In this document: positions 1-64,000 of the stretch, in pieces
Layout of the letters: each line of letters starts with the position of its first letter
How positions within the stretch are numbered: position 1 is the stretch's first letter
From: Phycisphaeraceae bacterium
Lineage (GTDB): Bacteria > Planctomycetota > Phycisphaerae > Phycisphaerales > Phycisphaeraceae
Assembly (NCBI GenBank): GCA_963674705.1
Contig: OY771506.1
Coordinates: 96,001-160,000 of the forward strand
Direction: 5' to 3'
DNA length: 64,000 nt
The notes under the pieces: model-generated
The model's database searches: none
What the model saw: only the letters and a program-made list of their open reading frames with translations
What the model was told of the DNA's origin: nothing
Position numbers and translations under genes: made by a program

Positions 1-90
1 CATCCACATCCATCCCGCCCACCAGAAAGATCAAAGGCGGGCCGATCGTTCCCAATAACGCGAGGATCGAAATGATCTGCAAAATGGGTC

Positions 91-1566
91 TCATGCCAAC
101 GCCCCTTTCTTCTGAACGAGCTTGCTCAGGACCAGGTAGAGCACAACAGCGATGAACCAGCCCGGCAGGCTCACGAAGTAGATCTGGACACCCGTCAAGC
201 GCATGCCCCACAACTCGCCGGGCAGGAAGTTGATGTTGATTCTGGCCAAGTAGTCCTGGATCGTGGTGTAGTACACAAGGAACAAGCAGAAAGCGATCGT
301 CAATAACCACGCAAGCCCGGCCGCCCAGTTGAACGGGATACCACTGTGCTCAGCGTAATTGTCCTGCATCCCCAGCTTCTTGATCAGGTAGAAGTCGACG
401 AAGATCACCGCGCCCATCGGCATCAGCACCATGCCATACAACATCACGAAACCTAATAACTGCATCGCGATAGCAGGGAACAGACCCGCAGCAGTCGCCA
501 GCGCCCCTGTTGCAAGCGTAACAGCAAAGCGCGACTTGTTCGGCATGATCGCCTGGAACGCCAAACCCGCACGGTAGATCGTCGGGTTCGCTGTGGTCCA
601 GCCCGCGATGATCACACAGATCACACCCGCGACACCGGCCGCGTTATATGCCAAAGGCCCTGGCAGTACGGCATCGTTCGACGGATCGTGGTGCAACTGC
701 AATGCGTACAAAAGTGACGCGGCCAGCCACGCCAGGAAGTGCCCGACAAACATCCCCGCAAAACTCGCGATGCCGTACCACGAATGCTTTGCGAAGCGGA
801 ACACGGACAGGTCGGACATCCCGACATGCATCGCCATATTGCAGAACCAGGCAAAGAACATGACGTGCCAGAACGTGAACTTCACCTTGCCCGGTTGCGG
901 ATCACCCCCCTTCCAAAGATGTTCCGTGGCGAGCGTCCAAAGATCATTGGCGCTATGGATCTGTGTACCGGTCACATTGATAAACTCACGCAGCGCGATA
1001 AAGCCAAACGCCACAAAGACCAGCACCATCCAGGGCGCCGCGATGTTGGCAAAACGCGCCACCATCTTGTAGCCGCTCGCTGCGACGATCGAAATCAATC
1101 CACCCACGACTAGTACCGAAGTCACCCACCCAACACCCTTGGGCATCGTGTCGTTCAGCCCCGGCATGGGGAAGTCGAACCACACGCCCACCGCCGTCGC
1201 CGACACCGTGATCATCGCGCCGGCGAGGAAGCAGAACATCACGCCGTTCGCGAGGTTGTACAGCGTCACCAACTGTCGGCCGCAGATTTTTTCAAGCTGG
1301 TAATACAGCGTCAGACGCGCCCGCGTCGCGATGGGTGTGGTCAGAAAAACCCAGCTCAAGACCGCCAACACATTACCGACCATCAAACCCACCAGCACAT
1401 CGAACGCACCGACCCCCGAAGCCACAAACAAAGGCCCGATCATCAGCTCCGTGCCCGCACAGTGCTCCCCGGCATATTGTCCGACAAAACTCTTGAACCC
1501 AAGCAGCGCCTTGGCGGGCACCGGTTCGCGTTCGTATTCATTCTTTGGTGCTGAGTTGTCTGACAT
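91..1566 (-). CDS. NCS1 / purine-cytosine permease family membrane transporter
   Basis: About 12 hydrophobic segments and NCS1-like motifs (EYEREPVP, AGEHCAGTELMIGP, GWTTANPTIYRAG). Start moved to MSDNSAPK (1566) because the longer ORF (to 1746) overlaps the upstream GH51 gene. Confidence 0.75.
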   Translation of the reverse strand: MSDNSAPKNEYEREPVPAKALLGFKSFVGQYAGEHCAGTELMIGPLFVASGVGAFDVLVGLMVGNVLAVLSWVFLTTPIATRARLTLYYQLEKICGRQLVTLYNLANGVMFCFLAGAMITVSATAVGVWFDFPMPGLNDTMPKGVGWVTSVLVVGGLISIVAASGYKMVARFANIAAPWMVLVFVAFGFIALREFINVTGTQIHSANDLWTLATEHLWKGGDPQPGKVKFTFWHVMFFAWFCNMAMHVGMSDLSVFRFAKHSWYGIASFAGMFVGHFLAWLAASLLYALQLHHDPSNDAVLPGPLAYNAAGVAGVICVIIAGWTTANPTIYRAGLAFQAIMPNKSRFAVTLATGALATAAGLFPAIAMQLLGFVMLYGMVLMPMGAVIFVDFYLIKKLGMQDNYAEHSGIPFNWAAGLAWLLTIAFCLFLVYYTTIQDYLARININFLPGELWGMRLTGVQIYFVSLPGWFIAVVLYLVLSKLVQKKGALA

Positions 1567-1630
1567 AGACTCAGGTTGTCCTTTCTGCGGAAGAAGACAC
1601 CGCAAAAACCTCCAAGCGTGTGATTGGATC

Positions 1631-3115
1631 CTAAGACTCAATCGATAGAACGGCCACCGAGTGGGCCGGCAATGTGAGCTTGATAGTATTGCCGGAAGCA
1701 CTGATCCCCTCAAGCGCCGCGGGCATGACCTGCTTAGGTTCTTCAAACGTATTCATCGCCTGGATACTCGCACCCTCGAGTACTTGTCCAGTTATCTGCT
1801 TAAGTGACGCGCCACGAACTTCACAGGTCACTTCCAGCAACTCGGCGTGATGCAAATTGCATAAGGAGATATGGATATTGCCGTCTTGAGCCCGGCTGGC
1901 AGACGCTGATAGCTGTTCCAGGTCCGGTTTATCCAGGCTGTAATGGGGGCACGCCACTTCGGCCGGAAGGTATGTCGCGTCCTGGTGCACCTTGTACATT
2001 TCCAGCACGTGATACGTCGGCGTGACGATCATCTTCGGCCCATCGGTCAGGATCGGCGCCTGCAACACGTTCACAAGCTGCGCGAGGTTCGCGATACGTA
2101 CGCGCTCGGCATGCTTGTGGAAGATGTTCAGCGTCATGCCCGTTACCAGCGCGTCACGCATCGTGTTCTGCTGATACAGGAAACCGGGATTCGTATCCGG
2201 CATCACATCAAACCAAGTGCCCCACTCATCCACGACCAGAGCAACACGTTTTTCCGGATCAAACTGATCCATCACCTCGCTGTGACGTGCAATGATCTCG
2301 TCCATGCGCGTCGCCAATGCAAGCGTTTTGAAGTACGCCTGCTCATCGAACCCGACAGACTGGCCCTTGTTGTTCCATTCGGTCGTGTAGTAGTGCAGCG
2401 ACAGGCCGTGCATACGGTGGCCGATCCGCTCCATCGTGACTTCGGTCCACTTATCGTCCCGGCCGTTGGGCCCACAGGCGATCTTATAAAGCTCGTTACC
2501 GCTGTAATTACGGGCAAATTCCGCGTACTGCCGGTACTGATCCGAATAAAACTCCGGACGCATCGCGCCGCCGCAGCCCCAGTTCTCATTACCCACACCG
2601 AAGAACTTGAGCTTCCACGGCTCCTTGCGCCCGTTAGCCGCACGCTCGCGCGCAAGGTCGGAGTCGCCGGCGTACGTCATGTACTGGACCCACTCCTGCA
2701 TCTCCTGAACCGTACCGCTGCCGACGTTGCCCGCGATGTACGGCTCGCAATCCAGCATCTCACATAAATCCATGAACTCATGCGTGCCGAACTCGTGCGT
2801 TTCAACGACGCCGCCCCACAAGCTGTTGACCGTGCGAGGCCGTTTGTCGCGCGGTCCGATCCCATCACGCCAGTGATATTCATCCGCGTAACACCCGCCG
2901 GGCCAGCGCAGGTTCGGGATGTTCAGCTTCTTGAGCGCTTCAACCACATCATTGCGGATGCCGCGCGTGTTGGGGATGCTCGAAGCCTCACCGACCCACA
3001 AGCCTTCATAAACGCATCGGCCAAGGTGCTCCGCGAAGTGGCCGTAAATATGTTTGGATATCTGGAACGAATCGGCGTCCGCCTGAATCGTGACTTTAGT
3101 TTGACCGGTAGCCAT
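1631..3115 (-). CDS. abfA: alpha-L-arabinofuranosidase, GH51 (no signal peptide, probably cytoplasmic)
   Basis: [26 protein letters not shown], acid/base GVGNENWG, nucleophile [16 protein letters not shown]. Confidence 0.92.
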
Positions 3116-3280
3116 ATCAAATGCCCTCGCTAAGTGGTGCTTTCGTAGATTGTGCCGCGATCGCCATATGTCGCGAATGGATAGATTAACGTATTTAAAC
3201 GCGCAATGTTAGTCGATCTGTCATCTACACCCAGCCAATCTCATCTCGCCCAACAGAACATACAAACTCTTTTATAATAA

Positions 3281-4216
3281 TTACTTAAAACCACCCCACA
3301 CATCCTGCCATGACAACTCGAACTTGCCGGCGGATACATCCGCAGTCACCCACACGTAGGCCGACTCACCCAGCGCTTCCCGCTTCCAGCGGTCGAACAT
3401 CACCAGGACCCGAGCATCCGGCAACGCCTGCATAAATGTGCTCTGTGTTGACCAGGTCATCTCGGGCTGATCCCCACCCCGGCACGGATTGCCCAGTTCT
3501 TCCCAAGGCCCCCAGATACTGTCCGCCACCGCTGACCTCGCCGGGTTCGGGTCCCAACCCGTGCAGCCCGAGGCGATGTACCAATACTTACCGTGCGACT
3601 TGGCGATCGCGTGCGCTTCCATGTATCGATCGGGGAACAGCAACTTCGATTCGGCGCTCAACGAGCGGTAATCGTCGCTTAAGCGCGTGACCAGCGTCGT
3701 CGCGTTCATGTCCGTTGAGCAGATGTGATACGCAGCGCCATCATCATCCACAAATACAGTCTGGTCCCGGCTGTCTCGTCCCTGCGGCCGGATCGAACCC
3801 AGATAGGTGAAAGGCCCTTCCGGTTTATCGCTGATCGCTACACCTGCGCCGGCAAGCTTGTAGTCGGGCCGATCAATGTGCAGCCACATCACAAACGTCC
3901 CGCTCGCTTTATGAAAGATCACCTTCGGCCGTTCCATTACCTGCGTCGGGCACAGGTCGTAATACGCAGTTTCCTTCACCTTGAGCACGACACCCATCGG
4001 TTCCCAGTTCACCAGGTCGGTCGACTTGTAACCGCCGACGCCGACGACATCTACGCGCACAATAGGATCGCCATCAGGTCTTTCATATCGCCTTGTTGGT
4101 CCGGACTTATCTTCGCCGTACCAGTACCACATACCATCGACATGCAGCAGCCCCCCGCCGTGCGCCTGGATGGGGTTGCCCTGAACATCTTTCCACAGCG
4201 TCTTGTTGGTGTGCAT
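3281..4216 (-). CDS. GH43 glycoside hydrolase, subfamily 24-like (exo-beta-1,3-galactanase-like)
   Basis: IQAHGGG, YWYGEDK, ERPKVIF, SRDQTVFVDDDG, EAH, SGCTGWDPN and TQST motifs typical of GH43_24. No signal peptide. Confidence 0.8.
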   Translation of the reverse strand: MHTNKTLWKDVQGNPIQAHGGGLLHVDGMWYWYGEDKSGPTRRYERPDGDPIVRVDVVGVGGYKSTDLVNWEPMGVVLKVKETAYYDLCPTQVMERPKVIFHKASGTFVMWLHIDRPDYKLAGAGVAISDKPEGPFTYLGSIRPQGRDSRDQTVFVDDDGAAYHICSTDMNATTLVTRLSDDYRSLSAESKLLFPDRYMEAHAIAKSHGKYWYIASGCTGWDPNPARSAVADSIWGPWEELGNPCRGGDQPEMTWSTQSTFMQALPDARVLVMFDRWKREALGESAYVWVTADVSAGKFELSWQDVWGGFK

Positions 4217-4258
4217 TCAAATACTCAATGTATGCTTGTCACTTCTTAAACAGCCCGA

Positions 4259-5140
4259 TCAATCCGCAAAGCTGTAGGCGATCGGATCCAGCTCCGATTC
4301 ATCAAGTGAATCGATATCGATCGGGTTCATGCGTGAATCGGGATCCGGCAATGGGATCGCTGACAACAGCGCCTTGGTATACGGATGCTGCGGATCGTTA
4401 TAGACTTTTTCGGTCTCGCCCATCTCAACGATACGGGCCTTGCGCATCACGACGATGTAGTCGCACACCTGCCGGACCACGCTCAGGTCGTGGCTGACAA
4501 ACAGGTACGTCAGACCCATCTCGGCCTGTAATTCCTTGAGCAAATCCAGCACGATCGCACGCACGCTGACATCCAGCGCGCTTACCGCTTCATCCGCCAC
4601 GACCAACGAAGGCCGCAGGATAAGCGCCCGCGCAATGCCGATGCGCTGCCGTTGACCGCCGCTGAACGCATGCGGATACCGGTTGCGGTGGTTCGCTTCA
4701 AGCCCCACGCGCTCAAGCATCTGCACGACTTTATCCTGTCGTTCGGATCGGCTGCCGATACGGTGGATCAGCAACGGCTCGGCGACAATTTCGCCAACCG
4801 TCATACGCGGATTCAGCGAAGCGAACGGGTCCTGGAAGATCATCTGCATCTCGCGACGCAGTGGCTTAAGCTTACGCTCAGGCAGCGTCGATAGCTCGAC
4901 CGTCCGCCCCTTATTGGTAAATTCAGCGATCCCCGCCGTCGGCGCTAACGCGCGAAGGATCGTGCGTGCACAAGTCGTCTTACCGCTGCCGCTTTCGCCT
5001 ACGATTCCAAGTGTTTGCCCGCGATGGACATCGAAGCTGACATCGTCGACGGCCTTGAACACCTTGCCGTGGCGTTTATTATCCAGTGGGAAGTACTTGC
5101 ACAACCCGCGCACTTTCAAGAGGCGTTCTTTCTCACTCAT
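4259..5140 (-). CDS. oppF: Opp/Dpp-type ABC transporter ATP-binding subunit (OppF-like)
   Basis: Walker A GESGSGKT, IFQDPFASLNPR, signature FSGGQRQR, Walker B VADE, PQHPYT. Confidence 0.9.
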   Translation of the reverse strand: MSEKERLLKVRGLCKYFPLDNKRHGKVFKAVDDVSFDVHRGQTLGIVGESGSGKTTCARTILRALAPTAGIAEFTNKGRTVELSTLPERKLKPLRREMQMIFQDPFASLNPRMTVGEIVAEPLLIHRIGSRSERQDKVVQMLERVGLEANHRNRYPHAFSGGQRQRIGIARALILRPSLVVADEAVSALDVSVRAIVLDLLKELQAEMGLTYLFVSHDLSVVRQVCDYIVVMRKARIVEMGETEKVYNDPQHPYTKALLSAIPLPDPDSRMNPIDIDSLDESELDPIAYSFAD

Positions 5141-6153
5141 ACCATCACCCCCTGTTGAACAGGCCAGAGCAACAGTTCACGCTTGTTCCCGAATTTGTGG
5201 TAATGCGGCGTGAGCCCGTGTTGACCGGCCGGTTCGGTAAAACCGTAACCCTCGGGCGCACCATCGGGCAGCCCGATCTTTTCTAATAGCTGACGACGCC
5301 GCTTTTCGTATCCTACGTGTGGCACCGCCGCGATCAATCGGCGCGTATAGGGATGGTAAGGCTCGTGATACAACTCACGCACCGGCGCTCGCTCCACAAT
5401 CCGCCCCGTCTTCATCACGACAACATTATCCGCTACCTGCGCGACCACACCCAGATCGTGCGTGATAAACAGCACACTCGTATTCATCTCGCTCTTCAGA
5501 TCATTAATCAATCCAAGGATCTGAGCCTGCACGGTCACATCCAGCGCTGTCGTCGGCTCGTCCGCGATCACGATCGCAGGCTGACACACCAGCGCCATTG
5601 CGATCACCACGCGCTGACGCATCCCGCCGCTGAACTCGAACGGGTACTGCTTCAACCGTGCACGCGGCTCGGGAATGCCGACCTTATTCATCATCTCGAC
5701 GGCAAGCTCTTCCGCCTTCTTCTTATCCTTCGTCACGTGCAGCAGGATCGCCTCGCACAACTGGTTGCCGATCGTGTGCACCGGCGACAGCGCCGTCATC
5801 GGCTCCTGAAAGATCATGCTGATCTTTCCGCCGCGGACGTTAAACAACCTCGGGTCCTTCTCACTCAACGCGGCTAAATCTAAGGGCTCTGCATCCTTGC
5901 TCTCTTTGAACAGGATGCGACCCTTCGTGATTTTGCCCGGCCGTTGAATCAATCGCAGTACCGCAAAGCTACTCACGCTCTTGCCGCTGCCGCTTTCACC
6001 TACCAACGCCAGCGTCTTGCCGCGTTCCAGATCGAAACTGACATCGCGCACCGCTTCGGTTCGGCCGTCGATCGTGTCGAAGACGACGCTCAGGTCCTGA
6101 ACCTGCAATACATAATCGGGTTGGGTATTGTGTTCTGTCATAGGTTTAATCAC
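5137..6153 (-). CDS. oppD: Opp/Dpp-type ABC transporter ATP-binding subunit (OppD-like)
   Basis: Walker A GESGSGKS, MIFQEPMTALSP, FSGGMRQR, IADEPTTALD. Overlaps both neighbours by 4 nt. Confidence 0.9.
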   Translation of the reverse strand: MIKPMTEHNTQPDYVLQVQDLSVVFDTIDGRTEAVRDVSFDLERGKTLALVGESGSGKSVSSFAVLRLIQRPGKITKGRILFKESKDAEPLDLAALSEKDPRLFNVRGGKISMIFQEPMTALSPVHTIGNQLCEAILLHVTKDKKKAEELAVEMMNKVGIPEPRARLKQYPFEFSGGMRQRVVIAMALVCQPAIVIADEPTTALDVTVQAQILGLINDLKSEMNTSVLFITHDLGVVAQVADNVVVMKTGRIVERAPVRELYHEPYHPYTRRLIAAVPHVGYEKRRRQLLEKIGLPDGAPEGYGFTEPAGQHGLTPHYHKFGNKRELLLWPVQQGVMV

Positions 6154-7334
6154 GAAGTCGCGGAATACGGATCGGCCGCGTCACGCAAACCGTCGCCCAC
6201 AAAGTTAAACGAAAGCACAGTCACAATGATAAAGATAACCGGCGTCAACAACCAAGGGTAATAACGTACCGCCTGCACATCCATACAATCCTGCAGAAGT
6301 ACGCCCCAACTGACCACCGGCGGCCGCAACCCCAGCCCCAGGAAACTCAGGCTCGTTTCGCCCAGGATCATCGCCGGCACACTCAACGACAGCGCCACAA
6401 TCACGTGGCTGGTAAATCCCGGCAACAAATGCCGGAACAGGATCCGGCCGTGACCTGCTCCCAGTAACCGTGCTGCCACCGCATAATCTTCTTCACGCAA
6501 GCTCAGTATCTTACCTCGCACCACACGCGCCAGCCCTGTCCAGTTGAGCAGCGCCAAGACGATCGTAATCGCAAAATACGTCTTGATCGGCGACCAGTCG
6601 CCCGGCATTACCGCACCCAGCGCAATCCACAACGGCAACTGCGGGAAACTCTGAATCACCTCGATCCCACGCTGGATAAAGTTGTCCGTCCGACCACCGA
6701 CATAACCGCTGACCCCACCGATCGACATGCCGAGGATGAACGTGATCGCGATGCCGATCAACCCGACCGACAGCGAAACACGCGACCCATAAACCACCCG
6801 GCTGAACAAATCCCGGCCGTAACGGTCCGCCCCCAGAAGGTGGAAACTCGCCTTGCTATCCAGTGCTTTAGCCGCTTCATGGTCAACCCCCAGAAAGTGC
6901 CGCTGCATCGGGATCAGGCCCCACAAGTGGTACGGCTCGCCTTTGGCAAATAAATCCAGGTCAACGATCTGATCGCGTTTCTCGATGAAGGTTCGCCGCA
7001 ACGTGATCGGATCGATCTGCCGCTGCATCGCATAAGTATAGAAGCCGTGCTCAAAACTGACGTGTACGAGTTGCGGCGGACAGTACTGAAAATCCAGGTC
7101 GCGCGAGTGCGGCGTCTGTGGCGCGATAAACTCGGCAAACACCGCAACCCCGTACATCAATATCAGAAGCAGCACGCTCCACACCGCCAACCGGTGCATC
7201 GAGAACTTGTGGCGGATCAACTGCCACTGGCTCATGTACGCCGAGGCGTCCTGCTTACCCGACATCAGTTCTGCTTCGATATCCACGGGATCGGGCTTGA
7301 TCGCTTCTTCCGGTGGCGGCTGGATCACTGTCAT
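6150..7334 (-). CDS. oppC: Opp/Dpp-type ABC transporter permease (OppC-like)
   Basis: HLLGADRYGRDLFSR, EAA-type loop EDYAVAARLLGA, LSFLGLG, GDGLRDAADP. Likely start MTVIQPP (7334), overlapping the upstream stop. Confidence 0.88.
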   Translation of the reverse strand: MTVIQPPPEEAIKPDPVDIEAELMSGKQDASAYMSQWQLIRHKFSMHRLAVWSVLLLILMYGVAVFAEFIAPQTPHSRDLDFQYCPPQLVHVSFEHGFYTYAMQRQIDPITLRRTFIEKRDQIVDLDLFAKGEPYHLWGLIPMQRHFLGVDHEAAKALDSKASFHLLGADRYGRDLFSRVVYGSRVSLSVGLIGIAITFILGMSIGGVSGYVGGRTDNFIQRGIEVIQSFPQLPLWIALGAVMPGDWSPIKTYFAITIVLALLNWTGLARVVRGKILSLREEDYAVAARLLGAGHGRILFRHLLPGFTSHVIVALSLSVPAMILGETSLSFLGLGLRPPVVSWGVLLQDCMDVQAVRYYPWLLTPVIFIIVTVLSFNFVGDGLRDAADPYSATS

Positions 7335-10300
7335 CGCGTGCCCCCTTGGAAACGGATACGCGGATCGAGCCACAGCAGCAGCAGGTCACTGACCAGCGTG
7401 CCGAACACACCCAACAGCGACAGCACCATCAGCATGCTGCCCGCCAGGTACATGTCTTCATTAAAAAGTGCGCTTAACAATAATGGACCGACCGTCGGCA
7501 GCGCCAACACCATCGCGACAATCGCACCACCACTGACGATCTGCGGGAACAGATAACCGATCCCGCTGACAAACGGGTTGAGCGCCAGCCGCACGGGGTA
7601 CTTGATCAGCAGCTTCAACGGCCGAACGCCCTTCGCTTTGGCCGTCGTGACGTAAGGCTTCTGCAATTCATCCAGCAGGTTCGCACGCATGATGCGGATC
7701 ATGCCCGCCGTACCGCCGATCCCCAGCACGACGATCGGGATCCAGATGTGCTTGAGCAGGTCGATAAACTTGGGCCAATCCCATTCAGGCTGCGCGTAAA
7801 ACTCATCTGAAAATAGGCCTTGCTGACCGCTGTACACCATCAATACCAGGGCCAGCAGGAACGCGGGCGTGCACATCCCCAGGAAACCCAGCACCGTCAG
7901 GATGTAATCGCTGATGCTGTACTGCCGAACCGCCGAGTAGATCCCGATCGGCAGCGCGATCACCCATGTCAGCAGGATCGTGCCGATCGAGATCGCCATG
8001 GTCAGCAGCAACCGGTCCCCGACGACCTGGTTGATCGGCGACATGGTTTCCATCGAACGCCCGAGGTTGCCCTGCAGCAGCCCCTCGTCGGCGGGTTCGA
8101 AAGAGGTAAACCAATAGAAGCCCATCCACCGACAGTAAAGCTTCCACGAGGGCTCTTCGTAATGGAAGACCTCTTTAAGGTCCTCGATCGCGCGGAGGTT
8201 GGCCTCGTCGCCCGACTCTTGCAACAGCATGATGCGCGTGGTCAGATAATCGCCCGGCGGCAACTGGATGATGGTAAAAGTCACGACGCTGATGACCAAC
8301 AGCGTGGGCACCATGATCGCCAAGCGGCGCCATACGAACGGGTGTTTCCAGCCGATCATGACCAGTACAAGCATTACGATCCCAAACAACAGCAGCTTGA
8401 CCAAGCGACCTACCGAGTTGCCGGCGTCCGCATCAGGCCGGGGGGTAACGTGTTCGACGGCTCGTTTGATCTCCGCGATGGCGCCCGGGGAATTATTGTT
8501 TTCAACAAAGTAATAGGTCTCGATCCCGGCGTTGCTGGGCGTGGTGAAAGCCCAGCCATAAAGCGCAACTTCCGGCACGTTTTTGACCTTGTCGCTGACG
8601 ATGAACGGCACGGGCGGCGCCGTAGCGATACTGATGCTCCACACGTTCTCCGCGGCGATTTCGAACATACGGTCCATGTACTTTATCTGCTCGGCGGGGT
8701 CCGGCGTGTGGGTCGCGCGCTCGTAAGCCTCGATCGCCTCGTACATCGCGTGATCCTTGGGAACGGGGATCGAGCCGCGGATCGTTTTGCTCTGCGGCGA
8801 GTCGTAGTACCCGCCGTTCATGTACCAGCGCCCCCAGCCGACGGCGTAGAACGACTCGGTATTCATCGGGATGAAGTAACGCGGCGAGATCATCGGCATC
8901 ATGTCGCTCTCACCGGACCAGACGTTGAAGTCGAAGTCGCTGGAGTCCTTCTCGGTGTAGAACAGCGGCCTCGCACGCTCACGCGCCGTGGCGCGGACAC
9001 CAACCTCGGCCCAGTCGTCTACGATAAACTGGCCCGGCCCGGCGCCGGTGAACTGCGTAAAGTCCAGGTAAAACGACATCCGCGTCCCGTCCGGAAAAGT
9101 CCGCATGCCTTCCTCATCACGCTTATCCAGCCCCAATTCGTCCAGTAGTTCATTCGCGTGTTGCGGATCGTACTCGGTGTAGGCCTTACTCAGCGCCGGA
9201 TAATTGAAACGGCTCTGCGGACCGGGCGCGACCTGTGACGGCTCACCCACCCCCGCCTGCTCCGCCTGGATGATCGGTTTGCGGTTGATCGCCAGGGACA
9301 ATGCCTGGCGGAAACGTTTGTCGTCCAGGAGTCGCGCCTTCCACTTCGTCGACGGATCATCCGGGTCCACCCGTCGGTTGAGGTTCGGGTTAATTACAAA
9401 CGCCGACCGCGTCGCCGGGTACCAGTGAAGGACGTGGTAGCCTTCTGTATCCGCACGGCTCATCAACTCGGTGTAATCGCTGAAGCGGATGTGACGGCCC
9501 TGCATCGACACGCCGCCCTTCGTCGCTCGAAGCGCCAGCATCTTGGAATCCAGCACGTCGAACTGCAACTGGTCGATGTAGGGGAGCTGGTTGCCATGCT
9601 TATCAACCACGTAGTAATACGCGTTGCGCACGAACACGAACGGCGCATTGGATGTGTAGGTCCGAAAGACCCACGGCCACAGACGCGGGTACTCCGGGTT
9701 GTTCCACACCTTGACATAACCGTATACGGAGGACCGGCTCGGTAGCTTGTACCGCCGCATCATATCTGCGATCACCTGCTCGTCGCCGATGTCCGGGTCC
9801 GGATGGTACTTGCGAAGGTAATGTTCAGGGATGTCGGTAAACGCAACCTGGCCGGCCAAAACCTCCAGGAAGTTAGGATACGGCTCGTCGAATTCAACCC
9901 GGACCGTGTAGGTGTCCAGTTGTTTGACACGCCCTGTTTTCCCCGCGTTGACCATCCAGCTCGGAGGGTTGGAGCTGACGAACGTGTTGTTCACCTCGTC
10001 ATCCCACCAGTACATGATGTCGTCGGCGGTATACGGCTCGCCGTCCGACCAGCGTATCCCCTCACGCAGCTTAATAGTCCAGACACGATCCCCATTCGAA
10101 GGCGTCACACTCTGGGCGATGTGCGGTTCAATCGGATAGCCCAACGGCGACCAACGCACCAGGTAAGCGCCCGCCATGCGGAACGGCACCACCGCTCCGA
10201 CGTCGTCCGGTGCTATCGCCAGACGCAGCCACGTCCCGCCATACTTTCCGATCTCGTCCACCGTGTCCATCACGACCGGCTTCTTGGGAAGGCGCTCGGC

Positions 10301-10582
10301 AAGCGGTGGCAACTCCCCGGCTTCAACAAGCTCCTTCAGGATCGGTGACTCACCCTGTGGTGTTACATCCGAAGGCAGGTGTAACGAGTACGTATTGTTA
10401 GGATCGAATGTGGGATTACGCTGCTCGCGGTAATGACTAGCCACCTCAGGATCGATCTGCGTCGGCTCGTTCTTCACATCGCCGCGAACAAACCACGCAA
10501 TCACACAGATACAAATCACCATCGCAAACGTAACAACCAGGAAGGAGAACACACTCCGAAGTTGCTTTACGACCTGCTTCAT
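7331..10582 (-). CDS. Fused ABC substrate-binding protein (family 5) plus OppB-like permease
   Basis: N-terminal TM, then SBP5 motifs (GELPPLAERLPKKP, GKYGG, LREGIRWSDGEPYTADD, GNQLPYID, FRQALSLAINR), a linker TM, then an OppB domain (RRLAIMVPTLLVIS..IIQLPPGD, KPYVTTAKAKG, DPRIR), all in one 1083-aa frame. Confidence 0.88.
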   Translation of the reverse strand: MKQVVKQLRSVFSFLVVTFAMVICICVIAWFVRGDVKNEPTQIDPEVASHYREQRNPTFDPNNTYSLHLPSDVTPQGESPILKELVEAGELPPLAERLPKKPVVMDTVDEIGKYGGTWLRLAIAPDDVGAVVPFRMAGAYLVRWSPLGYPIEPHIAQSVTPSNGDRVWTIKLREGIRWSDGEPYTADDIMYWWDDEVNNTFVSSNPPSWMVNAGKTGRVKQLDTYTVRVEFDEPYPNFLEVLAGQVAFTDIPEHYLRKYHPDPDIGDEQVIADMMRRYKLPSRSSVYGYVKVWNNPEYPRLWPWVFRTYTSNAPFVFVRNAYYYVVDKHGNQLPYIDQLQFDVLDSKMLALRATKGGVSMQGRHIRFSDYTELMSRADTEGYHVLHWYPATRSAFVINPNLNRRVDPDDPSTKWKARLLDDKRFRQALSLAINRKPIIQAEQAGVGEPSQVAPGPQSRFNYPALSKAYTEYDPQHANELLDELGLDKRDEEGMRTFPDGTRMSFYLDFTQFTGAGPGQFIVDDWAEVGVRATARERARPLFYTEKDSSDFDFNVWSGESDMMPMISPRYFIPMNTESFYAVGWGRWYMNGGYYDSPQSKTIRGSIPVPKDHAMYEAIEAYERATHTPDPAEQIKYMDRMFEIAAENVWSISIATAPPVPFIVSDKVKNVPEVALYGWAFTTPSNAGIETYYFVENNNSPGAIAEIKRAVEHVTPRPDADAGNSVGRLVKLLLFGIVMLVLVMIGWKHPFVWRRLAIMVPTLLVISVVTFTIIQLPPGDYLTTRIMLLQESGDEANLRAIEDLKEVFHYEEPSWKLYCRWMGFYWFTSFEPADEGLLQGNLGRSMETMSPINQVVGDRLLLTMAISIGTILLTWVIALPIGIYSAVRQYSISDYILTVLGFLGMCTPAFLLALVLMVYSGQQGLFSDEFYAQPEWDWPKFIDLLKHIWIPIVVLGIGGTAGMIRIMRANLLDELQKPYVTTAKAKGVRPLKLLIKYPVRLALNPFVSGIGYLFPQIVSGGAIVAMVLALPTVGPLLLSALFNEDMYLAGSMLMVLSLLGVFGTLVSDLLLLWLDPRIRFQGGTR

Positions 10583-10647
10583 GATGATTCACACACTCCA
10601 AGTGTTTACAAATTATCCTAACCGTCACAACCCCGGTTGAATTGAAT

Positions 10648-11979
10648 CTACTCGTCGCGCCACCATTCCAGAACAGAAACCGGTGTCGCCGCTGCGTCGC
10701 TCAGGCCCTCCGAATCCGCCTGCTCGACCTGCTGTAGATAGATGTGCAGTTTACCCGTTTCACGCCACAACACACGGTCGTAACTCGGTTCCCATAATCC
10801 CACCGATTCCTCGGTCAGGTCCGTCAATGCCCACTTCTTCGAAGCAACATCTTCACACGACGCCAGCGTCACCTTGCTGCCGCGCTCCTGGTCGCGATAC
10901 ACCACGTAGACCTGCGCCCCATCTTCACCATCTTTCACCGCAACCTGCGGCCGCGAGATCGGGATGCGCTTCGTCCCCCCGCCGCTCAAGCTGAACGCCT
11001 GCGTGCGGTTGCCGACCTTCTGATGCGACCACTTCTTCCCATCATGGCCGATCAACCAGAACTGCGGCACATTGGAGCCCTCCGGACGGAAGTACGTCGC
11101 GATATAAGGATGCCCCTGTGCATCGGCCGCGATCGATGTCTGGTTTATCAATTCGTGCTTCTGCGGGATGCGCATCGCATACTCACACGTGATTGCGTTG
11201 ATCGGGATCGCATAAGGTTCACCCTTACTGTTTACCCACGTCTGGCCGCCATCATCGCTGCGTGCATATGCCATGTCGTGATTGGTCGCTACGTCCCACG
11301 TCTCGCGCCAGACCCACGCCACGTGCACCGAGCCCTTGGCATCCACAGTCGCCTGCCAGTACGCGTTGCGCTGGCCCTGACCGTCGATCAATACATCGTG
11401 CAGCCGCTGCCAGGTCTGCGACGCCGGGTCGTATCGGTTGATTACCAGGTTGCCGTTGCCCGACGAGCCGTCGCGATACATGAATAGCAGCCGGCCGTCC
11501 GGCAGGTTAAAGAACTGCGGGTACGTCACCTTTTCTTCTGACGCCCCGATCATCACCTGCTTCTCACCCAGCTCAAGCGAGTTGGGCTTGGTGGATTTTG
11601 CGTACCGCAGCGGGTGGCCGTGATGATCCCAGGCGATGTGCAGGTAGCCTTCGCCATCGATCCCGATATTGATCCCGTTGTGTGCGTCCGCCGCGTGCCC
11701 GGTGTATTGCGTGACATGGATCGTCCAGTCATCCGTGCCCAGCTTTCGGCTGGCCAGGACTACGCGCTGCTGGTCGTCGTAATAGCCGACTACCTGTGTG
11801 CCATCATGCGTGGTCACCGAGTTCTGTCGAAAGATCGTGGCGTTGACCGAATTCCGCGCCCAGCCGTCGGCCGCGACCTGCGAGATATGCGTGTCCGCCA
11901 CTGCGCCAGCCGTCACGCAACCCATGCCGACGCCCCATATCGCCAGTGCCGCCAACCATCGCAGGGAGAATATGCGCAT
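10648..11979 (-). CDS. Secreted BNR_4 beta-propeller protein, PL42/GH145-like (candidate rhamnose-glucuronate lyase or rhamnosidase)
   Basis: Signal peptide, GWARNSVNATIFRQNSV, DAHNGINIGIDGEGYLHIAWDHH, VTYPQF..YRDG.SGNG, Asp-box SDDGGQTW. The BNR_4 call is firm; the PL42 assignment rests on recalled similarity and gene context. Confidence 0.7.
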   Translation of the reverse strand: MRIFSLRWLAALAIWGVGMGCVTAGAVADTHISQVAADGWARNSVNATIFRQNSVTTHDGTQVVGYYDDQQRVVLASRKLGTDDWTIHVTQYTGHAADAHNGINIGIDGEGYLHIAWDHHGHPLRYAKSTKPNSLELGEKQVMIGASEEKVTYPQFFNLPDGRLLFMYRDGSSGNGNLVINRYDPASQTWQRLHDVLIDGQGQRNAYWQATVDAKGSVHVAWVWRETWDVATNHDMAYARSDDGGQTWVNSKGEPYAIPINAITCEYAMRIPQKHELINQTSIAADAQGHPYIATYFRPEGSNVPQFWLIGHDGKKWSHQKVGNRTQAFSLSGGGTKRIPISRPQVAVKDGEDGAQVYVVYRDQERGSKVTLASCEDVASKKWALTDLTEESVGLWEPSYDRVLWRETGKLHIYLQQVEQADSEGLSDAAATPVSVLEWWRDE

Positions 11980-12674
11980 GTCCTGATCCTAATCCGATCG
12001 GTGTTGTGGTGCCAGAGGTCCACACGGATACGCCAGAAGGCCGACTCACAGCATGTCCCGGAGATGTATTCCAAGTGGCCGTCCGTAACAATTACGTAAG
12101 TTGGGACAATGTAACACAAGCATTGCAGAAATGCAATTACAATCACAGTATGCAAAGTAACTTCTTTTCTCAGGACGGGACCAGCCAACCCGCTGGCACT
12201 AAATGACCAGCCGATCATTAATTTCATAAATTCATATTAATTAGGTGTTTATTTAATTAAATCGCCGTCCGCACCGCTATGGTGATAAAAATTGTTAGTA
12301 TCTGTTAATTATTTATTTATAAATTATAATGGCTCTCACCTTGCAATTATCCTCGCCGGTGCCTGTTAACTGGGGCAATTCCCAAAATGATGAAATGTAA
12401 CGAATGAACCAAAACAGGAAATATATTCTTGACTCATTACCGGTATTGGATTAATATTACATCAGTAGCGGCCCGCAGCGATGTAAAATCAAATGCATCC
12501 CCCGCACTGTCAAAACCTGGAGGAAGAGAAGGCGAACACCATTCTGGAATTTACATCACGGCTAAGCGCCGTTTATATGAGTTAGCTTTTGTTGATTTGA
12601 AGGTGACCATTCTTCGGTCCACAGATGTCTTTAATCGCTCTTAGTCATCTTAACCCTTTTGGAGGAGAGAATAC

Positions 12675-13484
12675 ATGAAGACCAGTACGAAATTAAGCCT
12701 CGTTTGCAGCATGGCTGTGGGCTTGGCAGGCGCCGCCCAGTCACAGGCTGCGTTTACGCTGCTCGACAACTTCGACAGCTACGACACCTCGACCCAAACC
12801 CTCACGACCCCCGTGACCGGCGGCGTCTGGACCTCGGTGTTCGATGGCACAAACAACTCACACGTCGAAGTCACCGATAAAGGCCAGTCCCTGGCGACCT
12901 ACGGCGGCGCTCCCTGGCGCGGCGCTGAAAGAGACCTGACCGGTACTGACGCGGCCATCCTCGTCGATGAAGTCCAGACCTACTTCTGGCAGGTCTATGC
13001 CGATGCAACCGGCGGCGGCGGGTACGACTTCATGATGGGTCTTTCCCCCAGCATCGACGACATCAACACCAACGACGCCTGGCAGGACTTCAGCGTCATG
13101 CCCTTCGTCAACAACGCCGCCAGCACGCCTTACATCAACGCCGATGCCCCGACCAGCCCCTGGTGGGCGCCGATGGATCCCAATTCGTGGTACAACGTCT
13201 GGCTCGTTATCGACAATGACGCGGCCGACCCGACCTTCGACCTGTACTACTCGGCAGGCTCCGACGCCCCCACCCTCGTCGCCGGCGACGCCAACTGGCG
13301 TAACTTCGCAGCAGGTGTCGACCTCAACGCGATCGGGTTCATGGCCGCAGGCGGCGCCGATAGCCGAATCCTCATCGACAACATCTACTACGCCGCAGGC
13401 GAAGACCTGTCCAACCCCGTACCCGAACCGGCCTCCCTGGTTCTGATGGGCCTGGGCGCGATGGCGATCTTCCGCCGCAAGTAA
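12675..13484 (+). CDS. Small PEP-CTERM surface protein consisting of a single copy of the ~220-aa module shared by the large array proteins
   Basis: Strong RBS GGAGG, signal peptide, LLDNFDSYD..WRGAERDL..TYFWQV..AWQDFSVMPFV..WYNVWLVIDN, and C-terminal VPEP-TM-RRK. Confidence 0.88.
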   Translation: MKTSTKLSLVCSMAVGLAGAAQSQAAFTLLDNFDSYDTSTQTLTTPVTGGVWTSVFDGTNNSHVEVTDKGQSLATYGGAPWRGAERDLTGTDAAILVDEVQTYFWQVYADATGGGGYDFMMGLSPSIDDINTNDAWQDFSVMPFVNNAASTPYINADAPTSPWWAPMDPNSWYNVWLVIDNDAADPTFDLYYSAGSDAPTLVAGDANWRNFAAGVDLNAIGFMAAGGADSRILIDNIYYAAGEDLSNPVPEPASLVLMGLGAMAIFRRK

Positions 13485-13512
13485 ATCTCTATTACAAACC
13501 TCTGAACCAACC

Positions 13513-13550
13513 ACACTCGACGGCCCAACCGCCGTCGAGTGTTTTTATTT
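13513..13550 (+). terminator. Rho-independent terminator
   Basis: Stem ACACTCGACGGC / GCCGTCGAGTGT followed by a T-rich run, just after the 12675-13484 gene. Confidence 0.8.
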
Positions 13551-14410
13551 GCCCCTGATCGTTCGCATCCTCCTGTTCTTGTCATACGTGTTCACTGCGC
13601 CCAAAGCCCCGGCCGTACGACTTATTGCATGAAATACGCTCATGATTTCACTAAATACGACTATTCGTATATAGCCTTTTTACCTGGTGCAAATACGACG
13701 AATATCGTCCGGCTCAAGCTGTTGAATGAGCTATCCCCCACCACATGAGCCGCCGTGCTGCAAGCGATACATGTACGACTTGCCCGACAATCATTAATTG
13801 TTTAAATTATTTATTAACAATTATTTATGCTTAAACAAAACCAAACAACCGCCCTTCCCTGACCCCCAAAATTCTACAACGCCCCCTCAATTCCGCCAAG
13901 GATTCGATAGAGCACCACATGCCGATGGATCTTGGCCACAATACCGCTTGCAATGCAATGAAATGTATGATTACGGTTGTATTTTGTCTTGACTGCAACA
14001 CCAATTACAATATACTTACATTAGGTGTTCATGGCGTATTCAGGTGTTATCTGAGATAGACCGCCAACGCCTGACCGCTTGGAGCCACAGGCTTAGGACG
14101 CAGGGCGATGTGAAGTGTTGGATCAGGCTCAGTCTAGGCCGGTTCCAAACCGCTCGCGGACGGACAGATTAACCAGGTCAGTGGGAGCACAGACAGACAA
14201 ACACCCAAACGCGGCCTAGAGTTGAATGTCGGGCGTAATCTGATCGATCTTGTCTTACGTGCGACATAACCGGGCGTTTGAGTTCAATAACTGTCTGCCA
14301 CTGAGCATTCTGGATGAGAATGTTTCGTTCATATGGTCTGCGATCACTCGATCTCGGGCCGACACACGGATGATAAAAAACCGAAGCACGCCGCACTTGG
14401 AGATAATCGC

Positions 14411-15283
14411 ATGCGTCGCAAAGCATTCACCCTGATCGAACTTCTGGTCGTGATCTCCATCATCGCGCTATTGGTAGGCATCCTCCTCCCGGCCCTGGGT
14501 GCGGCCCGCTCCAGCGCACGATCCGCCAAGTGCCTGAGCAACGTACGCCAGATGGCCACCGCCAACGCCGCGCGTGCGACGGATAACAATTACGACAATC
14601 CCGGTTACCGTGAGGGAGGAACACAAAACAACATCTGGGTTGTCCAACTTCTTGACTATGGCTTCCAACTTGAAATGAAGCTCTGCCCGGATGCTGATGC
14701 CGTGGATTATGACAACTCCAGACTGAACGCAGGTTCGGGGCGCCGCGTCGGAGCTGCAAACAATGCTTGGGAAGAATCCGATGCACAGATTGCCGCGTCC
14801 GAATTAACCCAAGCCGAACTCGATCAAGTCAGATCCGCAAGCTACGCCATCAACGGATGGAATTACGACACATCCAAGACACCGTCAGGATACCTGGGAT
14901 ATATTGGTTTGAACGTAACCGCCGCAAAAGAACTCTGCTTCCCCAAAGCAGATTCCATGAAAAATCCATCTCAAACGCCTATTTATGGCGATTGTGTCTG
15001 GAGAAACTCATGGCCGCATGATAATACCGCCGGCCTCACCGCCGATACCGGAGCCACAAACGCTCTCATCCCATGGACGACAAGTAATTCCAGCCCCTCC
15101 GGCCTCATGCAATGGCAGATGCGTCGCCACCCCGGTGATAATATCAACCTCACATTCAACGACGGTCACGCCTCCAGCGTACACGTCGACGATCTGGATG
15201 ATCTATCCTGGCATAAAAAATGGAACACCGACATCGAAATCAATAACAAATGGGGCGGCGGCTCCTCCATCCCGTCCAGATGA
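14411..15283 (+). CDS. Prepilin-type N-terminal cleavage/methylation protein (DUF1559 / H-X9-DG-like)
   Basis: [30 protein letters not shown]...CLSNVRQ and C-terminal [16 protein letters not shown]. Start set at MRRKAF. Confidence 0.9.
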
Positions 15284-15685
15284 TCCCTTGCATCCCCTGA
15301 TCGTTTGAACTCAAACGACCAATAACAAAAAAATGCATACCCTCCTCCAAGGTAAACAGGTACATGGCTCAGCGTCATGTGCCTGTTTTCGTTACAGCCA
15401 CGGGCGTGCTCAATTACATTCCTTGACGCGGCAACAACCCGTATACCATCAAGTTACAAACGGTTTGCATTGTCGCATCCTTCTCCCACCCGAGAAAACA
15501 GGCAATACAACACCATGGTGCAACACGGAGCATATTGCCACGCCATCCGGCCCGCGTGTTCGATATACTTGCCGCAAATACCCTGTGCCCTACATAAACA
15601 TTGGCGTAAGCATCGGATACAAGTAGAATAAACTCGGCGATCAAAACACGTCGACCATTTTAAGAGCCGTAACAGGAGCTAAGAC

Positions 15686-16231
15686 ATGTCTAAGGAACCG
15701 CTCGATTTGCGCGAACCCTACTTCAACACGCTCCGGGATGAGATCAAGGCCACCAAAGCCAGGATCTTCACACTACTGCTTGCCGGTCTCGTCGGCTCGC
15801 CGATCCTGACCTACTTCGTTGTAAACAGCAGTTCATATATCTTTAAACTCGTCGCCCCGCTGCTGGTGTTGCTCGTACTCGTGCTCTACCTCTCCGAACA
15901 GACCATGCTCATGCGCGCCGCACAGTACATCCGCAAGCATGTGGAATCCGACGACGCCGACTGGGAGCGATGGGTCGGCAGCTTCAAGCTCCGCTCCGCA
16001 GAACGCCAACTCTTCGGCATGTTCATCATCGTCGGCCTGTTCCTGTTCACCATCCTTACCATGATCGCCATGAAAGAACTCAAAACGATTGAATACAATC
16101 GCTTCAGCGCCTTCAGCTATGAGTACTTCTTCTGGAAGTACGGCGTGATGGCGTTCTATTGCATCGCCACCGTATGGGCACTGGGTACCCTGGCTCGCTT
16201 CTGGCACGCCGCCACCAGCACGGATGAATAA
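15686..16231 (+). CDS. Hypothetical 4-TM membrane protein (paralog 1)
   Basis: RBS AGGAG, four hydrophobic segments, and high similarity to the next gene. Confidence 0.8.
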   Translation: MSKEPLDLREPYFNTLRDEIKATKARIFTLLLAGLVGSPILTYFVVNSSSYIFKLVAPLLVLLVLVLYLSEQTMLMRAAQYIRKHVESDDADWERWVGSFKLRSAERQLFGMFIIVGLFLFTILTMIAMKELKTIEYNRFSAFSYEYFFWKYGVMAFYCIATVWALGTLARFWHAATSTDE

Positions 16232-16292
16232 GCAGACACAACCATCCTCATGCGCATCGAACAATCAACCAGTAACATCCTGGAAGTCAGCC

Positions 16293-16850
16293 ATGACAAA
16301 AGATCCCCTCGATCTGCGTAAGGATTACTTCGCAACGTTGCGAGATGAAATCAAAGCGACCAAGGCTCGCATCTTCGTGCTGCTCATGACCGGGATCATC
16401 GGCGCACCGGTCCTCACCTACTGCGTCGCCAGCACCGACTACCACATCCTAAAGATGGTCGCACCCCTGGTCCTCCTGCTCTTGCTCGTGCTGTACCTGT
16501 CGGAACAGACCATGCTCATGCGCGCCGCGCAATACATCCGCAAACACGTTGAAACCGACGATACCGATTGGGAACACTGGGTCGGCAGCTTCCATCTCCG
16601 CTCCACCGAACGCCAGCTATTCGCCATGTTTATCGTCGTCGGCCTGTTCCTGTTCACGATCCTGACCATGATCGCCATGAAAGAACTGCGGCAGATCAGC
16701 GATGACTACCCGGGCATCCAGTTCAACAGCTTCTTCAATATCTACTTCTGGAAGTACGGCGTGATGGGCTTCTATATCCTCGCCACCATCTGGGCGCTGG
16801 CAACCCTCGCTCGCTTCTGGCACACCGCCGTTGACACCCACGCCAACTGA
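16293..16850 (+). CDS. Hypothetical 4-TM membrane protein (paralog 2)
   Basis: MTKDPLDLRKDYFATLRDEIKATKARIF aligns to paralog 1 from its start, so the start is set at 16293. Confidence 0.8.
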   Translation: MTKDPLDLRKDYFATLRDEIKATKARIFVLLMTGIIGAPVLTYCVASTDYHILKMVAPLVLLLLLVLYLSEQTMLMRAAQYIRKHVETDDTDWEHWVGSFHLRSTERQLFAMFIVVGLFLFTILTMIAMKELRQISDDYPGIQFNSFFNIYFWKYGVMGFYILATIWALATLARFWHTAVDTHAN

Positions 16851-16916
16851 CATATGTATATAGATTGTTGAATCCCAGGCGAGGACCGCTTCAGCGGTCC
16901 GGCTCCAACACCCCGC

Positions 16917-19900
16917 TCACCGCTTCATCAACAACATCAACGCGCCACCCATTACCGCCGCTGTCCCCGGCTCGGGGATGTTCGCTTGTTCACTCGGCGG
17001 CGTGCCCGCGTTCCAGTTACCCAGCACGATGTCAAGATCATCAAGGCCGACATACCCGTCGCCCGACGGATCGCCATGCGACCAGTCCCCGGCTGTGACA
17101 TTCTGATTCCAATTGCCGAGCACGATGTCAAGATCATCAAGGCCGACAAAACCGTCGCCGTTCAGATCGCCAGGCAGTGCATCGGTCACTTCAATCACGC
17201 CCAGCGTCAACAGCTTCGACGTATCCCAGAACAAACCCGTATCAAGCATCGGCAATACCAGAACATCGAACTCACCGGTCGCCGAGGTAAAGTCGAGCAG
17301 GTCGAAAGAGTCACCCGCCGCCAGTGCCGGCGCCGATGCATCGAGTACGACCTCAAACGTTCCCGCCGCGCTGAAGCTGCCGCCAACTATCAGCTTATCG
17401 TGAGCTGATGCAGCAACCACATCCAGCGTCAACGTGACATCCGTCTGCATCTGGAAGTCACCATCAACGGTCAGCGTTTCCCCGCCGTCTAATATCTCGA
17501 TACCGTTCCAGTCGTTCACAAGCGGGTTGGTCGTATTCACGCCGCTTGTGACATAAAGATTGTCAAGCAGGACCGTGTTCCACTTGTTCGTACCCTGCAC
17601 AAAACCAAACGCCTCTAGCGCCCCGGCCCCCAGGCTGTTGCGGTACGTCGCATCGTCCGCGCCGAGCACACCGTCAGCCGTACCTGTCGATGTATACACA
17701 TCCACCAGCTTGCTTGCGTTGTCGACCACGAGCCAGACGTTGTACCAGGTATCCAGCGTGGCGTTCGAGATGATTTCGATATCCGCCTGCCCTTCCTTGG
17801 AGATCTTAAGGTCAGCCGTACCGTCCGCGTTGCCGATAAAGAATGGCATCACCGCAAAGTCCTGCCAGGCGTTATTCATGTCGATGGTATCGACGCTGTC
17901 GGTCAAACCGAACATGCAGTCGAATCCTGACACGCTGCCTTCGACGTTGCTCGTCGGGTTGAACTGGAAGAAGTACGTCGCGGTTTCGCCGTCGGCCAGG
18001 CTGTAGTCTTTATCGAAGCTGCTGCCCAGATCGGTCTTCATCCCGCGCCAGCCGTTATCGACGCCGAAGATCTCCGCCGCCTGATTGCTGCCGCTTTCAT
18101 CAACAATCCGCGCCGCACCTGTCCCGTCAAACACACCGACCCACACATCGCCGGTCAGGTTGTTCGGCGTCGACCCCAGGTTAGTCGTACTGCTGTTGTC
18201 ATAACCATCAAAATTATCGATCAATCCATTGATCTTAATCGCCGATTCAATCCCCGCTGCGCCGACCCGCACCGTGCCGTTCTGTGCATGCACGCTGCCG
18301 GTGATATGACCCGCACCCGCGATCAACGACCCGCTCTGCACAGTCACATCACCGTTCATTGAGTTCGACGAATTCACATTAACCGTCGAACCATTTGCCG
18401 CAACAATGTCGCCATTCACATCGCCGTCAATCGTCAGTGTCTGGCCATCCAGCGTGTACGACCCGCCGGCCGCCGCGGTGACGTCAAGCGTCGCACCGCT
18501 GTGCACATTGATGTTCGGCGAGTTGCTGATTGTCGCGTTACCGCTAAGCGCCAGCGTACCCTTGGCGATCATCGTGTCGCCGGTGTACGTGTTCGCGCCG
18601 TTGGCGAGTGTCACCGTCCCCCCGCCGATCACGCGCAGCTTCCCGCTGCCGCCGAAGCCCGCGCCCGTGATGGTGTAATCATTGGCCGAGTTATTAAACG
18701 CTACACCGTTCGGCGTCACCGTGCTCTGGACATCCACCGTAAAAGAACTTGCCGTATCATCAAACGCGACCTCCGCGCCATTCATAAAGACATCCGTCAC
18801 ATCCCCGCCGCTGTCCCAGTTGGCGGTGTTGTTGATATCCCAATGCGTCGCGCTGCCCGCATCACCACGCCAAAGCAAACTCTTGGCATCGGTCGCATCA
18901 AACGTGATGCCGACCACCTCGGTGTTCCAGTTTGTGTACGAGTAGTAATTCCCGCGAAGCCACGCCACCGCGGTGTTCTGCCCGTTCCATTCGGGCACGA
19001 CCGGCCGAAGGTTATCAACCGTCGAGTTCTCCGTGATCGCTTCCCACGTCCACGTCGCACCGAAGTCGGCCGTCACACCCTTGTAGAGTTCGTACTTGCT
19101 TGTCCCCGTGTCCGTGCGCGGGTCGATATCCGAAGACATGTACACCACGTTCGGGTTGCTCGGGTCGATCGACACCAGCCCGGTGTAATCATCTTCCGAG
19201 CTATACAGATACCCGCCCGCCAGCGCCATCTCGTTCACCTGCCAGTCCACGCCGTCAAAACGAGCATAGAAGAAGCGGTGATCCTGGTTATTGTCGTTCG
19301 CACGTGCGCTGAAGATCGCGACCGGGTTGCCCGTGTTGTCGACCTCGATGTTGATCGTCCACGCCCGGTTCATCGTCGTGCCGTTGAAGTCGGTCCCGTT
19401 CTGGAACACGGTCGTCAGCGAAGAGGGCGCAACGCCGCTGCCATCGAACACGGTATTGTCGATCACCGTGCCGTCGCTGTTATACAGCACGCCGTCCTGC
19501 ACGTAGCCCGCATAAATGCTGTTGGCGTAATTGCGAGGATGCCGGTCTGTGCTGATAAAGAAGATCTTCTCACCATCGGATGCATACTTCACGTAAGGCC
19601 GATCCCCCCCGCCGCCTTCGGTCAGTAATTTGCCCGCATAAGACCAGGTCAAACCTTCATCATAAGAAACCTGCACCGTCGGGTCGTAATTAACCGTGCG
19701 CGTGAAGTTGTAAAGCCTGCCCGAGCCGCCGTTGTCACCGCCGAGGTAGTAGATGTTGTCGTAGGTCGTGCCGGCCCCGTTGTTGATCGTCTGCTCCGCG
19801 CCCCACGATGTCGGATCATTCGCATTCGTCGACACACGGTAATAGTTGTATGCCTCCGAGCCGTGCTTTGAATACATCGCGACATATCGCCCGTCCGATC

Positions 19901-20240
19901 GGATATATAGCGCCGCCGAATCGTGATCGTCCTGCTCGAGCTGGTTGTGCAGTTCGTACTCGCCCTGCACCTGTGTATCCAAATTACGCCAGAGCAGGTC
20001 CACATCCCCGCTCTCCGAACCCGACCCGGCCGAGATCGAACTGAGCAGCAGCAACGTATTGTCCGGATCGCTGTCATCAATGATGGCCCGCTCATCCTCG
20101 TACCACGACCACACACCGTTCGGCGCCGTACTCGAGTTCGTCAGCGTGAACATATCACCATTGACAAGATCTACCTGCGCAAGAGCAGGCATAGCGGTTA
20201 CAAGTAACAACCCCGTTACGATACTGATCCGATGTTGCAT
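16917..20240 (-). CDS. Large PEP-CTERM protein 1: BNR_4-like propeller head, beta-strand repeat stalk, conserved module, dockerin-like domain
   Basis: Signal peptide, WSWYEDERA, QDDHDSAAL, Asp-box SYDEGLTW, RPYVKY; NTYTGDT repeat; GDLNGDGFVGLDDLD and GDPSGDGYVGLDDLD; IPEP-TM-KR. Confidence 0.85.
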   Translation of the reverse strand: MQHRISIVTGLLLVTAMPALAQVDLVNGDMFTLTNSSTAPNGVWSWYEDERAIIDDSDPDNTLLLLSSISAGSGSESGDVDLLWRNLDTQVQGEYELHNQLEQDDHDSAALYIRSDGRYVAMYSKHGSEAYNYYRVSTNANDPTSWGAEQTINNGAGTTYDNIYYLGGDNGGSGRLYNFTRTVNYDPTVQVSYDEGLTWSYAGKLLTEGGGGDRPYVKYASDGEKIFFISTDRHPRNYANSIYAGYVQDGVLYNSDGTVIDNTVFDGSGVAPSSLTTVFQNGTDFNGTTMNRAWTINIEVDNTGNPVAIFSARANDNNQDHRFFYARFDGVDWQVNEMALAGGYLYSSEDDYTGLVSIDPSNPNVVYMSSDIDPRTDTGTSKYELYKGVTADFGATWTWEAITENSTVDNLRPVVPEWNGQNTAVAWLRGNYYSYTNWNTEVVGITFDATDAKSLLWRGDAGSATHWDINNTANWDSGGDVTDVFMNGAEVAFDDTASSFTVDVQSTVTPNGVAFNNSANDYTITGAGFGGSGKLRVIGGGTVTLANGANTYTGDTMIAKGTLALSGNATISNSPNINVHSGATLDVTAAAGGSYTLDGQTLTIDGDVNGDIVAANGSTVNVNSSNSMNGDVTVQSGSLIAGAGHITGSVHAQNGTVRVGAAGIESAIKINGLIDNFDGYDNSSTTNLGSTPNNLTGDVWVGVFDGTGAARIVDESGSNQAAEIFGVDNGWRGMKTDLGSSFDKDYSLADGETATYFFQFNPTSNVEGSVSGFDCMFGLTDSVDTIDMNNAWQDFAVMPFFIGNADGTADLKISKEGQADIEIISNATLDTWYNVWLVVDNASKLVDVYTSTGTADGVLGADDATYRNSLGAGALEAFGFVQGTNKWNTVLLDNLYVTSGVNTTNPLVNDWNGIEILDGGETLTVDGDFQMQTDVTLTLDVVAASAHDKLIVGGSFSAAGTFEVVLDASAPALAAGDSFDLLDFTSATGEFDVLVLPMLDTGLFWDTSKLLTLGVIEVTDALPGDLNGDGFVGLDDLDIVLGNWNQNVTAGDWSHGDPSGDGYVGLDDLDIVLGNWNAGTPPSEQANIPEPGTAAVMGGALMLLMKR

Positions 20241-20575
20241 GATTTCCTTCCCACCAGGTGAAATTAAAGTTGTTTCATCTCACCATGTATTTCAATTATT
20301 CGTCCGGCCCCATCTCCCCTTGGGAGAGTGTTGGGGTGAGGGCTAGTCATTCTGTGGCCTGCATAAATACAGAACACACAATCAACCCCCGGCCCTCATC
20401 CTTGCCTTCTCCCGGGGGGACAAGGGATTATCAAAGTTTCATCTTATCTTTCGTGACAACCAATTCATCTTTCGCTTTACCGACCACACTAACGATCAAT
20501 TCTGTAAAAAACCGGCGTTCCGTCCGGCCCCCTCTCCCAAGGGGAGAGGGAGAAAACACAACTTTCCTTGCCGCA

Positions 20576-23500
20576 TTACCGACCGTGCCGACGCTTCAGC
20601 ACACACAACCCACCCACACCAAACAACGCAACGCACGCCGGCTCGGGGATCGCCGCACTTGCGCCGGCAGGCGTGCCCGCGTTCCAATTGCCTAACACGA
20701 AGTCAAGGTCATCAAGCCCGACATACCCGTCGCCCGACGGATCGCCCGCAGCCCAATCACCCGCGGTCACGTTCTGGTTCCACGCACTGAGCACGATGTC
20801 CAGGTCGTCCAATCCGACAAACCCGTCGCCGTTCAAGTCGCCGACCAACGTGGGCTGCGTATCAACCACCGCCAACACGCCCGTCGTCAACAGTGCCGAC
20901 GTATCCCAGTACAAACCGCTATCAAGCGCCGGCAAGACATACGAATCAAACCCGCCGCTAGCGGATGCGAAGTCGAACAGGTCAAACGTATCACCAAGCT
21001 GCAAAGCCACCGCCCCTCCGAACACAACCTCGAGCGTGCCGTCGGCCGTCAGGCTGCCCGTGATATCAAGCAGGTCATTCACGCCGGACGCCGCGATATC
21101 AAACATCACGACCGAACCGTCTTCCAGAACGACATCACCCTGCACGGTCAATACCTCGGGTGCATACAACGCGCCGCCGCCGGCCGCGAGCGGGTTCTGT
21201 GTGTTCTCGCCGACAAGCTGATACAGGTTGTCGATTCGCACCCGACCGTCTTCACGGTTCGTGATGCCGAACGCTTCAAGGTTAAACGGATCGGTCAAAC
21301 GCCCGAACTCAACGCCCGCCAACGCAAGCGTCCCGCTATCCGTGCCCGCCGAGGTGTACACATCAAACGTTTTGTTCGCGTTGTCCACGACAAGCCAGAC
21401 GTTCTGCCACTGCCCGTCCGTCAGCGCGGTAATCGTGCCGCCGCTGCGGTTATCGCCATACACGCTGAGCGTCGCGGAGCCCGGGTTGCCTACGACGTAA
21501 GGCATCACCGAGTAGTCGGCATACGCATCATTGATGTCCAGCGTACTCACGCTTTCCGTCAGGCCGATCATCGTATCGGTATACCCGTTGCCTTCGTTCA
21601 TGACCTGGAAGAAGTACGTCGCCGTTTCGCCGTCAGCGAGGCTGAAGTCGGTCGCGAAGTTGTTGGATAGATCGGTGACGCCGCCGCGCCACCCGCCTGA
21701 ACCCTGCGACGGGATGCCCCATGCTGCAAGCGCGTTGTCCGCGGGGTCCGTGTTGTTCACGATCTGCCCGTTGTTCGTCCCGTCAAACACACCATCCCAC
21801 ACGCCGCTGGTCACATCGCCATTGCCGTGCGCGCCGATGTTCTGGTTGCTGCTGTTGTCGTAGCTATCGAAGTTGTCGATCAACATCGCGGTCGAAGAGA
21901 CAGGCATACCAGCGCCGCCGATCTGAAGTGTCGAACCGCTCTGCATCGTCAGGTTGTCCGCAAAGGTGCCGTCGCCGGTTACCGTCGACCCATTACCTGC
22001 GATCACATCGCCGACCACGGTCATATCGCTGTTGTTGTTCAGCGTCTGCCCGCTTACAAGCTGGAAAGTGCTGCTTGTGCCCGAAACATCAAATGTCGCG
22101 CCCGCTTGCACGTTGATATTCACCGAGTTCGCGATCGAGCCGACGCCCGCCAGCTTCAGCGTGCCTTCGTTGATGTTCGTGTCGCCGCTGTATGTATTCA
22201 CAGCCGAGAGCGTCAACGAACCCGTACCGGTCTTGTTCAAACCAGAACTGCCCGCGATCGGTACTGCGATCTCGTGTGCGCCGGCTTTCACCGATACCTG
22301 CGCCGAACCGGTCAGTGTCAGCGCGTTCGTGCCGCTGATCGTGTACGTATTTGCGTTATCGATCGTCAGGCGGTTCAATGTCGCGGGCGCATCCATATTG
22401 ATCGTCGCCGGTGCGCCGCTGCCGGTCAGTTTGCTGCCCAGCGTCGCGTCGCCGCCGCTTAACGGCAAGCCGCTGCTCCAGTTGCCCGCAACGCTCCAGT
22501 TACCGCCGCCATCGACATCCCACTGCGTCACCAGCGTCAACAAACCCGTCGACTGGTTAAACAGGTAGCTGCCGTTGCTCCACACGCCGCCGGTGTTATC
22601 GAAGCCAGCGACTTCAAAGCTCGAACCATACGTCGTGTTCGCTGCCGTCACCAGCGACCACGAATCACCTTCGTTATTCGTTGCGCCGCTCAAGTCGAAC
22701 TCAAATACGCCGTTGATAAGCGTCGTCAGTGCGCTACTGCCGGAGATCGCGTTATTCACACCGCTGGCGCCGATATCAAAGACAAAGTTCGCGCCATCCG
22801 CCAGCTCGAACCGCGCCTTGTTGATAATGTCACCGGTAAAACTGTTGTTGCCCGAGAGGATCCGCACGTAGCGGTTATCCTCGCGCACCGCGGAGGGCGG
22901 CGTCTCGATCGTCAGGTCGGCCGAACCGCTGATATCCGCGAGCAGGTAGATGTCGCCCTGTGTTGCCTCGAGCACGGAATCGCTCAACACCGTGATGTTG
23001 CCGTCCAGCTTGAACTGATCGCTCAGGCCGTTGAGGTGCTGGACCCAGCCGCCGTCAAGCCGCAGGTCGTTGATCGTCACGACGCCGTTGGTGCCAGTGC
23101 CTTTATAGATCAGGCCGCCGCTTGCGCCGTTAGTGTTGTTGATCGTCAGTGAATCGCCTGCAAACGTGAAGCTGCTGGCGCTGGCGGGCGTGCGCATCAT
23201 GTGGTCTGCGGTGTAGTAAGCCGCGCCGCCGTGCGCGAAGTAACCGTCGTCCCACGTATCCTGGTAATTAAACGCGGATGTGCCGAACGCGTCGCTTGCC
23301 GACATTGTCACCGTTGTCGCGGTGGACGGATGAGTGCTTGAGCCGATGCCAAGGTCGGCGCGCATCGCGTAGACCAAAGCAACCTGCCGCCGCGAAGCGA
23401 TCTCGCTCCATTCGCTGTCGTAGTTCAAGCCGTAGGGCCAGAAGTGAATGCTGTCGCCGTTGATCTTCGCGCCGTCGCCATCAAACTGCTGGATGAGCGC

Positions 23501-23914
23501 CGCGGCATTCGGGCCGCTCCACCCGCCGGACATCAGCGAACTCCAACTGCCTGAAGGCAACCCGAGGTAGTGGCCCATCTCGTGCTGCGTGACGCGCAGG
23601 TTCGGGTATGTCCCGCCGAAGCCGACGCTCCCGCCGTAACTCGCCTGCGCGGTGGGGATGCCTGAATCGTAGTACACGTAGACGTTGTAGTTGCCGAAGC
23701 CGTTAGGCGCGTACGCGTTGAAGCGCGCAAGCACGCCTTCGACCGCAGCCACCGCCGCGTCGTAATGCGCCTGGTTAGGCCAACCGCTCGCCGCCTCGAT
23801 CGAGTACGTCAGTGCAGCATCAGCCGACGACGAACCGATACCCAACGCCGTCGGCAAGGCCAACACAAGCGCCGCCGTGCCCAACTTCTTCATACCATTC
23901 ATCCGCATCTTCAA
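20576..23914 (-). CDS. Large PEP-CTERM protein 2: HExxH zincin-like head, stalk, conserved module, dockerin-like domain
   Basis: PTAQASYGG..TQHEMGHYLG..HFWPYGLNY head; LNKTGTGSLTLSAVNTYSGDT autotransporter-associated repeat; dockerin; IPEP-TM-KRR. Confidence 0.85.
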   Translation of the reverse strand: MKMRMNGMKKLGTAALVLALPTALGIGSSSADAALTYSIEAASGWPNQAHYDAAVAAVEGVLARFNAYAPNGFGNYNVYVYYDSGIPTAQASYGGSVGFGGTYPNLRVTQHEMGHYLGLPSGSWSSLMSGGWSGPNAAALIQQFDGDGAKINGDSIHFWPYGLNYDSEWSEIASRRQVALVYAMRADLGIGSSTHPSTATTVTMSASDAFGTSAFNYQDTWDDGYFAHGGAAYYTADHMMRTPASASSFTFAGDSLTINNTNGASGGLIYKGTGTNGVVTINDLRLDGGWVQHLNGLSDQFKLDGNITVLSDSVLEATQGDIYLLADISGSADLTIETPPSAVREDNRYVRILSGNNSFTGDIINKARFELADGANFVFDIGASGVNNAISGSSALTTLINGVFEFDLSGATNNEGDSWSLVTAANTTYGSSFEVAGFDNTGGVWSNGSYLFNQSTGLLTLVTQWDVDGGGNWSVAGNWSSGLPLSGGDATLGSKLTGSGAPATINMDAPATLNRLTIDNANTYTISGTNALTLTGSAQVSVKAGAHEIAVPIAGSSGLNKTGTGSLTLSAVNTYSGDTNINEGTLKLAGVGSIANSVNINVQAGATFDVSGTSSTFQLVSGQTLNNNSDMTVVGDVIAGNGSTVTGDGTFADNLTMQSGSTLQIGGAGMPVSSTAMLIDNFDSYDNSSNQNIGAHGNGDVTSGVWDGVFDGTNNGQIVNNTDPADNALAAWGIPSQGSGGWRGGVTDLSNNFATDFSLADGETATYFFQVMNEGNGYTDTMIGLTESVSTLDINDAYADYSVMPYVVGNPGSATLSVYGDNRSGGTITALTDGQWQNVWLVVDNANKTFDVYTSAGTDSGTLALAGVEFGRLTDPFNLEAFGITNREDGRVRIDNLYQLVGENTQNPLAAGGGALYAPEVLTVQGDVVLEDGSVVMFDIAASGVNDLLDITGSLTADGTLEVVFGGAVALQLGDTFDLFDFASASGGFDSYVLPALDSGLYWDTSALLTTGVLAVVDTQPTLVGDLNGDGFVGLDDLDIVLSAWNQNVTAGDWAAGDPSGDGYVGLDDLDFVLGNWNAGTPAGASAAIPEPACVALFGVGGLCVLKRRHGR

Positions 23915-23929
23915 ATTGCTCCAGGTATC

Positions 23930-26900
23930 TTACGCCCGAGTCCTTCGGCCAACACCCACCAACACACATCCCGCCACCAGCAAAGCCGAAGCAGGTTCGG
24001 GGATCGCCGCGTTCTCACCGGCCGGCGTGCCCGCGTTCCAGTTGCCGAGAATGATGTCAAGGTCATCAAGCCCGACGTACCCGTCGCCCGACGGATCGCC
24101 CGCAGCCCAATCACCAGCCGTCACATTCTGGTTCCACGCACTGAGCACGATGTCCAGGTCGTCCAATCCGACAAACCCATCGCCGTTCAGATCGCCGTCC
24201 AGCATCACGATCGAATCCACCACCGTCAGCATACCTGTCGACAGTAGCGCCGTCGTATCCCAGTACAAGCCTGCCGACAATTCAGGCAGGATGAAGTCAT
24301 TAAACGCGCCGCTGGCTGACGCGAAGTCGAACAGGTCGAACTGATCGCCCAGTTCAAGCGCCGGTGCTGTTGCTTCCAGCACGACTTCCAGCGTGCCGCC
24401 CGCGGTCAGTTCGCCGCTGATATCCAGCAGGTCGCTAATCCCGTCGGTCGCAATATCAAAGATCACGGTCGAGCCGCTCTCGAGTGTGACATCGCCAGTC
24501 ACGGTCATCACGTCGGCTGTAAACGTCACCGATTCACCACTGACCAGCGGATTAACCGTGCTCTCACCGAGCATCATGTACAGGTTGTCGACATGCACCA
24601 GGTCCGTGCCCGCGTTCATCGCTGCGAATGCTTCCAGGTCTGTCGGGTTCGTGATGCGACCAAACGCCACATCTGAGTAAGCAAGCGTTCCGTCATCCGT
24701 GCCTGTCGACCAGTACATATCAAACGTCTTGGTATCGTTGTCCACGACGACCCACACGTTGTACCAGTCACCGGTGGTCATCGACGTCACCACCTGGTCG
24801 CCGAGGTTGTCGCCGTAAACCTTCAGGTTCCCGCCGGCAACGTAAGGCATGACCGAGAAGTCCTGCCACGAATTATTGATGTCCACCGACGCACGACTTT
24901 CAGCCAGACCGATCATGCAGTCCGTCGAAGTGCCTTCCGCCATCACCTGGAAGAAGTACGTCGCCGTCTCGCCGTCCGCCAGGCTGAAGTCGTTGGCAAA
25001 ATTGTTAGCAAGGTCGGTCTCCGCGCCGCGCCAGCCGCTGCCCTCACGGACCGCCAGCGACTGATCGCCGTCCGGATCGTCCGTAACAAGCGCGCCGCCC
25101 GTGCCGTCCCACTCGCCAACCCAGACGTCGCCGGTCAGGTTGTTCGGCGTAGCGCCCAGCGATGTCGTGCTGCTGTTGTCGTACGAATCAAAGTCATCGA
25201 TCAACGCGGTGTTTTGAGTAATCGTCACACCTGCGCCGCCGATCTGGATCGTCGAGCCGCTCTGCGCGGCAAGGTTTCCGTTGAATGTGCCCTTGCCTGT
25301 AACAGTCGAACCATCGCCTGCAACCACATCACCGACCACGGTGTTATTGCTGTCATTGTTCAGCGTCTGGCCAGTTGAAAGTGTGAACGTTGAGCTAAGT
25401 CCCGAAACATCCAGCGTGCCCGATTCTGTCACATTGATATTCGCAGAATTGGCGATCGTCGCGTTACCTTGCAGCGAAAGCGTGCCGTTGCTGACGTTCG
25501 TATCGCCGCTGTACGTGTTAGCGCTGTTGTTCAGCACGACCGACCCGCCACCTTCAACGCTCAAACCGCCCGAGCCGGCGATCCCCGCGCCGGTCATGGT
25601 GTAAGTATTGCTCGTGTGATTGAAAACCGTCGCGCCGGGCGAAACAGTGTTCGAGATGTTCACGTTATACGTCGATGCGCCATCACCGAACCACACCGTC
25701 TTACCCGCGGAATAAGCGATGTTGCCGACGCCGTCGCCGTTCGTATCCCAATCCGTTCCCGAACCGGCTACCCAGACGCCGCTGTCGTCGCCGATCCACT
25801 GCAAAATCGAATCCACGCTCAGGTCGATCACGTGCAACGGCGTGCCCGTCCTCGAGCTGACCAGGTCGTCGTTCTCCTGGATGTACACCGACAACACACC
25901 ATCAACCAGCAGACGCTTCTGATCGAACTTTGGCTCGCCGATGAAGTCGCGCTGGTCGGTGTAAACCACTTCCCAGTCCGTGTAGCCCGAAGCGAGCGAT
26001 GCCGACGCAACGACCAGGTCGCCGTCCGTGTAATACCCGCCGCTGTCACCGACGCCGGGCGTGACATACGTCACAAAGATGTTGCCATCCGCATCGTAAG
26101 CGATGTCAGGCCGTGAACCGACGGCATAGTCGGTCGGCAGTTCCGTCCGAGCCCAATCCCCGGTCGACGGATCGCGGTAGTAATGGAAGTATGCCGATGC
26201 CGACGTGTTGAATCCCGAAACCGAATCACGGTTCGCATCGTCCGCGTGCCACATCACCATATGCACACGCCCGTCGCCGTCGACGATCTGCGTCTGCTGG
26301 TTCATGATCGAGTTGTAGATACTCAGTTCACCGAGCACGCCGTTACCGCTGTCACCGTCATCGATAAGGATGCCCGGCGAGTTGGGATACACGGTGCTGC
26401 CGAGGTTGACGCCGTCGCTGTTGTTCCATGTCGCCCCACCGTTGTCGCTGTAGGCGTACATCAGGTAGTAATTGCTGCTGCCCGCAGTCGGACGCCAGGT
26501 CCAGGTCGTGTGCAGCCGGCCCGTGCTGTCGACATCCATCCCGTTGAGGTATGGATTCACATCCGCCGACGAGCCGTTGATGATCTGGCTCGACGAACCC
26601 CACAAACCCGTGGATGCATCATACATGACCAGGTTCATGTCACCGTTGCCGCTGTACCCCGTGCGGTAGGTGAAGTACATATCGCCCGACGTCGAATCGG
26701 AGATGAACCGCGGATACGTCACGTCATAAATCGTCGACCCGCCGAGGTTCAACGAGCTTTGCTGCGCATTGAAGATGCTTGAGTTCCACGTGCTGCCGGT
26801 CGCGGACCCACCGTCAGTGTTGGCGTACTTCAGCGTGTTGTTGTGATGGTCCCACGAAATGTGCACCGTACCGTCGCCCGAGATGCCCATCGAGATGACG

Positions 26901-27283
26901 TTATGCGCATCTGATGTCGTGTTCGTCATATTGAAGCCGGTGTCCATGACCTGCCATGAACCGCCCGACAGACTGCGCCTCGCCAGGTACACATCCTCAT
27001 CACTTCCGAGGTGATACCACGCCGCATACTGATACCCGTCGTACGTCATCAGTGCTTCGGTCTGGTAGGATGCGCCGTTGATGGCCCGGCCGTACGTTGC
27101 ATTGGAAGCAAACAACAGTGCGCCGCTGTCGAGCACCGAATCTTCAAGCAGCGACAATTGCACTGCACCCAAGGCTTGCGACCCACCCGCAGACAACGCC
27201 GCCAGCAGCACCGGCATCGCCACTTTGACCGTCCGACCACGCACAGCCCTGGTCAGCACATCGAGAACAGCATTACGGCTCAT
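23930..27283 (-). CDS. Large PEP-CTERM protein 3: BNR_4 (PL24/25/42-like) propeller head, stalk, conserved module, dockerin-like domain
   Basis: DAHNVISMGISGDGTVHISWDHH, VTYPRF..YRTG.SGNG and Asp-box SDNGGATW, the same motif series as 10648-11979; dockerin; IPEP-TM-RR. Confidence 0.85.
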   Translation of the reverse strand: MSRNAVLDVLTRAVRGRTVKVAMPVLLAALSAGGSQALGAVQLSLLEDSVLDSGALLFASNATYGRAINGASYQTEALMTYDGYQYAAWYHLGSDEDVYLARRSLSGGSWQVMDTGFNMTNTTSDAHNVISMGISGDGTVHISWDHHNNTLKYANTDGGSATGSTWNSSIFNAQQSSLNLGGSTIYDVTYPRFISDSTSGDMYFTYRTGYSGNGDMNLVMYDASTGLWGSSSQIINGSSADVNPYLNGMDVDSTGRLHTTWTWRPTAGSSNYYLMYAYSDNGGATWNNSDGVNLGSTVYPNSPGILIDDGDSGNGVLGELSIYNSIMNQQTQIVDGDGRVHMVMWHADDANRDSVSGFNTSASAYFHYYRDPSTGDWARTELPTDYAVGSRPDIAYDADGNIFVTYVTPGVGDSGGYYTDGDLVVASASLASGYTDWEVVYTDQRDFIGEPKFDQKRLLVDGVLSVYIQENDDLVSSRTGTPLHVIDLSVDSILQWIGDDSGVWVAGSGTDWDTNGDGVGNIAYSAGKTVWFGDGASTYNVNISNTVSPGATVFNHTSNTYTMTGAGIAGSGGLSVEGGGSVVLNNSANTYSGDTNVSNGTLSLQGNATIANSANINVTESGTLDVSGLSSTFTLSTGQTLNNDSNNTVVGDVVAGDGSTVTGKGTFNGNLAAQSGSTIQIGGAGVTITQNTALIDDFDSYDNSSTTSLGATPNNLTGDVWVGEWDGTGGALVTDDPDGDQSLAVREGSGWRGAETDLANNFANDFSLADGETATYFFQVMAEGTSTDCMIGLAESRASVDINNSWQDFSVMPYVAGGNLKVYGDNLGDQVVTSMTTGDWYNVWVVVDNDTKTFDMYWSTGTDDGTLAYSDVAFGRITNPTDLEAFAAMNAGTDLVHVDNLYMMLGESTVNPLVSGESVTFTADVMTVTGDVTLESGSTVIFDIATDGISDLLDISGELTAGGTLEVVLEATAPALELGDQFDLFDFASASGAFNDFILPELSAGLYWDTTALLSTGMLTVVDSIVMLDGDLNGDGFVGLDDLDIVLSAWNQNVTAGDWAAGDPSGDGYVGLDDLDIILGNWNAGTPAGENAAIPEPASALLVAGCVLVGVGRRTRA

Positions 27284-27324
27284 TGTTCTTTACTTTCGCT
27301 AAAACCAAAAAAACAGCACACCGG

Positions 27325-30129
27325 TTACTTTTCAAACCGGTAGCGCTTCATCAATGTCACACAACCCAAACCCATCAGCACAACGCTCATCGGCTCGGGA
27401 ATATCCCCTTGTATTGTAGGCGGGGTGCCCGCATTCCAGTTAGACAACACAAAATCCAAATCGGCAAGCCCCACGAACCCATCACCCGACGGATCGCCTG
27501 CCGACCAGTCGCCCGCCGTCACATTCTGGTTCCACGCTGTCAGCACGATATCCAGATCGTCCAGGCCGACATAACCGTCGCCGTTCAGATCGCCCAACAG
27601 TTGTATCGATGCCACCGACAGTTCACCGGTTATCAATAACGCCGAAGTATTCCATGCCAAACCCGTTTCCAATACGGGCAGGTCCAGCACATCAAACGCG
27701 CCGCTCGCGTAAGTAAAGTCGAGGATGTCGAACACATCACCCGCCCGCGGGCTCGGCGCGCCGTCCGTTAATGCAACGCTCAACGTCCCGCCGGCCGTGA
27801 AGATGCCAGACACGTCCACGCGGTCCATCGCGCTCGGGTCATACACATCCAGTTCAAGCACCGCGCCGTCGACAAGCACCATGTCCCCCGCCACCGTCAA
27901 CACCGCCGGCTCAAGCACCAGCCCCGCATCAAAACCAGCAAGCGGATTCGTCAGGTCGATCCCGTTCAGATACGTCAGGTCGTCGAACCGCACCGTGTTA
28001 TCAGCCGAGGCAGGTCCGCCATACGCAAGGATCTCGTCCAGCACTTCCGTCGTCCCGTTACGGAACGCCAGCGGCGACGAATTCAGCTTATTAGCCACCG
28101 TCGCGTCGGCTGTGCCGGTGTTCATATAGATGTCGTATGTGTCGGTCGTCTGGTCGATGACCATCCAGATGTTGTACCACGAGTCCAACGACAGCCCGCT
28201 GGACAATATCGAGCTGAACCCCGAGCCGTCGCGTGCATCGATCTGAATCGTGCCCGATGTCGCGCCTTCAACTATCCGCAACTGCGTTTCGTAGTTTGAG
28301 AAGGTCGTGCCGTTCGTATTCGCGACAGTCCCCAAACCAAAACTGACATCCGGATCATCGACCTTCGCGTTGAAGCGGAAGAAGAATGTCGCCGTTTCGC
28401 TGTCTGATATCTCGCCGTCCTCAGGCATAGTTCGAGATGCGCTGCGGTAATTATCCGACCAGCCGTAGGTCAGCACCTGGTTGCCCCAATGATCTTCGAT
28501 ATCCGCAAAGCCCGTGTCTTCATGCGCCGTCCAGGGCGGGCTCGCCACGTCGCGCAGGTTGCCGGTCGCGTAACTCTCAAAATCGTCCACCGTAAACCGT
28601 GCCGGCGCGCTCATGCCCGCATCACCGACTCGGATCACCGCGCCGGACTGCGTCCGCAGGCTGCTGCTAACCGCCCCCTCGCCCTCGAGCATCGCGCCGC
28701 CCGCGACGATCATGCCGTCGACCATGTCCGAGCCGATCGTCCCGCCGCGCAATTCGACATCAAAGTCCATCGTCGCCGCGGTTTCGCCTCGCGTGCCGTG
28801 CAGTTCAAGCGTCCCGCCATCTAATACACGCAACTCGCCCGTGCCGTGCAGCGTCGGGTAATACTCAAATCGCAGCGTGCCTTCCGCGACCTCGAGCAAA
28901 CCGTTATTACTCACATCGACACCGCTTAAGGTGATCTTGTTCGACCCGGTCTTGCGGAGCGTCGCGCCATCCAGCACGCGCACCCAATTCGAGGCGGCGT
29001 TCATCGACCAATCCACACTGCCGGAGATCTCACTCACCTCGCCCAGCGCGCTGATGTACCGCACCGTTCCCGCTTCGCGCGTGACAGTCAGCTTGCCGCC
29101 TTCAAGATAAGCGATGTGTTCACCGAGGTCCTCGTTATTAAAGTCATACGTCTGGCCCCGCTCGATCACACCGACATACTTCTTGCCCACGTTCGTCGGC
29201 GTCAACGGGCTGCCCTCGATCATCTTCGAGTCGCCAAACCAGTTGTAAAACGCATACCCGCCGACATAGCTTCGGCTTTCAAGCGCGGGGACCACGATAT
29301 CCAGAAACGCCGCGTTTGCCGCGCGAACTTCAGCATCCGAATAGTTGCCGCCCCAGTCGTGGATCGCAAACTCAGTGATCCAGACGGGCAACCCATACTG
29401 GTTGTGATACGAATCGACCCGGCTCAAAAATGAATACGCCGCGCCGCTCGGATCGTTCGGTGTGCTTACGCCGTACCAGTGAAACGCCACCGCGTCCACC
29501 TGCAAGCCCTGCGAATTCGCCTGGCTCATGAAACTCGACAACCACGATTGCCCGCCACTGGTGTCCGACACCGCCGGGCTCACCAGCTTGATCCCCGTGC
29601 CGTCGAACCCCGCGTCAAGCGTCTGCCACGCCGAAATCGCCTGCGACACCGTCAGGTTCGCCTGGTCGCTGCGCTCAGGCTCATTGAAACCGAGCACCCA
29701 CTCGATGTCGCCGTAACCGACGATCTTGTCGATCGTCGACTGGTTCGCCGCCCAACTGCCCCAGAGCATCGGCACGAAGTCGGCGTCGTAATTGCCGATA
29801 TTCGGCTTGTCCGATCCCCACGTGTAGTACCAACCGGCGTTCACCGCCTGAAGATTGCCGTAGTACGACCCCGTATCGCCGAATCCGCGCTTCGCGGATT
29901 GAATCTGTGCATCTGCTGCCTGGCCCGCAAACCCGAGCAATCCCGCACACGCAAAAGCCGCCAGCATCTTCGAAGATACGACGCCCCGGTTACGCCCTAT
30001 TCCTTTAGAGCTTGTTATCTGTTGCTTATGTCCGATCCTTGACAATGCATTGTTATCTACCATTCGACTCATCATGTACACATCCCCAAGTGTTGACGGG
30101 ACAATCCGTCTATTTTCACCGCGTATCAC
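27325..30129 (-). CDS. Large PEP-CTERM protein 4: GH128 (beta-1,3-glucanase-like) head, module, dockerin-like domain
   Basis: KRG, WYYTWG, FVPMLWG, LGFNEP, LVSPAV, VDAVAFHWY, PVWITEFA. The true start is probably downstream of the ORF limit, since the ORF overlaps the upstream gene. Confidence 0.85.
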   Translation of the reverse strand: MIRGENRRIVPSTLGDVYMMSRMVDNNALSRIGHKQQITSSKGIGRNRGVVSSKMLAAFACAGLLGFAGQAADAQIQSAKRGFGDTGSYYGNLQAVNAGWYYTWGSDKPNIGNYDADFVPMLWGSWAANQSTIDKIVGYGDIEWVLGFNEPERSDQANLTVSQAISAWQTLDAGFDGTGIKLVSPAVSDTSGGQSWLSSFMSQANSQGLQVDAVAFHWYGVSTPNDPSGAAYSFLSRVDSYHNQYGLPVWITEFAIHDWGGNYSDAEVRAANAAFLDIVVPALESRSYVGGYAFYNWFGDSKMIEGSPLTPTNVGKKYVGVIERGQTYDFNNEDLGEHIAYLEGGKLTVTREAGTVRYISALGEVSEISGSVDWSMNAASNWVRVLDGATLRKTGSNKITLSGVDVSNNGLLEVAEGTLRFEYYPTLHGTGELRVLDGGTLELHGTRGETAATMDFDVELRGGTIGSDMVDGMIVAGGAMLEGEGAVSSSLRTQSGAVIRVGDAGMSAPARFTVDDFESYATGNLRDVASPPWTAHEDTGFADIEDHWGNQVLTYGWSDNYRSASRTMPEDGEISDSETATFFFRFNAKVDDPDVSFGLGTVANTNGTTFSNYETQLRIVEGATSGTIQIDARDGSGFSSILSSGLSLDSWYNIWMVIDQTTDTYDIYMNTGTADATVANKLNSSPLAFRNGTTEVLDEILAYGGPASADNTVRFDDLTYLNGIDLTNPLAGFDAGLVLEPAVLTVAGDMVLVDGAVLELDVYDPSAMDRVDVSGIFTAGGTLSVALTDGAPSPRAGDVFDILDFTYASGAFDVLDLPVLETGLAWNTSALLITGELSVASIQLLGDLNGDGYVGLDDLDIVLTAWNQNVTAGDWSAGDPSGDGFVGLADLDFVLSNWNAGTPPTIQGDIPEPMSVVLMGLGCVTLMKRYRFEK

Positions 30130-33100
30130 AGCGTTTCATCAACGCGACGCCTCCAATTGCAAACAAAACCAGGCTCATAGGCTCAGGAATACTCACGTTC
30201 CCCCCCGCCGGTGTGCCCGCGTTCCAGTTGTTCAACACAACATCCAGATCGTCCAGCCCGACAAAACCGTCGCCCGACGGATCGCCTTCAGTCCAGTCGC
30301 CGGCCACCACGTTCGTATTCCAATTACCCAGCACGATGTCAAGATCATCCAGCCCGACAAAACCGTCGCCGTTCAGATCACCATCGAGCAATGAAGAGAC
30401 GATCTGCAATACACCCGTCGTCAGCAATGCCGATATGTCCCAATCCATGCCGCTACCTAAAACAGGCAGCAGGTAGTCATCGAATGCGCCGCTGACGGAT
30501 GCAAAGTCGAACAGGTCGAAGCTGTCGCCGAGCCCCAAAGCCGGCGCGGAACCATCGAGCAATACTTCGAGCGTGCCCGCCGCGTTGAAGTTGCCGGTGA
30601 TATCCAGCAAATCATTGATCCCGGACGTAGCGATATCGAAGGTCACGATCACATCACTGTTCAAGACCACATCCCCGTCCACCGTCAGCACCTCGGGCAG
30701 ATACGCCGTACCCGAACCGCTAGCAAGCGGGTTGTCCGTATCGACGCCGTCGAGCTTGTAAAGGTTGTCGATCCGCACGCGCCCGTCGTCGCGGCCGGTG
30801 ATGCCGAACGCTCCGAGATTAACCGGATCGGTGATTCGCCCGAACTCCACACCGCTTAACGCAAGCGCCCCGTCATCAGTGCCTGTCGAAGTATAAACAT
30901 CGAACACCTTGTTCGCGTTGTCCACAACCAGCCAGACGTTCTGCCACTGCCCATCGGTAAGCGCCGTGACGATGCCGCCGCTGCGGTTGTCGCCGTAGAC
31001 ACCGAAGCTGGCAGCGCCGGGCGAGCCGCTGACATAAGGCATGACCGCGTAGTCGGCATAGGCATCGTTAACATCAAGCGCCGATAAGTCAGAGGTCAGA
31101 CCCATCATGGTGTCGGCGTAGGCGTTGCCTTCGTTCATGACCTGGAAGAAGTACGTCGCCGTCTCGCCGTTGGCCAGGCTGTAGTCGTTAGCGAAGTTGT
31201 TCGCCATGTCGGTCACACCGCCGCGCCAGCCGGCCGTACCCTGCGCCGGCTCGCCGAAGACGCCGAGTGAATTATCACCCGCGGTGGCGTTGTCAAGGAT
31301 TTGTGCGTTGCCGGTCCCGTCGAACACGCCGTCCCACACGCCGCCGGTTACATCGCCGTTGCTGTGTGCGCCGATGTATTGCGTCCGGTCGTTGTTGTAC
31401 GAATCGAAGTTGTCGATCAGCGAAGGTTCGTCGATCGGCAAGCCCGCCGCGCCGATCCGCAATTGCGAACCGGCCAAGGCGACGAGATCGTTCTTGACTT
31501 CACCGCCGCCGGCAAGTGTCGCGCCGCCGGCGACCGTGGTCAGCCCCATGCCGGTCGTGCCGTCGACCACGAGCGTGCCCGCGAGCACATCGGTCGGGCC
31601 GGTGTAGGTGTTGGCGCCTCTAAGCGTCAGCGTGCCGATGCCGTTCTTGGTCAGTCCGCCGTTGCCGCCGCCATCAAGTAACGCCTGCGCGATCGTGATA
31701 TCAAACCCGTTGGAATCCACCACCGCCCCGCCCGACTTGATCGTCGTCTGCGTCAAGCCCTGCATGAACTTTGCCGCGGAGGTCGTGGCGGTGAGTGTGC
31801 CGCCATCAAAGTGGAAGGTGCTGTTACCCATGCCGCCCTGCACCGCGCCGGTATGAAGCTCGCCGCCCGAGAGGTTGTACGTGCCTGCGCTGGCGGTATG
31901 CGATGAACCGATCGCGACGTAGCTGCTTGCGGTGACGACGCCGCCGCTCTGGACGACCGTGCCCGTGCCGCCGGCCGAAAGAGGCTGCGTGCCGTTATTG
32001 GTGGTGCGTGTCCAACCCTTGCCGACATAAAGCTGCCCGACGTTGAGCGCCGCGTTATCCTCGATGTGCAGTTCACCCGTGCCGCCGAAGTCCGCAATGT
32101 TGAAGTCCTGGTTGGCGCCGTTCACCTCGGCATTACCGCGCAGGATCATCACAGCACTTTCGTTCTGATACACGCCGACCGAGATGTGGTTGCCGCTGTT
32201 CAGTTCACCGTCCGAATCGATCACCGTCGTGCCCTGGCGCGCGTGGAACGCAACGCCGCTGTCGAGTGTCGTCGTGCCGGTCAGCGTGAGCGTGGCCGAG
32301 CCGTTCTTGATGAGCTTGGGCGTGGAGAACATCGAATCGCCGAAGCCGCGCAACGAACCGGGGCTGCCGCCGGTGATATCGGCGCTGATGGTTGCATCGG
32401 CGTTGCTCGTGATGCGCGAGTGCGGCCGAACGGAAAGCGAACGACCGGCAGACCCCGCGATCGTGTAGCTGCCGCTTGAAGTCGTATTAAAAATGATATC
32501 GGTGACGGGGATCGTCGCGTCGAGCGTGACCGTGCCCGCCGTACCGTTGCCCGAACCGAAGATCACCTGCTCGGTGCGCTCGGGGCCGTTGAAGGCGTAG
32601 TTCGTGCCGTCGGTGAAGTTGGTGGAAGTCAGGTTCCACGTGCCCGATCCGTCGACCGCCGTTGTGCCCGCGCCGGGGTTGGCGTTCCATGTGAGTACGG
32701 CATGTGGATAGACGGTATTGTGGATCGTGGAGGCATAGGACTGAAGGAAGCCATACGCGCCGCTTGCGCCGCCAAGGGTCGTCCCGCCACCGGTCTGGCA
32801 GACGCCGGTCAGCGACCAGTCATACAGATCGAGGCTCTGGTCCGTGGGCATGTTGGCTTCCCACATGGCGCTGCCGCTGTCACCGCCTTGCTGGATGCCG
32901 AGCACGTAGCCGTCGTTGATCAGGCGCGAGTTCTGATTTGCATTAAGGTTGAGATACGCACCGCTGACCCATGGCGTATTAAAGGCTCGGTGAAAACTGA
33001 CGCTGCTGCTGGGGCTGCTGCCAAATGGCCCCCACAACCCGAACCCGCCGATCTGCGCCAAACCATTGCCGGGCCCGGCGACCTGTCGCTTTTCAACACC

Positions 33101-33577
33101 CGTCAACGTCGTTAACTGACCGGATGTGTACCCACCGACATGCACCAGCGCGACATCGGCGCTGCCGAACTCGACGATCTGATCGCCGTAATAGTTTTGG
33201 CCGTAGATGTTGATCTGAATCTGTCCGGCCGGCGCGACCTGGCCGTAGTCGCCGCCGTTCTGCACGACGTGGCGGGCGGTGAGGAACCAGCCGTTTTTCA
33301 GGTACGTCGCGGTCCCGCGTGTGGATGCGGTGCCGTTGTAGATGTAGGACGCGTTGGTGAACTGCCCGTAATTGTCGGTCAATCCGCTCGTGTTCACGGC
33401 GCTGTAGCTGGAATCGGTCGCGTTCCAGAGGACAGCCGACGCCTTTGGCGACACTGCAAAAGTCAACCCCGCCGCCAGTGCACATGTCGTAAGACGCTTG
33501 CCAAGCAACCGCACACGACCGCGCAGCATGATCTGTTGTTTGCGTTCGGCATGCTGGTGGTGGTGCTTCGTTGCCAT
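30116..33577 (-). CDS. Large PEP-CTERM protein 5: trypsin-like serine protease head, stalk, module, dockerin-like domain
   Basis: Triad motifs FLTARHV, ADVAL and GDSGS; GGLTKNGIGTLTLRGANTYTGPT repeat; dockerin; IPEP-TM-KR. Start uncertain (ORF limit 33610). Confidence 0.82.
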   Translation of the reverse strand: MATKHHHQHAERKQQIMLRGRVRLLGKRLTTCALAAGLTFAVSPKASAVLWNATDSSYSAVNTSGLTDNYGQFTNASYIYNGTASTRGTATYLKNGWFLTARHVVQNGGDYGQVAPAGQIQINIYGQNYYGDQIVEFGSADVALVHVGGYTSGQLTTLTGVEKRQVAGPGNGLAQIGGFGLWGPFGSSPSSSVSFHRAFNTPWVSGAYLNLNANQNSRLINDGYVLGIQQGGDSGSAMWEANMPTDQSLDLYDWSLTGVCQTGGGTTLGGASGAYGFLQSYASTIHNTVYPHAVLTWNANPGAGTTAVDGSGTWNLTSTNFTDGTNYAFNGPERTEQVIFGSGNGTAGTVTLDATIPVTDIIFNTTSSGSYTIAGSAGRSLSVRPHSRITSNADATISADITGGSPGSLRGFGDSMFSTPKLIKNGSATLTLTGTTTLDSGVAFHARQGTTVIDSDGELNSGNHISVGVYQNESAVMILRGNAEVNGANQDFNIADFGGTGELHIEDNAALNVGQLYVGKGWTRTTNNGTQPLSAGGTGTVVQSGGVVTASSYVAIGSSHTASAGTYNLSGGELHTGAVQGGMGNSTFHFDGGTLTATTSAAKFMQGLTQTTIKSGGAVVDSNGFDITIAQALLDGGGNGGLTKNGIGTLTLRGANTYTGPTDVLAGTLVVDGTTGMGLTTVAGGATLAGGGEVKNDLVALAGSQLRIGAAGLPIDEPSLIDNFDSYNNDRTQYIGAHSNGDVTGGVWDGVFDGTGNAQILDNATAGDNSLGVFGEPAQGTAGWRGGVTDMANNFANDYSLANGETATYFFQVMNEGNAYADTMMGLTSDLSALDVNDAYADYAVMPYVSGSPGAASFGVYGDNRSGGIVTALTDGQWQNVWLVVDNANKVFDVYTSTGTDDGALALSGVEFGRITDPVNLGAFGITGRDDGRVRIDNLYKLDGVDTDNPLASGSGTAYLPEVLTVDGDVVLNSDVIVTFDIATSGINDLLDITGNFNAAGTLEVLLDGSAPALGLGDSFDLFDFASVSGAFDDYLLPVLGSGMDWDISALLTTGVLQIVSSLLDGDLNGDGFVGLDDLDIVLGNWNTNVVAGDWTEGDPSGDGFVGLDDLDVVLNNWNAGTPAGGNVSIPEPMSLVLFAIGGVALMKRCDTR

Positions 33578-33640
33578 GGCTGTGTCGGACTCTATATAAA
33601 AAAACTGCACGAATGACGCATCAAGGCCTCTTGTCCGCAG

Positions 33641-36316
33641 TCAACGCCTGCGCCTCAGCATCGCCATACCGCCCAGGCCCAGCAGCACAACGCTCGCCGG
33701 CTCGGGAATCGCGGCGTTATCCGTCGGCGGCGTGCCCGCGTTCCAGTTGTTCAACACGATGTCCAGGTCATCCAGACCAACAAATCCATCGCCCGACGGA
33801 TCACCCAACGACCATTCACCCGCCGTCACGTTCGTGTTCCAATTGCCCAGCACGATGTCAAGATCGTCCAGCCCGACAAAACCGTCGCCGTTCAGATCAC
33901 CATCAAGCAGAGATGATACGACTTCGAGCACACCCGTCGTCATCAACGCCGACGTATCCCACATCAGGCCCGAATCAAGCGCCGGCAAAGTAAGCGTGTC
34001 GAACGCGCCGCTGATCGTGACAAAGTTCAGGATGTCGAAGCTGTCGCCCAGGGCCAATGCCGAAACGTTGTTATCGAGCACCACTTCCAGCGTGCCCGCC
34101 GCGGTCAGGTTGCCCGTCACTTCCAACAGGTCGTTGATCCCGTCGGTCGCGATGTCGAAGACAAGCGTCGTCCCGCTTTCAAGAACAAGCTCGCCATCAA
34201 TCGTCAGCACGTCCGGCGAATACGTGAACGCCCCACCACCGACCAGCGGGTTCGCTGTGCTCTCGCCGCTGATCATGTACAGGTTGTCGACGTGCACCAG
34301 GTCCGTGCCGTTGTTCATCGCAGCGAACGCGCCAAGATCAACCGGGTCCGTGATCCGCCCGAACTCCAGCCCCGAGTACGCCAGCGTGCCCGCGTCCGTG
34401 CCTGTCGAGTAGTACATGTCAAACGTCTTGGCGGCGTTGTCCACGACGACCCACACGTTGTACCAGTCGCCGTTGGTCATCGATGTCACCGTCTGGTCAC
34501 CGAGGTTGTCGCTGTAAACCTTCAGGTTCCCGCCGGCAACATAAGGCATGACCGAGAAGTCCTGCCACGAATTGTTGATGTCCACCGTCGCACGACTCTC
34601 GGCCAGCCCGATCATGCAGTCCGTCGCCGTGCCTTCAGCCATCACCTGGAAGAAGTACGTCGCCGTCTCGCCGTCCGCCAGGCTATAGTCGTTGGCGAAG
34701 TTGCTGACAAGATCGGTCTCCGCGCCGCGCCACCCGCTGCCTTCACGCACCGCAAGCGATTGATCGCCGTCCGGATCGTCCGTAATGAGCGCGCCGCCCG
34801 TCCCGTCCCATTCACCGATCCACACGTCACCGGTCAAATTCCCCGGCGTCGCGCCCAGCGCAGTTGTGCTGCTGTTGTCGTACGAATCAAAATCATCGAT
34901 CAGCATCGGCGCCGAAGTCTGCAAACCGGCGCTGCCGATCTGGATCGTCGTGCCGGTCTTCGCCGTGAGTTTACCCGTCACGGCCCCGCTGCCCGACAGT
35001 TTCGCACTGCTGTCCAAACGAATGCCTTCGCTCAGCGCGGTCGCGTCAAGCGTCCCGCCGTCCAGCTCGACATCGGTATCGATATCCATCGAGATGATGT
35101 CGCGCACGCCGTGGAAGCTGACCGTTCCGCCGCTCTTAACACGCATCTTCCCGCTGCCGGAGAAGTTCATGTAATTCTCCATGCGGACCGTGCCCTCAGC
35201 CACTTCAAACACGCCGTCGTTCTCGATCGACGTGCTGTTCATCGTCACCGTGCTCGCGCCGGTCTTGCGCAGCGACGCACCATCCTGCACACGGATCCAC
35301 CCGCCGGATACCGAGTAATCCGTGTTGCCCGACATGATGTTCGTGCCTTCAAGCGCGTTGACATACTTCAGCGTCCCGCCGCTGCCGTTATGCGATAGTT
35401 CGCCGCCCGCAAGAAACGCAACATGCTCGCCATGATCGACGCCGCTGAAGTCGTAAGACTCACCGCTCTCGATCACGCCGATGTATTCATACCCCATCTG
35501 CGTCGGCGTCGCCGGGTTGCCCTCGTAAAGATGCGCATCGCCGAACCAGTGATACCAGGCATAGCCCTCGACCCAACTGGTCGATTCCATCCACGGGATC
35601 ACGATATCCAAAAACTGCCGATTCGCCTCGGAAACTTCCTCATCTGTATAAGCCCCGCCCCAGTCGTGGATCGCAAACTCGGTCACAAACACCGGCAAAC
35701 CCCACTGGTGATACCAGTTCATGCTGCCGATGAAGTTACTCGCCGCCTGCGACGGATTGTCCGGGCTGCTCCAGCCGTACCAGTGGAACGCCACCGCGTC
35801 CACCTGCAACCCGTTGTTGTTCGCCTGTGTCATGAAGTCGCTCATCCACGCCTTACCATCCGACGTATCCGACACCGCCGGCGAAACCAGCTTCTTGCCC
35901 GAACCGGCGAACCCGTTCGATAACGTCGTCCACGACGAGATCGCCTGCGACACCGTCATGTTCGCCTGGTCGCTGCGCTCCGGCTCGTTGAAGCCCAGCA
36001 CCCATTCCACATCCGCGTTGTTCTTCACCGCATTGATGTTGCCGGAATTCACCGCCCAGCCGCCCCAGAACATCGGGGCAAACTGCGCATCAAAACTGCC
36101 GGGATACCCTTCGCCCAAACCCCACGTGTAATACCAACCGGCGCCCGTCGCCTGCAGATTCGAGTAATTCGCGCCAGCATCCGCGAACCCGCGCTTGCTC
36201 GAGAGCACCTGCGCCTCGACAGACGCCGGCGTCACCGCAACCAGCGCCGCCGATGCCGTCATCGCCGCAAGCGCCTGCAACAGGACACGGGTACGGTAAG
36301 ATTGCCTGCCTGTCAT
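33641..36316 (-). CDS. Large PEP-CTERM protein 6: GH128 (beta-1,3-glucanase-like) head, module, dockerin-like domain
   Basis: KRG, WYYTWG, LGFNEPERSDQAN, VDAVAFHWY, PVFVTEFA. The head is a paralog of the 27325 gene head. Ends IPEP-TM-RRRR. Confidence 0.87.
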   Translation of the reverse strand: MTGRQSYRTRVLLQALAAMTASAALVAVTPASVEAQVLSSKRGFADAGANYSNLQATGAGWYYTWGLGEGYPGSFDAQFAPMFWGGWAVNSGNINAVKNNADVEWVLGFNEPERSDQANMTVSQAISSWTTLSNGFAGSGKKLVSPAVSDTSDGKAWMSDFMTQANNNGLQVDAVAFHWYGWSSPDNPSQAASNFIGSMNWYHQWGLPVFVTEFAIHDWGGAYTDEEVSEANRQFLDIVIPWMESTSWVEGYAWYHWFGDAHLYEGNPATPTQMGYEYIGVIESGESYDFSGVDHGEHVAFLAGGELSHNGSGGTLKYVNALEGTNIMSGNTDYSVSGGWIRVQDGASLRKTGASTVTMNSTSIENDGVFEVAEGTVRMENYMNFSGSGKMRVKSGGTVSFHGVRDIISMDIDTDVELDGGTLDATALSEGIRLDSSAKLSGSGAVTGKLTAKTGTTIQIGSAGLQTSAPMLIDDFDSYDNSSTTALGATPGNLTGDVWIGEWDGTGGALITDDPDGDQSLAVREGSGWRGAETDLVSNFANDYSLADGETATYFFQVMAEGTATDCMIGLAESRATVDINNSWQDFSVMPYVAGGNLKVYSDNLGDQTVTSMTNGDWYNVWVVVDNAAKTFDMYYSTGTDAGTLAYSGLEFGRITDPVDLGAFAAMNNGTDLVHVDNLYMISGESTANPLVGGGAFTYSPDVLTIDGELVLESGTTLVFDIATDGINDLLEVTGNLTAAGTLEVVLDNNVSALALGDSFDILNFVTISGAFDTLTLPALDSGLMWDTSALMTTGVLEVVSSLLDGDLNGDGFVGLDDLDIVLGNWNTNVTAGEWSLGDPSGDGFVGLDDLDIVLNNWNAGTPPTDNAAIPEPASVVLLGLGGMAMLRRRR

Positions 36317-36485
36317 CTACAGTTCCTCTCTCTCACCCGGCTGGATTAACCGCCGTTGCAGCGGCTAAACAACTCACAAGCGCCCGCCGATGCAAACGCT
36401 CGATACTCGATGCACTGATTACGCGATTCGATGCACACGCGATGCACGGATCAACTGCTGGTCACGGCTCACTGTTAGCTCCTGA

Positions 36486-37643
36486 TCAAGTCGTCTGGTG
36501 CTTGGGCGTCGTCACGCCGACGTTGCCGGAGCGATACTCCAACACGGCATCTTCTTTCTGCTTGCGCCCGCCCGTGTAGCCCCTGGGTTCGATCAGTGAT
36601 GGCGGGACATTAATCACCACCGGTGATTCCAACCGGTTTCGCATCCGCGACCGCAGTCGACGGATCGCGATCCGCGCCACCTCGCGCGGGTTGATATCGA
36701 TCGTCGCCGGCGTCGGTGACATCAGCGACAGTTGTGTCTCATCATTATCACAGCCAATCACCTGGATATCCTGCTGAGGCCGAACCCCCGCCTGTTGCAA
36801 CGCCGGGTAAAGCAGCGCCGCTTCATAATCGCGCGGGCAGAACACCCCGTCAGGCTTGTACCCATCCTTCGCGATCAAGGCCGCCGCCTCTTCCATCGTC
36901 GGCACGACCTTCACCGGCCCGGCATACGCCTTGCCACAGGACACCTCATCATGCACCACGTATGTGCTGATATCCATCCCCTCATCGATCGACGTGCTCG
37001 CAAACATCATCAGACGCTGACGCGTCAACGCCCAGTCGGGCGAAACCGTCACCATCGCCACACGCTTGCAGCCACGATCCGCCAGATAGTTCGCCGCCAG
37101 CCGACCGATACCCAGGTTGTCCGGCAGAATATGATCCATCTGCATGGGGTTCGCATGACCACCCATCGCCCAAACCACCGGCAACTTCTCGGACAGGTCC
37201 TGGATCGTTCGCATCCACTGCACACTGCGCAAAGCCAAACTGCCTACCAGCAGGATCGCGCCGCCCAGGTCACCCCGACGCACAAGCCGGCTCGATTCGT
37301 TCGGCTCGGGGATCTCGTCAAGCATCACATCCACATCGAACTCTCGCGCCGCCGTCGTCACGCCCGCTACAAACGCGCCGATCACAGGCGAAATCATCCA
37401 ATCACGATGCAACTGCCCGACCGTAATCACCGCGATACGACGATTACGAAGCGAGTTGCGACCCGAACGCTCACGCCGGGAAGACAGCTTCGGCCGAGGT
37501 ACAGGCGGCGTGTAACCCAACTGAGACACCGCCTCGCGGATCCGGTTTGCGGTCTCTTTGCGAACCAGCGGCGAGTTGTTTAACGCTCGCGATACCGTCG
37601 CTGTGGACACGCCCGTTAATTTAGCAATTTCCGCTAGTGACAT
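36486..37643 (-). CDS. LacI-family transcriptional regulator (paralog 1)
   Basis: HTH SLAEIAKLTGVSTATVSRALNN and a periplasmic-binding-type C-terminal domain (VIGCDN, PATID). Confidence 0.9.
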   Translation of the reverse strand: MSLAEIAKLTGVSTATVSRALNNSPLVRKETANRIREAVSQLGYTPPVPRPKLSSRRERSGRNSLRNRRIAVITVGQLHRDWMISPVIGAFVAGVTTAAREFDVDVMLDEIPEPNESSRLVRRGDLGGAILLVGSLALRSVQWMRTIQDLSEKLPVVWAMGGHANPMQMDHILPDNLGIGRLAANYLADRGCKRVAMVTVSPDWALTRQRLMMFASTSIDEGMDISTYVVHDEVSCGKAYAGPVKVVPTMEEAAALIAKDGYKPDGVFCPRDYEAALLYPALQQAGVRPQQDIQVIGCDNDETQLSLMSPTPATIDINPREVARIAIRRLRSRMRNRLESPVVINVPPSLIEPRGYTGGRKQKEDAVLEYRSGNVGVTTPKHQTT

Positions 37644-37751
37644 AGCCGTATACTTGATTAAAACGGAAAGATGAAGTGCCGTCCGGCACGGCGTGATGGC
37701 GAAACTACGACCCGCTCACCACGCCGTACCGTCACGGCGGTCAGTCAAACA

Positions 37752-40700
37752 TTACGCACTGCGACGCTTCAATAGCGCCATACCACCCAGGCCCAGCAGC
37801 ACGAGGCTCGCCGGTTCCGGGACGGCCGCACCGGAACTCGGCGGCGTGCCGTTGTTCCAGTTGGTCAACACGAAGTCAAGGTCATCCAGGCCGACAAACC
37901 CGTCACCCGACGGATCGCCCAGAGACCATTCGCCTGCGGTCACGTTGGTGTTCCAATTCGTCAGGACGATGTCCAGGTCAGCCAGGCCGACGAATCCATC
38001 ACCGTTCAGGTCGCCATCCAGCAACGCGCTGGCGATGACCTGGATCACACCGTCAACCATCAGGCTGCTGGTGTCCCATTCGAGACTGCCGGTCAATGTC
38101 GGCAGGCTGATGGTGTCGAACGCACCGGTGATCGAACCGAAGTCCAGGATATCAAAGACGTCGCCTTCAGCCAGCGTCACCGCGCCATCAAGCGCCACAT
38201 CCAACGTGCCGCCCGCAGTCAGTTCACCGGTAATGCTCAGCAGGTCGTTGATACCGCTGGTGGCGATATCCAACGCCAGGATCGAACCGGCATTAATAAC
38301 CAGGTCGCCTTCGACCGTCAGCGTTTCAGGTTCGTAAGAACCGAGTGTGCCGCTCCAAGTCGTCGTCAGCGGGTTCGTAACGTTCTCACCGCTGAAGTCC
38401 ACATAGAGGTTGTCGATGTGAACCGGGTCGGTGCCGTTATTGGAGATACCGAAGGCCGCCAGATCCGTCGGATCGGTGATGCGGCCGAACTCGATATCCG
38501 CACGCAGCAGCGTACCGTCATCCGTGCCGGACGAGCCGTACAGATCAAACGTCTTGTTGGCGTTGTCGACGACAACCCACACGTTGTAGTACGTGCCGGC
38601 GGTCATCGCCATCACATCGTTCGCGCCGGTGCCGTTGTCACCGTACACGTCCAGATTACCACCAGCGCTGAACGGCATGACCGCGAAGTCCTGCCATGCG
38701 TTGTTTTCATCCAGCGAATCAACACTGCTGGTCAGACCGATCATGCAGTCCGTCGCCGTGCCTTCCGCCATCAACTGGAAGAAGTACGTCGCCGTTGCGC
38801 CATCGGGCAGGCTGTAGTCATTGGCGAAGCTGGTCGCCAGGTTCGTCTCGGCACCACGCCACACGCCATCGGCTGCCGCCGCGGCCAGTGAGTTGTCGCT
38901 GGCGACACTGTCATCAACGATCGTCGCACCGGTCGTGCCGTCGGGGACACCGACCCACACATCACCGGTCAGGTTGCCCGGGGTTGCACCCAAGGCGGTC
39001 GTGCTGCTGTTGTCATAGCCGTCGAAGTTGTCGATCAGGCCCGTCACCTTGATGGTGGACGGCATGCCGGCTTCGCCGACCTGGATCAACGAACCATTCA
39101 GAGCCGACACGGTACCGATCACCGCACCGTCGCCCTTCAGCGTCTTGCCGCTGGCAACCGACAGGCCCGCACCGGCGTTCATCGCCGACACGTCCAGACG
39201 ACCACCGGCCACATCAATGTTCGTCACCGTCAGCGCCGAGCCGTCTGCCATCACCATCGCACCCGTGCCGGAGCCGGTGACGTTCAACGTGCCCGTGCCA
39301 CTGAGCGTGCCGGTCACATTCAGGGATGAACCATCCAGGACATCGGCCGTCAGCGTGTTCGCATTAAGCGCCACGTTGTTGACGGTCATGCCGTCGGCAC
39401 CCGTGCCGCCGTCGACCTGCATCGTGCCGCCGTTGGCGCCGACGCTGATGTTACCCGTGAAGGAAACCGCTGCGGGATCCGCGCCGCCGACACGGATCGT
39501 GCCGCCGTTGAGCGTGATCGCTTCATCGGTCGTTAACGCCTGGCCGAACGAACGCAGCGAGCCGCCGCTGTTCACCACGGTACCCGCGGCTGTCGAGCCA
39601 AGGCCGCTACCCTGCGTAAAGTCAAGGTTGCCGCCGTTGATCGTCGTCACGCCTGTGTAGCTGTTATCACCTTCCAGAACGAGTGTGCCGGACTGAACCG
39701 TCACCGAACCCGCGCCACTGACCGAACCGCTGATCACGTTCGCGCCCGTGCTGCTGCCGTTGCCGGCTTGAAGCTTCGCACCCGAAGCTAACGTCACGTC
39801 ACCCGTGATTGCACTGTCGGCATTGGCCAGAACCAGTGTCGCGCTCGCACCGATCGCCACATCGCCCGAGCCTTCAACTCCAGCACCCGTCAGGGTCGTG
39901 GTGCCCGATGCGATGTTCATCCCGCCCGGCGTCACCGCTGTGGCGATGTCCACCGTGCCGGCGTTGTTGAAAGTGACACTGTCAAGATCGAAGTACAGGC
40001 TGTCGCTGCTGCTCCAGTTGGCGGTCGTGCCGACGTCCCAGGTGCTGTTGGTCGCACCTGTCCAGACAACACTCTCGGCCGCGGCGAACTGAACTTTCAG
40101 GTCACCACCGCTGAATGTCGCCGACACCGAATCATCCTGACGCGTGTTCAATTGCGTGCCGGATTCATTGAAGATCGCGACGTTGAAGTTGGCCGTGCTC
40201 ACGCTGCCGCTGCCGCTGCCGCCGTTGATCAGCGTGTAAGCGGCTGTATCAAGCGCACCATCCACCGCGGTCACGTTCAGGTTGTACGTGCCGCCGCCGC
40301 TGGCGCCCAGCGTCACCAAACCGCTGACGTTCAGCAGGTCGTTCGTCCCGGCCGCGGAACCACTCAGGTCGTAGTTCAAACCACCGTTGGGATTCAGGAC
40401 CGTCGGGGTAAAGCTCAGGTTGCCGGTGATCGTCAGCGTACCCACGCCGCTATCACCCGGGGCGAACATCGCATCTTCATACGCGGACATCGTGCCCGAG
40501 CCGGTGTTGATCGTGCCGGCACCGGTCACCAGTTGACCGATCTCGTCACCGTTGAACGCCGTCCCGTCCGGGTCTTCCGTCACCTGCAGGCTGTAGCTCG
40601 CAAACGTGCTGGTATCAAACACCGCACCCGCACGCACATCGATCGTTGAGCTGAACAGTTCACCGACGTTCGACGCGCCGGCCTGAACCTTCAACGTGCC

Positions 40701-42800
40701 TTCTTCAACCACCGTCGTGCCTCGCCAGAAGTCGTTGGCGTTGCTCGTCGAGGTCCCGATCGTCATCGTGCCGGCACCACGCTTCACAAGGTGCACGTTG
40801 TTGCCGTCGCTTAGCAGGTCGACCGTCGGATCGCCGTTCTCATCGACCAGCAGGTCGGTGATCTTGCCCGTCAGGTTAATGTTGCCGGCGCCGCCGAAGA
40901 CGTAGAAACGATCGTTCGGGGCAACGCCGTCAAAGGACGACAGTGTGCCGCTGAGTGTCAGCGTGCCGCTGGTCGACTCGATGATGTAGTGGCTGCCTTC
41001 ACCCGGGGTGCTGGCATTGATGTTGCCGGCGATCGTGTTGTTGCCGCTGCTGGAGATGCTCGCAACCGCATCAGATGCACGTTCGCCCAGGACGATGTAC
41101 TCATCGCCGAGTGAAACATTATCAAGCACGAGCTGGGCTGTGTCATTAATCATCGTGCGTGTCGCCGCGGTGCCGTCGGCAGCACCCAGGGTGGCCGCGC
41201 CGCTGAGCGTCATCGAAGCCGTGCCCGAGAGCGTGGTCGTGCCGGCGTAGGTATGAGCGGCCGAGAACCCGACCGTACCATTGTTTGAGCTGACCGCACC
41301 GTCGCCGGAGATGATCCCGGTGAAGGTCACATCAGCGCCGTCGTTCACGCGGATCGCGCTGCCGGCGTCGAGCGAAACATTGCCGTCAACCGTGCCCGTG
41401 CCGTAGCCCGTCGCACCGTTGTCGGAGAAGAAACCGTTATCCGCCCCAAAGAACTGAACCTGACCACCGTTGGTCACGGCGATGTCATTGCCGGCCGAGA
41501 TGGCGTCGGTGTTCAAGATGGAGACGCTCGAACCGTCGACATTCAAACCACCGCTGATGCTGTTGTCTGCATCAAGCACCAGCTCGCCGCCGCCCATAAC
41601 ATTCAGGCCGACGCTGGTAACTAGCTCGGCATTGATCCAGTGACGGCCGGCGATATCGATCTTGCCTTCGCCGGTCAGCGTCAGCGTTTGATTCGTATCG
41701 GCCACGATGAAGTAGTCGCCGGTGTTGATCGGGTTGCTCAGCACCAGGCTGTTCAGAGAAACGTTCGTGTCGAGCGTGACCGTGCGGTTTTCCGTGATGA
41801 TCGAGCCCAACAACACGTCGCTGCCCGCGGCCGGGACGACGCCGGTCGACCAGTTGGCCGCCGTGCTCCAGGAACCGTCGGCATCGACAAACCATTCGGT
41901 CGGAGGCTCAGCCACCGCGAGGATGCCGGACAGCGGATTGAATGTGTACGTGCCGTCGGTCCAGACCGAGCCGGACTGAGCGAAGCCCGCGGTGCTGACA
42001 CTGAATGTCTCACCGAAGGCCGTGGTCGTGATGTCCAGGATCGTCCAGCTATCACCCGGGGTGGTGCTGGCGCCGGTCAGATCGAAGTTGAACACGCCGT
42101 TGAACGTCGCGTTGCCGCTGCCGGTGATCGAGTTATTCGTGCCCGAAGCGCCGATGGTGAACAGCCAACTGCTGGTGTCTGTCCAGACCATGTCGCTTGC
42201 GTCGGCGACGACGTTACCACTCATCGTGCCGGCGCCGGCGATGTCGATGCCCTGGCCGGGGCCGGAAGCCGAGCTGAAACCGTACGCCGATGCATCATTT
42301 AATAGATACAGCGTGCCGGCGCCGGTAATGTCGGAGTTGATGATGTAAGGACTCTGATCAGGAACCAGCGCGCCGTTGTTCGCAGTCACGTCAAGCGTGC
42401 CGTCAAGCGTGAAGATGTCGCCCGCGCCCGAACCGCTGCGGACAAGACCGCCATCCAGTATCAGATTAGCGGTCAGCGTCTGCGCGCCGCCGTTCTTGTT
42501 GATGATGCCGCCGTCCGCTTGAACGGTTAATGAATCGCCAGCAAAGACAATGTCGCCGCTGCCGGGCGTACGAAGCCACTCAACATTCACAACGTAATCA
42601 TTGCTGGCCGACGGATCGAGCCCATCGCTCCAGTTGTTGACGCCGTCTTGATCCATGGACGTCGTACCGATGGTATCGGTCGTCGTCAGCGTGACGGTAG
42701 CCGCGTTGACTGCCGGCGCTGCTATGAGTCCCAGCAAGGCAAGCTGAACACTCACCGCACCTGCCCGATACAACGGACAAACCTGGTCGCTCTTCTTCAT
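37752..42800 (-). CDS. Very large PEP-CTERM protein 7: extended beta-strand-repeat stalk, module and dockerin-like domain, with no recognisable catalytic head
   Basis: Several (N/H)(T/S)YxGxT repeats, the module LIDNFDGYDN..AWQDFAVMPF, dockerin, and VPEP-TM-KRR. Start MKKSDQ follows GAGGAG. Confidence 0.85.
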   Translation of the reverse strand: MKKSDQVCPLYRAGAVSVQLALLGLIAAPAVNAATVTLTTTDTIGTTSMDQDGVNNWSDGLDPSASNDYVVNVEWLRTPGSGDIVFAGDSLTVQADGGIINKNGGAQTLTANLILDGGLVRSGSGAGDIFTLDGTLDVTANNGALVPDQSPYIINSDITGAGTLYLLNDASAYGFSSASGPGQGIDIAGAGTMSGNVVADASDMVWTDTSSWLFTIGASGTNNSITGSGNATFNGVFNFDLTGASTTPGDSWTILDITTTAFGETFSVSTAGFAQSGSVWTDGTYTFNPLSGILAVAEPPTEWFVDADGSWSTAANWSTGVVPAAGSDVLLGSIITENRTVTLDTNVSLNSLVLSNPINTGDYFIVADTNQTLTLTGEGKIDIAGRHWINAELVTSVGLNVMGGGELVLDADNSISGGLNVDGSSVSILNTDAISAGNDIAVTNGGQVQFFGADNGFFSDNGATGYGTGTVDGNVSLDAGSAIRVNDGADVTFTGIISGDGAVSSNNGTVGFSAAHTYAGTTTLSGTASMTLSGAATLGAADGTAATRTMINDTAQLVLDNVSLGDEYIVLGERASDAVASISSSGNNTIAGNINASTPGEGSHYIIESTSGTLTLSGTLSSFDGVAPNDRFYVFGGAGNINLTGKITDLLVDENGDPTVDLLSDGNNVHLVKRGAGTMTIGTSTSNANDFWRGTTVVEEGTLKVQAGASNVGELFSSTIDVRAGAVFDTSTFASYSLQVTEDPDGTAFNGDEIGQLVTGAGTINTGSGTMSAYEDAMFAPGDSGVGTLTITGNLSFTPTVLNPNGGLNYDLSGSAAGTNDLLNVSGLVTLGASGGGTYNLNVTAVDGALDTAAYTLINGGSGSGSVSTANFNVAIFNESGTQLNTRQDDSVSATFSGGDLKVQFAAAESVVWTGATNSTWDVGTTANWSSSDSLYFDLDSVTFNNAGTVDIATAVTPGGMNIASGTTTLTGAGVEGSGDVAIGASATLVLANADSAITGDVTLASGAKLQAGNGSSTGANVISGSVSGAGSVTVQSGTLVLEGDNSYTGVTTINGGNLDFTQGSGLGSTAAGTVVNSGGSLRSFGQALTTDEAITLNGGTIRVGGADPAAVSFTGNISVGANGGTMQVDGGTGADGMTVNNVALNANTLTADVLDGSSLNVTGTLSGTGTLNVTGSGTGAMVMADGSALTVTNIDVAGGRLDVSAMNAGAGLSVASGKTLKGDGAVIGTVSALNGSLIQVGEAGMPSTIKVTGLIDNFDGYDNSSTTALGATPGNLTGDVWVGVPDGTTGATIVDDSVASDNSLAAAAADGVWRGAETNLATSFANDYSLPDGATATYFFQLMAEGTATDCMIGLTSSVDSLDENNAWQDFAVMPFSAGGNLDVYGDNGTGANDVMAMTAGTYYNVWVVVDNANKTFDLYGSSGTDDGTLLRADIEFGRITDPTDLAAFGISNNGTDPVHIDNLYVDFSGENVTNPLTTTWSGTLGSYEPETLTVEGDLVINAGSILALDIATSGINDLLSITGELTAGGTLDVALDGAVTLAEGDVFDILDFGSITGAFDTISLPTLTGSLEWDTSSLMVDGVIQVIASALLDGDLNGDGFVGLADLDIVLTNWNTNVTAGEWSLGDPSGDGFVGLDDLDFVLTNWNNGTPPSSGAAVPEPASLVLLGLGGMALLKRRSA

Positions 42801-42969
42801 CCTCAATCTCCTCAGCAAGTGGTAAGAGAAATACAATTCAATGCATCTGCCTGGTGCAAACTGTCATGTTTCAATCGATGCCGGGATCGCGATTAACGCT
42901 TAATACCCTGCTCTAATTATGAACCGGCTTAGACCAAAACCAAGCAAATACTCGACACCAACAACAAAA

Positions 42970-43007
42970 TATTGCATGCAATAGATACATGCAATGCATG
43001 TTGCATT
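42970..43007. promoter_or_regulatory. Candidate operator: palindrome TATTGCATGCAATA plus adjacent ATGCAA..TTGCAT inverted repeat
   Basis: Perfect 14-bp palindrome (42970-42983) in the AT-rich region upstream of gene 7, between two LacI paralogs. Confidence 0.45.
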
Positions 43008-43434
43008 ACTTGCAATTATAGTCGATTGCAATTTCATGTCAACGATTATTCCTCGCCGGATAAAGATCAAAATGATATTCGAAAAGTTAAAAATCGGCTA
43101 CAGAATGTATAAAATAAGTATCTATTTATTAGATATTTATGGAATTATCCCGTACGGGTCCCGCAGGGGTGACGAGGCGTCCGCCGGACCCGCCCCACCG
43201 CCTGTCTCATGTACTGCCACCGCTTTCTCAAACCTGCCCGGCCGTTACAGCGTTTCATCCTGACAGCACGCAAAACAGCAGAAACATCCCCCCTAATCCC
43301 TAACCGATACAATCCTTATCATTGTTTGCATCGCACGCCCGCCGATGCGGACACCCAATCAAATGCGCACGGGATATGACGGCCAGACAAAACGAGGAAA
43401 ATGTGAGATGTAGAGGATCTACGTGCCCCGAACA

Positions 43435-44607
43435 CTAATCATGCTCGAGCCCATCAACCCCATTACTAGATGCCCCCGAAACAGCTCCTCCCGGGATAGA
43501 TGCCCCTGAAATAGATGCACCCGGGATAGAAGCCCCAACCGAATCGCTCGGTAACACAAGTGATGGCGGGACGTTAATCACCGCAGGCGGCTCCAGACGG
43601 TTACGCATCCGCGAACGCAGCCGACGGATCGCGATCCGCGCCACCTCGCGCGGGTTGATATCGATCGTCGCCGGCCGAGGCGACATCAACGACAACTGCG
43701 TTTCATCGTTGTCGCAGGAAATCACCCTAACATCCTGCTCCGGATTCACGCCCGCCTGCTGCAAAGCCGTGTAAAACTGCGTCGTTTCATGATCGCGCGG
43801 ACAAAACAGACCGTCCGGCTTGTAACCGTCGTTGGCGATGGCGTCGGCGACCTCTTCGATGGTCGGCAGCACGGTGACTTTACCCGCGTAAGCCTTGCCA
43901 TGCGTTGGGTTATCGCTGACCAGGTAGGCGCCGATCTCCATGTCGCTGTCCACCGCCGTGCTGGCGAACATCATCAGTCGCTGGCGTGTCAGGGGCCAGT
44001 TCGGCGTCAGCGTCACCATGGCGACGCGCTTGCAACCCTTGTCCGCCAAGTAGTTTGCAGCAATCCGGCCGATGCCCAGGTTGTCCGGCAGGATGTGGTC
44101 GATGTGCAGGTGATTGGCGTGCCCACCCATCGCCCAGACCGCCGGCATCCGCTGGGAGATGCCTTCGATCGCCTTGACCCATTCAGGGCTGCGCGTCGCG
44201 CTACTGTCGACCAGCAGGATCGCCCCACCTACATCGCCTCGCTTCACAAGTCGGCTTGATTCCGTGGCTTGCGGCATGTCATCCAACAACACATCCACAT
44301 CAAACTCACGCGCCGCCGTGGTCACACCCGCGACAAACGCACCGATCACTGGCATCGTCATCCAGCTATGGTGCATCTGCCCAAGCGTCAGCACCGCGAT
44401 CCGGCTGTTTTTAAGTGATTGTTTGCCAGCACGATCCCGCCGCGAGCCGCTTCTGGTGCGCGCGATCGGCGGGGTGTAACCCAGCTTCTCGACTGCTTCG
44501 CGGATCTTTTTCACCGTCTCCTCGCGGACCAATGGCGAGTTATTCAACGCTCGCGACACCGTCGCGGTCGAAACACCAGCCATTTTGGCGATCTCTGCTA
44601 AGGACAT
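43435..44607 (-). CDS. LacI-family transcriptional regulator (paralog 2)
   Basis: SLAEIAKMAGVSTATVSRALNN and colinear high similarity to 36486-37643. C-terminal GASIP-like low-complexity repeats. Confidence 0.9.
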   Translation of the reverse strand: MSLAEIAKMAGVSTATVSRALNNSPLVREETVKKIREAVEKLGYTPPIARTRSGSRRDRAGKQSLKNSRIAVLTLGQMHHSWMTMPVIGAFVAGVTTAAREFDVDVLLDDMPQATESSRLVKRGDVGGAILLVDSSATRSPEWVKAIEGISQRMPAVWAMGGHANHLHIDHILPDNLGIGRIAANYLADKGCKRVAMVTLTPNWPLTRQRLMMFASTAVDSDMEIGAYLVSDNPTHGKAYAGKVTVLPTIEEVADAIANDGYKPDGLFCPRDHETTQFYTALQQAGVNPEQDVRVISCDNDETQLSLMSPRPATIDINPREVARIAIRRLRSRMRNRLEPPAVINVPPSLVLPSDSVGASIPGASISGASIPGGAVSGASSNGVDGLEHD

Positions 44608-45310
44608 GGACTTACCTGTAAATAAGACGAAGTCGTATCAGTAAATCTTACATCGGCGGTTACAAAATGCAATCTTACCTTTCATCAACGCCCCACCCGC
44701 CCCGCTATTGCCTTATTGTTTATATTTCCTTGATTTACCTCGCTAAAGAAGTGTGGTTAATCAATGTATCAATGTCCGGTAATGATCGAACCGGACGCTG
44801 TATGTAATGAGAACCCCCGATGACAGGCCTAATGACACGCCGCACCACCACAACTTACCGATGGGCGCCGCCGGCAGAACCAACAACGCACAGACTACAA
44901 GCCACCGCTTCTTAACAGATTCACCGCCCCCCACGCTTTCGGCCGTACCCCAACCCACCGCCTCAGGCAAATTCGTCACACAGCAGTAGCCACTTATCCA
45001 CCGCCGATTGCGCGCACAGTCTCGTCGTGATTGCCCCCCGTGCGCACACGCACACACGCACAATTCGCCCTCGGTCGACGACCGGGGGCCAGACCCTGGG
45101 CCTTCATCCGGGGGCCACATCCGGGGGCCTTCGATTTGTGGAGCTGTATTCATGATGCTTGGTGTGATGAGCTTTGACATAATCTGCTACATTGCGTGAA
45201 CAAGGCTCCACGTCGTCGACGTGGGCCCAAGTGTAAGTTTCCTGCAGCGGATCATAAGGCCACTGGAATGGACACTACGATCTCAATCGGCAAGCGATTC
45301 ATTGCAGTTT

Positions 45311-45345
45311 GCCCATTTAAGATTCCTGGCACCTTTTCGGGTCCC
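45311..45345. repeat. REP-like family B copy, GCCCATTTAAG(A/G)TTCCTGGCACCTTTTCGGGTCCC
   Basis: 35-bp direct repeat with 47414-47448 (1 mismatch). Confidence 0.9.
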
Positions 45346-45379
45346 GGGGGCCACACCCTGGGCCTTCATCCGTGCGTCA

Positions 45380-45483
45380 CATCCGGGGGCCACATCCGGG
45401 GGCCGCATCCGGGGGCCGCATCCGGGGGCCGCATCCGGGGGCCGCATCCGGGGGCCGCATCCGGGGGCCGCATCCGGGGGCCT
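45380..45483. repeat. Tandem array of 8 x 13-bp CATCCGGGGGCC(G/A/T)
   Basis: Units start at 45380, 45393, 45406, 45419, 45432, 45445, 45458 and 45471. Two more units lie near 45105-45130. Confidence 0.95.
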
Positions 45484-45520
45484 TCGCGAAGCGAAGACTT
45501 TAAATTGAAGTCTTGCGTGT

Positions 45521-45580
45521 TGAGCTTTGACACAATTTGATACATTGTGCGAGCAGGGCCCCACGTCGTCGACGTGGGGC
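45521..45580. repeat. ~60-bp duplicated element ending in hairpin GCCCCACGTC-GTC-GACGTGGGGC (second copy ~45168-45227)
   Basis: TGAGCTTTGACA..TACATTG..CCACGTCGTCGACGTGGG occurs twice. This copy sits just upstream of the Y1 transposase. Confidence 0.85.
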
Positions 45581-45603
45581 TAAATGAAAGAGCATGTTAT
45601 TGA

Positions 45604-46116
45604 ATGGGGGTAAAACACGTGGGGCAAACGCTGGGGGTGATGTTGACGATGACAACTTACGGCACGTGGCTGCGCGGCGATCAGCGCGGGTGGGTGGATG
45701 ATGGGAAGATCCTTCCGCCGAATCCGCAGATCGAAGATTACGATCGCGAACATCTGAAGTACAAACCGTTCTTCTTCAACCAAACGCAACAACAATCCGC
45801 GGGCACGCTTGTGATCCGGTCCGCAAAAGAGAAATTGCATACGCCGATCTGGGCGCTATCGATCGAAGCCTGGCACATGCATATCGTCATCGGCCCGATC
45901 GTTCAATCGATCGGTGAAGCGTCGAAGGAATTCAAGTTATCCATCCTGCACGGCCTGCAACTTGGCCGCCCCATCTGGTCGAAAGGCTACGACAAACGCT
46001 GGTGCTTCAACGCAGCCTCGGTCGCGGCGCGCGTTCATTACGTGCAACGACACAACACACGGCGTGGGAAGAACGTGCAGCGTTGGTCGGGGTTGGATGT
46101 TTGTCCGTATGTTTAG
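45604..46116 (+). mobile_element. HUH/Y1 tyrosine transposase (IS200/RAYT-like, TYGxWLxGD type)
   Basis: TTYGTWLRGDQRGWV, HUH motif WHMHIV, IWSKGY, candidate catalytic Tyr in HYVQRHN. Flanked by REP-like hairpins and repeats. Confidence 0.7.
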
Positions 46117-46176
46117 GTTTATGTGTGTGGGTTGCGACAAGCCTTATGTCTTCACCTCAGATAAAGGGGATCAGCA

Positions 46177-46359
46177 ATGAACATCTTTGAATATCTGGCA
46201 AAAACCGCCTTGATCTGGGGCATCAGTTACGGATCAATCGTAATCACATCTGTGATTGATATTCCGTTATGGCTTGTAGTACTGATGGTAGTTGGTATTG
46301 TTCAATTGTTAATTTTGGCATTCACCAGAACACCGGAGAAAAAATGCGTTAACCCGTAA
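46177..46359 (+). CDS. Small hypothetical 2-TM membrane protein
   Basis: RBS-like AAGGGG and two hydrophobic segments followed by a basic tail. Confidence 0.5.
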   Translation: MNIFEYLAKTALIWGISYGSIVITSVIDIPLWLVVLMVVGIVQLLILAFTRTPEKKCVNP

Positions 46360-46467
46360 CAGGGGTCCACCCGGCTCAACCCGACTCGCTTGCTTAGGAA
46401 GGAAGATATGGCGTGTGGATTTCAATTGCAGGGAATAATACTTCTGTACATCATAAGGGGCATCGTA

Positions 46468-47379
46468 ATGTCGCTACTCAAGCATGCGTTAATAATTCTG
46501 GTTGTGTTCACATGTTTGGGCGGTTGCGTCTCGACTAAGCCTGGCAATACCTTGCATGCCATCAATGGCACAGATTACCTGATCGCCTTAGCAGAGCTTC
46601 AGTATGATTCGCATGATCAACAACACGGCGTCGACTACTTCAGACGTTTTGCGGGGTGGTGCAATCAGAAGTATTCATCACGCGGTCAAGACATGACGGA
46701 TCGAACCAAAGCAATTGCCGGCATGCTACGGGTCTTGGACGAGCACGCTGTTATTAATAATTCCGGCCGGGTGTTGTTCATCGAGCAAATAACGGAAGAT
46801 TGTTTTTCGGGTGGTTATGGTTATCAAAGCTATGCCATCATTTACATCTCGGAAGATGACCAGTGGAAGGATGAGGTGTTAGATAACGCCGGGGCCAACG
46901 TCATATTGGTGAATCAGGCGGCCTGGGATCAAGCTGAAAAACTCACGAGGCAGGCCGAAAGTAATAAGAACAAAAACTGGCCGGCGTCACCCTTGATCGT
47001 TCATCTGTGGGACGGTTCTCGCTGGCATTCTTCTATACACAATGATCCCGGCTTTAGTTGGATGGCGGACAAGGGAGCATTCGCTGATACCCACGGCGAA
47101 CTCACGAGGGCAAATCGAGCGTGGTCTTCGCATCACACACAAGCGTTCGATCTGTCCACGCTGCTACTTTATGTTTATCTTGTCTCCGGCTTGGATAATG
47201 ATGCCGCGTTCGGTCCGGTGCCGGACGGTATAGCGGCCCGATTGATGGGGGACAATGAGTTTATCTTGGGGCAAATGGGAAAAGGTTTCCCGGGAGGCGT
47301 CGAGGAAGCCATCGAATTGCTTGATAAACACGCGCCCTCGCTGCCGTCTGTATTTGAAGAAACCACACCCGAGAACTAA
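46468..47379 (+). CDS. Hypothetical lipoprotein
   Basis: MSLLKHALIILVVFTCLGGC lipobox-like signal and a ~300-codon open frame in DNA that is visibly more AT-rich than its surroundings. Confidence 0.65.
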   Translation: MSLLKHALIILVVFTCLGGCVSTKPGNTLHAINGTDYLIALAELQYDSHDQQHGVDYFRRFAGWCNQKYSSRGQDMTDRTKAIAGMLRVLDEHAVINNSGRVLFIEQITEDCFSGGYGYQSYAIIYISEDDQWKDEVLDNAGANVILVNQAAWDQAEKLTRQAESNKNKNWPASPLIVHLWDGSRWHSSIHNDPGFSWMADKGAFADTHGELTRANRAWSSHHTQAFDLSTLLLYVYLVSGLDNDAAFGPVPDGIAARLMGDNEFILGQMGKGFPGGVEEAIELLDKHAPSLPSVFEETTPEN

Positions 47380-47395
47380 CAAGCCTTCGAGCTTG

Positions 47396-47448
47396 GCCCA
47401 TTTAAGGTTCCTGGCCCATTTAAGGTTCCTGGCACCTTTTCGGGTCCC
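47396..47448. repeat. REP-like family B copy with a stuttered partial unit
   Basis: GCCCATTTAAGGTTCCTG repeated in tandem, then GCACCTTTTCGGGTCCC. Confidence 0.9.
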
Positions 47449-47473
47449 AGTACGTGGCTTCATACCGGTACGC

Positions 47474-47760
47474 ATGCTTCAGGTCGCCGTCTATTCTCAC
47501 GAGAAGCAGAAAAAAATTCGAAGCATCATGGAAGTTCGGATTGCTCCGCAGGAAGTAGATGGCCTGTGGATCGCGAGAACAGCAACTGTCTCCGTAAAAG
47601 GACGCCCTTTGCAACAACACCTGGAGACAGGACAGCTTAATCCAGATGAATATTGGGAAGATTTGCGAACTATCGAAGTGACTAGTTTTAATCCTAGGCC
47701 AGAAGTTGGCCATGATACCTTCCACATCAAATTCCCCCATGGATTGTCTGTGACAGAAAT
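47474..47760 (+). pseudogene. Probable gene fragment trapped between REP-like repeats
   Basis: Protein-like stretch MLQVAVYSHEKQK..FHIKFPHGLSVT with no convincing RBS. It starts and ends at GGTG(T/C)CAGGAACC-type repeats. Confidence 0.4.
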
Positions 47761-47800
47761 GGTGTCAGGAACCTTTTTCGGTGTCAAGAACCTTTTTCGG
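47752..47800. repeat. REP-like family B copy, GACAGAAATGGTGTCAGGAACCTTTTTCGGTG
   Basis: 47752-47783 is identical to 48852-48883 and is followed by a partial stutter. Confidence 0.9.
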
Positions 47801-47927
47801 CGCGAAGACCACTCACCGGGAGACCCGACTTTCATAGTTTCTTTTCTGGACCCCCGCGCGCATAAAAAAGCCCGGCGGCTTTTCGGCCGAGGGGCTTTGA
47901 GGTATTTGGTGGACTGAGAGTCGGGGC

Positions 47928-48500
47928 TTACCTGCGACGCCGGCCGGCCAGGCCGATGACGCCCAGCGTCAGCAGGGCTAGGCTCGCCGGTTCGGGGCTG
48001 ATCTGATATTCGGGGGTGCGATCGCCGTCCGGATAGGGCACGTCGCCGCCCACCGTGAAGTAGACCGAACTGATGGTCCCGGCCACGCCTCCCAGCGGGG
48101 CGCTGAAGTCGGCGGTGAGATTCGGCGCCAGGAACACCGGCGGGGCGCTGACGAAGTCGCCCTGGTCGGTCTCGACGACGAGTTGGAAGATCCAACTGTT
48201 CTCGTTGGAGTTCTTGAGCGTAAGCGCGAAGTCGTCGCCGGCGGCGAACGGGATGCTGAGCCCGTCGAGTCCGACGCCCGCGGCCTGTAGCCCGGTCTGC
48301 GGCGGGGCGAAGATGGTCGTGAACGTCACCGCGGTCCCGGCGGGGATCACGCCGTTGTTCACGGTGATCGTGGCCGGGTCACTTGCATCCAACTGCGAGA
48401 AGCCCGCGATCTCGGGAATGCCGAACGAAAGTGTCGCGGCCTGCGTGACTGAAGACACCGCGCCGATGAGTAGAACTGCAGTAAGAATACGTGTTTTCAT
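47928..48500 (-). CDS. Small PEP-CTERM protein
   Basis: Start MKTRIL after GGAGGAG, signal peptide, and C-terminal SPEPASL-TM-RRRR. Hairpin with A-run at ~47864-47898. Confidence 0.85.
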   Translation of the reverse strand: MKTRILTAVLLIGAVSSVTQAATLSFGIPEIAGFSQLDASDPATITVNNGVIPAGTAVTFTTIFAPPQTGLQAAGVGLDGLSIPFAAGDDFALTLKNSNENSWIFQLVVETDQGDFVSAPPVFLAPNLTADFSAPLGGVAGTISSVYFTVGGDVPYPDGDRTPEYQISPEPASLALLTLGVIGLAGRRRR

Positions 48501-48819
48501 GGGTCCTTCTCCTCCGTCTGCAACAGATTGCAGATCCACGGCCTTTAGACCATCCGCCCATGTCTACAATGAAAATATCAGGAGCACCGACTCCTGTCAA
48601 TCATTTTTTATTACTAGAAGCTGTTTCAAAACCGCCGGGCGACCCAGTTAGTGATCTTCAATCCGAGATTCTGACCCTAACAAATACCGTTTTGAAACAG
48701 CCACTAATTTTAACCGACATTTCCCATTTGACCTCCACCCGACTACACAGCCGGACTTCTCAGTAACCAGCTTATAGCCTACAGCCACGATCCCCGAAAA
48801 CGCAAGACTTCATACACCG

Positions 48820-48883
48820 GACAGAAATGGTGTCAGGGGACAGAAATGGTGGACAGAAATGGTGTCAGGAACCTTTTTCGGTG
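48820..48883. repeat. REP-like family B cluster (GACAGAAATGGTG x3)
   Basis: Three stuttered copies. The last contains the stop codon of the adjacent transposase. Confidence 0.9.
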
Positions 48884-49569
48884 ACCTTCTTCGGGCGGCC
48901 TCTGGGTCTGACGGTCGTTTCCAGGCCGTGCTTGCGGATCATGCGGTCGCGCCATGCGCGGGAGCCGTAGGGGCTGCAACGGTTGGCGGCGATGCGCAGG
49001 GCCTCGAGTTCTGCTGAGGTCTGCGGCTGATTCACTAACGCAAGCCAACCCCTCGGCCGTCTCCCGCCCGGTGTGGGCCAAGGGCTTAGCAGGCGTTTCT
49101 GCTCCGCGTTGCCGTGCTTCCAACGCCACAGGCTCGACCACCGCCACGACTCCGCCCGCGCCCTCGGCGACGGCAACCCCGCCCGCTTCGCGTTCCGCTC
49201 CACGTACCGGCATACCGTAGCAAGGTGCGACTCGCCATGGACCAGAAACGATTTATACCGCCCCTGATACACGTGCCCCTCGCCCGTCGTGTGCCGATGG
49301 GCATGCCACCGCTGTGTGTGCGTCAGCGTCAACCAGCCCACAAACTTGGACAGGTCCCCGTCCCGTCTGGGCCTAAGCACCATGTGCCAGTGATTGGGCA
49401 TCAAACAATACGCCAACACCCGCATCGCCGTCCGCTGCACCGCTTGCTCAAGGATCGCCTCGAACGCCTGGTAGTCCCCATCATCGTCAAAGATCGCCAT
49501 CCGGGCATTGCCGCGGTTCAAGACGTGATACACATATCCGCCGACATCAACCCGTGGTGAGCGTCCCAT
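48865..49569 (-). mobile_element. REP-associated tyrosine transposase (RAYT / Y1_Tnp)
   Basis: YHVLNRGNARMAIF, YCLMPNHWH (HUH), GHVYQGRYKS, YVERN, WRWSS, RPRGRP. Confidence 0.88.
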
Positions 49570-49639
49570 GCCACCAGACTATTTGCCGAGGTCTAAAACG
49601 TCAAGAATAAGGTCCCTGGAACCTTTTTTGGGGGGTCAG

Positions 49640-49668
49640 AAAAAAACCCCGGCGTTTGCCGGGGTTTG
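49640..49668 (-). terminator. Rho-independent terminator of the 49698-50435 gene
   Basis: AAAAAAACCCCGGC-gttt-GCCGGGGTTT, which reads as a hairpin plus U-run on the minus strand. Confidence 0.75.
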
Positions 49669-49697
49669 GGTTGATTGGGTGATATCAGTTGGGCTGA

Positions 49698-50435
49698 TCA
49701 GCGGCGTCGCTGCGTCAGCGCCAGGCCGCCGAGGGCGAGCAGCGCGAGGCTGGCGGGTTCGGGGACAACCTGCACGTCCATGGCGACGGTTTCGACGCCC
49801 CAGCCTGCCTTGCTGACCTGGATGCCGAAGTTGTACTCACCGAGGGCGTTCGGGTCGAACGCGCCGGCCGGGGGCGAGATCACGCCGGGGATGGCGCTTG
49901 CCAGGAACCCGAACATGAGGTTTTGCGAATCTTCGACCAGTGTTGCACCCGGGTTGGCGGATCCGAGGATCGCGTTGGTGACATTGATCGAGCCGAGTGA
50001 ACCGATCGCGGTGTCGAAGCTTGTATCGAAGTCGTAGTAGAGATCGATCTGGTAATCGGCAAGGACGGGCGTAGCGCCGTTGCTGCCGATGACCTTCATG
50101 TAGTAATTGAAGTTCCACAGTGCGCCTTCGATGGCACTTTGGTTGTTGCCGCCGAAGTTGCTGCCGGGCGTGGCGAAGTAGGTGCCTGCGCCGTCGTTGG
50201 TGAGTGCGGGGTTGGAGTAGCGTTGGGTTGCGCTCATCGCCACGATGATAGTGACGTCGCCGTCGACGAACTGTGAAGCGATGGCGACTTCATCATTGGG
50301 GATGCCCTGGCCGCCGAAGGTCGCGTCATCTAACGGACCGAAAGTGTCATAGATCGGTGTGGCTTGCGCGAGTGCGGTGGTCATCGAAACGACCGCCGTC
50401 GCGGCAAGCAGGAACGAAGCCTTACTGGTAGACAT
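49698..50435 (-). CDS. PEP-CTERM protein
   Basis: RBS AAGGAGAGGGAG, signal peptide, and VPEPASL-TM-RRR. Confidence 0.88.
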   Translation of the reverse strand: MSTSKASFLLAATAVVSMTTALAQATPIYDTFGPLDDATFGGQGIPNDEVAIASQFVDGDVTIIVAMSATQRYSNPALTNDGAGTYFATPGSNFGGNNQSAIEGALWNFNYYMKVIGSNGATPVLADYQIDLYYDFDTSFDTAIGSLGSINVTNAILGSANPGATLVEDSQNLMFGFLASAIPGVISPPAGAFDPNALGEYNFGIQVSKAGWGVETVAMDVQVVPEPASLALLALGGLALTQRRR

Positions 50436-50935
50436 TGTCTCCCTCTCCTTTGGTTGAGCTGATCCGTATTGGATGAGCTACGTTGTTCTATTCAGCTTAG
50501 TGGGATCAACGAATCTAGGCAAGTAGATTCTGACGGTTTTCTATAACAATTTTGCTATCTTCCCCATTTTAACATCCGCGAAGCATATCACGATTTAAAC
50601 GTTGTCAGCGTAAGAAAGCCAGGGCTGCGAGGTGATGTAAACCAATTAAACATAGGCGGTTGAAACTCACTTCATGGGTAATGCAGAAGATGAGGATACT
50701 GAGATTGCGGGTGTTGGGTGTGCGGCGGGTGAGAATAAAGACAATTATAGTATTTTTATCTTGAAATCATGTGTCGCGGATTTACACTTAATGGTTGGAG
50801 AGCCTGGCGGTGTTGCCGGGCGGGCTTCGCGTGGGAGCGCGGCTTACTTAAGGTAAGTCTATGAAGCCAATTAGGAGGGGCAGGAGGTTGTTTGCCTGCC
50901 GTTTATTCACACTTCTTTTAGCAGGTGACAATCTC

Positions 50936-52351
50936 ATGAAAGGCTTATTACGCAAATCGAAAGCGGTCACCCCGGTCGTGCTCGGCGGCCTCGCTGTTAT
51001 GGCGTTGGGTTCGTCGGCATCGGCGACGCCTTACGCTTCGGGGATCCAACTGAACGGCGCGAGTTCTTCGTTTGTTTTAAACGAAGGCGGCGCGATGGTG
51101 GACGTCGTGTATGACGGCGGCGCAACGGTCGTGAACCTGGGCGTGCTTGGCGCCGGGACGCACATGTTCGACGATACGCTGGGCGCGAGCTGGCAAATCG
51201 TCGTCAGCAAAAACGCGGCGGCCGGCTGGACGCAGATCAGCGACGACACTCTGACTCAGAGCAAGTACTACTCGCCCAAGGGCGTGGCTGTGGATGCAAA
51301 CCCGGCGCGTTCGACGTTTGGCCAGATCATCGTGGCTGAAGCGTTGGGCGGCACGACTAACGGACGCACCACGACGGACGGCATCTACATCATGAGTGCC
51401 GATCAGGGTGATGTGACCGGCCAAGGCGACACGGCGTACGGCGGCGGCGTGGATTGGTCGACGAGTTCGAGCAGCCCGTTCAAGGTCTCGCTGAACCAGG
51501 ACGACCCGACGGGTTCGGACTACAGCATCTACATCAGCGACTGGAGCGATTCTCACTCCGGCGTGTGGACGGCAGATATGCTAAGCCCGGCCAGCTCGTT
51601 TAATGAACTGCTGGACAACACGGGCCGTGATGGAGCGGGCGTGGTGCTGGCAAATGGCGGCGTGGGGCCGGATCAGTTGCACGGCAGTGTGCCGGTCGGG
51701 CCTTGGGTCGAAGGCACGGGCGTGGATCGCAAGATGTACACCGTGGATGAAGACGTGCGTCTTGGCAACGTGCTTCAGTACGACATCGGCACGACGACGG
51801 CCAACTATACCACGGCCCCGATCGATCGGGTCACCGATGGCGCAGGCAATATCCTCAATGGTCTGACAGACCTCGTTCGTGATGAGGACGGTAGCTGGTG
51901 GATCGCTCAGTATCGGTATACCGACGACGACGTTGTCTGCTCCCTGTCGCACTGGGCCGACGGCGCAACATCACCGAGCTGGACATCGGGCCCAAGTACT
52001 GTGCCCCTGGATTTAGCGTATGGCAGCATCGATATCATCGATGAACTGGACCTGCTGGTGTTGGGCACACGCGGCGGCATGATCTACCTGATGGATATCA
52101 GCGACCCGAGCAACCCGGCGCTGGTCGATACGATCGTCCATTCGGGCAGTTACGTCCGCGACGTGGCGTTTGACGCGGCCGGCAACGTTTATGCGGTGAG
52201 CAACAGCAGCGAAACGCTGCGCATCTATTCACCGGGTGGGACAACGATCGCGACGACAGGCTCGGATGGCTCGTTCTCCGTGGTTCCCGAGCCGGCAAGT
52301 GCTTTGTTGATGGTGCTTGGCGGGATCGCGATGGGGTATCGTCGACGCTAA
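50936..52351 (+). CDS. PEP-CTERM protein with beta-propeller-like repeats
   Basis: Signal peptide from MKGLL; SPKGVAVD, DISDPSNPALV (LVIVD-like) and DVAFDAAGNVY; VPEP-TM-RRR. Confidence 0.82.
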   Translation: MKGLLRKSKAVTPVVLGGLAVMALGSSASATPYASGIQLNGASSSFVLNEGGAMVDVVYDGGATVVNLGVLGAGTHMFDDTLGASWQIVVSKNAAAGWTQISDDTLTQSKYYSPKGVAVDANPARSTFGQIIVAEALGGTTNGRTTTDGIYIMSADQGDVTGQGDTAYGGGVDWSTSSSSPFKVSLNQDDPTGSDYSIYISDWSDSHSGVWTADMLSPASSFNELLDNTGRDGAGVVLANGGVGPDQLHGSVPVGPWVEGTGVDRKMYTVDEDVRLGNVLQYDIGTTTANYTTAPIDRVTDGAGNILNGLTDLVRDEDGSWWIAQYRYTDDDVVCSLSHWADGATSPSWTSGPSTVPLDLAYGSIDIIDELDLLVLGTRGGMIYLMDISDPSNPALVDTIVHSGSYVRDVAFDAAGNVYAVSNSSETLRIYSPGGTTIATTGSDGSFSVVPEPASALLMVLGGIAMGYRRR

Positions 52352-52403
52352 GACGCGAAACCGGTGAATAGCCGGACGTTTGATAAGTAACAAACAGACA
52401 ATC

Positions 52404-52452
52404 AAGGTGCCAGGAGTCTACCTGAGGGGTAGGATTCCTGGCACCTTTTTTA
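52404..52452 (+). terminator. Hairpin terminator built from family B REP-like arms
   Basis: AAGGTGCCAGGAGTCTACC / GGTAGGATTCCTGGCACCTT followed by a T-run after the 52351 stop. Confidence 0.65.
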
Positions 52453-52485
52453 TTTCATCAAGTTGATGCAAGCACGAGGAACCCT

Positions 52486-52520
52486 GCCCTCACCCCGGCC
52501 CTCTCCCGAGGGGAGAGGGG
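52486..52520. repeat. REP-like family A, GCCCTCACCCCGGCCCTCTCCCGAGGGGAGAGGG
   Basis: Identical 34-bp copies at 52486, 56960 and 58695. Inverted or degenerate copies at ~57058-57093, 20301-20343, 20386-20427 and 20521-20551. Confidence 0.9.
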
Positions 52521-52573
52521 GTTGAAGGCAAGACGACGAGAAAACGGGGTCTGACCCCGTTTTAGGGGAGGCA

Positions 52574-54052
52574 TCAGCCTTTTGCTTTGGTCGCGATCAG
52601 GTTGGGTTGGGTGGGTTTGATGGCGATGTTGGTGGGTTTGGCGGGGTGTGTGACGCTGCCGGGGCCGAAGCCGGGCATCATGGGGGCGAACTTGGCCGGC
52701 AGGTTTTTGCCGTTGGTGGCGACGACCTGTTTGTACCAGTCGTAGGAATCTTTAGGTGTGCGTTTGAGGGTCTGGAAGTCGACGTGGATGATGCCGAAGC
52801 GTTGGTCGTAGCCCCAGCCCCACTCGAAGTTATCCATGATGGACCATAGGAAGTAGCCGCGGACGTCGACACCGTCGTTCGCTGCTTCGCGCAGGGCGCA
52901 GAGGTGGCGGGCGACGTAGTCGATGCGGTGTGCATCGTGGACCTTGCCGTCCTGGTGGACCCAGTCCATGCCGGCACAGCCGTTCTCGGTGATGTAGATG
53001 GGCAGGCCGTAGCGTTCGTGGATGAATCGCGGGGCCCAGTAGAGTGCTTCGGGTGTGACGGGCCAGCCGATTTCGGTGTAGGGTCCGCCTGCGGGTGGCT
53101 GGACTCGCTGCGGGTTGCCGTTTTCGTCAGCGCGGACGTAGATGCACTGATAGATGTTAGCGCCGTAGAAGTCGATGGGCTGGTTGATGGTTGGCAGGTC
53201 TTGCTCGAAGTTTTCGGGCATGAGTGGGCCATGCAGTTTCAGGCCATCTTCGGGGTATTTACCGAGCAAGGCAGGGTCTGCGTACCAAGTGGTGTTGAAT
53301 AACCAGCCGGGCTCATCGCCGACGCGCAGGGTTGCTTTGCGCGCCGCGTCAATGTCCTGCGGGTTTTGCGTGGCGGGAATAGTTGCACAACCGACGACCG
53401 CCCAGCCGACCTGTGCTTCTTGTTTTGAGCGTTCGCGGATGACCTGCACCGCTTTGCCGTGCGCGAGCAGTGAGTGATGGATAACACGCAGGATGGATTG
53501 CGGGTCGTACTTCATGCCGGGCGCGTGCGTGCCGACGCTGTGGCCGTGGTCGATGTAGACCTGTGGTTCGTTGAGCGTGAACCAGTGCTTGACACGGTCG
53601 GACAATCGATCAACCACAATGCGTGTGTAATCAGCGAACCAGTCGGCCGAGTCGCGATTCAACCAGCCGCCTTGATTGAAAAGATGCAGCGGGAAGTCCC
53701 AGTGGAAGAGTGTGCACCACGGTTCGATGCCGCGTTCAAGTAATGCATCAATAAGACGATCATAAAACGCAAGGCCCTTCTCGTTTGGCTTGCCATCGAT
53801 ATCAACCACGCGGGGCCATGAGATAGACAAGCGGTATGCCTTGACACCGAGGTTGGCGATCAGGTCGGCATCTTCTTCGTAGCGGTGGTAATGATCGCAG
53901 GCGACCAGGCCGTTGTGTCCGCCGCGGACGGTGTTGGGCTTGTGGTCGAATGCGTCCCACACACTGGGCAGTCGGCCGTCGGTCTTGGCGGCGCCTTCGA
54001 TCTGGTAAGCGGCGGCGGCAACGCCCCACGTGAACGTATCGGGAAAGGTCAT
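52574..54052 (-). CDS. bglA: beta-glucosidase, GH1
   Basis: FTWGVAAAAYQIEG, ACDHYHRY, acid/base TLNEP, nucleophile ITENG, WSIMDNFEW. Start set at MTFPDTF. Confidence 0.93.
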   Translation of the reverse strand: MTFPDTFTWGVAAAAYQIEGAAKTDGRLPSVWDAFDHKPNTVRGGHNGLVACDHYHRYEEDADLIANLGVKAYRLSISWPRVVDIDGKPNEKGLAFYDRLIDALLERGIEPWCTLFHWDFPLHLFNQGGWLNRDSADWFADYTRIVVDRLSDRVKHWFTLNEPQVYIDHGHSVGTHAPGMKYDPQSILRVIHHSLLAHGKAVQVIRERSKQEAQVGWAVVGCATIPATQNPQDIDAARKATLRVGDEPGWLFNTTWYADPALLGKYPEDGLKLHGPLMPENFEQDLPTINQPIDFYGANIYQCIYVRADENGNPQRVQPPAGGPYTEIGWPVTPEALYWAPRFIHERYGLPIYITENGCAGMDWVHQDGKVHDAHRIDYVARHLCALREAANDGVDVRGYFLWSIMDNFEWGWGYDQRFGIIHVDFQTLKRTPKDSYDWYKQVVATNGKNLPAKFAPMMPGFGPGSVTHPAKPTNIAIKPTQPNLIATKAKG

Positions 54053-54275
54053 AAGCAAAAAATCCTCATTAGTGTGTTGAGAGTATACCAGCGTGAGCAT
54101 GGTTTTCAATGTGTTTCAGTTGTTTCAGTGCAAAGAAACATAGTTTTTTAAGCCAATAAACGGATTTCTCTTGACGCGCCCATGAATCGCCTGTAATTTG
54201 TTGTGAGTTGTTTGCAACAAATGCTTTGTTTGTTGCAGATTCATTTCAGACCCCGAGGCTTGGAGGCTTCTGAAC

Positions 54276-55328
54276 GTGAGCACCGTACGAGACATCGCTG
54301 CCAGCGTAGGCGTTTCCCCGGCGACCGTTTCCAGGTCGTTGAACAACCCGAACGTCGTCAGCCGTACCATTCGCGAGCGCGTCCTGCGTGAGGCCGAACG
54401 GCTGGGCTACCGCCACTATTCCGAGAAGCGAACGACCATGCGAAGCATCGGCATGCTGTACCTGGATGAAACGCCCGGCGGGCAGTACGTCGGTTATGAC
54501 GCGCTGATCTGGGGCGGCGTGATCCGTGCGGCCCAGGCATTAAAGGTCAATGTCGTGGCGCTGAACCCGCTGACACGGCGTGAGGGTGAATCGTTCGAGA
54601 AGTTTGCCGAGCGGATGGGGGTCGATGGGCTGGTCGTGCGTGTGGATCAGCAGAGTCGGCATCTATGTAAAGAGATCGCAGAGGACGGCGTGCTTCATGT
54701 CGTCGTCGCCGACCGTTTCGATGAGCCGGACATTAACTACATCCATTGCGATTCCAACACCGCATCCCAGGCGGCGATCAATCACCTGATCGAGCTGGGG
54801 CATACAACGATCGGCATCTGCCACAACGTCGTGATCGATACGGATCACCAGGACCGGATCGATGGGTATTACTCGGCAATCAAGCACGCGGGGATCGAGG
54901 TTGATCCACGTTTGCGCGTGCCGGCGACACCCGATCTGGATGGCGGCAGCGCGGCGCTGACACAGTTCCTTTCCATGTCCAAGCCCCCCACCGCGATCTT
55001 TGCGACGGACCCGATGCTTGCCGTCGGGATCACACGCCGCGCGCACGAGCTTGGATTGAAGGTGCCGGACGAGATGTCGGTGGTCGGTGTGGATGACGGG
55101 GATATGCGCAGGATCTCGCTGCCCTGCTACACAGCGATACGCCAGGATGCGACGGAGATCGGCTTCCGCGCCGGTCAATGGATCTGCCGGTCGATCCGTC
55201 ACGACTCGGCGGCGGGTGAGAATCTGCAGCTTCGGTTGGAAGCGTTTTTGGAGATCAATCAGTCGACCGCCCCGCCGCCGGCGACGCCCGTGCGGATGAC
55301 GCCGAACGGGACGCGGATAAATAACTGA
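54276..55328 (+). CDS. LacI-family transcriptional regulator
   Basis: TVRDIAASVGVSPATVSRSLN HTH; HLIELGH; PTAIFA; VPDEMSVVGVDD. Confidence 0.92.
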   Translation: MSTVRDIAASVGVSPATVSRSLNNPNVVSRTIRERVLREAERLGYRHYSEKRTTMRSIGMLYLDETPGGQYVGYDALIWGGVIRAAQALKVNVVALNPLTRREGESFEKFAERMGVDGLVVRVDQQSRHLCKEIAEDGVLHVVVADRFDEPDINYIHCDSNTASQAAINHLIELGHTTIGICHNVVIDTDHQDRIDGYYSAIKHAGIEVDPRLRVPATPDLDGGSAALTQFLSMSKPPTAIFATDPMLAVGITRRAHELGLKVPDEMSVVGVDDGDMRRISLPCYTAIRQDATEIGFRAGQWICRSIRHDSAAGENLQLRLEAFLEINQSTAPPPATPVRMTPNGTRINN

Positions 55329-55373
55329 GCTTGAGCGAAACACCATTCGCCTACCACGAAGAGGAACCAAGAC

Positions 55374-56120
55374 GTGTCTAAGCGTGCATTTACATTGATT
55401 GAGCTGCTGGTGGTCATTTCGATCATTGCGCTATTGGTGGGGATATTGCTGCCGGCGTTGGGTGCTGCGAGGCGCAGCGCGCAGGCGGTGGCGTGCAAGT
55501 CGAACGTGCGGCAGGAGCTGACCGCGATCGCGTTATTTACGAACGATCATAAAGAAGAGCTGCCCGTTGCGGTGAGTTACGATCCGGAAAAAGGCACGGC
55601 CCAGAGTGTGATGAACGATGAGGTGGAGTACATCCACCACATCCTCATCCCCTACATCGGCGGCGGCGAAGACACGGGCGAATACACCGAAACGTTCCGC
55701 TGCCCGTCGCGCGAATCTAACGGCAGCCCGGCGAACTTCCCGGACCTGGAAGACGAACTGCACACGCATTACCGCTACAACTGGCAGGCGGCGTACTACC
55801 GGTTCAACATCCAGGCGGCGCTGCTCGGTTTCCCCAGCGCTCAGAAAGACCTTGTGCAGAAGCTGGGTGCGATCGAGGACCCGGTGAAAGCGGTGTTCGT
55901 GTACGACACGGTCTGGCCCGGCTGGGAGGATCGTGAGTTCGTACACAACGAAGGGATCAACGTCGGCTACGCCGATGCGCATGTGAGTCAGTTGACTGCA
56001 GAGGAATACAAAGAGCTTTCGCCATACGGCGCTGCGAATAATCCGTACGCACCGGAATGGCCCAACAAGTTTTTGAATGATGGTTGGCCTTACCCGGAAG
56101 TCAATCAGAAGAAGAATTGA
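55374..56120 (+). CDS. Prepilin-type N-terminal cleavage/methylation protein (DUF1559 / H-X9-DG-like)
   Basis: [38 protein letters not shown], and C-terminal [14 protein letters not shown]. Confidence 0.9.
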
Positions 56121-56190
56121 TAAATCTGCCGGTTGATTGTGATTGGAAGATCTTGGAGGACACTTCATGTTAATCAGAAGGGAGAAACGT

Positions 56191-56808
56191 ATGACGAGGA
56201 CTACGAGATGGATGGTAGCCGCGGTTTCCACGGCCGCGCTGTTGAGTTTGGGAACGCATTCGGCTTCGGCGGAGTTGCTGACCAACCCGGGCTTTGAAGA
56301 CACGAACACGGATGGCAACTACGGCGACGGCTGGGGCAGCTTCGGCTCGGCCGGTTTCCACGCGTTTTTCGGCGCCAACGGCCACGCCAGCTTCTTCTCC
56401 GATGGCAACGGCAACTGGGGCGGCGTGTACCAGCAAGGTATCGCTGCAACGCCCGGCCAGTCTTTCCAGTTCGACCTGACGGATGTACGGATCGAATCAA
56501 ACACGAACGCGAACTATCGCTTCGGGCTCGAGTACTACCAGGCGGACGACGGAACGAAGATCGGCGAAGACATCGTGCCGATGTCGCTGGCGGTGACTGG
56601 CGACGGATTGGCGTTCAGCATGAGCGCGACCGCACCGAACGATCCGCTGCTTGCTTATGTCCGACCGATCATTTTGTTTGATAACGCGGTGTCGGCCGGC
56701 CAGGGACAGGAAAACGTGTTTGTGTTTGATGCATCACTGACACCCGAGCCCGCGAGTATGGGGCTGTGTGTTGTGGGTGGTTTGGCGTTACTGGCGCGGC
56801 GTAAATAA
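56191..56808 (+). CDS. Small PEP-CTERM protein with a single CBM-like (NPGFE) module
   Basis: RBS AGGGAG, signal peptide, LLTNPGFED..GDGWG..HASFF..GGVYQ..YVRPII.FD, and TPEP-TM-RRK. Confidence 0.85.
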   Translation: MTRTTRWMVAAVSTAALLSLGTHSASAELLTNPGFEDTNTDGNYGDGWGSFGSAGFHAFFGANGHASFFSDGNGNWGGVYQQGIAATPGQSFQFDLTDVRIESNTNANYRFGLEYYQADDGTKIGEDIVPMSLAVTGDGLAFSMSATAPNDPLLAYVRPIILFDNAVSAGQGQENVFVFDASLTPEPASMGLCVVGGLALLARRK

Positions 56809-57237
56809 TCCTCAGCAAGCAACCCCCGTGGCCGTGAAAAACTGGTCACGGGGCGCGCGACCCGGCGGGTCGCGGCTAAAAACGATGGATTCGTAGGTCC
56901 GGGCCTGCCCGGACATGGTGCGGTGAGAGGTGTGACACATCGGAAACGAAAGGAACCCGGCCCTCACCCCGGCCCTCTCCCGAGGGGAGAGGGAGTGAAT
57001 CGAATAGATATCGCTTTGGATAATGAATCAATAGGTGTAAATAGTGATGGCGTTCATCCCCTCTCCCCTTGGGAGAGGGCAAGGGTGAGGGCCTGGTGGA
57101 TTGTGTAACCGGAAAACAAGAGCACTGGTACTACTCAAACAGAGATACGATTGAAAACCCTGGTTTTAATTCTTAATCCGTGTTCATCTGTGTTCATCCG
57201 TGACTAAATAATGATGCATAACAGCAAAGGAAGTGAG

Positions 57238-58581
57238 ATGATTAAATCGACAGTATTGAGCGCGTTGATCGGGTTGGCGCTGGTCAGTCCCGCGCATGCG
57301 ATGACCAACATTCTGGTGAACCCGGGATTTGAAGACACGGACGCGGTGCCGGACGGTCAGTTTGGCGACGGTTGGGGCGCCTGGGGTGCTGCAAGTTTTA
57401 ATGACTTCTGGAGCGGCAACGGGCATGCGAGCCTGTACCCTGACACCGTCGGCAACATCGGCGGTGTGTATCAGTTGGCGATCCCCGGTACGGCGGGCAC
57501 AACGTATCAGTTCGACCTGCTGGACACGCGGATCGAAGCGAGCTTCGATGCGTCGCTCCGCTTTGGCTTGGAGTATTACGCGGCCGACGACGCGACGAAA
57601 CTCGGTGAGACGATCGTTGAGATCGACGCGGCGACAAGGCTTGGGCTGTCGAATGTCGGCGGCGACGGCGCGGTGAACGCGGCGGTGTTCAGCATGCAAG
57701 GGACGGCAGTGGTTGGGACGGTGTATGTCAGGCCAGTCATTTCGTTTGATGATGTGAACCCGGCGTATATCCAGCAGAGCCAGGCGAACGTGTTCGTGTT
57801 CGATTCGTACATGGCGGAGGTCCCCGCGGCGGGCGGCGAGCTTGCGAAGAACCCGGGATTCGATGATGAGAACGGCGACGGCAACCTCGGCGATCGTTGG
57901 GGCGCCTATGGCAACACCGGCTTCAATGCGTTCTTCGGCGATAACCCGCACGCCAGCTTCTTTGCAGATTACGTCGGTAACAGCGGCGGCATCTACCAGC
58001 AGGCGATGCTCGGCACGCCCGGCACGGAGTACACCTTCGAGCTGACCAACGTGCGCATCGAGGACAACTGGGACGCCGACCTGCTGTTCGGGTTCGAGTT
58101 CTACGGCGACGACGACTTTACGAAGATCGGCGAGCTGCTGGTGACCGCGGACACGAGTGTGACCGGTGATGGGCTGTTTTTCGAGATGAGCGCGACCGCG
58201 GTTGCGGGCACGAAGTACATCCGGCCGGTGATCCTGTTTGATAACGTGAATCCCGCATATATCGGCGAGAGCCAGGCGAACTTGTTTATCTTCACCACGT
58301 CGGTGAGTGAAACCGTGAACGCACTGCCGGGCGATCTGAACGGCGATGGGTTTGTCGGGCTTGACGACCTTGACATCATCCTCAGCGCGTGGAACCAGAA
58401 CGTCCCGCCGGCCAACAGCGCGGCCGACCCGAGCGGCGATGGGTTTGTCGGATTGGATGACCTAGACATCGTGCTGAATCATTGGAATGAAGGCACGCCG
58501 CCTGCAAGCGTGGTGCCCGAGCCGGGGACGCTGGCGCTGCTAGGATTGATGGGCGCGGCAGGTTTGCGTCGGCGGAGTTAG
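57238..58581 (+). CDS. PEP-CTERM protein with two tandem CBM-like (NPGF) modules and a dockerin-like domain
   Basis: Two copies of the module found in 56191-56808, then GDLNGDGFVGLDDLD / ADPSGDGFVGLDDLD and VPEP-TM-RRR. Confidence 0.87.
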   Translation: MIKSTVLSALIGLALVSPAHAMTNILVNPGFEDTDAVPDGQFGDGWGAWGAASFNDFWSGNGHASLYPDTVGNIGGVYQLAIPGTAGTTYQFDLLDTRIEASFDASLRFGLEYYAADDATKLGETIVEIDAATRLGLSNVGGDGAVNAAVFSMQGTAVVGTVYVRPVISFDDVNPAYIQQSQANVFVFDSYMAEVPAAGGELAKNPGFDDENGDGNLGDRWGAYGNTGFNAFFGDNPHASFFADYVGNSGGIYQQAMLGTPGTEYTFELTNVRIEDNWDADLLFGFEFYGDDDFTKIGELLVTADTSVTGDGLFFEMSATAVAGTKYIRPVILFDNVNPAYIGESQANLFIFTTSVSETVNALPGDLNGDGFVGLDDLDIILSAWNQNVPPANSAADPSGDGFVGLDDLDIVLNHWNEGTPPASVVPEPGTLALLGLMGAAGLRRRS

Positions 58582-58596
58582 ACAGGAAGAATTTAG

Positions 58597-58670
58597 CCAC
58601 GGATGGACACGGATGAACACAGATAAGAAATGAGTTTTCTTTATCCGTGTTTATCAGTGTTCATCGGTGG
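58597..58670. repeat. REP-like family C inverted repeat (CCACGGATGGACACGGATGAACAC ... ATCCGTGTTTATCAGTGTTCATCGGTGG)
   Basis: Imperfect long hairpin of ~10-bp units. A half copy lies at ~57176-57203. Confidence 0.7.
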
Positions 58671-58757
58671 TTTATAGAATGCATAGGGAACTCGGCCCTC
58701 ACCCCGGCCCTCTCCCGAGGGGAGAGGGAGTTAAGAAATGCGTTTCGCAGGGATCAT

Positions 58758-60455
58758 ATGTTTAAGAAGTACCAGGTCATGGCGGTAGCAACGGCGGTAA
58801 CACTACTGGCTTCGGCTCATCGGGCCGACGCGGCGGTTCAGGTCTGGCTGACAAAAGGCAATCAGACAAAACTGCTGTCGCAGGAAAGTGATCTGTCTTT
58901 CTCGGCGGGGCCGGGTTCGTATTCGACGAAGGTGAACGTCGATGCTTCGACAACATACCAGACGATGTCGGGCTTCGGCGCGGCGATGACAGATTCGTCG
59001 GCGTGGCTGTTGCAGAACGAGTTGAGCACATCGCAGCGCGACGCGTTGATGGAGCAGTTGTTCTCCCCTACGACGGGGATCGGCATCAGCTACCTGCGTG
59101 TGCCGGTCGGGGCGTCGGACCTGTCGCTGTATCCGTATACCTATAACGATCAATCCTGGGGGCAGACGGATGTGGATCAGTCGGACTTTTCGATCGCGCA
59201 TGATGTGCCTTACATCATCCCGTCGCTGTTGCAGGCGAAGTCGATCAACCCGCAGCTTGGCATGATGGCTTCGCCCTGGAGTGCGCCGGCGTGGATGAAG
59301 ACAAATAACTCGCTGATCGGCGGGTCACTTAAGAGCGAATACTACGAGAGCTACGCGGATTACCTGGTGAAGTTCTTCCAGCGGTATCAGGCACACGGTC
59401 TGAGTTTCGACACGATGACGGTGCAGAACGAACCCTTGCACGGAGGCAATCATCCGTCGATGACGATGAGCACCTATCAGCAGAGCACGTTCATCGGCGA
59501 TCACTTTGGGCCGGCGATGGACGCGGCGGGGATCGACACGAAGATCATCGCGTATGACCATAACTGGGATAACTGGAATTACCCGGTCGTGGTGATGAAC
59601 GACCCCGAAGCGGGGCAGTACGTGAGCGGCGCGGCGTTTCACGGTTACGGCGGGACGGTCGATCAGCAGTCGAACTTCCACGACTTCTTCCCGGATGCGG
59701 GGATTTACTTCTCCGAAATCTCCGGTGGGACCTGGGCGACCAACTTCTCCGACAATTTGATGTGGAACATCGAGAACATCATCATCGGTTCGACGCGCAA
59801 CTGGGCGAAGACGGCGATCTTCTGGAACCTGGCGCTGGATGAAAACAACGGGCCTTACCTTGACGGCGGGTGCAGCGGCTGCCGAGGTGTGGTGACGATC
59901 GATACATCGGACGGCAGCGTTGAGTACAACGAAGAGTATTACAGCATCGCGCATGCGAGTAAGTTCGTACAGCCGGGCGCGGTGCGGATCGATTCGGATA
60001 CGTTTGATAACGTGATCGAGACGGTGGCGTTTATGAACCCGGACGGGTCGCGCGTGTTGATCGCGCTGAACCCGACGAATTCATCGCGCTGGTTTGATGT
60101 GGTTGAAGAAGGCGAATCGTTTTCGTATCGGTTGACTTCTAAGTCGGTGGCGACGTTCGTCTGGCCGGGCGTTGTGCCGGTGGCAGGTGATATTGATGGG
60201 GATGGATTCGTAGGCTTGAGCGATCTGGATATTGTGTTAAGCAACTGGAACCAGAGTGTTCCGCCGGGCGATGCAAGTGCGGATTTGTCAGGCCCGAGCG
60301 GTGACCCGGACGGGTTTGTCGGGCTGGACGATCTGGATGTGGTGCTGGCCAACTGGAACGCCGGCACGCCTGCGGGCGACAGCACGAACATCCCCGAACC
60401 GACGGCGTTTATGTGTATGGGATTGCTTGGCGCTGGGTTGATGCGCCGGGGGTGA
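58758..60455 (+). CDS. GH30 glycoside hydrolase (GH30_3 endo-beta-1,6-glucanase-like) with dockerin-like domain and PEP-CTERM
   Basis: YQTMSGFGAAMTDSSA, LRVPVGASD, ASPWSAPAWMK, acid/base QNEP, YDHNWD, nucleophile FSE, WNLALD, CRGVVTI; dockerin; IPEP-TM-RR. Confidence 0.87.
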   Translation: MFKKYQVMAVATAVTLLASAHRADAAVQVWLTKGNQTKLLSQESDLSFSAGPGSYSTKVNVDASTTYQTMSGFGAAMTDSSAWLLQNELSTSQRDALMEQLFSPTTGIGISYLRVPVGASDLSLYPYTYNDQSWGQTDVDQSDFSIAHDVPYIIPSLLQAKSINPQLGMMASPWSAPAWMKTNNSLIGGSLKSEYYESYADYLVKFFQRYQAHGLSFDTMTVQNEPLHGGNHPSMTMSTYQQSTFIGDHFGPAMDAAGIDTKIIAYDHNWDNWNYPVVVMNDPEAGQYVSGAAFHGYGGTVDQQSNFHDFFPDAGIYFSEISGGTWATNFSDNLMWNIENIIIGSTRNWAKTAIFWNLALDENNGPYLDGGCSGCRGVVTIDTSDGSVEYNEEYYSIAHASKFVQPGAVRIDSDTFDNVIETVAFMNPDGSRVLIALNPTNSSRWFDVVEEGESFSYRLTSKSVATFVWPGVVPVAGDIDGDGFVGLSDLDIVLSNWNQSVPPGDASADLSGPSGDPDGFVGLDDLDVVLANWNAGTPAGDSTNIPEPTAFMCMGLLGAGLMRRG

Positions 60456-60534
60456 TGGACATATTTCAATGCATATGTGACCCGACCAGGATGGTCGGGC
60501 TATATGTGTAAATTTTTTGTGCGTCGAGCGCGAG

Positions 60535-61554
60535 TTATTCGATGGCTTTTCGCAGCATGTCACGCCATGCGAGGCCGTCTTCGGTGAGGTCGATGCCTTG
60601 CGGCCGATCGGGCGCGTAACGCGCGACCATGTTCAGCGGGATGGGCGGCATCTGTCGCGGATGGATGGGGCGCGTGAGCATCCACTTCGGATCGCCGGGC
60701 GTGGCGAAGACGGTGTTGCAGACGAGGCCGACGCCGTGACCGTCTCGGACATAGTTGAGGATGGTCAGCCAGCCACCGGTCTGGATCAACAGTTCGGGCT
60801 TGGATGAAGAAGCGTATCGCTGCAAGGCTTCATCAAAGTCCCGGCGGGTGCGCGAGTCGGGCTCGGGCGTGAGTAAGGGGAATTCGCAGACCTGTTTGAG
60901 CGTGATCGGTTTCTTCTTGGGAAGCTGTTTGAAGTCCTTCGCCCATGGGCTGGTCTTGGCGCAGACGAGGCTGTAGCCGAAGCGCATGAGTTCTTCGACG
61001 TAGAGCTCGGTTCGCGCGATCTCGTTGACTTCCTGTTCGGAGTAGCTGACCAGCGCCAGATCGAGCGCACCGCTTGCGACGCCCTCGATGGGCTGCGGGC
61101 CGCGCATGGTGCTGATGCGGATCGGGCTGTCGGGGTGCGACTTGCGGAAGAGTTTGAGTGCGAGGCGGACCAGGTCGGACGTGGTGGATTGCCCGCAGGC
61201 GAAGCGGACGACCGGGTGCTGCACAGGCTTGGTGAGTGTGTAGCCGTAGAGCGTGTGGTAGCGTTCGATCAGGTCGCGTGCACCGGGCAGGACGCGCTTG
61301 CCTTCTTCGGTGAGTTTCCATGTCTTGCCTTCACGCACGATCCACGGCCGCTTGAGCACCTCGCCGGGCTGGTTGAGGTGGGCCATGCGTTTGGACATGC
61401 TTGGTTGATTGATGTCTAACGCGCGCGCAGCCTGGCCTGCATCTCCGTCGTGCTGGATAAGCGTGACGAAGGTTTCGAGTAGTTCGATCGATAGTGTGGT
61501 TGACCTTGGCACTTCGTTTTTCGTGTTACCGTTGTCGTTGAAGTCGGATTCCAT
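60535..61554 (-). CDS. LysR-family transcriptional regulator
   Basis: N-terminal HTH (LETFVTL..AARALDINQPSMSKRM, KLTEEG) and substrate domain (VASGALDLAL, YVRDGHGVGLV). Confidence 0.82.
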   Translation of the reverse strand: MESDFNDNGNTKNEVPRSTTLSIELLETFVTLIQHDGDAGQAARALDINQPSMSKRMAHLNQPGEVLKRPWIVREGKTWKLTEEGKRVLPGARDLIERYHTLYGYTLTKPVQHPVVRFACGQSTTSDLVRLALKLFRKSHPDSPIRISTMRGPQPIEGVASGALDLALVSYSEQEVNEIARTELYVEELMRFGYSLVCAKTSPWAKDFKQLPKKKPITLKQVCEFPLLTPEPDSRTRRDFDEALQRYASSSKPELLIQTGGWLTILNYVRDGHGVGLVCNTVFATPGDPKWMLTRPIHPRQMPPIPLNMVARYAPDRPQGIDLTEDGLAWRDMLRKAIE

Positions 61555-63216
61555 AATTCTATCGTCTCTTATGAGTATTGCTCTATAGAATGCTTGCAAG
61601 TGATAACCATGACGGGCCCTTTAGGGCCTATTCATCACGGATTTACGCGGTTTTAATGGTTTTCAGGGCGGTATTTCCCGGGCCGAGGGCGCAAAGATGC
61701 TGTGTCACCGAACACCCGGGCCGTACGGATACCCTCTGCGCTGCCATCATCCACCCACACATGGCATAACCGTGACGGACGGGCGAGCGGTTGTTCTTAA
61801 CTTCTACAACTGAGTTATGTTGAGGCGAGAATCATCGAGCGGCATCCACAGCGTTGCCGGAACCTGCACACCCGACACGAGCACTGACGGCCTCCAACCG
61901 GACGGCTTTCGCCGACAGGGGCAGGCCGTGCTTCTGAAACACGTATGCGCCTCAAGCTATCTATTGAGGTTCAACTGGTATTGCGATTCATGGTTAAGCT
62001 CCTTGTTGCTTGCACTGATCACGTAAGGCGGCGCTATTGACCGCATACGGATAGGCCGTTGCATAGCGAGGCTATGGCGTTGTTCTGATGATCGCGGATC
62101 TGGGTTGAGGTGATCGGCAAGCCGGGCATGCGGCATGCCGGCATTTTGACGGGGCGCAGCCCGGCCCGGCAGGGCTTGCCGGGGTGGATGTGTCTATCGT
62201 TATTAAGAATTACCTTGTGCGCCCGTTGATCGCTTATCCGCAAGCCGCGGGAGCTATTGGCGCTGTGTTGTTTCGCAATCGTCTGAAGTACCGTTTCAAG
62301 TTTCCGGCCGGTCTGAACACAGCCGCCTCCCATCCCTGCCCTGCCCGTCATCCTGACCCCCTGCCGCTTGTGTATGTTCATCCATACTCATGACGCAAGG
62401 GCTTGAGTCTACAACGTATATTCTCGAAATCAATGGTGTAGTTTAATAATTCTTATATTTTTAGATTGGAGTTCTGGCCCGACGGCGGCCGGATGTGCTT
62501 ATACGCATGATATCACGCATGTGCGCGTCATGGAAGGTGTTCTTGTTGAATAAAAAAATAATTGCGTATGCTCCGCCGCGGAACACATGGAACAATACCG
62601 TGGCTGGTACATCGATGACATCGCAAGACTCTTAAACAAACGAAAGCAATGCCTGTTAACACAAAATGCGTACGTCGAAATGTGCCGGACGTCCCACCAA
62701 ACGGGACACATCCGTGGTGGCTTGATTAATCGCGCACGAATACACCCGCTTTTTACCGTGTTTTTTCGGCATTGCCGGGTTCGGCAACAATTCCCAGTTC
62801 TTCCCAACGCACAAACCGACAACTACAACAATGCCGGGAACATCGTTCACGCGATTCATGACAGCGCGTGGCTTTTTCAAAACCGTGCGAGCATGTATCG
62901 TCTCTCTCGGCACAAAACAAACAGCACGACATACGAGGTTGCTGCATATATGCGAAATCATTCCGATCCGGCAGGAAATGCTATTGATCTTCATGCCTGC
63001 GTGTCGTAGCGTGGGTTGTGTTACGCGCGTCGGCCAACAGACGCAATCATATCCAGCGTCGACACGGCAGCGGCGACGGGGGGCGGGGAAGAAAATAAAT
63101 TCCGTTTTAGAATTAACGGTTGATTTCATTCTATATCAGTTTAACATGGGGTCGGCCCGTCGGGCGTCCGACGGGGTGACAGCACAAACCGGCAGAGCCG
63201 GAAAGGAGAGTGGATC

Positions 63217-63396
63217 ATGGTGGCTTGCGTAGAAAGCAAACGGAAGGCGATGGATGCGGTGTTGGCGGAGCGGCGGGAGCGTACCGGGGGAGGTGGGCGA
63301 CTGGTCGCCGACACCGGGCGTGATGTGATCGGGCGGACGCTGTCCAAGGACAGTGAGTCGTTTGTCAGCCATTCGCGTCAAGAGAGTGGAGAGTAG
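63217..63396 (+). CDS. Pup/UBact-like small protein modifier (59 aa, not in the ORF track)
   Basis: Manual translation MVACVESKRKAMDAVLAERRERTGGGGRLVADTGRDVIGRTLSKDSESFVSHSRQESGE*. RBS AAAGGAGAG lies 6 nt upstream. The C-terminus resembles Pup (AEDFVRAYVQKGGQ/E) and UBact (RQRxGE), and the stop is 2 nt before a PafA/Dop-family gene. Confidence 0.78.
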   Translation: MVACVESKRKAMDAVLAERRERTGGGGRLVADTGRDVIGRTLSKDSESFVSHSRQESGE

Positions 63397-63398
63397 CC

Positions 63399-64000
63399 AT
63401 GCACGGGTGTATGGGGAACGAGACTGAGTACGCGATCGCCCCCATGCCCCAGTCGTTGCCGGCGGATAGCACGCGCGCCGATCGTTCGCGACGGCGACGT
63501 GCAGCCGGCGGCGGCTCGGGTGGGGCCGTTCCATTGTTAGAAGAAGTCATCGAGCAGGTCAGTAGTTCGACACGCGCCCGGCTCAAGGCGGCCACGGGCT
63601 ATGCGGAGCGGTCCGGCTACTTTCTGACCAACGGCTCACGTGCGTATCGTGACGGCGCGCATGTTGAGTACGCCACGCCCGAAGTCACCGACCCGGCTTC
63701 ACTGGTGTGTCACGTGCTCGCCGGCGAGCGGATGGTGCTGGCGGGTTTGTTACAGGCAAAGAAGGTGCATCGCAACTGGCGCGAGGTGAGGCTCTACAAA
63801 ACCAATCAGAGCTACGGTGACCGCCCCGCTTCTTTCGGGTGTCATGAGAATTACAGCTACAGCGTGGATGTGTTTCGGTTATACGATCCGCTTCAGCCGT
63901 TTCTGTGTTCGCGGGTGATCTATACCGGGGCCGGGGGTTACGATGTGAGGCACCCGTTGCGGTTTTCGCTTTCGCCCCGGGTAAGTTTTCTCAGAAGCGC
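63399..64000 (+). CDS. PafA/Dop (Pup ligase/deamidase) family protein, 5' part, truncated by the window end (not in the ORF track)
   Basis: Manual translation shows MGNETEYAI, FLTNGSRAYRDGAHVEYATPE, HVLAGE, LYKTN, SFGCHENY, PFLCSRVIYTGAGG and FSLSPR, the ordered motif series of PafA/Dop. The frame stays open to 64000. Confidence 0.9.
   Translation, partial: MHGCMGNETEYAIAPMPQSLPADSTRADRSRRRRAAGGGSGGAVPLLEEVIEQVSSSTRARLKAATGYAERSGYFLTNGSRAYRDGAHVEYATPEVTDPASLVCHVLAGERMVLAGLLQAKKVHRNWREVRLYKTNQSYGDRPASFGCHENYSYSVDVFRLYDPLQPFLCSRVIYTGAGGYDVRHPLRFSLSPRVSFLRS

What the first reader, a model, noticed from the sequence alone, without database searches (positions are those of the whole stretch)
63217..64000. 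Hidden Pup-like tag and PafA-family ligase pair in a probable planctomycete, both missed by the ORF track
Seen: a 59-aa, charged, Gly-rich ORF with a strong RBS, ending ...DSESFVSHSRQESGE. It is followed 2 nt later by an ORF with the PafA/Dop motifs (GxETEY, FLxNGxRxYxD..H.EYATPE, GCHENY, TGAG). Known: actinobacterial pupylation joins the C-terminal Glu of Pup to target lysines via PafA, and UBact is a related tag in some Gram-negative lineages. Inference: this is a non-actinobacterial, ubiquitin-like conjugation operon. Its tag looks like a hybrid, with a Pup-like E.FV helix and a UBact-like RQxSGE end. The encoded terminal Glu would need no Dop deamidation. The pair starts an operon in an accessory region, so it may be a divergent system with a role other than housekeeping proteasome targeting.
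Basis: partly seen in the sequence, partly recalled or inferred. Interest (0 to 1): 0.88.

Follow-up and report, generated by a model that had tools for sequence, protein, structure and literature searches.

The report
Stand-alone Pup-like tag and TPR ligase
These two intact, conserved genes encode a small Pup-type protein tag and a PafA-family enzyme with an added TPR repeat domain that likely attaches the tag to chosen proteins; no tag-removing enzyme, matching unfolding motor or proteasome was found in this genome, so the tag would likely act as a one-way switch rather than a disposal label.

Summary
The 59-codon ORF ending RQESGE is a divergent Pup homologue, not a Pup/UBact hybrid. The next ORF runs on intact past the window as an 854-aa PafA/Dop-family enzyme with a C-terminal TPR-like domain. 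The pair is the whole unit: this single-contig, 97%-complete Phycisphaerales genome has no second PafA/Dop gene, no ARC/Mpa and no 20S proteasome. Trees, the missing Dop-loop and gene order put the enzyme on the ligase side. A tag-ligase model scored 0.85 against 0.00 for controls, possibly from likeness to solved Pup complexes. Both genes are under purifying selection. The same pair, always with a Glu-ending tag and one rare LysR regulator nearby, occurs in 4 of 401 genomes of the order, twice beside conflict-type genes. Its relatives mostly sit in a ten-gene Ubl/E1/E2/RING/JAB + ARC/Dop/Pup/PafA operon, mentioned once in print (Kaur 2020) and found earlier by this scan in other genomes. Proteasome-less Pup-ligase pairs in planctomycetes are also known (Iyer 2008; a membrane-anchored type). 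New here is the soluble, TPR-fused form without eraser or unfoldase. Activity, targets and role are untested. New variant of a known kind; interest 0.5.

The parts
63203..63208 (+). Shine-Dalgarno-like AAGGAG, 8 nt before the tag's ATG
   Evidence: sequence; identical in the close relative G004
63217..63396 (+). 59-aa Pup-like tag ending Gly-Glu; member of the tag family with consensus I.RALS.DSE.FL...RQ.GG[QE]
   Evidence: predicted to bind the ligase through residues 12-59
63399..64000 (+). 5' part (first 200 codons) of an 854-aa PafA/Dop-family enzyme. The gene continues beyond the window to genome position 161963 (window-equivalent 65963). Residues ~1-540 are the carboxylate-amine ligase domain, ~556-854 an all-helical TPR-like domain ending DEHGDYWWGL
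60535..61599 (-). Divergently oriented, atypical LysR-family regulator that travels with this ligase family; probable regulator of the pair (inferred)
   Evidence: Pfam HTH_1 + LysR_substrate; at E<=1e-25 in 5 of 401 genomes of the order, each time within a few kb of a ligase of this family
61600..63202 (.). Spacer between LysR and tag, probably holding the divergent promoters; its ORFs (e.g. 62587-63009) are probably not genes
   Evidence: no Pfam match for 62587-63006; 1-2 nt indels at 62560-63107 in a related strain's contig, none among the listed rows inside the tag or ligase, 8 rows not shown; no sigma-70-like promoter found

Best explanation
The two genes form a stand-alone tagging unit in which the PafA-family enzyme likely uses ATP to join the terminal glutamate of the 59-residue Pup-like tag to lysines of a few target proteins, likely chosen through its C-terminal TPR-like domain, and the mark would likely change what the target does rather than send it to a proteasome. 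Shown: both frames are intact and under purifying selection; the family's catalytic residues are present; the enzyme is not in the Dop clade and lacks the Dop-loop; no Dop, ARC/Mpa or 20S gene was found in the genome. Predicted: the tag lies in the Pup groove with its C-terminus at the active site. Inferred from PafA chemistry: gamma-glutamyl phosphate, then an isopeptide bond. Inferred from context, and the weakest step: the unit is switched on through the neighbouring LysR and serves a stress or conflict response, in G017 and G529 possibly by modifying the NACHT-TPR or RelA/SpoT-TPR-SLOG proteins encoded right behind it. With no eraser encoded, the mark would be permanent.
For: Catalytic set E8, E10, R81, Y83, D85, H88, E90, H149, E150, R213, R224, H226, R487, W511 present; most are invariant or nearly so in 132 clade members. 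Careful tree: the upstream operon paralogue (class A) groups with Dop at 100/100, the window's clade (class B) stands outside at 100/100. Holding the 4 stand-alone enzymes together with Dop+A is rejected (p-AU 0.0001); B+Dop gave p-AU 0.043 under a simpler model. Residues between GxExE and the NG motif: class B 42-55 (68 in the window enzyme, through a low-complexity Arg/Gly insert), PafA 39-45, class A 62-113, Dop 70-95. PafA-type residues at Hecht's positions 7 (F75), 11 (G86), 13 (A92) and 46 (D510). In full operons the order is ARC, Dop-like, tag, class B, as arc-dop-pup-(prc)-pafA in the canonical operon L097. All 4 stand-alone tags end in Glu, against 21 of 67 tags that have a Dop-like gene upstream. 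Complex model 0.85, best of 3 controls 0.00, runs agree in at least 93% of contacts, partner pLDDT at least 80, interface includes E10, D85-H88, H149 and tag 49-59; the mark was reached by 116 of 157 solved and 2 of 215 mismatched pairs. One PF03136 gene, no ARC OB domain, only HslV among PF00227 matches; likewise one ligase and no ARC in G004, G017, G529. dN/dS 0.13 (ligase domain), 0.17 (C-terminal domain), 0.20 (tag). Conflict-type neighbours in G017 and G529.
Against: By plain similarity the enzyme is closer to Dop than to PafA (phmmer 2e-46 vs 1e-23; TIGR 198.6 vs 193.5 bits, both far under the cut-offs; Foldseek ranks Dop first). It is Dop-like at Hecht's positions 10, 12, 15 and 25. Its alpha-loop (SFLRSAVGGDSR) matches neither enzyme and lacks the two threonines whose loss slows PafA. 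Class B does not form one clade with canonical PafA. The four Glu-ending tags belong to one clade, so they may be a single event. The complex score may come from likeness to solved Pup-PafA/Dop structures. The window's own locus has no conflict gene beside it and the genome lacks homologues of G017's neighbours; PADLOC has no match for tag, ligase or LysR; no relative was found in viral contigs. The TPR-like domain is not special to the stand-alone form: 14 of the 18 class B ORFs (of 86) that carry it lie outside that subclade. No target is identified.
Confidence: 0.55

Rival explanations
1. Same ligation, but the tag is a degradation label read by a housekeeping protease or unfoldase of the host (ClpCP-type, HslUV, Lon or FtsH) in place of ARC and the 20S particle.
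For: Pup-type tags are disordered tails that unfoldases can engage (established knowledge). The genome has HslV and Clp- and FtsH-size AAA matches. 16 of 45 full operons carry a ClpA-D1-like gene beside class B. Kaur 2020 reads the coupled system as linked to target degradation.
Against: Pup is read by the ARC/Mpa coiled coil (established knowledge), and no ARC was found here. No protease gene lies beside any of the four stand-alone loci. Without Dop the tag could not be recycled.
Confidence: 0.15
2. The tag binds the enzyme but is not transferred to other proteins: it is a plug, chaperone or antitoxin-like partner, or the enzyme only tags itself or a small amine, and the TPR domain is the business end.
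For: The alpha-loop that contacts substrates in PafA is shortened and has lost its Thr-Thr pair in all 4 stand-alone enzymes. A tight two-gene unit of a small and a large partner with patchy distribution (4 of 401 genomes). The predicted interface is large, 163-185 contacts.
Against: Metal, nucleotide and acyl-phosphate residues are all kept. The terminal Gly-Glu is kept in all four tags. No toxin or effector domain was found in the ligase.
Confidence: 0.15
3. The pair is a leftover of the ten-gene operon that has lost its partners and is decaying.
For: Most relatives lie in the full operon (38 of 45 assessable loci carry E1, E2, X, Ubl, JAB and ARC). The same LysR sits beside a full operon in G639. 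Eight of nine other genomes of the genus gave no match.
Against: Intact frames in 4 genomes of 3 genera at 44-94% identity; dN/dS 0.07-0.20; a long, fully supported stem (100/100) for the stand-alone subclade. The tree does not show that it came from inside the operon-type ligases.
Confidence: 0.08
4. The enzyme is a Dop-like hydrolase (deamidase or depupylase) and not a ligase.
For: Higher raw similarity to Dop sequences and structures; Dop-type residues at 4 of Hecht's positions.
Against: No Dop-loop; rejected by the AU test; its operon-type relatives already have a Dop-like paralogue; a Glu-ending tag with no ligase in the genome would leave it without substrate.
Confidence: 0.07

Closest known systems
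Actinobacterial Pup-proteasome system (Mpa/ARC, Dop, Pup, PrcBA, PafA), including the proteasome-less form of Corynebacterium glutamicum
   Same: Homologous tag (family profile matches Pup chains first, E=8.7e-4) and homologous enzyme fold and active site. C. glutamicum shows that pupylation can be non-degradative (passage in PMC12288473).
   Different: No Dop, ARC or 20S gene found in the genome (C. glutamicum keeps ARC and Dop). The ligase is far below the PafA equivalog cut-off (193.5 of 551.3 bits), forms its own clade and has a ~310-aa TPR-like extension. The tag itself gives no match to the Pup models of Pfam or NCBIfam.
[quoted passage not shown]
   Same: Same tag family and same ligase clade. 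The same LysR lies beside one full operon (G639).
   Different: None of RING, E1, E2, X, Ubl, JAB, ARC, Dop-like or ClpA-D1-like orthologues was found in this genome. The stand-alone enzymes form their own subclade with an altered alpha-loop, and all their tags end in Glu.
Proteasome-less Pup + Pup ligase pairs of Rhodopirellula and Plesiocystis (Iyer, Burroughs, Aravind 2008, PMC2588565; parts 1-2 of 3 read), and the single-copy planctomycete PafA/Dop outgroup of Hecht et al. 2020 (PMC7947786; parts 1-4 of 8 read)
   Same: One tag and one ligase, no proteasome genes, in a planctomycete; a regulatory role was already proposed.
   Different: Those ligases carry inserted transmembrane segments. 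The single-copy planctomycete ligases with hydrophobic segments that I fetched form a separate clade (100/99) and their adjacent small ORFs end in e.g. VPGGGE and are not scored by my tag profile. The window enzyme is soluble and TPR-fused. I did not open Hecht's supplement, so which proteins form that outgroup is unchecked.
UBact (Lehmann et al. 2017; not seen, recalled; Pfam PF20513)
   Same: Small, charged, G[EQ]-ending modifier beside a PafA/Dop homologue in Gram-negative bacteria.
   Different: PF20513 has no match at the tag, and none of 67 family members matched a UBact model of Pfam or NCBIfam at E<=1. UBact operons are recalled to include proteasome subunits; none here.

Membership tests
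Pup (PF05639, TIGR03687) | 50-90 aa with C-terminal G[EQ], gene adjacent to a PafA-family gene (Iyer 2008) | tested here: met
   59 aa, ends GE, 2 nt before the ligase
Pup (PF05639, TIGR03687) | Score over the curated Pup model cut-off | tested here: not met
   No match for the tag; only 4 of 67 (Pfam) and 3 of 67 (NCBIfam) family members match at E<=1, best 2.9e-4
Pup (PF05639, TIGR03687) | Homology with Pup's two C-terminal helices at profile level | tested here: met
   Family profile: six best PDB matches are Pup, best E=8.7e-4; hhalign to the canonical Pup of L097: probability 88.7, E=2.6e-6
Pup (PF05639, TIGR03687) | Covalent attachment to lysines through the terminal Glu | not testable with these tools
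   Needs biochemistry
UBact (PF20513) | Match to the UBact model | tested here: not met
   No match at the tag at E<=1; 0 of 67 family members
PafA/Dop superfamily (PF03136) | Pup_ligase model over cut-off, GS-type fold, GhExE and the other catalytic motifs | tested here: met
   274.6 bits; Foldseek E 4e-20 to Dop, 3e-18 to PafA; residues. The strand-6 motif has H-x4-E, not H-x4-D
PafA proper (TIGR03686) | Score over the equivalog cut-off and one clade with PafA | tested here: not met
   193.5 of 551.3 bits; separate clade
PafA proper (TIGR03686) | No Dop-loop | tested here: met
   Class B linker 42-55 aa, 68 in the window enzyme through a low-complexity insert unlike the Dop-loop
PafA proper (TIGR03686) | PafA-type alpha-loop and uniquely conserved residues (Hecht 2020, Table 1) | tested here: inconclusive
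   PafA-type at positions 7, 11, 13, 46; Dop-type at 10, 12, 15, 25; neither at 9 and most of the alpha-loop; 3-6 not scored
Dop (TIGR03688) | Dop-loop, DHAH motif, FFEVEVGLETT alpha-loop, membership of the Dop clade | tested here: not met
   All absent; p-AU 0.0001; 198.6 of 492.3 bits
Pup-proteasome system | ARC/Mpa, Dop and 20S alpha/beta genes in the genome | tested here: not met
   (genome 96.6% complete, one contig)
Ubl+Pup coupled operon (Kaur 2020) | Tag and ligase belong to the operon's families | tested here: met
Ubl+Pup coupled operon (Kaur 2020) | E1, E2, RING, Ubl, JAB, ARC and Dop-like genes present | tested here: not met
   No orthologue in G000 with profiles built from the operons; only a weak ThiF-type match (62 bits, median 531) and generic AAA matches
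Membrane-anchored planctomycete Pup ligase (Iyer 2008) | Transmembrane insert after core strand 4 | tested here: not met
   No insert there in sequence or model; the proteins with hydrophobic segments form another clade
Anti-phage defence system | Match to known defence models, or protection against phage | tested here: inconclusive
   No PADLOC match for tag, ligase or LysR; conflict-type neighbours in 2 of 4 loci; protection not testable here

The most novel reading that the evidence does not exclude
A minimal, eraser-free pupylation switch used in bacterial immunity: the TPR-like domain recognises an invader's protein (or a neighbouring NLR-like or alarmone-synthetase effector) and the fused ligase tags it irreversibly, with no deamidase, unfoldase or protease needed. 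It would be the first Pup-chemistry counterpart of the Ubl-conjugating anti-phage systems and the first Pup ligase with a built-in, E3-like substrate-choosing domain.
Probability: 0.2. Interest if true: 0.8.

Novelty: new variant of a known kind. Interest (0 to 1): 0.5.

Why it matters
How PafA picks its hundreds of targets, and what pupylation does without a proteasome, are open questions. A natural two-gene unit with a ready Glu-ending tag, no eraser and a fused repeat domain can be tested in E. coli with two plasmids. It would show whether Pup chemistry can work as a stand-alone regulatory or defensive mark and whether a fused domain can give a Pup ligase specificity. It is also the simplest handle on the untested ten-gene Ubl+Pup operon, and a possible orthogonal tag-ligase pair for proximity labelling. 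The interest is tempered because the parent operon and proteasome-less planctomycete pairs are already on record and nothing here shows activity.

Tried and rejected
Pup/UBact hybrid: rejected. Operon continuing downstream: rejected. Frameshift or stop past the window: none. Proteasome elsewhere in the genome: the only PF00227 match is HslV. A first test of 'no Dop nearby means Glu-ending tag' gave Fisher p=1.0 but misfiled three loci whose Dop-like gene is adjacent. The corrected count is 21 E and 46 Q with a Dop-like gene upstream, 5 E and 5 Q without; of those ten, four lie under 1 kb from a contig end, one has a Dop-like fragment 0.9 kb upstream, one (L062, Q) lies in a genome with further unclassified PF03136 genes, and four are the stand-alone clade. 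I give no p-value, since the four are kin. TPR fusion as a mark of the stand-alone form: rejected. Descent of the stand-alone clade from the G639-type operon: not shown by the tree. An AU test of all B + Dop + A was not finished. A metagenome scan with the four stand-alone ligases returned 5 loci, none of that subclade by identity (31-37%). Viral contigs: no relative. ESM Atlas on residues 545-854: only unnamed or TPR clusters at 0.88-0.90, a lead at most. No RNA holder listed. Empty-site test: the downstream flanking gene is absent from 4 other genomes of the genus and the upstream one matches there only through its C-terminal repeat, so no insertion site could be defined. Promoter scan: 0 sites against 2.2 expected. 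Earlier notes of this scan on this sequence, place or stand-alone form: none.

Full report
1. The observation. The sequence is as described: AAGGAG at 63203-63208, a 59-codon ORF 63217-63396 ending RQESGE, two bases, then an ATG at 63399 with the PafA/Dop motifs. The window is G000:C1:96001-160000 of a 5.54-Mb single-contig genome, 96.6% complete. The second frame runs on unbroken to genome position 161963 and gives 854 aa. Pfam finds Pup_ligase (E=2.2e-81) and TPR_19 at 689-752 (26.3 bits, cut-off 25). An AlphaFold2 model (mean pLDDT 76.9, pTM 0.61, 11 sequences) shows the ligase fold, a poorly predicted linker at 540-556 and an all-helical domain behind it; Foldseek matches Dop and PafA first, then TPR proteins and glutamine-synthetase-fold enzymes. 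The tag alone matches nothing in Pfam or NCBIfam, and a GE ending is no rarity: 2 of 81 small ORFs abutting long ORFs in this genome have one.

2. The tag is real and is a Pup homologue. A scan of GTDB contigs found 171 relatives of the ligase and kept the best 80, from Acidobacteriota, Planctomycetota, Verrucomicrobiota, Gemmatimonadota and others. With the window's own locus and G017's I analysed 82 loci. A small ORF ending G[EQ] lay just before the ligase in 64 (46 Q, 18 E), with consensus I.RALS.DSE.FL...RQ.GG[QE]. A profile of these, built without the window's tag and its near-copy, ranks the window's tag first in the whole genome (E=2.3e-8, next 2.8) and finds 14 more tags. The six best PDB matches of a 67-row alignment are Pup chains (best E=8.7e-4); hhalign to a canonical Pup gives probability 88.7; 4 of 67 members touch Pfam Pup, none a UBact model, and PF20513 UBact has no match at the tag. 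Against G004 (94% identical ligase) dN/dS is 0.20 for the tag, 0.07 for its last 30 codons, 0.13 for the ligase domain and 0.17 for the C-terminal domain (one pair only).

3. The pair is the whole unit. A 14-bp hairpin lies 57 nt after the ligase stop (listed as a terminator for the opposite strand) and the next gene is convergent. The genome has one PF03136 gene, no ARC OB domain, no Prok-JAB, and its only PF00227 match is HslV. G004 (same genus), G017 (another genus) and G529 (another family of the order; the same genome as locus L015) have the same arrangement, one ligase gene each and no ARC; their completeness is 97, 95 and 85%. All four tags end in Glu. In a draw of 401 genomes of the order, 8 match the ligase at E<=1e-10; these four match over the whole length at 46-100%. 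In the phylum 38 of 401 genomes have some PF03136 gene.

4. The family's usual home. Most relatives lie in a conserved operon: wHTH regulator, FHA-like (my reading of the sequence) plus Prok-RING, ThiF-type E1, UQ_con E2, an unknown 310-aa protein, a Ubl ending near QPNIDAG, Prok-JAB, an ARC-type AAA ATPase, a first PafA/Dop homologue (class A), the tag, a second homologue (class B, the window's clade), often a ClpA-D1-like gene. Of 45 loci with class A, tag and 8.5 kb upstream, 38 carry E1, E2, X, Ubl, JAB and ARC (that filter missed three loci). The ATPases mostly end like HRYLxAA, without the C-terminal GQYL needed to open the 20S gate (PMC12288473 passages). Of 50 carrier genomes 39 have a PF00227 match; these are HslV at the same places, except a few extra matches: one true alpha/beta pair in G055, inside a separate canonical arc-dop-pup-prcB-prcA-pafA operon, two genes in clusters that I read as Anbu-type (label recalled), and weak unclassified ones. 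Profiles of the operon's other genes find no orthologue in G000. Kaur et al. [quoted passage not shown]

5. Ligase or Dop? Raw similarity leans to Dop. Trees do not. With 80 rows (quick) and 35 rows (careful, mixture model) class A joins Dop (97; 100/100) and class B is a separate clade (100; 100/100), outside Dop but not one clade with canonical PafA. Reference labels came from source names, from the canonical operon L097, or, for unnamed rows such as P0014, P0024 and P0034, from their place in the first tree. Forcing the four stand-alone enzymes into Dop+A is rejected (p-AU 0.0001); B+Dop gave 0.043 and A+B 0.078 under LG+G4. Class A has the Dop-loop-sized insert and a Dop-like alpha-loop; class B has neither (definitions from PMC7947786, parts 1-4 of 8 read, and PMC8599861, passages seen). 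On Hecht's diagnostic positions the window enzyme is mixed: PafA-type F75, G86, A92, D510; Dop-type A87, P94, F197 and no Val insertion; Hecht found that the Pro at the P94 position raised ligase activity in their mutant. Its alpha-loop is shortened and lacks the Thr-Thr pair that PafA needs for full speed; all four stand-alone enzymes share this, whereas most other class B enzymes keep Ser/Thr there. The catalytic set is intact; R81, Y83, D85, R213 and H226 align with Dop R90, Y92, D94, R227 and H241. Glu-ending tags are 4 of 4 in the stand-alone loci against 21 of 67 where a Dop-like gene lies upstream, which fits loss of the deamidase but may be one event. A complex model of tag and residues 1-540 scored 0.85, best of 3 controls 0.00, runs agreeing in at least 93% of contacts, partner pLDDT at least 80, the interface taking in E10, D85-H88, H149 and tag residues 49-59; 116 of 157 solved and 2 of 215 mismatched pairs reach that mark, and solved Pup-PafA/Dop complexes may have been recalled by the model. 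I put ligase activity on the tag at about 0.75.

6. Context and role. A divergent LysR (60535-61599, minus) is found at E<=1e-25 in only 5 of 401 genomes of the order: the four stand-alone carriers and G639, where it lies behind a full operon. It is therefore part of the module; that it controls the pair is inferred. In G017 the ligase is followed by DUF4062-NACHT-TPR and RelA/SpoT-TPR-SLOG-RyR-NUDIX genes, with NB-ARC-TPR and MoxR-like/vWA genes upstream; in G529 by RelA/SpoT-TPR-SLOG-RyR and a probable NUDIX gene. G000 and G004 have no such neighbours, G000 has no homologue of them, and G004 has a radical SAM gene behind the ligase. PADLOC has no model for tag, ligase or LysR. Patchy distribution and these neighbours suggest a conflict or stress role but do not show it. 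The C-terminal domain occurs in 18 of 86 class B ORFs and 37 of 150 clade representatives, so it is a family option and not the cause of the stand-alone state. The stand-alone subclade is fully supported, but whether it is reduced from the operon or an early simple form is unresolved.

7. What is known. Iyer et al. 2008 (PMC2588565, parts 1-2 of 3 read) reported Pup and one ligase without proteasome genes in Rhodopirellula and Plesiocystis, with a transmembrane insert. Single-copy planctomycete ligases with hydrophobic segments by a crude hydropathy count form a clade of their own, with differently ending tags. Hecht et al. 2020 used single-copy planctomycete homologues as outgroup. C. glutamicum uses pupylation without a proteasome but keeps ARC and Dop. 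Eight library searches showed no paper on a TPR-fused or stand-alone soluble Pup ligase; I saw listings and abstract starts for most, found nothing relevant in passages of PMC11354881, PMC3417536, PMC11601603, PMC8195603 or the held first part of PMC7203096, and did not see Lehmann 2017 (recalled), Burroughs 2011/2012 (seen in reference lists only) or any supplement. These may bear on novelty.

8. Verdict. A real, conserved, probably active Pup-type tag and ligase pair; works like PafA and Pup, is not a member of PafA, Dop or UBact by their models, and is a stripped, soluble, TPR-fused variant of a system already on record. Interest 0.5. Note on data: genome G056 (locus L035) is flagged unpublished; it is included in the count of 64 tags, the profiles and the 39-of-50 tally, and no conclusion depends on it.

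Noticed in passing
L150:9315-19988 and L151:1054-1785 (G639): A complete RING-E1-E2-X-Ubl-JAB-ARC-Dop-tag-ligase operon followed by the wHTH regulator and the same LysR (39% identical) that flanks the window's pair; the link between the stand-alone and full forms.
   Followed up: yes
L152:7436-10027 (G672): A single, very divergent 863-aa ligase of this family with a like C-terminus; my tag profile finds no tag in the 18-kb locus, and a 1301-aa unknown ORF overlaps its start. Neighbours look like restriction-modification or helicase genes (not annotated here).
   Followed up: partly
L039, L051, L053, L054, L064, L073, L074, L081, L084, L085 (Acidobacteriota): Class B ligases of 690-820 aa with another C-terminal extension and no tag directly upstream; some are extra copies beside a full operon, others lie inverted or displaced from Dop-like gene and tag.
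   Followed up: partly
class A genes, e.g. L040:9659-11533: The operon's Dop-like enzymes have GADxELGN in place of GxExEYG and YIDLdHLE in place of YVDHAHPE, on a very long branch; whether they still deamidate is open although 46 of 67 adjacent tags end in Gln.
   Followed up: partly
L097:5102-11874 and L034 (G055): One genome carries both a canonical arc-dop-pup-prcB-prcA-pafA operon and, elsewhere, the Ubl+Pup operon.
   Followed up: partly
L104-L127 (Planctomycetota): Single-copy ligases with hydrophobic inserts are preceded by small ORFs ending like VPGGGE or VPAGGE, a second unlisted Pup-type tag family.
   Followed up: partly
L012:3205-6231 and L015:12674-15683: RelA/SpoT-TPR-SLOG-RyR protein with fused (G017) or apparently separate (G529) NUDIX domain, close behind the stand-alone ligase in both genomes.
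   Followed up: partly
L012:13984-15903: 639-aa ORF just upstream of the G017 tag, same strand, with no Pfam or PADLOC match and no homologue in G000.
   Followed up: partly
L011:12943-13905 (G004): A radical SAM gene directly behind the ligase in G004, absent at that place in G000.
   Followed up: partly
L094:2715-7064, L095:1984-6032: Proteasome-family gene between an alpha-E/ATP-grasp-like pair and a transglutaminase-like gene in G017 and G046, an Anbu-type cluster by recall; unlinked to the ligase.
   Followed up: no
window 57211-60455: Exported proteins ending in a shared ~90-aa repeat and PEP-CTERM-like tail; the repeat matches 24-149 places in each of five genomes of the genus.
   Followed up: no
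G000:C1 near 5,245,000, minus strand (outside the window): Another small ORF with an RBS ending TIREAGE abuts a long ORF; it is not among the best matches of the tag profile and is probably chance.
   Followed up: no
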